This document shows, piece by piece, positions 1 through 15,739 of a stretch of 15,739 bases of DNA. Source of the stretch: Patescibacteria group bacterium. Lineage in GTDB: Bacteria; Patescibacteriota; Minisyncoccia; JAHIHE01; JAGLIN01. The DNA is taken from positions 1 through 15,739 of the forward strand of contig JBAXYM010000028.1 in assembly GCA_041670805.1 (NCBI GenBank), written 5' to 3'. Within the stretch, counting starts at the first letter, position 1. Each line of letters begins with the position of its first letter. The notes beneath the pieces were generated by a model. It was given only the letters and a program-made list of their open reading frames with translations, was not told the DNA's origin and did not search any database. A program made the translations under genes and the position numbers.

Positions 1-1
1 C

Positions 2-436
2 AAGATGCTGGAAGGCCAGTTGAACGCTCTTCCGACGTACTACCTGAATCACAACGGGTATCCTGATACGTATTACTCGAAGGTCTCAATCCGCCACACG
101 GTATTAGAGGATGAAAATGCCAATCTCCAGAAAGCCACTCTTGGGGCAACGAACCGGTCTCTATCTATCAACGAGTGCCGCAAACTCTTAGGGTTCGAAC
201 CGCTCAACGATGATGACCTGACGAAGATAAACTCCGATTGGGACAAAATCGCGGTCCCTCAGGCGGCAGCATCCCCGTTCTCGTTCACGGATCAGAACTC
301 ACCTACAGTCTCGGCGTATCGGGTGCGGAATCGTATCGCAAACGAGGCTATCGTAGGGATGGAAGAGGCTACTGATGACTTTGAGCATGAGGTAAGGGGA
401 TTGTTGAGAAAGTATGCGGCAGAGACTAAGAAATGA
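2..436 (+). CDS. C-terminal part of the probable portal protein; the gene starts upstream of the window
   Basis: The reading frame is open from position 2, and the track ORF 5..436 is its Met-started portion. The stop overlaps the ATG of the next gene (ATGA at 433-436). The call rests on position only: it sits immediately upstream of a Mu gpF/SPP1 gp7-like gene, as portal genes do in SPP1-like modules. I recognise no sequence motif in it. Confidence 0.4.
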   Translation, partial: KMLEGQLNALPTYYLNHNGYPDTYYSKVSIRHTVLEDENANLQKATLGATNRSLSINECRKLLGFEPLNDDDLTKINSDWDKIAVPQAAASPFSFTDQNSPTVSAYRVRNRIANEAIVGMEEATDDFEHEVRGLLRKYAAETKK

Positions 437-1191
437 CATCCCTCGAAGCCGGTCTTGACAAGATAACCGCGAAATGGATTGAACGAATGACTGATTCCCT
501 TGTGTCTATCGCAGGGGAATCGTATTCTGCAGGTATGTTCCACGCAAGCACTCAGCTTAAGAGCGGCATATCATTTAAGGTCACTGAATCCGACGCCCTG
601 AAATACGCCGATGCATACGAGAAGAAGCTCGTTGAAACCGGTAAGATAGATGTAACAGAATATGTAAAGGACGCTGATGGAAAAGTGATTGGGTTCGAGA
701 CAAAAGAAATAGATTGGCTTGGTGATAAAGCGGTCGGAACAAGAAACTCACTCGCAGATATCATCAAGAAAGGCATCGCGGAAGGGAAACCAACCGGTCT
801 AAAAATCAGTTCGACTGGAAAGTATCCCAAAGGGTCTATTGCCGCTGACTTACAGGACACGTTCTCGGACTACAAAGGACAGGCTTCTTCTATCGCACGG
901 ACGGAGACCACGAAATGTTATTACAACGGCGAGACTGACCGGTACACCCGTGCCGGTGTTGAGTATGTTCAGCGGCTTGGCGATGAAACCGATGCATGCG
1001 ATATCTGCATGCCGCTAATAGGGCTGATATACAAGCTCGGGACTCAGCCCCCGCTTCCTACGCACCCTAACTGTCGTTGCGATTACCGCCCATATTTCCC
1101 AGAGGTAGGCGAGGTGTTTACAACCGCTTACGGCGAGAAGATGATGTTCACCGGGACGGAATACATCCACGCGATACCTGCCGCAGAGTAG
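433..1191 (+). CDS. Head morphogenesis / minor head protein, Mu gpF-SPP1 gp7 family
   Basis: The C-terminal half carries the characteristic motifs ...SSIARTETT..., an acidic DETDACDIC stretch and ...PPLPTHPNCRCDY... These correspond to the ARTE and HPNCRC signatures of the Phage_Mu_F domain. ATGA overlap with the upstream gene. The position after the portal gene fits. Confidence 0.8.
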   Translation: MTSLEAGLDKITAKWIERMTDSLVSIAGESYSAGMFHASTQLKSGISFKVTESDALKYADAYEKKLVETGKIDVTEYVKDADGKVIGFETKEIDWLGDKAVGTRNSLADIIKKGIAEGKPTGLKISSTGKYPKGSIAADLQDTFSDYKGQASSIARTETTKCYYNGETDRYTRAGVEYVQRLGDETDACDICMPLIGLIYKLGTQPPLPTHPNCRCDYRPYFPEVGEVFTTAYGEKMMFTGTEYIHAIPAAE

Positions 1192-1232
1192 TTTATCACG
1201 TGAATTTTTCTTTTTTTTATTAATAAATGTTC

Positions 1233-1287
1233 GTTTAGTTATATTTATATATTGATACTCCTAATAATATAGTATACAAAAACAAAC
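1233..1287 (+). promoter_or_regulatory. Conserved promoter-like element, copy 1: GTTTAGTTA..ATATATA..GATAC..AATAATATAGTATAC.AAAACAAAC
   Basis: An almost identical ~55-nt block recurs at 3404-3458, and a partial copy (TAATATAATATAC) at 4674-4686. Each lies in an A/T-rich gap directly upstream of a run of co-oriented genes. It is followed after a similar short spacing (about 10-16 nt) by GGTG(A/T)AAAG, then 9 nt later by an ATG. Confidence 0.55.
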
Positions 1288-1300
1288 GGTGAAAAGAAGA

Positions 1301-1498
1301 ATGGCAAAGTACACAATTACCCACGAATACCAATCTAGATTTGCATCTAGGTTTACAAAACAGAAGGCAGATGAGACCGTATATCAGCAACAATGCCATC
1401 AAATTATGATTAACGACTGGGAAAATAATATCCCTGTGGACCAGAAGAAAATGGAAAAACGAAAAGCCATCCTTGAGAAATGGAGAGAAATATTATGA
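1301..1498 (+). CDS. Hypothetical small basic protein, 65 aa from this ATG; the track calls an upstream GTG at 1289
   Basis: An ATG lies 9 nt downstream of the GGTG Shine-Dalgarno-like sequence that is conserved in the promoter-like block. The ORF ends in an ATGA overlap with the next ORF. I recognise no motif. Confidence 0.45.
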   Translation: MAKYTITHEYQSRFASRFTKQKADETVYQQQCHQIMINDWENNIPVDQKKMEKRKAILEKWREIL

Positions 1499-1725
1499 CA
1501 ACAGGATATTTTACCGTAACTGGAGATGCTAACAATTTAGTTGGGTGGACTACTGAAACATTAGCTGAGGCTCTGAGAATCCCTCTTGGAAAATTAGGTA
1601 TTGAGGTCACATGCATACCAAAGCAGTTTGGGGGCGTGTGCTATGTCCCTATAGACGATGAGACATCCCCGAGCGAAGACTACGTCCAATATGTTGTTGA
1701 GAGAGTTATTTGTCTTGGAAAGTAA
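1495..1725 (+). CDS. Hypothetical protein, 76 aa from the ATG at 1495; the track start at 1480 is also possible
   Basis: The ATG overlaps the upstream stop (ATGA) and GGAGAG lies 8-13 nt upstream. The ORF lies in the A/T-rich accessory region. No motif recognised. Confidence 0.45.
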   Translation: MTTGYFTVTGDANNLVGWTTETLAEALRIPLGKLGIEVTCIPKQFGGVCYVPIDDETSPSEDYVQYVVERVICLGK

Positions 1726-1737
1726 TGGTGGTTTGAA

Positions 1738-3342
1738 ATGACTTCTCCAATAGACTCATTTTACCCCACGCCAAAAACGCTCATCGACAAGATGCTATCT
1801 GGGATCAGTCTGACTGGGGTATATTCTATCCTCGAACCGTCTGCTGGGAAAGGCGACATTGTAGATGCACTTATCCCGAAACTGAAAGCGACATCGGGTC
1901 ATAGTTACGGGTGCGGATATGGTGAAACATACCGTCCCGACATCGACACGATAGAAATCAATCCCGACCTGCGGCACGTCTTGACCGGTAAGGGATACAG
2001 GGTTGTACACGATGACTTCCTGACATTCGAGACGTACAAGCATTACGATTTGATAATCATGAATCCTCCGTTTGCTTCGGGTGAGAAGCACTTGGAGAAG
2101 GCATTGGAACTCCAGAAAGATGGTGGTGCGGTAATCTGCATCCTCAACGCTGAAACGATTCGGAACCCTAACAACCTCACTAGAGTGAGAGTCAACGGGA
2201 TGTTAGACCAGTATGGAGCGAGCATCGAGTATCTCAGCGACGAGTTCAGGCAGGCCGAGCGGAAGACATGGGTAGAAATCGCATTAATCAAAGTCAGCAT
2301 CCCGGACGCCGATAAAGAGAGCATCATTATCAGCTCCCTGAAAAAGGTGAACGACGTTAGGATAATCCAGCCGGGAGAACCTACTGACCTGACAGAAGCG
2401 GATTACGTCAAAGCGACTATAACCCAGTTCCGGTTTGAGGCACAGGCAGGACTACAGCTGATACGGGACTACAAGAGCATGATGCCGTATCTCGCACTGT
2501 CAAAGGGTATTATCACCCTGGATTTCTACACTGAGAACAACGGTCGTAACTACCCTCCGAATGAAAACGAATACCTCAGGCGGGTCCGGGCCAAATACTG
2601 GGATACGCTGTTCCTATCCAAACAGTTCACGAAACAGTTCACGTCCAACCTCTTGAAAATATGCCATACTGATGTAGAGAGGTTGAAAGACTATGACTTC
2701 AATGAGTTCAATATAGGGGAGATCAGAATCAATCTTATCAACAAACTGACCAAAGCGACTGAGGACACAATCATTAAACTGTTCGACGAACTGTCAAACG
2801 AACATCACTGGTTCGATGAAATGTCTAAGAACATCCATTACTTCAACGGATGGAAGACCAACAAGGCGTGGATTGTTGGGAAGAAGGTAATCATCCCGTG
2901 CCATTTATATGATGTCATTGAGGATCTGCATTACTACGGAACATATGACCCTAGATTTGAGTTGTCCGATATTGAGAAAACCCTGAACTACCTGTCGAAT
3001 AAACCAAAACCGGTAGAGACCATCTACGAGGTAATAGACCGGGCACAAAAAACCCGGCAGACCCGTAATATCGAATCCCATTACTTCACGATTACGTGTT
3101 ATAAGAAGGGGACCGTGCATCTGACGTTCAAGGATGAGGAGTTACTCAAAAAATTCAACATCTTCGGAGCGCAGCATAAGGGGTGGCTGCCGCCATCATA
3201 CGGAAAGGTGGTCTATGATAACATGGAGCGGGATGAACGTGAGGTGGTTGACAGCTTCGAAGGGGAAGAGTCATACACCGAGACGATGAACAACGCGGGA
3301 TATTATTTATCCGGGGTAGAGTTATTGGATGCTGCCAAATGA
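1738..3342 (+). CDS. N6-adenine DNA methyltransferase, gamma class (TaqI/Eco57I-like), with a C-terminal domain of about 340 aa that is probably the target-recognition domain
   Basis: The N-terminus has motif X (FYPTP), motif I (ILEPSAGKGDIV) and motif IV (LIIMNPPF), in the order and spacing (X at ~10, I at ~32, IV at ~108) typical of gamma-class amino-MTases such as M.TaqI. GGTGG lies 7 nt upstream of the ATG. No nuclease domain or partner restriction endonuclease is visible. Confidence 0.85.
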   Translation: MTSPIDSFYPTPKTLIDKMLSGISLTGVYSILEPSAGKGDIVDALIPKLKATSGHSYGCGYGETYRPDIDTIEINPDLRHVLTGKGYRVVHDDFLTFETYKHYDLIIMNPPFASGEKHLEKALELQKDGGAVICILNAETIRNPNNLTRVRVNGMLDQYGASIEYLSDEFRQAERKTWVEIALIKVSIPDADKESIIISSLKKVNDVRIIQPGEPTDLTEADYVKATITQFRFEAQAGLQLIRDYKSMMPYLALSKGIITLDFYTENNGRNYPPNENEYLRRVRAKYWDTLFLSKQFTKQFTSNLLKICHTDVERLKDYDFNEFNIGEIRINLINKLTKATEDTIIKLFDELSNEHHWFDEMSKNIHYFNGWKTNKAWIVGKKVIIPCHLYDVIEDLHYYGTYDPRFELSDIEKTLNYLSNKPKPVETIYEVIDRAQKTRQTRNIESHYFTITCYKKGTVHLTFKDEELLKKFNIFGAQHKGWLPPSYGKVVYDNMERDEREVVDSFEGEESYTETMNNAGYYLSGVELLDAAK

Positions 3343-3356
3343 GGCGGTCTCCCAAT

Positions 3357-3412
3357 TACTAATTTAGTAGATATTAGTAATAGATTAGTAGTTGGTTAGT
3401 GGGGTTTAGTTA
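3357..3412. repeat. Five helically phased TTAGT(A/T) direct repeats; the first is embedded in the palindrome TACTAA-T-TTAGTA
   Basis: TTAGT occurs at 3364, 3374, 3385, 3396 and 3406, with spacings of 10, 11, 11 and 10 bp. The first unit is the perfect palindrome TACTAATTTAGTA at 3357-3369. The last unit (GTTTAGTTA) is the first part of promoter-like copy 2, and the same GTTTAGTTA opens copy 1. Confidence 0.6.
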
Positions 3413-3458
3413 CATATATATAGCGATACGTCCAATAATATAGTATACTAAAACAAAC
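3404..3458 (+). promoter_or_regulatory. Conserved promoter-like element, copy 2
   Basis: GTTTAGTTACATATATATAGCGATACGTCCAATAATATAGTATACTAAAACAAAC is near-identical to 1233-1287. It contains the 10-bp palindrome TAGTATACTA. It is followed by GGTGTAAAG and an ATG at 3478. Confidence 0.55.
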
Positions 3459-3477
3459 AAAAAAGGTGTAAAGAAAA

Positions 3478-3696
3478 ATGACCCAAACAGAATTAGACAA
3501 AATTAGCGAAATCTACGTTGAGAATCACGCAGAATTCTTAAGAGCCTGTGAAGATAATGACATGGAGGACATCAACCGTTACCGGTTAAACAAACGAACG
3601 ATCAGGAAATGCGCAAACGCATTACTTAGCACAGAAGACTGGGATGCATTTTACGCATTCACGGTAAAGGTAGATGTGAACTGGGCAGGGGATTAA
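3478..3696 (+). CDS. Hypothetical protein, 72 aa
   Basis: First gene after promoter-like copy 2. GGTG lies 9 nt upstream of the ATG. No confident motif. Confidence 0.5.
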   Translation: MTQTELDKISEIYVENHAEFLRACEDNDMEDINRYRLNKRTIRKCANALLSTEDWDAFYAFTVKVDVNWAGD

Positions 3697-3702
3697 AGGA
3701 AC

Positions 3703-4005
3703 ATGACAACTCAAATCCAGTATAACGGGGATTGCTTCACAAGCATCCTCTACCCATACTCTCAGATATGGGACAACGAGAATTCCCATATCGGGACGTC
3801 ATTCCGAAAAATGGATGAGTTTGAGTACTCCCTCCGGAACAAGATTGACACCCATGTGAAAAATGGCGAATCTGAAAAGTGTATTGTGGACTGGATCGCG
3901 TGGTATGTGTATCTGCGTATAGGGATGAATCTAACCGAAGCAGAAGCGTTCCGGTTGTCAGTATTTGGGAAGAAGTATCTTTATTCAAAGTATCAGGTGA
4001 GATGA
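3703..4005 (+). CDS. Hypothetical protein, 100 aa
   Basis: AAGGAA precedes the ATG, 6 nt after the previous stop. No motif recognised. Confidence 0.5.
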   Translation: MTTQIQYNGDCFTSILYPYSQIWDNENSHIGTSFRKMDEFEYSLRNKIDTHVKNGESEKCIVDWIAWYVYLRIGMNLTEAEAFRLSVFGKKYLYSKYQVR

Positions 4006-4093
4006 ATGAGATTATCGACATTGAGGATGGAATCAAGGCAGATGATAAAATTGAAGAGGTTGAATGCTATTTATGACAAAGAGGTAATACAAA

Positions 4094-4426
4094 ATGACTA
4101 AAAGAGAGAAAGACGCAGACATAACGATTATCATCCGAAAAGATGGTGACGCCTGGTTTGCACACGGACCATATTTCACCAATCTACAAGAAAGTGATGC
4201 CGAGTGGGGTCACACCCCAGAAGAGGCAGCGGTGAGGTATATCGTTGCTACCAAACCAAGCAGATGTGAAACATGCAAGAAATTTGAACGCCAAGATAAA
4301 ATGTTCGCTACGTATGTGTGCGTCGGTGGATTACTCGAAAATGAAAGAGTTATTGTTGATCCCCAGCGTATGGCGTGCGAAAAATGGGAGGAGCAATTAC
4401 CTACTGAGGTAGATTATGACAAATAA
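4094..4426 (+). CDS. Hypothetical protein, 110 aa. The N-terminal half resembles the HicB/UPF0150 fold pattern, and the C-terminal half has a CxxC...C...C arrangement that might bind zinc
   Basis: AGAGGT lies 9 nt upstream of the ATG. The segment ITIIIRKDGDAWFAHGPYFTNLQESDAEWGHTPEEAAVRYIVA follows the HicB-like pattern: hydrophobic strand, D-G-x-aromatic, P-x-x-P/G, then T-x-EEA-x-x-x-x-I. This is a pattern resemblance only. Confidence 0.5.
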   Translation: MTKREKDADITIIIRKDGDAWFAHGPYFTNLQESDAEWGHTPEEAAVRYIVATKPSRCETCKKFERQDKMFATYVCVGGLLENERVIVDPQRMACEKWEEQLPTEVDYDK

Positions 4427-4574
4427 CCGGGACCAAATGAAGCAGAGAATCGTTGAGATGGTTGAATCTCTGCATCCTATGTCCGATTCGTCAATAGATA
4501 ATAACAAGTTGTGGATTATCGATAGGGACTATCTCGCCAAAGTTAAGCCTTTTGAATTAAACAAAAAGTTATAA
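4416..4574 (+). CDS. Possible small ORF, 52 aa (MTNNRDQMKQRIVEMVESLHP...), absent from the ORF track
   Basis: Its ATG overlaps the end of the upstream gene in another frame. It fills the otherwise non-coding 4427-4574 stretch and ends just before the intergenic regulatory region. No motif. Confidence 0.25.
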   Translation: MTNNRDQMKQRIVEMVESLHPMSDSSIDNNKLWIIDRDYLAKVKPFELNKKL

Positions 4575-4595
4575 CCATCTCTGTTTTTCAACCTA

Positions 4596-4608
4596 TTACA
4601 AATTGTAA
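4596..4608. promoter_or_regulatory. Perfect palindrome TTACAA-A-TTGTAA, a candidate operator
   Basis: 6-bp inverted repeat with a 1-nt spacer in the intergenic region upstream of the structural operon. Confidence 0.3.
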
Positions 4609-4634
4609 CACCACCTGACCTGCATATAAGCGCC

Positions 4635-4687
4635 TTGACTTGCAGGGGGTATCGCGCATATATACTTTATGGGTAATATAATATACT
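4635..4687 (+). promoter_or_regulatory. Sigma70-like promoter (TTGACT, 18-nt spacer, TATATA) followed by promoter-like element copy 3 (TAATATAATATAC, 4674-4686)
   Basis: TTGACT lies at 4635-4640 and TATATA at 4659-4664. The inverted repeat CCTGCA(4617-4622)/TGCAGG(4641-4646) overlaps the -35 hexamer. The 13-nt core motif matches copies 1 and 2 at 12 of 13 positions. It abuts the GTG start at 4688. Confidence 0.4.
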
Positions 4688-5809
4688 GTGCCTGACGAAC
4701 AAGAAGAAGCTATTTTCGGGAATACTACCTGTGTTTTCAGTAAATCAGTCGGCGCATTTTCAGACACTACTTTGCAGACCCTCGATAGGAGAGTCGGCGA
4801 CAAGAAGATAATACTAGGAAAGGATTTGTTTGCCCAGACTGTGGGCGATTGGGAAGGCATCCCAATCATCTATCAGCGTCAGGGTGTTCATCCCCTTGAT
4901 TTTGAAGGTATCGCACATAATCCAGCTGAGACTGCCAAGAAGATTGGCGGGGTCTTCGTTGGACACGTGAAGAGCCCTAGAATCGAAGTGGGAGGGCATC
5001 CCCGATTGAAGGCAACCCTCGATATCAACGACCTGTATTCCGAGATATCAGGGCTGTATAACAAAGGAGTTTTGGGGATATCATCCGCGTTCATGTCAAG
5101 GAACGACGGTGACAAGATAACTTCCCCCCCAAAACCGAACCATGTCCTCTTGTTTGAAGAAGTGATTGATAAGGTGCAACCAGGAGATCCCGGTGCATTA
5201 GTCCACACGGAAATCATGACAGAAGAAAAACCAACCAAGAAGGTAAAGATGCCTTTTGTGGAGTGGGTGCATTCGCTGGTGAAATCTGATATTGCAGAAT
5301 CTCAGAAGTCTCCCAACGTATCACATGTAGAAAATCCCCCCACCGAGACTAAAGTACCTGTAACCAATTCCGAAACAACCATGCCAGAACTAATTACCCC
5401 GGCAACCCCGGGCCAGGCAGAAGCTACACCTGAGTTAAAAACTCTCACTGAGGCTCTTGCACAGAGGGACGCTAAAATCGCAGAACTCGAGAAGACTATT
5501 GCTGACCTGAAATCTCAGGGTTCAGAAGTGAACACTCTTCGCACTGAACTTGCTCAGTATAAAGAGAAGGAAGCAGAACACAAATTCACCGCGTTCCTTG
5601 ATTCCGTCCCAGTTGGAATGAAATCCACGCCGGAACAGGTCGCTGAACTGAAACTAAAGTTCACGAGTGACCCAGCATCGCTGTTGACCAAGATCATCAA
5701 CACATACAAAGAGAGCGGAGAAACCCGCAAGGTTGGAGAACCGTTCACACACACGGAATCTCAGCCTCTTACCGGTGTTGGCGACCTTACCAAAATCCCG
5801 AGGAACTGA
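4688..5809 (+). CDS. Prohead protease (HK97 gp4/S78-like N-terminal domain) fused to a scaffolding-like coiled-coil C-terminal domain
   Basis: The N-terminal segment ~60-130 has ...GIAHNPAETAKKIGGVFVGHV... (His followed by IGxV) and ...KGVLGISSAFMS... (the G-x-S-x-x-F serine motif), which resemble the catalytic His and Ser motifs of phage prohead proteases. The C-terminal ~170 aa is rich in E/K/A/L with heptad-like stretches (AQRDAKIAELEKTIADLKSQ...), typical of scaffolds. It sits between the head-morphogenesis and capsid genes. It has a GTG start with no SD and the promoter-like motif immediately upstream, so the start is uncertain. Confidence 0.55.
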   Translation: MPDEQEEAIFGNTTCVFSKSVGAFSDTTLQTLDRRVGDKKIILGKDLFAQTVGDWEGIPIIYQRQGVHPLDFEGIAHNPAETAKKIGGVFVGHVKSPRIEVGGHPRLKATLDINDLYSEISGLYNKGVLGISSAFMSRNDGDKITSPPKPNHVLLFEEVIDKVQPGDPGALVHTEIMTEEKPTKKVKMPFVEWVHSLVKSDIAESQKSPNVSHVENPPTETKVPVTNSETTMPELITPATPGQAEATPELKTLTEALAQRDAKIAELEKTIADLKSQGSEVNTLRTELAQYKEKEAEHKFTAFLDSVPVGMKSTPEQVAELKLKFTSDPASLLTKIINTYKESGETRKVGEPFTHTESQPLTGVGDLTKIPRN

Positions 5810-5813
5810 TTAA

Positions 5814-6371
5814 ATGACAGGAGAATCATACAACACCGCGCCGAACGGCAACATCGTTGTCCGCGGCAAACCAGAGACTAAAGTCGAGAAGATTCTTACG
5901 GAAGCCGTGCTCCCGGGACATCTCCTCCAGATTGACTCAAACGACTACAAAGCGAAACTCCACGACGGCTCTTTTGCCTCTGGTGCAGGATGTATCGGAT
6001 GGGCTGGATTCGAGGATGCAAGTCCGAACGTCAGACCTGACACCTACGATACCGCATATGTCAGCGGGAATGTCATTCCGGTTCTGTCAGGCGGCAGCTT
6101 CGACATCTATGCCATCGCAATCGGTGAAGCCGTTGGCGGTGCAGCTGTTACTATCACGGCAGGAGATCTGCTTACGTCCAATGGTGACGGAACCCTGAAA
6201 CTGTCCTCGCTCGCAGTCACCATTACCCAGTCTGGAGAAACTCCGTTCGCAGTATCCGCGGCAACACTGCCCGCCCGTCCTGTTGCAAGAGCGCTTGAGA
6301 CCGTCGTAATCGCAGTATCCACAACCGCAACCCCGAACACCGCACGTATCCACGTGACGTCACTGGTCTAA
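5814..6371 (+). CDS. Capsid accessory protein, possibly a decoration/cement-like protein; function uncertain
   Basis: GAGGAA lies 9 nt upstream of the ATG. It lies between the scaffold and the major capsid gene, the position of lambda gpD and SPP1 gp12. The sequence is Gly/Ala/Ser/Thr/Val-rich and looks beta-strand rich. No specific motif recognised. Confidence 0.4.
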   Translation: MTGESYNTAPNGNIVVRGKPETKVEKILTEAVLPGHLLQIDSNDYKAKLHDGSFASGAGCIGWAGFEDASPNVRPDTYDTAYVSGNVIPVLSGGSFDIYAIAIGEAVGGAAVTITAGDLLTSNGDGTLKLSSLAVTITQSGETPFAVSAATLPARPVARALETVVIAVSTTATPNTARIHVTSLV

Positions 6372-6386
6372 GGAGGAAAATAAACC

Positions 6387-7325
6387 ATGCCTACAATCAA
6401 CGAAACCCCGCTTACCCGTGCCGCAACCCAGATGAGCACAGAAATCATTCCTGTACTCAGAAACTCTCTTGTTGGCCGCCGGTTCATGAGCATCAACCCT
6501 TACATGAAAGGGGATGGTCTGACCAATCTAGAAGTTACTAAAATCTCTGACCTGTCGGACGCGTTTGTCCAGTATTCACTGCCAGACGGTTCGGAACATT
6601 CCGATTCACTGGTAGCATCTGCTGAAATCGTCAAAGTCCCGGTTCTGTTCAAGAACTTCTCGGTCAAGATGCAGGATATTCTCACATGGGAAAACCGTAC
6701 CGTATCCCCGGGGGCTACTAACAGCCTAGACTCTCTTACCTCTCTGACAGCGAGTCTCAAGGTAGCTGAGCAGGAAGAAGAGCTTCTGTTCAATGGCTGG
6801 AAACCCGATGGGACCACATATGCCATCAAAGGTATGAACCAGATTGCCGGAAACTCCGTTACTGGTGGGTCTATTGCAACTGCGGGAACGATGTATGGAT
6901 ACATCGGTGAAGCTATCGGTAAACTGATGGCAGATAAGGTAAAAGGTGAAGGCGATTCGTACAACCTCGCAATCACGTCCACCATCTACACGAAACTGAT
7001 CACTCGTATCATGACCAATGGTACCCCTGAAATTGAATACATCAAGAAACTGCTCGGGAACGGCAGCATCTATGTTACCGATACCCTCGCACTACAGGGA
7101 GGAAGCAGCAAGGAAGCAGCAATTGTTACCCCGGTCGATACCAGCAGGGTTCATTTCGAACTGCTGAACCCGGTCGACTACAAGATTGTTCTCGCAAACC
7201 CTGAGTTTGAAGGTCTTTCCCCGGTCAAGGGTGTGTCATACGAACTGATATCCCCATACTTCAAGCGTCTGAATTCAAGTTCATTATGTGACGCCGTCTG
7301 TAAAATTACCTCACTGGAAGTCTAG
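6387..7325 (+). CDS. Major capsid protein, 312 aa, no delta domain
   Basis: It has the strongest SD in the window: AAGGAGG 8 nt upstream of the ATG. Its size and position match an SPP1-type module: after scaffold and decoration, before the connector proteins. Family membership is not verified. Confidence 0.6.
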   Translation: MPTINETPLTRAATQMSTEIIPVLRNSLVGRRFMSINPYMKGDGLTNLEVTKISDLSDAFVQYSLPDGSEHSDSLVASAEIVKVPVLFKNFSVKMQDILTWENRTVSPGATNSLDSLTSLTASLKVAEQEEELLFNGWKPDGTTYAIKGMNQIAGNSVTGGSIATAGTMYGYIGEAIGKLMADKVKGEGDSYNLAITSTIYTKLITRIMTNGTPEIEYIKKLLGNGSIYVTDTLALQGGSSKEAAIVTPVDTSRVHFELLNPVDYKIVLANPEFEGLSPVKGVSYELISPYFKRLNSSSLCDAVCKITSLEV

Positions 7326-7335
7326 AGGCATTCCC

Positions 7336-7722
7336 GTGGTAACTGCTGCTGATGTGTTGTTATGGACGGATTTGACGATACCCGAGGTTATCGTCACTGC
7401 TTTCTCCGAGGATGCAGTTGAGCGTCTAATTCAGGACGGCGTAAACAACATCTCCGGCACAACACGAACAAAAGCCCTTTGTTACCTTGTTGCGGCGTCA
7501 TATCAGGCAAGAGGGGATTCGTCAGGATTCCAATCCGAAAACATAGGGGGATATAGTTACTCTAAAAAAGTAACTAAATCCTCAGTATCCCACTGGATTG
7601 ATCTGTATCATGAAATCCTACCGGAGACTGTAGCCGGGGGAGGGTCAGCATCGACAATGTCAGGGTCAGCCACACGTGTTGACACCACGGTTGTCGCTTT
7701 GAACTGGAGGGTCTTTAGATGA
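7336..7722 (+). CDS. Head-tail connector/adaptor protein, gp6-SPP1 gp15-like
   Basis: The GTG at 7336 is preceded by GAGG and does not overlap the capsid gene, unlike the track ATG at 7288, which lies inside it. The N-terminal pattern ...AADVLLWTDLTIPEVIVTAFSEDAVERLIQDGVNNISG... and the mid-region ...SENIGGYSYS... resemble the gp6-like head-tail connector family. The stop overlaps the next ATG (ATGA). Confidence 0.55.
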   Translation: MVTAADVLLWTDLTIPEVIVTAFSEDAVERLIQDGVNNISGTTRTKALCYLVAASYQARGDSSGFQSENIGGYSYSKKVTKSSVSHWIDLYHEILPETVAGGGSASTMSGSATRVDTTVVALNWRVFR

Positions 7723-8072
7723 ATAATCTTTTGTGCCACACTGCGGCAGTCAGCAAGAATGTTGACACTGTGGTCAATGGTCGAACAACGCATGTTGATA
7801 CCCCGCTTGGGTCTGTGTCGTGCCGGTTCACTCAGCCGAAAACATCTCTGGTCTCATTAGTCTCGACTGCCACAATAGAAAAGGTCGATGCCGTCATTTT
7901 TACCGGTCCGGATTATCTGGGTCTGGTTGGAACCACTATCCCAATCAAACTGGTAACAACCGATGAAGGATGGAGTGGTACATACACCATGAAATATCCT
8001 CCTCGTGTATATTCGGGATATGGCAACTCGGTCCACCACGTTGAGTTTGATGTGTGGAAGATGGTTGCATGA
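7719..8072 (+). CDS. Head closure / head-tail joining protein, SPP1 gp16-like
   Basis: 117 aa, directly after the connector gene with an ATGA overlap. Size and position match. Motif-level support is weak. Confidence 0.45.
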   Translation: MNNLLCHTAAVSKNVDTVVNGRTTHVDTPLGSVSCRFTQPKTSLVSLVSTATIEKVDAVIFTGPDYLGLVGTTIPIKLVTTDEGWSGTYTMKYPPRVYSGYGNSVHHVEFDVWKMVA

Positions 8073-8392
8073 CCGAAGATATCTGCGCACGGGAAAGCCT
8101 TGCTCGTCAACAGGGTTGTATCGAAGCCATGCAAGACGACATACACGAACTAAAAGAGGGTGTTATCGCCCTCCGACACGACTCTCAGGAGACGTGGAAG
8201 GTAGTCAACCGTATTGAGGCAAAGATGGACGCTGAATCCCATAAGCGTCAGGATTGCTCCCATAATGCGGATGGTTCTGACCAATCGTCTTCGGATATAA
8301 CCCTGTCAATCAAACAGGTTGTAATTCTAGTTGCGGCATTCGTATTTGTAATCCTGCTTGTGCTTGGCTATGATATCGGGGCGTTCATCTGA
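8069..8392 (+). CDS. Small tail-anchored membrane protein, 107 aa from the ATG at 8069: N-terminal coiled-coil-like soluble part and a single C-terminal transmembrane helix
   Basis: The ATG overlaps the upstream stop (ATGA). The C-terminal segment VVILVAAFVFVILLVLGYDIGAFI is a clear hydrophobic helix that ends the protein. It is the only sizeable ORF covering 8073-8392. No family recognised. Confidence 0.45.
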   Translation: MTEDICARESLARQQGCIEAMQDDIHELKEGVIALRHDSQETWKVVNRIEAKMDAESHKRQDCSHNADGSDQSSSDITLSIKQVVILVAAFVFVILLVLGYDIGAFI

Positions 8393-8393
8393 T

Positions 8394-8798
8394 ATGGTCA
8401 AACGTGAGAACAAGGACGGATTCAAGCGAATCAAGGCGAAGTTCGAGAGTGAACTCCCGGACCTCTGTCTTCGGTCTATGCTAATCGTGGAGTCCGAGGC
8501 TAAGAGGATAGTCTATCTCGGTCATGAGGCGGGTCACCTCAAAAGACAGTCCGGTGACCTTGGTCGGTCTATAACCACCGAATCCGAGTTGAAAGGACGT
8601 ACGGTCAGAACGGTAACAGGAACGAACCTTGTCTATGCCAGAATCCACGAACTAGGAGACGTCCGGTATGAGGAAGGGGTCAACAAATACATCCCCCCAA
8701 GACCGTATCTTACCCCCGCGTTTGTCGCTAAGAAAGATGATGTTAGGGACAAACTCCGCACCCTGGTCAAGAACCTAATCAAGGAGGAATCACTATGA
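8394..8798 (+). CDS. HK97 gp10-family protein, a tail completion/head-tail joining component
   Basis: ...TGTNLVYARIHELGDVRYEEGVNKYIPPRPYLTPAFV... matches the HK97 gp10 family signature: vgtnv.YA..vEfGt ... P.PflrpA. The start is taken at the ATG at 8394, just after the upstream stop; the track start 8358 overlaps the upstream gene. Confidence 0.65.
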   Translation: MVKRENKDGFKRIKAKFESELPDLCLRSMLIVESEAKRIVYLGHEAGHLKRQSGDLGRSITTESELKGRTVRTVTGTNLVYARIHELGDVRYEEGVNKYIPPRPYLTPAFVAKKDDVRDKLRTLVKNLIKEESL

Positions 8799-9172
8799 CC
8801 TTAGATGTATCATCCATTATTGCGGCACGTATCGCAAGCGCTAACATATCAAACCTATTGGTCCTTATCCCTGATGGTGAGACCCCTGTAATGTTCCCCT
8901 GTGTTTTGATATCCGAAACAACGGAAGTTGGCAACACATGGGAAGGTGCTTGGTCTTCATCCTACGTCGTGTCTTGCATCACCAAATCCGATCTGGAGAG
9001 TAAAGCGTTGGCGATACAAGTCCGCGCCCTTCTAGACGGGTGGGGCGGAAATGGGATAGAAGACATCCATCACGAATCGACCATCCCGACAAGGAACGAT
9101 GCCACAAACCCCGTATCGTTCTCGCGAACAATGACACTGATAGTAACCTATCAGGATTTGAAATCACCATGA
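8795..9172 (+). CDS. Tail terminator / tail completion protein, gpU-gp17-like
   Basis: 125 aa with ATGA overlaps on both sides, immediately upstream of the major tail protein gene. The N-terminal pattern ...IIAARIASANISNLLVLIPDGETPVMFPCVLI... is typical of tail terminators. Confidence 0.45.
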   Translation: MTLDVSSIIAARIASANISNLLVLIPDGETPVMFPCVLISETTEVGNTWEGAWSSSYVVSCITKSDLESKALAIQVRALLDGWGGNGIEDIHHESTIPTRNDATNPVSFSRTMTLIVTYQDLKSP

Positions 9173-9987
9173 CAAATCAGTATGAAAACATCAAGGACCT
9201 GAAATTCGGGTCAGCCGACGTGCGTGTGGCCCTCTACACTGACACGGAAGCCACAATGAGCACTGCAACCTCTATCGGAATGCTGGACGGAATCACGTTC
9301 AACGTTTCGGGAGATGAAACACTTATCGAGACGGACAACACCGAAGATATCGATATGGGACCAACCAACGTGAAGGTAGTTATCGCCGCTTCTGCGTGGA
9401 AGAACATCGACATTGACGTCCTGAACATGATTACCGGTCGTATTGGAACCGTCACCTCAACTCCGGCGTCAACCCCTGTTAGTATTGTTGATGAACCCCA
9501 CACACTGACGGGTGAAATCTCCCAGCGTCTCGCACACAAGAACGGGGTTACCCCGACACTAGTCACTGCAATAACCGTAACCCAGGGCGGCACTGCTGCG
9601 GTCTTAGATACCGATTACATTATCGGACTGGACAAAGAAGGATACACGACTATTGCCGCAATCTCGGGGTCTGATGTAATCACCTCCGGTGAAACAGTAT
9701 TAGTTGACTACACCTATACCCCTCTTGCCTCTAAGAAGATTACATTCGGCACATCCACTGTACCGGTGTATCTCCACGTGTGGATAGTGAATACCAACTC
9801 GGCGGGTAAAAGTTTCGCACTTGAAATCTACAAAGTCAGGTCTATGAACTCGGTTGAGTTCACCTTCGGGTCTGACAAGAAGCGCGATCTCTTACAGATG
9901 CCGGTAACCATCACTGGTATTGAAGATAGATCAAGACCAGCTGATGATTCCCTGTATTCGGTAATCGATGAAGTCACGGTGGCATAA
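9169..9987 (+). CDS. Major tail (tube) protein, 272 aa from the ATG at 9169
   Basis: The ATG overlaps the upstream stop (ATGA). The track start at 9040 lies inside the previous gene in the same frame. The position immediately upstream of the G/GT chaperone pair and the tape measure gene is canonical. Confidence 0.6.
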   Translation: MTNQYENIKDLKFGSADVRVALYTDTEATMSTATSIGMLDGITFNVSGDETLIETDNTEDIDMGPTNVKVVIAASAWKNIDIDVLNMITGRIGTVTSTPASTPVSIVDEPHTLTGEISQRLAHKNGVTPTLVTAITVTQGGTAAVLDTDYIIGLDKEGYTTIAAISGSDVITSGETVLVDYTYTPLASKKITFGTSTVPVYLHVWIVNTNSAGKSFALEIYKVRSMNSVEFTFGSDKKRDLLQMPVTITGIEDRSRPADDSLYSVIDEVTVA

Positions 9988-9989
9988 CC

Positions 9990-10331
9990 ATGCCCACCTA
10001 TGATTTTTCAACCGGAGAGGATGAACCAGCAATCTTTAAATTTGGGAAGGGTTCTGATACGGTAGAAGTAGACTTGACTTTTGTCTCTCCTCAGGTTGCA
10101 TTCGACTTTGTCATGTTTGTGAAAAACACCCGTGATAGAGTCAATAAAGGGGAAATCAAACAGGTAGAGGTCATGGCAGAAGCCATTGCTTTAGTTTCGA
10201 ATGGCGTCACATCCCCCCATAGTATTGACAAGGAGTGGCTCCTCAAGAACGTAAAACTAGGTCCTCTTGCGAAAGCATTTTCCGTGATATACGAGTGTGC
10301 TTCCGGGGATTCGGCGTCTGAAAAAAACTGA
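9990..10331 (+). CDS. Tail assembly chaperone, gpG-like
   Basis: 113 aa, directly between the major tail and tape measure genes. It ends ...SEKN* with an A-run slippery site just before the stop. GGTGG precedes the ATG. Confidence 0.7.
   Translation: MPTYDFSTGEDEPAIFKFGKGSDTVEVDLTFVSPQVAFDFVMFVKNTRDRVNKGEIKQVEVMAEAIALVSNGVTSPHSIDKEWLLKNVKLGPLAKAFSVIYECASGDSASEKN
10322..10328 (+). other. Slippery heptamer A_AAA_AAC for a -1 programmed ribosomal frameshift
   Basis: The X XXY YYZ motif lies in the 0 frame of the 9990 ORF, 1 nt before its stop at 10329-10331. The -1 frame has a TGA at 10319-10321 and is then open from 10322 to 10654. My visual base count of the A-run differs by one from the count implied by the provided translation, and I followed the ORF track. 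Confidence 0.6.
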
Positions 10332-10654
10332 GATTACCCTCGGCTGATTATCTGAACATAATCATCCCCGTCTGTCAGGTGTTCGGATGGACCCCCGATG
10401 AAATCAACCGGAGACTTACCTTGACTGAACTTATGATTTATCACCGTTCTGCTGTAGAATCGCAACGACGAGACCGTGAAGAAATCGCTATGCTTACGGC
10501 CATAACCATGAATGGAAAGTTAGGCGAGTATCTATCTAAGAGTAAGAGGGAAGGAAGACAGACTCCCGACCGCGTGGACGAGTCCCCTGATATTGAGGGG
10601 TTCCGGTCATTGTGCGGGGCACATTTTAAGAAATCATCATCAAAGGAGACCTAA
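10322..10654 (+). CDS. Tail assembly chaperone T-like extension, expressed as a G-T fusion by a -1 frameshift; the track shows its GTG-started part from 10379
   Basis: The frame is -1 relative to the 9990 ORF and open from the slippery site to a stop at 10652-10654, which overlaps the tape measure ATG. The predicted junction is ...SEK-K-LRLPSADYLNIIIPVCQVFGWTPDEINRR... Confidence 0.55.
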   Translation, partial: KKLRLPSADYLNIIIPVCQVFGWTPDEINRRLTLTELMIYHRSAVESQRRDREEIAMLTAITMNGKLGEYLSKSKREGRQTPDRVDESPDIEGFRSLCGAHFKKSSSKET

Positions 10655-13209
10655 TGCCAGACACAGTAGTTGACCGGATGGTTGTCGAACTTGAAACCAA
10701 TCTCGATGAAGCATTACGAGGATTTGACAAAGCGGAACAGGCGTCTGATGATCTTGAACGGCAACTTGAGGATGTTGAAAAACAGTCGAAAAAGACCGCT
10801 ACATCTATAGATAAGGCGGGGTCAGAATCAAAAGGCACTGCAAAAGATGTAGATAAACTGACGAAATCAGCGAAGGATGAGGGGACGGCTGCCAAGAACG
10901 CAGGGGACAAAACCGAACAAGCCGGTAATGAAATCGAGAAAACAGGTAATAAATCCAAGAATGCCGCAAATAAAAACGAGTCCCTCATAACGTCGTTTAA
11001 GAACATGTCTATCGGGGGGGTCGCGGTTATTGCCGCTATTACCGCAATTGTTACGGCGGTTATAAAAATCGGGGAAGCTGCGGTAGAGTCTGCGACAAAG
11101 TTCGAAAAGTCCATGGCGCAGATACAGATTGCTACCGGAGCGACCGGCGCAAATCTCGAGGGACTTGAGGATGTCATCAGTAATATCTACGGGTCATTCC
11201 CCGCGGATATTGAGACCATTACCACGGTTGTCGGGGATCTGAACACCGCATATGGATTGCAGGGAGACGAGTTAGAATCACTGTCAAGGACATACTTATC
11301 CCTCGCAAAGGTAACTGGGGGTGATGTATCCAGTCAGATTGAAACCACGAGGGAAATATTCAACAAGTTTGGAGTGGCTGTCGAAGACCAAGCTGAATAT
11401 CTCGCCTACTTCAACGACGTATCTCAGGATACAGGTGTTGGATTAGAAGACCTCCTATCTCTGCTTGCAGAAGGGGACCGGGGATTTCAGCTATTGGGAT
11501 TGGACGCGAAACAATCTGCCGACGTTATCGGCAATGCGGTTAAAAAGGATAGTCTGTCCTCGGCTCAAGAACTGGTTACCGCGTTGGAAACCGGTCTGGC
11601 AAAAATAGCTGGAACATCTGAGGCGGTGGTAAAGTCTACTGAAACTGCATTAGCCTCCGCAAACGAAGAGTATGCGAAGATAGTTTCGTCTGATACTACG
11701 GATGCTATCGATGCGGCACTACTATCTAAGGAAAAAGCAATAGAGGCATACAATACTGCCATCGCATCTGGTGATGTTAGTGCATTATCCTCGACCTCTG
11801 CGGCACTATACACTGCCAATGAGGTATATGAAGCGGCTATCCAAGATAGAACGGATGCTATCACAGAGGCTAAGAACAACCAGATAAAAGCCCAGAAAGA
11901 ATACGATACCGCATTAGTCGGGATATCGGGGAGCGCGATAGAATCCGAACTGCTGAGGACTATCGAGCTGATGAAACAGGCTGAGACCGAAGGGGATGCT
12001 CTTGTCATAGGTATGGATGTGTTTGGCAGGACACTCAGCGGGAAAGTGGCCGGGGCATTGTTTGGGGGAGTTCTGGATGTTGACCTAACGGAGTCTACAT
12101 ACGAGAGTATCAAATCGATTGAGCAACTTGTCGAAGAGACAATCACTCTGGACGATAAGATGCTCATGCTCAAAGCGGATGTTGATAAAGCTCTTAGACC
12201 TTTGGGGGATATACTGCTTGATGAATTTGACAAAGCCCAGCCGTCCATAGAAAAGGCCTTATACTGGGTTAACTTGTTCTTTGAGAACTTCGACAAGGTT
12301 AAGGAGATTGGCGTAACATTCATCCCAATGTTCCACATTATGGATACTCTATCCGGATGGTTCTCTGAAAACGGGTCTGAGGTCATTGAGTATCTGGTCA
12401 TCATCCTATCGAAGATGAATGATATTGGGGGCGACAGTGGAGGGGTAATGAACATACTGCAAACCATCTGGGGTTTCGTCGACACCTACATCTTAACGAT
12501 GCTGGATTCTCTTATGATATTCCTTGCGCTTCTTGCAGGGGATACGGATACCGCACTACTAAAAACATACGAAGTCGCGATAAGATGGGGCAATACATTC
12601 GGGAAACTGGTCGAAGGCGGTATCAATGGGATATTAGGGCAGATAAGCAACGCGGGGAATTCGGTTCTTGATTTTACCGATAGTATCGCGAATGGGGTTA
12701 TAGACCTGTTTGAAGGGGCGGTCAATTCGGTGATTAATGCGATAAACTCCATGATATCCGCATATAATTCCGTGGCGAGCGCACTTAGTATGCCTACCCT
12801 ATCTTTGATATCTACGGTTAAATTCGAGGATGTGAAACACGAAGAAATAGATCTAGAATATTCGGGCATTAGTGATGCATTGTCACAGATGGAACAGAAA
12901 TATGCCGATTTACAGTCAGAGGTTGATTACCGCAAGGAGTTAAGCGCCGCACTGAAAGAGGCGGAAAAATCAGGTGATACTAGTAAGGCAGAAGAAATCA
13001 AAACTATAATTGAACAGCTCAATGTCTCGGGATTACTGAGCGGAACGAGTACCGATACAGAAGACTCAGACATTTACACCCAGGCGAATACTTCGCAGGG
13101 GGTAGTTATTCAGGGAGACCTGGTTGTTAACTCCCCTGCCGCGGATGCTACTACAATGATGAACACGACAAAACGCACACTCCGTAATCTCGGAACACAG
13201 GTGGTCTAA
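10654..13209 (+). CDS. Tape measure protein, 851 aa
   Basis: It is the largest gene and follows the chaperone pair. The N-terminal region is K/E/A-rich and coiled-coil-like. There is a hydrophobic segment (MSIGGVAVIAAITAIVTAVIKIG) and ~27-aa periodic repeats (EEYAKI / EAYNTAI / EVYEAAI / KEYDTAL). It is low-complexity Ala/Ser/Thr-rich throughout, and AGGAG lies 7 nt upstream. Confidence 0.85.
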   Translation: MPDTVVDRMVVELETNLDEALRGFDKAEQASDDLERQLEDVEKQSKKTATSIDKAGSESKGTAKDVDKLTKSAKDEGTAAKNAGDKTEQAGNEIEKTGNKSKNAANKNESLITSFKNMSIGGVAVIAAITAIVTAVIKIGEAAVESATKFEKSMAQIQIATGATGANLEGLEDVISNIYGSFPADIETITTVVGDLNTAYGLQGDELESLSRTYLSLAKVTGGDVSSQIETTREIFNKFGVAVEDQAEYLAYFNDVSQDTGVGLEDLLSLLAEGDRGFQLLGLDAKQSADVIGNAVKKDSLSSAQELVTALETGLAKIAGTSEAVVKSTETALASANEEYAKIVSSDTTDAIDAALLSKEKAIEAYNTAIASGDVSALSSTSAALYTANEVYEAAIQDRTDAITEAKNNQIKAQKEYDTALVGISGSAIESELLRTIELMKQAETEGDALVIGMDVFGRTLSGKVAGALFGGVLDVDLTESTYESIKSIEQLVEETITLDDKMLMLKADVDKALRPLGDILLDEFDKAQPSIEKALYWVNLFFENFDKVKEIGVTFIPMFHIMDTLSGWFSENGSEVIEYLVIILSKMNDIGGDSGGVMNILQTIWGFVDTYILTMLDSLMIFLALLAGDTDTALLKTYEVAIRWGNTFGKLVEGGINGILGQISNAGNSVLDFTDSIANGVIDLFEGAVNSVINAINSMISAYNSVASALSMPTLSLISTVKFEDVKHEEIDLEYSGISDALSQMEQKYADLQSEVDYRKELSAALKEAEKSGDTSKAEEIKTIIEQLNVSGLLSGTSTDTEDSDIYTQANTSQGVVIQGDLVVNSPAADATTMMNTTKRTLRNLGTQVV

Positions 13210-14087
13210 TGTATCTTGAATGGACCGGTTACAACGGTGATACTCTAGTGATTGCCGACCCGTCGTTCTCTATCCCAACACCTCCGTTTAGGTACATAAC
13301 TTTGGATGGATTCGGGGGCCCGGATTATGACATCCAAACATTACGTGGAGCATATCAGGATGGGGCTGCCGTTCAGAATGTCCGACTGATGCCACGGAAT
13401 TTGATGATCCGGTTCCTCATTACCTCCGCCAATCGTGAAGATGTTGAGCTGAAACGTAAGAAAGTGGCTACAGCGTTCAATACACGGTATGGGTATGGTA
13501 CACTCATCTGGACTCAGGAGAGCGGGGAGAGATATGGTCTGAGATGCTGGACTCAATCCGGCTCACCGCAGTTTATATCGGGTCGAAAATCCCAAGGTAA
13601 AGTATGGCAAGAGGTTACTGTGGACCTCGTAGCCCCCGACCCGTGCTGGTATGATGCTGATGCTGAGACACTATTGATTTCATCTAATACGGGTGGATTG
13701 TCATTTCCGGCTTCATTCCCAGCCTCATTCGGTGTTGCTGGGTCTACACTTGAAATCATGAATACGGGGGATATCGCATCACCAATCCATGTAGAAATCC
13801 CCGGTCCCTGCACAAACCCGAATCTGGAGAACTTATCAACAAATGAGATAATCAGTCTTACTCTTGCGGTGGCTGATGGTGAGACAGTTGTCATCGACAC
13901 CACTTATAGTGCTTTGTATTGCCGTATCCGGTCACCATCTGGAACTGAGAGCAATGCCATGCAGTATCTTACAGACGATTCTACGTTCTGGCAGATTATT
14001 CCCGGCATAAACATCGTGACCTACACTGCGGCAAGCGGGTCCGGAACAGTCACGATAAAATGTCCATCCCGCTATACAGGTATTTGA
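13209..14087 (+). CDS. Distal tail protein, Dit-like
   Basis: TAATG overlap with the tape measure stop. The N-terminus MYLEWTGYNGDTLVIADPSF...LDGFGGPDY fits the siphovirus Dit pattern: an aromatic start, then x-G, then P..P, then dG.gG. 292 aa and in the canonical position after the tape measure gene. Confidence 0.6.
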   Translation: MYLEWTGYNGDTLVIADPSFSIPTPPFRYITLDGFGGPDYDIQTLRGAYQDGAAVQNVRLMPRNLMIRFLITSANREDVELKRKKVATAFNTRYGYGTLIWTQESGERYGLRCWTQSGSPQFISGRKSQGKVWQEVTVDLVAPDPCWYDADAETLLISSNTGGLSFPASFPASFGVAGSTLEIMNTGDIASPIHVEIPGPCTNPNLENLSTNEIISLTLAVADGETVVIDTTYSALYCRIRSPSGTESNAMQYLTDDSTFWQIIPGINIVTYTAASGSGTVTIKCPSRYTGI

Positions 14088-14089
14088 CC

Positions 14090-14437
14090 ATGACCGTTAA
14101 TCTAAACTCAGAAGGGTATGAAGCTCTTAGAGAGCGAACTCCCGTCATCGAATGGTATGCAGAACTCCAAACAACCGCAGGTGTAGCCGTACATGGGAGA
14201 TATTCTCTTGTTTCTACCAGAACCTCATCTGTGGATGTAACCCCAATGACATTTTCCATAACAGTTTCCGGGTCGGATGTGACCCTCCCTTGTTTGATTG
14301 AAAAGGTACGACTCTATGAAGCCTCCACCGGGGGAGACCCGTTATGCGACGCTGAAACAATATCCCCATTGTTGCTTGCACTTGCGGGAGACCAAGGGAC
14401 GGTAGTTCTGACGATAACTCTACCGGCGGTGGTGTAG
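14090..14437 (+). CDS. Hypothetical small tail-associated protein, 115 aa from the ATG at 14090
   Basis: The ATG lies 2 nt after the Dit stop; the track start at 14060 lies inside Dit. Thr/Val/Ser-rich. No motif. Confidence 0.4.
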   Translation: MTVNLNSEGYEALRERTPVIEWYAELQTTAGVAVHGRYSLVSTRTSSVDVTPMTFSITVSGSDVTLPCLIEKVRLYEASTGGDPLCDAETISPLLLALAGDQGTVVLTITLPAVV

Positions 14438-15739
14438 ATGGTCCTTCCTGACCTTTATCCCTCGCAGGTGGGTTCCCCATATACCACACTTGCTGCATCA
14501 TATACAACCCTTGGTACAACTATGTCATTAGTGGACGCGACAAAACTACCGAATGCCCCCAACATTGTTTGTTTATCGGGGGCTGTCTCAGGTGAGTTCC
14601 GATACACGGGGAAAAGCGGCAATGATTTGACAGGAGTATCTAAGTTAGAGGGGACTCCCTCTGCTACTTGGGCGGCAGGGACGTATGCATTCCGCGGGAT
14701 TGCTGCCTATGATATGACATCCCTCCAAACAAGGGCATCTGCGTTGCAGGAACAGGTTGATTTCATGAATCAACTGAACTCTCCCATTATCGGCGTAATG
14801 TGGGATACCAATTCAACAAGCAATATTCTAACTCGCATTGATGCCGCGGGTAATACACTCCCAGCAATGACATCTTCTGACTTTGACAAGCACATCCTTT
14901 GGGGAGGTCGCTGGAGGTGCACGCGGAATCGGACAACCGGGATATACACGTTCGGCACAAACCCTAGAGGTGACGGACTGACACTGGACGGGACAGCTGG
15001 CGACGTGACAGTTAGCGAGCCAATCGTGTACGCCAAAGCGGATTACGGTGTTGCAGGTGCGGGTATTGGTCGGTATTGGGTATCCCCAAGACCTGTCGCA
15101 GGGTTTACCGTGCATCCGTTATGGATGCAGAGGAACAATGGAATTGCATCTCCAGTTGTCTATTCCGGGGCGTATGAATCGTATGGGTACCTAGACGGAA
15201 GCACGTTTAAGCTTGGGTCAGCATCCGGGAAAGTTCCCGTAACCGGCGGTGTTGCATATCCCAACCTCCCGAACACTGGTAGATTTACCATGGACGATGC
15301 CGAACATTACGCGAACAACATCACCGGCACTATCAAAAGCGGATGCGAAAACATCTGGAATACTCCTGCATCCCAACTACTGATGTACATCGAATACGCT
15401 ACGACTGACCTCCAGACCGCACTCGGGAAAGGAGTTGTCGATTTACCATCTGGAACGGGTTTCGCTGGAAAGAACACGGGAGCTGATGATATCGATTCGC
15501 GTCTGGCAGAAAACGGCACTGGTACCGGGTCAGGCACAAATGGACAGACGCCTATCTGCTGGCGTGGGAAAGAGAACCCGTATGGGAATTGTCTCAAGTA
15601 CAACATCGGCGCGAACTTTTACCTCGATGGGTCAGTACGGCTATTGAAACGTGATGGGACTGGCACACCGTCGGCAACACTTGCGGCAGGGTCGTATGAA
15701 ACTGTCACCGGACCTGCTGGTTTGACAAATGGGTATATA
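14438..15739 (+). CDS. Large tail protein, tail fibre/Tal/receptor-binding candidate, 5' part only; the ORF runs off the window end
   Basis: My manual translation from the ATG at 14438, 1 nt after the upstream TAG, has no stop through 15739, which is more than 430 codons (MVLPDLYPSQVGSPYTTLAASYTTLGTT...). GGTGGTG lies upstream. It is not in the ORF track because it lacks a stop inside the window. The minus-strand track ORFs in this span are therefore taken as spurious. Its position after Dit and its Gly/Thr/Ser-rich composition fit a fibre or baseplate protein. Confidence 0.55.
   Translation, partial: MVLPDLYPSQVGSPYTTLAASYTTLGTTMSLVDATKLPNAPNIVCLSGAVSGEFRYTGKSGNDLTGVSKLEGTPSATWAAGTYAFRGIAAYDMTSLQTRASALQEQVDFMNQLNSPIIGVMWDTNSTSNILTRIDAAGNTLPAMTSSDFDKHILWGGRWRCTRNRTTGIYTFGTNPRGDGLTLDGTAGDVTVSEPIVYAKADYGVAGAGIGRYWVSPRPVAGFTVHPLWMQRNNGIASPVVYSGAYESYGYLDGSTFKLGSASGKVPVTGGVAYPNLPNTGRFTMDDAEHYANNITGTIKSGCENIWNTPASQLLMYIEYATTDLQTALGKGVVDLPSGTGFAGKNTGADDIDSRLAENGTGTGSGTNGQTPICWRGKENPYGNCLKYNIGANFYLDGSVRLLKRDGTGTPSATLAAGSYETVTGPAGLTNGYI

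Follow-up and report, generated by a model that had tools for sequence, protein, structure and literature searches.

The interval 1192-4687 of the window (the whole 15,739-nt stretch of DNA analyzed here), which separates the gene for a MuF-like minor head protein from the scaffold gene, is a hypervariable accessory locus and not a core feature of the virus. Our preferred reading, to which we give a probability of about 70%, is that this block is a hyperplastic accessory-gene locus at a transcription-unit boundary, built of cassettes that are headed by a promoter-like repeat (the P-element), with cargo from the early region of the lineage and a methyltransferase of protective function. What the data demonstrate is that the junction varies in content, that cargo has been relocated, that the element forms a family and that gene relics are present. 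The locus is fairly ordinary as a hot spot for accessory genes; its assembly history is unusually easy to read.

The virus is an uncultivated tailed virus of the siphovirus type; its host domain may be archaeal, and the genome parts examined showed no integrase. All features given below are on the forward strand. The MuF-like gene on the left flank (433-1191, 252 aa) matched PHROG 115 minor head protein at 1.5e-18, and its match to Pfam Phage_Mu_F (6.4e-5) was under the curated cut-off. The right flank is a scaffold, possibly protease-scaffold, gene of 373 aa (4688-5809) with a GTG start at 4688. Its matches to scaffold and head-maturation-protease PHROGs were weak and lay in the coiled-coil C-terminal part, and it is found at the expected position, preceding a decoration-like gene and the gene for the major capsid protein, in synteny with all relatives. 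The original prediction that the MuF-like gene ends at 1191 and the scaffold gene starts at 4688 was confirmed.

We compared the same junction in relatives and observed five states. In L008-L010, whose MuF proteins are 55-56% identical to that of the window, the junction was empty, with a non-coding MuF-scaffold gap of 338 bp, while L031, at the same level of MuF identity, carried a single GT2 glycosyltransferase gene (Pfam 1e-30). L011 (MuF 48% identical) had two unrelated small ORFs behind a P-element. The closest distinct relative, L021 (MuF 88%, MCP 91%), had a 1.4-kb insert consisting, in order, of orf82, orf54, a homologue of orf76 and a 96-aa ORF, with neither the methyltransferase nor any of the second unit; its homology to the window runs to position 1167, breaks by the MuF stop codon and restarts at 4581-4596. 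The fifth state is the 3.5-kb block of the window. Because the junction is empty or differently filled in relatives, the block is not core, and the view that it is accessory and mobile, for which adjacency of the two flanking genes in relatives had been named as a check, held up. The block was present in all near-identical contigs (>99.6% identity), and is fixed within the species of the window virus. This fixation, together with the strand that all genes of the block share with the structural genes and the small genes found at this position in some SPP1-like phages (genes 8-10 of SPP1, between gene 7 and gene 11), would fit small ORFs that serve as lineage-specific head assembly or decoration factors. 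We regard such a role as highly improbable, since the junction varies as described although the scaffold and capsid proteins are conserved, since cargo genes were found in the early region of L013, and since one of the ORFs is a remnant of a gene for an enzyme.

Two units make up the block, with a methyltransferase of 534 aa and, in all, seven small ORFs. The original prediction had described the seven as belonging to no recognizable family. The counts stood, and none of the seven matched Pfam, PHROGs, NCBIfam or PADLOC, but orf65 proved to be a piece of a known family. The homologue search for the small ORFs used a concatenated query and missed known relatives, and is therefore no proof that homologues are absent. 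In the first unit, orf65 (1301-1498) is a 3'-end relic in which the final 61 codons of a PAPS-reductase/DUF3440 (IbrA-like) gene are joined to the leader of a P-element; it matched the end of P0126 (L017:7466-7651), a 360-aa protein with PF01507 and PF11922, at 79% amino acid identity over 61 codons and 79% nucleotide identity over 149 nt. The adjoining orf76 (1495-1725) had no family match but was 67% identical in amino acids to L021:2822-3046, which likewise sits after a P-element, and it is the sole cargo gene common to the block and L021.

The second unit begins with orf72 (3478-3696), unmatched in four HMM libraries and a singleton in its 90% cluster. The next ORF, orf100 (3703-4005), is predicted to be helical; a single-sequence AlphaFold2 model (pLDDT 69) gave a helical bundle with no match among PDB folds at E<=0.001. 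A tiny ORF within 4002-4101 has two candidate frames, of 24 aa (4002-4076) and 31 aa (4006-4101), and gene callers picked the 31-aa frame. orf110 (4094-4426) has, at its N terminus, a conserved domain of beta-beta-beta-alpha type (aa 11-52), modeled by AlphaFold2 with pLDDT >94 over residues 11-50, and a C-terminal part that contains Cys. Neither a Pfam family nor a PDB fold matched it; among 1.8e9 representatives it had 34 matches, only three of them full length. The unit ends with orf52 (4416-4574), which had no significant family match.

Each unit is headed by the same promoter-like element, as had been predicted. A 55-nt direct repeat (D1) at 1233-1287 and 3404-3458 is 85% identical between the two sites, and its 15-nt core has two exact occurrences and one 3-mismatch copy at 4672-4686; three matches were reached in only 2 of 200 shuffles, and a profile of the element found nothing in 100 shuffled sequences. 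Copy 1 (1233-1300; nhmmer E 2.4e-10) comprises a TTAGT block, a TATA-like TTTATATA at 1244-1251 and the core AATAATATAGTATAC at 1263-1277, followed by an A-rich leader, the Shine-Dalgarno sequence GGTGA at 1288-1292 and the ATG at 1301. Copy 2 (3404-3477; nhmmer E 8e-14) has the TATA-like ATATATATA at 3414-3422, the core at 3434-3448, a leader, the Shine-Dalgarno sequence AGGTG and the ATG at 3478. Directly upstream of copy 2 is an A/T-rich stem-loop (3352-3410; arms 3352-3369 and 3378-3395; -18.7 kcal/mol, z -2.3) with five TTAGT repeats at 3364, 3374, 3385, 3396 and 3406 (spacing 10, 11, 11 and 10), which may be a terminator or a regulator-binding array.

The element recurs across the lineage, and 13 copies were aligned (alignment A4). 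The window virus has at least five: L001:2823, before ArdcN; L001:9493 and L001:11662, which head the units of the block; and L020:17449 and L020:18668. There were 6-7 copies in L013 and two each in L021 and L011. All copies are on the coding strand. Each is directly followed by a Shine-Dalgarno sequence (GGTG) and a start codon, except for the copy before the orf110 homologue in L013, with its leader of ~110 nt. The methyltransferase operon was always headed by a P-element in L013, L011 and the window, and L013 has a further copy just past the methyltransferase stop codon, the position of copy 2. Only in the block do copies lie within the structural module. Position, orientation and conservation suggest that the P-element (~70 nt) is a lineage-wide promoter-plus-leader, with promoter activity and timing that are likewise putative; it did not fit the sigma-70 consensus.

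The cargo was found elsewhere in related viruses. Window 1726-3328, overlapping the methyltransferase gene, was 76% identical in nucleotides to L013:7989-9585, and window 4081-4281, overlapping orf110, was 80% identical to L013:9760-9960. The orf110 homologue (L013:9773-10099; 56% amino acid and 80% nucleotide identity) immediately follows the methyltransferase there, and both lie in the early region, which also has the window-virus genes CxxCxxCC (61%) and ArdcN (83%). The methyltransferase is among replication genes in L118 (71%) and L015 (53%), and L011 has an internally deleted copy ahead of its terminase gene. Since related viruses (L013, L118 and L011) have the closest homologues of the cargo in their early regions, transfer between virus modules is the likely event, and the cargo probably came from the non-structural region of the lineage itself and not from a foreign source; the direction from early region to head module is based on four or five relatives.

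The original prediction had instead seen a horizontally acquired moron region in the block; in this reading it would be foreign, captured from an unrelated genome (host or distant phage), and would act as an anti-defense island. The G+C of 1192-4687 was indeed lower, at 0.428 versus 0.488 for the rest of the window (from 4688 on, every 3.5-kb segment gave 0.464-0.500), the block has promoter-like elements of its own, and the methyltransferase family is very large, taxonomically wide and, at deep time scales, clearly horizontal. The drop in G+C arises in the small ORFs (0.37-0.44) and in three stretches between genes (0.20-0.39). It is not evidence of foreign origin, because the other small non-structural genes of the window virus are equally low (0.40-0.46) and the GC3 of the methyltransferase (0.60) equals that of the structural genes. 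With the promoter-like elements being the lineage's own, the nearest homologues of the methyltransferase and orf110 in a relative that has early genes in common with the window virus, and no match of the small ORFs to any anti-defense or defense-related model, we consider capture from an unrelated source unlikely.

The methyltransferase itself (1738-3342) matched Pfam DUF4942 (7.4e-33), PHROG 32703 (1.2e-43) and PADLOC MTase_II/oMTase. It has an N-terminal SAM-dependent core with the motifs FYPTP, EPSAGKG and NPPF, invariant in 32 family members (alignment A3), and a C-terminal part that corresponds to DUF4942, a family that is uncharacterized and mentioned in the literature only in passing. 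The order of motifs suggests the gamma class and the NPPF motif N6-adenine specificity, and DUF4942 occupies the place where such enzymes carry a target-recognition domain. A profile match to the adenine-specific DNA methyltransferase 7vru had an E of 0.0014, and PDB sequence matches were weak (E about 1e-3). We detected no nuclease family beside the gene with Pfam or PADLOC. In being stand-alone, without a partner nuclease, and in its NPPF catalytic motif the enzyme resembles the orphan phage Dam proteins of T4, T1 and P1 (PF05869). Many of its >6,557 homologues, which span many phage types, also match PF05869, but the window protein itself fell below that family in the Pfam scan. Protection against restriction is a plausible role: the enzyme most likely would methylate the replicated viral genome, rendering progeny DNA resistant to host restriction. 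Of the anti-restriction or anti-defense role proposed for the block, anti-restriction can reasonably be inferred for the methyltransferase alone; the small ORFs, one of which is a relic, gave no indication of an anti-defense role.

We see only a slight chance that the methyltransferase is instead coupled to MuF, that is, made with the head proteins, packaged in the capsid, injected and active on entry. Its N-terminal domain matches PHROGs whose members are giant proteins (772-3,431 aa), some annotated as DNA methyltransferase, and an unrelated myovirus-type contig (L016) has a 54% identical methyltransferase between its MuF and scaffold genes. MuF-methyltransferase fusions (polyvalent proteins) with a related methyltransferase domain were reportedly described by Iyer et al. 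2017. The window methyltransferase, however, has no MuF domain, and the two genes are separate, with T-runs, a promoter-like element and two ORFs between them. Nor is there family-wide linkage, as no MuF gene was found within 8 kb in any of 80 IMG/VR loci of the family (the MuF profile was narrow), and in L013, L118, L015 and L011 the gene is among early or replication genes.

For the assembly of the locus as a set of P-element-headed cassettes we propose the following. Two cassettes would fill the locus, each with its own P-element at the head, the window lineage placing the element before its non-structural operons as well, the ArdC-N gene included, and the cargo most likely relocated from the early region to the head module. 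Recombination between P-element copies while related viruses co-infect would be the route, with additional illegitimate joins giving rise to the gene relics. The positions of the copies argue for recombination at the element: P-elements mark cassette boundaries, gene relics adjoin copies, and in L021 a 3' tRNA-Met fragment just upstream of a P-element matches a tRNA that is intact in L013 and likewise precedes a P-element there. No pair of recombinants was found in which the two crossover points both fell within P-elements.

Morons, in the sense of Hendrix and Juhala, are extra DNA between genes that are adjacent in relatives, and are known from lambdoid and other temperate phages. The block is like them in lying within the late morphogenesis region, with its own promoter-like element, a base composition unlike that of its neighbors and non-structural cargo. 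It differs in having two multi-gene units and not one gene, in lacking a clear flanking intrinsic terminator, in a composition that is that of the virus's own accessory genes and in a promoter from the virus's own promoter family. The block also resembles the hyperplastic regions of T4-type phages and their PeSL mobile regulatory cassettes (PMC2839356; PMC4122927): a short conserved promoter-containing motif, many per genome, lies 5' of variable genes and bounds insertions, deletions and replacements among close relatives. Window 3352-3477 would similarly be a composite of stem-loop and promoter motif. The differences are that the virus type and motif sequence are other than T4-type, the P-element takes in a Shine-Dalgarno sequence as well as the 5' leader, a stem-loop accompanies just one of the two window copies, recombination at the motif is inferred, and the motif appears to have brought early-type units into a structural module.

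The window has five T5+ runs, of which three fall at the two borders of the block. At the left border, T5 and T8 runs just past the MuF stop codon (1205-1218) possibly mark the end of the upstream transcription unit as a terminator; no G+C-rich hairpin was found ahead of them. The right border lies at a palindrome, not at a P-element: at 4584-4608, where the L021 homology restarts, a T5 run (4584-4588) is followed by TTACAAATTGTAA (4596-4608), which occurs twice in L021 and may be an operator. In the region upstream of the scaffold gene (4642-4687), aligned across five relatives (alignment A5), there is a conserved GCAGGGGG at 4642-4649 and a TATA-like ATATATAC at 4658-4665. The latter box lies 22 nt upstream of the GTG at 4688, which has no Shine-Dalgarno sequence, and the spacer from box to start codon is unconserved.

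The window spanned a virion module from a genome of siphovirus type. It opened with the C-terminal end of a portal gene (5-436) and the MuF-like minor head gene (433-1191), continued beyond the block under study (1192-4687) with a scaffold-like gene (4688-5809), a 185-aa gene and an HK97/linocin-type major capsid gene (6387-7325), and ran through the neck genes and the major tail protein gene to the tape measure gene (10654-13209), followed by the Dit gene. The gene ends flanking the block lay where the original prediction had placed them, and the block did comprise a methyltransferase gene and seven small ORFs in two units, with a copy of a 55-nt direct repeat at the head of each. The repeat copies (1233-1287 and 3404-3458) were 85% identical, with a core that was statistically unexpected when compared to shuffles, and belong to a promoter-like and leader repeat of about 70 nt that we call the P-element. 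No Rfam family or tRNA was found within the block. An identical protein to the 6387-7325 product is named "family 1 encapsulin nanocompartment shell protein" in NCBI annotation; because portal, scaffold and tail genes surround the gene, its product is a viral HK97-fold capsid protein and the public records are misannotated.

A DNA search of 50,697 phage records returned no nucleotide match to window 1-8000, the major capsid protein had no tblastn match in the same records, and a scan of IMG/VR with a capsid-protein alignment yielded only relatives of 25-28% identity. Contigs more than 99.6% identical to the window were present in several metagenomes, and those in our comparison set (L001-L006) were of no use in judging gain or loss. 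The other comparison contigs came from biogas-fermenter metagenomes.

We collected relatives via the MuF protein and then read the contents of the junction between the MuF and scaffold genes. Morons are cargo between genes that are adjacent in relatives, and this is the arrangement that we observed. The junction consisted of 338 bp of non-coding DNA in L008-L010 (MuF 56%), and its content differed in three further relatives: two small ORFs unrelated to those of the window in L011 (MuF 48%, major capsid protein 62%), one family-2 (GT2) glycosyltransferase in L031 (L031:9650-10669; MuF 55%; Pfam 1e-30), and 1.4 kb in the closest relative, L021 (MuF 88%, scaffold 80%, major capsid protein 91%), with ORFs of 82 and 54 aa, a homologue of orf76 (67%) and a 96-aa ORF, without the methyltransferase and without any unit 2 gene. 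Nucleotide homology between the window and L021 ended at the MuF stop codon (1167) and restarted at 4581-4596. The varied junction contents, together with this break in homology, identify the block at the sequence level as a hypervariable accessory locus whose 3.5-kb filling is specific to the window virus. The expectation of an accessory, mobile, self-promoted island was right in kind. The L031 glycosyltransferase, on a contig binned with Methanomicrobiales, adds a different kind of accessory cargo to those found at this site. An unrelated myovirus-type contig (L016:3536-12852) carried about 7 kb of small genes between MuF and scaffold, including a 54% identical DUF4942 methyltransferase, directly after which lay a weak P-element-like sequence (E 0.42); among the homologue loci described, it was the only other one with a methyltransferase at this position. 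The MuF-scaffold junction may be a general hot spot for accessory genes.

The G+C content of the block was indeed below that of the rest of the window (0.428 vs 0.488), and all other 3.5-kb windows from 4688 onward ranged from 0.464 to 0.500. Low G+C had been read as a sign of foreign origin, and that reading failed. The other small non-structural genes of the window virus had a G+C of 0.40-0.46, the level of the block itself, and the methyltransferase had a GC3 of 0.60, the same as the structural genes. The small ORFs and the A/T-rich DNA between genes (0.20-0.39) accounted for the low value. A moron is expected to have a base composition alien to its carrier; the block showed no such signature, and its composition agrees with an origin within the virus lineage.

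The same cargo occupied other addresses in relatives. The methyltransferase gene (window 1726-3328) shared 76% nucleotide identity with L013:7989-9585, and the 5' part of the orf110 gene (window 4081-4281) shared 80% with L013:9760-9960. In relative L013 these two homologues are neighbours in a non-structural region, which also has genes common to the window virus, encoding a CxxCxxCC protein (61%) and an ArdC-N protein (83%). A methyltransferase homologue in L118 (71%) lay beside a C5-methylase and a PD-(D/E)XK protein, one in L015 (53%) lay between the primase and terminase genes, and the L011 copy, from which residues 46-277 including the catalytic NPPF are gone, preceded the terminase gene.

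The methyltransferase (1738-3342, 534 aa) matched Pfam DUF4942 (PF13708) at 7.4e-33, with 114.3 bits vs a gathering cut-off of 25, over residues 281-482, and DUF4942 is included in its C-terminal ~330 residues. More than 6,557 homologues (E<=1e-10) had the same architecture and a length of ~530-550 aa, and many also matched Pfam Dam (PF05869). The motifs FYPTP (aa 8-12), EPSAGKG (33-39) and NPPF (109-112) were invariant or nearly so in 32 homologues. Gamma-class N6-adenine DNA methyltransferases carry, in this order, motif X (FxTP), motif I (SAM-binding, GxG) and motif IV (NPPF/Y), with a target-recognition region towards the C-terminus. We take the order FYPTP-EPSAGKG-NPPF to denote this class, with DUF4942 presumably in the place of the target-recognition domain. 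The family profile weakly matched 7vru (E 0.0014), a DNA methyltransferase of solved structure and adenine specificity, and the sequence also weakly matched rRNA methyltransferases. Among the neighbouring ORFs, searches of Pfam, PADLOC and NCBIfam found no nuclease or restriction model, although small nucleases of a novel type may have escaped these models, and the enzyme classes as an orphan methyltransferase, with no recognisable nuclease partner in its unit. Its role is most likely protective self-methylation. The anti-restriction or anti-defence role originally proposed for the region is plausible for the methyltransferase alone; for the small ORFs, no result spoke for or against it. The block places a very large uncharacterised family, the DUF4942 methyltransferases, in a context suited to testing both its specificity and its role against restriction.

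We also considered whether the methyltransferase is tied to MuF, as in polyvalent proteins, and found no support for this: a detectable MuF gene lay within 8 kb in 0 of 80 IMG/VR loci of the family. MuF-fused polyvalent proteins form one polypeptide or show conserved linkage, whereas in the window the two are separate genes with a promoter-like element between them. The shortened L011 copy (L011:3666-4532) is an open 288-aa derivative that lost residues 46-277 in frame and kept residues 1-45 along with an intact DUF4942; either the deletion is recent or DUF4942 may be able to work alone.

A profile built from the known P-element copies (copy 1 at 1233-1300 and copy 2 at 3404-3477 in the block) matched on the coding strand only. 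The consensus reads ATTAGTAAC-TATTATATAC-TGATACGTCCAAT-NATATATTATAC-(A-rich leader)-AGGTGAAAA-N-ATG, and all copies but one directly preceded a GGTG Shine-Dalgarno sequence and start codon, the exception being the L013 copy before the orf110 homologue, with a leader of ~110 nt. The window virus had at least 5 P-elements: one before the ArdC-N gene (L001:2823), the two in the block, and two at the start of the non-structural region on a further contig of the same virus (L020:17449 and L020:18668). There were 6-7 copies in L013, 2 in L021 and 2 in L011; the profile found none in more distant relatives and 0 in 100 shuffled sequences, and the core pattern was not found in IMG/VR. The methyltransferase operon was headed by a P-element in the window virus, L013 and L011 alike, and in L013, as in the window, another followed directly past the methyltransferase stop codon. 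From these positions we infer promoter activity and early timing. Because the only P-element copies of the ~20-kb structural region of the window virus are in the block, the block looks like two non-structural transcription units that have been set into the morphogenesis module and share their regulation with the ArdC-N gene. Upstream of the P-element of the L013 methyltransferase operon lay ~570 bp of tandem repeats (L013:6492-7060) of ~60-70 nt in two alternating variants, which may be iteron-like or a replication origin.

Morons carry their own promoter and terminator. A P-element headed both units of the block, and three of the five runs of five or more T in the window fell at its two borders (1205-1209, 1211-1218 and 4584-4588). 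On the 3' side of the methyltransferase gene, TTAGT occurred five times at intervals of 10-11 bp (3364-3406), and these repeats formed an A/T-rich stem-loop (3352-3395; -18.7 kcal/mol, z -2.3) directly before P-element copy 2; there was no canonical intrinsic terminator. At the right border we found a perfect palindrome, TTACAAATTGTAA (4596-4608), of which the window has one copy and L021 two, and between it and the scaffold GTG at 4688 a stretch, GCAGGGGG, that was conserved in relatives. A TATA-like sequence, ATATATAC (4658-4665), lay 22 nt before this GTG. It recurred ~20-23 nt before the scaffold GTG or ATG start in window 4596-4687, L021:3400-3540 and L011:11560-11630, with a spacer that was not conserved. 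The scaffold gene had no Shine-Dalgarno sequence, which together with the placement of the TATA-like box suggests that its mRNA is leaderless.

Gene fragments lay beside the P-elements. Over 61 codons, the product of orf65 (1301-1498) had 79% amino-acid identity (79% nucleotide identity over 149 nt) with the C-terminus of PAPS-reductase/DUF3440 proteins that are 360 aa long, and the ORF was fused straight to the P-element leader and start codon; it is evidently a gene relic and no orphan gene. Since dS between orf65 and the full-length gene was saturated, dN/dS was uninformative. Relative L021 carried the 3' part of a tRNA-Met gene just upstream of the P-element heading the orf76 homologue, and this fragment matched an intact tRNA upstream of an L013 P-element. 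Judged from their sequences, orf65, the tRNA-Met fragment and the deleted L011 methyltransferase bear the marks of repeated cut-and-join events beside the P-element. Two papers describe the PeSL motifs of T4-type phages as homology patches for cassette exchange (PMC2839356, PMC4122927). Like these, the P-element is a conserved motif repeated genome-wide, 5' of variable genes and at indel boundaries; the stem-loop part of a PeSL was present at copy 2 (the 3352-3395 structure) and absent at copy 1 (z 0.42). With relics lying next to P-elements, we propose by analogy that the P-element may act as a homology patch for cassette exchange between viruses.

The locus is a clear sequence-level record of accessory-gene insertion into a conserved virion-assembly module, comprising five fillings of one junction, cargo found at another address in relatives, P-elements at cassette boundaries, and gene fragments. 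The phenomenon is of known kinds (morons, hyperplastic regions, orphan phage methylases) and does not overturn current understanding. Its interest lies in the unusual clarity of this assembly record and in a possible archaeal-promoter reading.

The labels of the metagenome-assembled genomes conflicted, with window-virus contigs in Candidatus Nanoarchaeia and Patescibacteria and one relative in Methanomicrobiales. Large-terminase matches were taxonomically scattered and uninformative on the host, and the virus lineage was not described in a paper on methanogen viruses (PMC9796341). Several features were compatible with an archaeal host, none of them decisive: the fixed distance between the TATA-like box and a start codon without a Shine-Dalgarno sequence, promoter-like elements with no fit to sigma-70, T-runs without hairpins marking the unit ends, and the lack of a recognisable endolysin among the genes annotated. 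Coding-strand T-runs, sought as a sign of archaeal termination, were not depleted when compared to shuffles. We consider the chance of an archaeal host to be about one half.

In an archaeal BRE/TATA promoter, transcription begins about 24-30 nt downstream of the TATA box. We give a probability of roughly 0.3 to a combined reading in which the P-element is an archaeal-type promoter, the lineage infects anaerobic-digester archaea, and the promoter-leader units are portable recombination linkers. The P-element would then consist of a BRE/TATA box, a spacer of ~23 nt, an initiator and a short leader, the scaffold gene would give rise to a leaderless GUG-initiated mRNA, and the ~70-nt promoter-leader units would carry whole early-type operons, including the DNA-modification cassette, in and out of the head module. 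If true, a tailed virus of archaea would possess a system for shuffling modules akin to that of the PeSLs. Should the host be archaeal, the P-elements would provide a ready-made natural set of viral promoters, and archaeal viruses would offer an example of module shuffling mediated by promoters.

The seven small ORFs had no match in Pfam, PHROGs, NCBIfam or PADLOC. A search with the concatenated small ORFs found the orf65 match only and missed known relatives of orf76 and orf110, so that it does not imply an absence of homologues. The N-terminal domain of orf110 was predicted as beta-beta-beta-alpha with a pLDDT above 94 (AlphaFold2 on an alignment) and was found in 34 proteins among 1.8 billion representatives. 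It is duplicated in the virus genome, since a second gene of the window virus has it too (L001:180-575; profile E 2e-20). A HicB-like fold was considered for orf110 and dropped, as the protein matched neither a PDB fold nor a Pfam family; beyond this lineage, its linkage to the methyltransferase was seen in 0 of 80 loci. No PDB fold matched the helical model of orf100 (single-sequence AlphaFold2, pLDDT 69) at E<=0.001.

Two further features adjoin the block or the window. In L002, a sibling more than 99% identical, the homologue of window 433-1191 (L002:7874-9454) encodes a MuF protein of 526 aa vs 252, with a 274-aa insert (CFLPGT...LTSN|C) that interrupts the conserved HPNC|RC motif and bears intein hallmarks (Pfam Intein_splicing 1.1e-4, below cut-off). 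Because several cluster members are 524-529 aa long, intein-containing and intein-free MuF alleles appear to coexist. Just beyond the window (window 14522 to the end; L020:10463-13602) lay a diversity-generating retroelement, made up of a 479-aa tail-region gene starting at window 14522, a variable repeat (L020:11799-11894), a template repeat (L020:12264-12385) that differs chiefly at template adenines, and a reverse transcriptase (L020:12628-13602; RVT_1 6.7e-17).

Follow-up and report, generated by a model that had tools for sequence, protein, structure and literature searches.

What is the role of a 55-nt sequence that occurs twice in a viral head-gene cluster, each time ahead of a small open reading frame (ORF), and which transcription machinery reads it? 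The sequence lies in a 15,739-nt stretch of DNA (the window, by which we mean the whole stretch analysed) that encodes a tailed-virus morphogenesis module. The genes of the module, and the two cassettes found between its MuF-like and scaffold genes, are as follows.

Window start, before the MuF-like gene: 3′ end of the portal gene.
433-1191: gene for a MuF-like head protein.
1301-3342, plus strand: cassette 1, comprising a 65-aa ORF, an 81-aa ORF and a DUF4942 methyltransferase-like gene.
1738-3342: the DUF4942 DNA methyltransferase-like gene of cassette 1.
3478-4574, plus strand: cassette 2, comprising ORFs of 72, 100, ~31, 110 and 52 aa without a family match.
4688-5809, plus strand: scaffold/protease-like gene, the first of the structural operon, with a GTG start and no Shine-Dalgarno sequence (SD).
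6387-7325: HK97/encapsulin-like capsid gene.
After the capsid gene: tail genes, tape measure gene and Dit gene.

An exact-protein look-up placed the same virus on longer contigs. The source contigs are 38-46.5 kb in length and are 99.9-100% identical to the first 5 kb of the window. Combined, contigs L029 and L038 provide ~33 kb of unique viral sequence, and all counts of family members given below refer to these. The window DNA had no match among deposited phages, and the capsid protein had none in the deposited phage collection. Among deposited phages, the terminase matched distant bacterial phages only; the closest isolates were Synechococcus phages (46.7% identity). Capsid-based scans of IMG/VR returned relatives at 28-34% only.

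The segments at 1233-1287 and 3404-3458 form an ungapped direct repeat in which 47 of 55 positions are identical. Across 12 shuffles of the window that preserved its dinucleotides, 55-nt pairs matched at 32-34 positions at best. The near-identity reported in a preliminary description of this DNA is therefore real, and no other repeat in the window comes close in strength. Both copies are intergenic, precede a GGTG and then an ATG, and contain the same 15-nt core, AATAATATAGTATAC, without mismatch. The features in and around the two copies are listed here.

1205-1218, plus strand: T5-C-T8 run, resembling an archaeal-type terminator, 14 nt past the stop codon of the MuF-like gene.
1233-1287, plus strand: copy 1 (c1) of the putative promoter-leader element.
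1235-1243, plus strand: TTAGTTATA, adjoining the TATA box on its 5′ side; possibly a regulator site or the BRE position.
1244-1251, plus strand: TATA box TTTATATA, the same octamer as the methanogen 'A box'.
1263-1277, plus strand: core AATAATATAGTATAC, a putative AT-rich proximal promoter element plus initiator.
1274, plus strand: predicted transcription start A1274, 22 nt after the c1 TATA box.
1288-1303, plus strand: c1 GGTG SD (1288-1291), 9 nt, then ATG 1301.
3364-3410, plus strand: TTAGT array of five direct units, starting at 3364, 3374, 3385, 3396 and 3406.
3404-3458, plus strand: copy 2 (c2), with TATA box TATATATA at 3415-3422, core at 3434-3448 and predicted start A3445.
3465-3480, plus strand: c2 GGTG (3465-3468), 9 nt, then ATG 3478.

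A scan for hairpin terminators found none at the 1205-1218 T-run. The element ends 0 nt (copy 1) or 6 nt (copy 2) before the SD, and 13 or 19 nt before the ATG. The earlier statement that each copy is followed, at a short and similar spacing, by a GGTG SD and an ATG was thus roughly right. Both copies have 9 nt between SD and ATG; the variation sits 5′ of the SD. Because the distance from element to SD varies, and that from SD to ATG is fixed, translation would be led by the SD and the transcript must start upstream of it. Relative to the predicted start, the c1 SD is at +15 to +18. A palindrome had also been noted in the core. It is perfect in copy 2 (TAGTATACTA, 3442-3451), but copy 1 has the imperfect form TAGTATACAA.

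The preliminary description had proposed that copies 1 and 2 mark promoters at operon starts, and took a similar frequency of the motif inside coding regions elsewhere in the genome as evidence against this. A search of the ~33 kb detected four more members, all outside the window, and none within coding regions. The family therefore has at least six members in the viral genome (c1, c2 and c4-c7). All six are intergenic and each points at the next, small ORF, as the proposal would have it. Member c4, at position 4131 of L029, was identified by an identity scan and occupies a 67-nt gap ahead of an ArdC-N-like gene. A weight matrix was built from c1, c2, c4 and two orthologues, and was run on both strands of L029 and L038. 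The out-of-sample matches were c5 (L038 22078, 49 bits) and c6 (L038 20846, 38 bits), each directly ahead of a small ORF. No other site reached 18 bits on either strand of L029 or L038, with the exception of the AT-rich reverse complement of c1. The sixth member, c7, is on the minus strand and is arranged back to back with c6. The core AATAATATAGTATAC is exact in c1, c2 and c5, and matches at 14 of 15 positions in c7; the octamer TAGTATAC is confined to these four copies. The core plus leader, used as an exact pattern, had no match in IMG/VR.

Orthologous elements are present in two relatives, L001 and L036, the capsids of which are 62% and 56% identical to the window capsid. The element follows the MuF-like gene in L001 and opens a cassette of four genes in L036. 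Both orthologues retain the TATA box, the spacing and CTAATATAT. Elements of this class (class 1) were absent from the more distant relatives L003, L049, L050, L035 and L007.

We aligned seven sequences: c1, c2, c4-c6 and the L001 and L036 orthologues (c7 was omitted). The largest contiguous invariant block of this alignment is the TATA octamer, in which the positions T-A-x-A-T-A are invariant. The octamer is TTTATATA in c1 and L036, TATATATA in c2 and c6, AATATATA in c4, ATTATATA in c5 and c7, and TTTAAATA in L001. It conforms to TWTATATA, the pattern of an 8-bp TATA box. Immediately 5′ of the TATA box, c1, c2, c4 and c5 share a TTAGT(T/A)A(C/T) block. Downstream of the octamer the order is a variable spacer of ~9 nt, CCAATAATATAGT, a purine, TAC, the A-rich AAAACAAAC, a variable run of A's, GGTG(A/T)AA and the ATG. 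The GGTG ribosome site is present in five of the six members. A T-purine step lies exactly 22 nt past the TATA box in c1, c2, c4-c6 and both orthologues, and 23 nt past it in c7. The ATG of c7 is only 4 nt beyond the predicted start, directly after the ATAC motif. Since the c7 ORF could be translated only if transcripts start at, or within a few nt of, ATAC, this copy lends independent support to the predicted start position.

Mapped promoters of Methanocaldococcus jannaschii have the TATA box TWTATATA, a pattern confined to methanogens (PMC2699501). The distance from TATA box to start is 23±2 nt in 94% of cases, transcripts start with A or G, PPE and Inr elements are present, and the SD is located at +14 to +19 (PMC2699501). 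The viral element is alike in most of these respects. Thus, TTTATATA and TATATATA fit TWTATATA, a T-preceded purine follows after 22-23 nt, the proximal region is AT-rich and the SD is at ~+15 to +24. The viral leaders, like those of M. jannaschii, are predicted to be unstructured (z = +0.58 for c1 and +0.47 for c2). Unlike cellular methanogen promoters, the viral copies are far more uniform between positions -14 and +10, and their starts are predicted. The BRE of model archaea is purine-rich. The viral TTAGTWAY block, at the BRE position, is not clearly so.

On this evidence, the 55-nt element is probably an archaeal TATA-box promoter of methanogen type, together with its leader, that is read by the host TBP, TFB and RNA polymerase and heads accessory or early cassettes. 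TBP and TFB of the host would bind the region of the TATA box (TTTATATA or TATATATA) and the adjoining BRE-position block TTAGTWAY. They would then position the archaeal RNA polymerase, beyond the variable spacer of ~9 nt, on A1274 or A3445, the purine found 22 nt past the TATA box, within the putative proximal element and initiator (CCAATAATATAGT followed by ATAC). The unstructured A-rich leader AAAACAAAC would lead into the GGTG ribosome site. Each of the at least six units would start an accessory or early-type cassette, early timing being presumed. In the window, the two copies would head two cassettes inserted in a hotspot between the MuF-like and scaffold genes, making these cassettes transcription units of their own within the morphogenesis cluster.

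Two other kinds of element were considered. An RNA element or riboswitch was rejected; the element folds no better than shuffled sequences (z = +1.0 and -0.2) and an Rfam search with it gave no match. Iterons, an origin and a packaging signal were rejected because every copy abuts an ORF and is oriented towards it.

The preliminary description had listed a third, shorter copy near 4674-4686, abutting the start of the structural operon. This did not withstand analysis. The sequence in question, GGTAATATAATATAC (4672-4686), has three mismatches to the core, a degree of similarity (three mismatches or fewer) that chance alone would produce 0.47 times per window. With the TATA box aligned, it matches the core only if an 8-nt gap is opened (MAFFT), and the counterparts in the close relatives L018 and L020 are unrelated sequences (CAGCCCCCATGTAGATAT and GGGACATAGTATTATCTT). 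The 4672-4686 segment is an AT-rich stretch of a predicted promoter of a different class, and not a member of the family. The features of that promoter are listed here.

4584-4588, plus strand: T5 run, terminator-like, behind the final stop codon of cassette 2; the run is T6 in L018 and L020.
4596-4608, no strand assigned: palindrome TTACAAATTGTAA, a candidate operator upstream of the structural-operon promoter.
4643-4652, plus strand: CAGGGGGTAT (CAGGGG element), the putative upstream element (-45 to -36 relative to the GTG) of the late promoter, which would serve the structural operon.
4658-4665, plus strand: ATATATAC, the putative TATA box for the structural operon, with 22 nt between it and GTG 4688.

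The structural operon would be driven from a separate promoter, in which the CAGGGGGTAT element and a TATA box precede a leaderless GTG. The CAGGGGGTAT element is conserved in L018, L020, L035 (twice), L049, L036, L001, L007 and L048, including relatives whose TATA box has decayed. The TTACAAATTGTAA palindrome is present once in the window, and twice in both L018 and L020. Over eight orthologous late promoters the TATA box is 18-22 nt from the start codon, which is a GTG or ATG without an SD. The spacing is 21-22 nt in L018, L020 and L007, and 18-20 nt in L036, L035 and L001. The 22 nt ahead of GTG 4688 contain no SD, and the N-terminus of the scaffold protein (M-P-D) is conserved from the first codon in six orthologues. 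The scaffold gene is probably leaderless from this GTG. Taken with the 55-nt element, these signals provide a two-class promoter map (accessory or early cassettes versus the late operon) for a virus group seen only in metagenomes.

The host domain bears directly on how the element is read. The only named homologues of the capsid are in Methanocorpusculum sp. metagenome-assembled genomes (MAGs), and relatives of the portal are found there too. A related provirus remnant (capsid 54-55% and portal 47% identity) is present in three assemblies labelled Methanocorpusculum, on contigs of 73-81 kb. In L048, this remnant is located beside chromosomal genes for SecD and SecF, which pass the NCBIfam models NF006217 and NF006354, and a family-B DNA polymerase. 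The next-best model for the L048 SecF is haloarchaeal SecF. A host gene of the same contig, mdh, is preceded by CTTATATC, 22 nt and an ATG without an SD. We found no host genes in the flanks of L007. Contigs of the exact virus carry the MAG names 'Patescibacteria group bacterium' and 'Candidatus Nanoarchaeia archaeon'. Because these conflicting labels are attached to the same virus, the bins are unreliable. Hence, we infer an archaeal host from the relatives and from the transcription signals themselves. Such signals alone can flag an archaeal host where MAG labels conflict. Both GGTG and GGAG are common as SDs in the viral genome, so SD usage is uninformative with respect to host domain. Descriptions of promoters from methanogen viruses are very scarce, and to our knowledge there is none for viruses linked to Methanomicrobiales, the probable host order. 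We are also aware of no promoter survey for that order.

The geometry of the element can also be read as a weak σ70 promoter. In a bacterial host, for instance if the virus were a phage of Patescibacteria, TATAGT would be the -10 element and TTTATA or TATATA a poor -35 element. The preliminary description had seen no obvious σ70 -35/-10 pair in the core. Our scan called c1 only, scoring TTTATA-18-TATAGT at 9/12, and missed c2. By manual count, TTTAAA-17-TATAAT in L001 scores 10/12. The label of one MAG (Patescibacteria) and the nearest isolate terminases, which are from bacterial phages, would also suit a bacterial host. Conversely, the '-35' lacks TTG in four of the five plus-strand copies (c2, c4, c5 and c6), no -10-like hexamer is present in c4 or c6, and the invariant block is the upstream octamer rather than the -10 position. 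In the late promoter of L018, nothing resembling a -10 hexamer precedes the leaderless GTG, yet the TATA box is retained, 21 nt from the start codon. Furthermore, hairpin terminators are lacking at the cassette ends, the same virus is also labelled Nanoarchaeia and relatives are integrated beside archaeal genes. We consider a σ70 promoter improbable. The σ70 yardstick is probably misplaced because the virus group is tied to archaea by its capsid and portal relatives and by the provirus context of L048. The preliminary description sensed promoters at operon starts correctly but probably assigned them to the wrong domain of life.

That description had also suggested a promoter for a phage-directed polymerase or sigma factor. 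Here, the element would be recognised by a virus-encoded RNA polymerase, sigma factor or TFB-like specificity factor. The family is indeed highly uniform, as are the promoters of phage polymerases, and the ~7 kb of the genome beyond the ~33 kb recovered could encode a transcription factor. However, the scanned proteins of the ~33 kb include no match to an RNA polymerase, sigma, TBP or TFB family, and the element fits the host-type consensus of methanogens in both sequence and spacing (PMC2699501). The archaeal geometry of a TATA box, 22-23 nt and a purine fits the element, and the genes driven are of early type, needed before any viral factor. A viral specificity factor is hence the least credible of the readings considered, and very improbable.

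The genes behind the elements are consistent with an archaeal host-type promoter. One element heads an ArdC-like antirestriction gene and another heads two small ORFs and a DNA methyltransferase-like gene. Further cassettes comprise five ORFans, a small ORF with an array of at least six tRNAs, and two other small ORFs. All six units thus precede either accessory genes or small ORFs without a family match. Antirestriction, methyltransferase and tRNA functions would be needed early or continuously, before viral factors, which fits near-consensus promoters of host type.

Cassettes 1 and 2 lie in the interval between the MuF-like and scaffold genes, the content of which is different in each relative that was inspected. 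L001 has two ORFs, L036 has four, and L020 and L035 have other ORFs. The interval encodes a glycosyltransferase in L003 and L050, and consists of non-coding DNA only in L049. The GC content is 0.363 in the small-ORF part of cassette 1, 0.47 in the methyltransferase gene and 0.405 in cassette 2. The range for the cassettes is 0.363-0.443, compared with 0.49-0.50 in the flanks. Bare T-runs occur at the cassette ends in the window, though not at every copy, and a scan of these ends found no hairpin terminators. Similar T-runs are found at cassette ends in L001, L018, L020, L035 and L036. Phage 'morons', as described by Hendrix and colleagues, are autonomous units of promoter, gene and terminator between conserved genes. 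Given the variable hotspot and the lower GC content, cassettes 1 and 2 would behave like morons. They are placed between head genes that are adjacent, or separated by other genes, in relatives, and appear as self-contained transcription units with a predicted promoter and T-runs as the predicted terminator. Unlike morons, they carry signals of archaeal type.

PeSLs of T4-type phages combine a σ70 promoter with a stem-loop terminator (PMC2839356, PMC4122927). They resemble the viral units in that both are short, repeated regulatory sequences with strong early promoters of host type, which start cassettes of nonessential ORFans in variable regions. By analogy, the units might be portable regulatory cassettes, an archaeal equivalent of PeSLs, and serve as homology patches for recombination of accessory genes. 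This would add to the archaeal promoter explanation rather than replace it. Several observations fit. The MuF-scaffold interval is variable among relatives and begins, in L001 and L036, with an orthologue of the element, GC content is lower than in the flanks, and a repeated unit precedes ORFan or accessory genes in variable regions, as is the case for PeSLs. The similarity between copies is also mosaic. The 5′ half of c1 is like that of c2, c4 is similar to c5, and an identical sequence, GGTGAAAAGAAGAATGGCAAA, is common to c1 and c5 and extends into unrelated ORFs. Against this, the stem-loop terminator of PeSLs is absent here by both fold and terminator scans, the promoter is an archaeal TATA-box promoter and there are only six copies. 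No recombination between copies was observed, nor could it be, because all close genomes are 99.9-100% identical in the region. We regard a role as homology patches as doubtful.

A second comparison is with HGTV-1, a tailed virus of haloarchaea, the repeated motif of which was reportedly described by Sencilo et al. 2013. According to a later summary (PMC3950731), a TATA-like motif with an inverted repeat stands ahead of many ORFs. Compared by description, both are tailed archaeal viruses with a repeated TATA-like motif before small ORFs and a tRNA cluster, and a role in transcription and gene shuffling is proposed for both. They differ in that the present family has a 10-bp palindrome in one copy, without a stem-loop, and six copies where HGTV-1 has the motif at most ORFs of a genome arm. 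The TATA box here is of methanogen, not haloarchaeal, type. TATA-box promoters of archaeal viruses ahead of accessory cassettes are already known and the present findings do not overturn current understanding.

The identity of c1, c2 and c5 between -14 and +10 exceeds what a basal core promoter needs. For this reason, something further is probably involved, whether an operator, a function of the leader or copying in the recent past. It is common for archaeal repressors to occupy sites that overlap the TATA box or the start site, or that lie just 3′ of either. The element may then be a host-type promoter combined with an operator, in which the TTAGT repeats and the -14 to +10 block bind a viral regulator that switches the cassettes together as a regulon. 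An example of such a regulator would be the winged-helix protein encoded at L029 2499-2720. Again, an operator would supplement the archaeal promoter and not replace it. Upstream of c2, and with its last unit inside the copy, is a TTAGT array with a spacing of 10-11 nt. It packs 5 of the 17 TTAGT occurrences of the window into 47 nt, and is a candidate regulator-binding array. Two TTAGT units precede c5, but otherwise the array is found at c2 only. The GTATAC palindrome spans the start site within the -14 to +10 block, though it is perfect in c2 alone and is absent from c4, c6 and both orthologues. The divergent promoters c6 and c7 resemble a switch region. Finally, the ORF at L029 2499-2720 has a TrmB-like wHTH match (E = 4e-5), which at 23.8 bits is under the Pfam cut-off of 25.6. 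A combined promoter and operator is possible but less likely than not.

More speculatively, the units could be portable promoter-leader modules of methanogen viruses that do both, forming a regulon under a viral DNA-binding protein and acting as homology patches by which cassettes are shuffled. We think this somewhat less likely than either role by itself. If true, the units would be an archaeal counterpart of the T4 PeSLs, built on TATA-box instead of σ70 signals. The family also offers a ready set of compact (~70 nt) and putatively strong promoter-leader units, which are candidate expression parts for methanogens.

The early promoters of SSV1 have tandem repeats that are bound by the repressor F55. 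Although the sequences and the types of virus are unrelated, and regulator binding is hypothetical for the window, both have short direct repeats phased by ~11 bp at TATA-box promoters of an archaeal virus.

The promoter of the structural operon belongs to a class distinct from the repeated 55-nt promoter-leader family. It occupies positions 4643-4690 of the window, where CAGGGGGTAT is followed by a TATA box (ATATATAC), 22 nt and then a GTG start codon that has no Shine-Dalgarno sequence. The CAGGGG element of this promoter is kept in contigs of related viruses (L018, L020, L035, L049, L036, L001, L007 and L048, with two occurrences in L035). Conservation persists in relatives where the TATA box is degenerate. 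This pattern suggests that CAGGGG is an activator site. A palindrome, TTACAAATTGTAA, lies at 4596-4608, between this promoter and the T-run that closes the preceding small-ORF group. Both L018 and L020 have two copies of the palindrome, 32 nt apart.

A different arrangement is found at copy 2 of the 55-nt family (3404-3458). Immediately 5' of this copy, the region 3358-3410 contains an inverted ACTAA, at 3358, and the following array.

Window, starts at 3364, 3374, 3385, 3396 and 3406: five TTAGT direct units, one per helical turn

Copy c5 of the family (L038 ~22078, on a longer contig of the same virus) has two TTAGT units, 10 nt apart. The units at copy 2 could form a regulator-binding array.

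Two further family members, c6 (plus strand) and c7 (minus strand), are back to back at L038 20801-20911. The start predicted for c7 is followed 4 nt later by the ATG of a 49-aa ORF overlooked by gene callers. The layout resembles that of a genetic switch region. Downstream of c6 are tRNA genes.

L038 21254-22062, ~5.5 kb beyond the window end: tRNA array of at least six genes, including Gly-TCC, Leu-TAG, Ser-TGA, Leu-CAA and Leu-TAA
L038 21417-21475: further tRNA of the array, found by Rfam only

Whole contigs of this virus (L029, L043 and others) have been binned in MAGs that bear the name 'Patescibacteria group bacterium' or 'Candidatus Nanoarchaeia archaeon'. The two conflicting names for one virus evidently reflect bin contamination by a viral contig. 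The Methanocorpusculum-associated relative (L048 1-6000; L007 6300-11000) adjoins chromosomal genes, and its portal gene is inverted with respect to the capsid cluster. This relative looks like a provirus remnant.

Tail-assembly chaperones with a programmed frameshift are usually encoded just ahead of the tape measure gene. Two small ORFs (window 9990-10654) occupy that position and are candidate chaperone genes. Amid the tail-fibre genes is a reverse transcriptase gene (RVT_1; L038 16034-17008), the location of which suggests a candidate diversity-generating retroelement. A related virus also has an RVT_1 gene in this setting (L003 18203-19402). Finally, a 425-nt non-coding region, 3' of the ArdC-like gene (L029 4531-4955), contains several TATA-like boxes as well as T-runs, and it also includes a C-rich tract (CCTCCCCCTATGCCCCCCTTTTGAATCCCCCTCTCACCCCCC). 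It is a candidate cos/pac, origin or attachment region. Both L049 and L050 have a comparable long gap.
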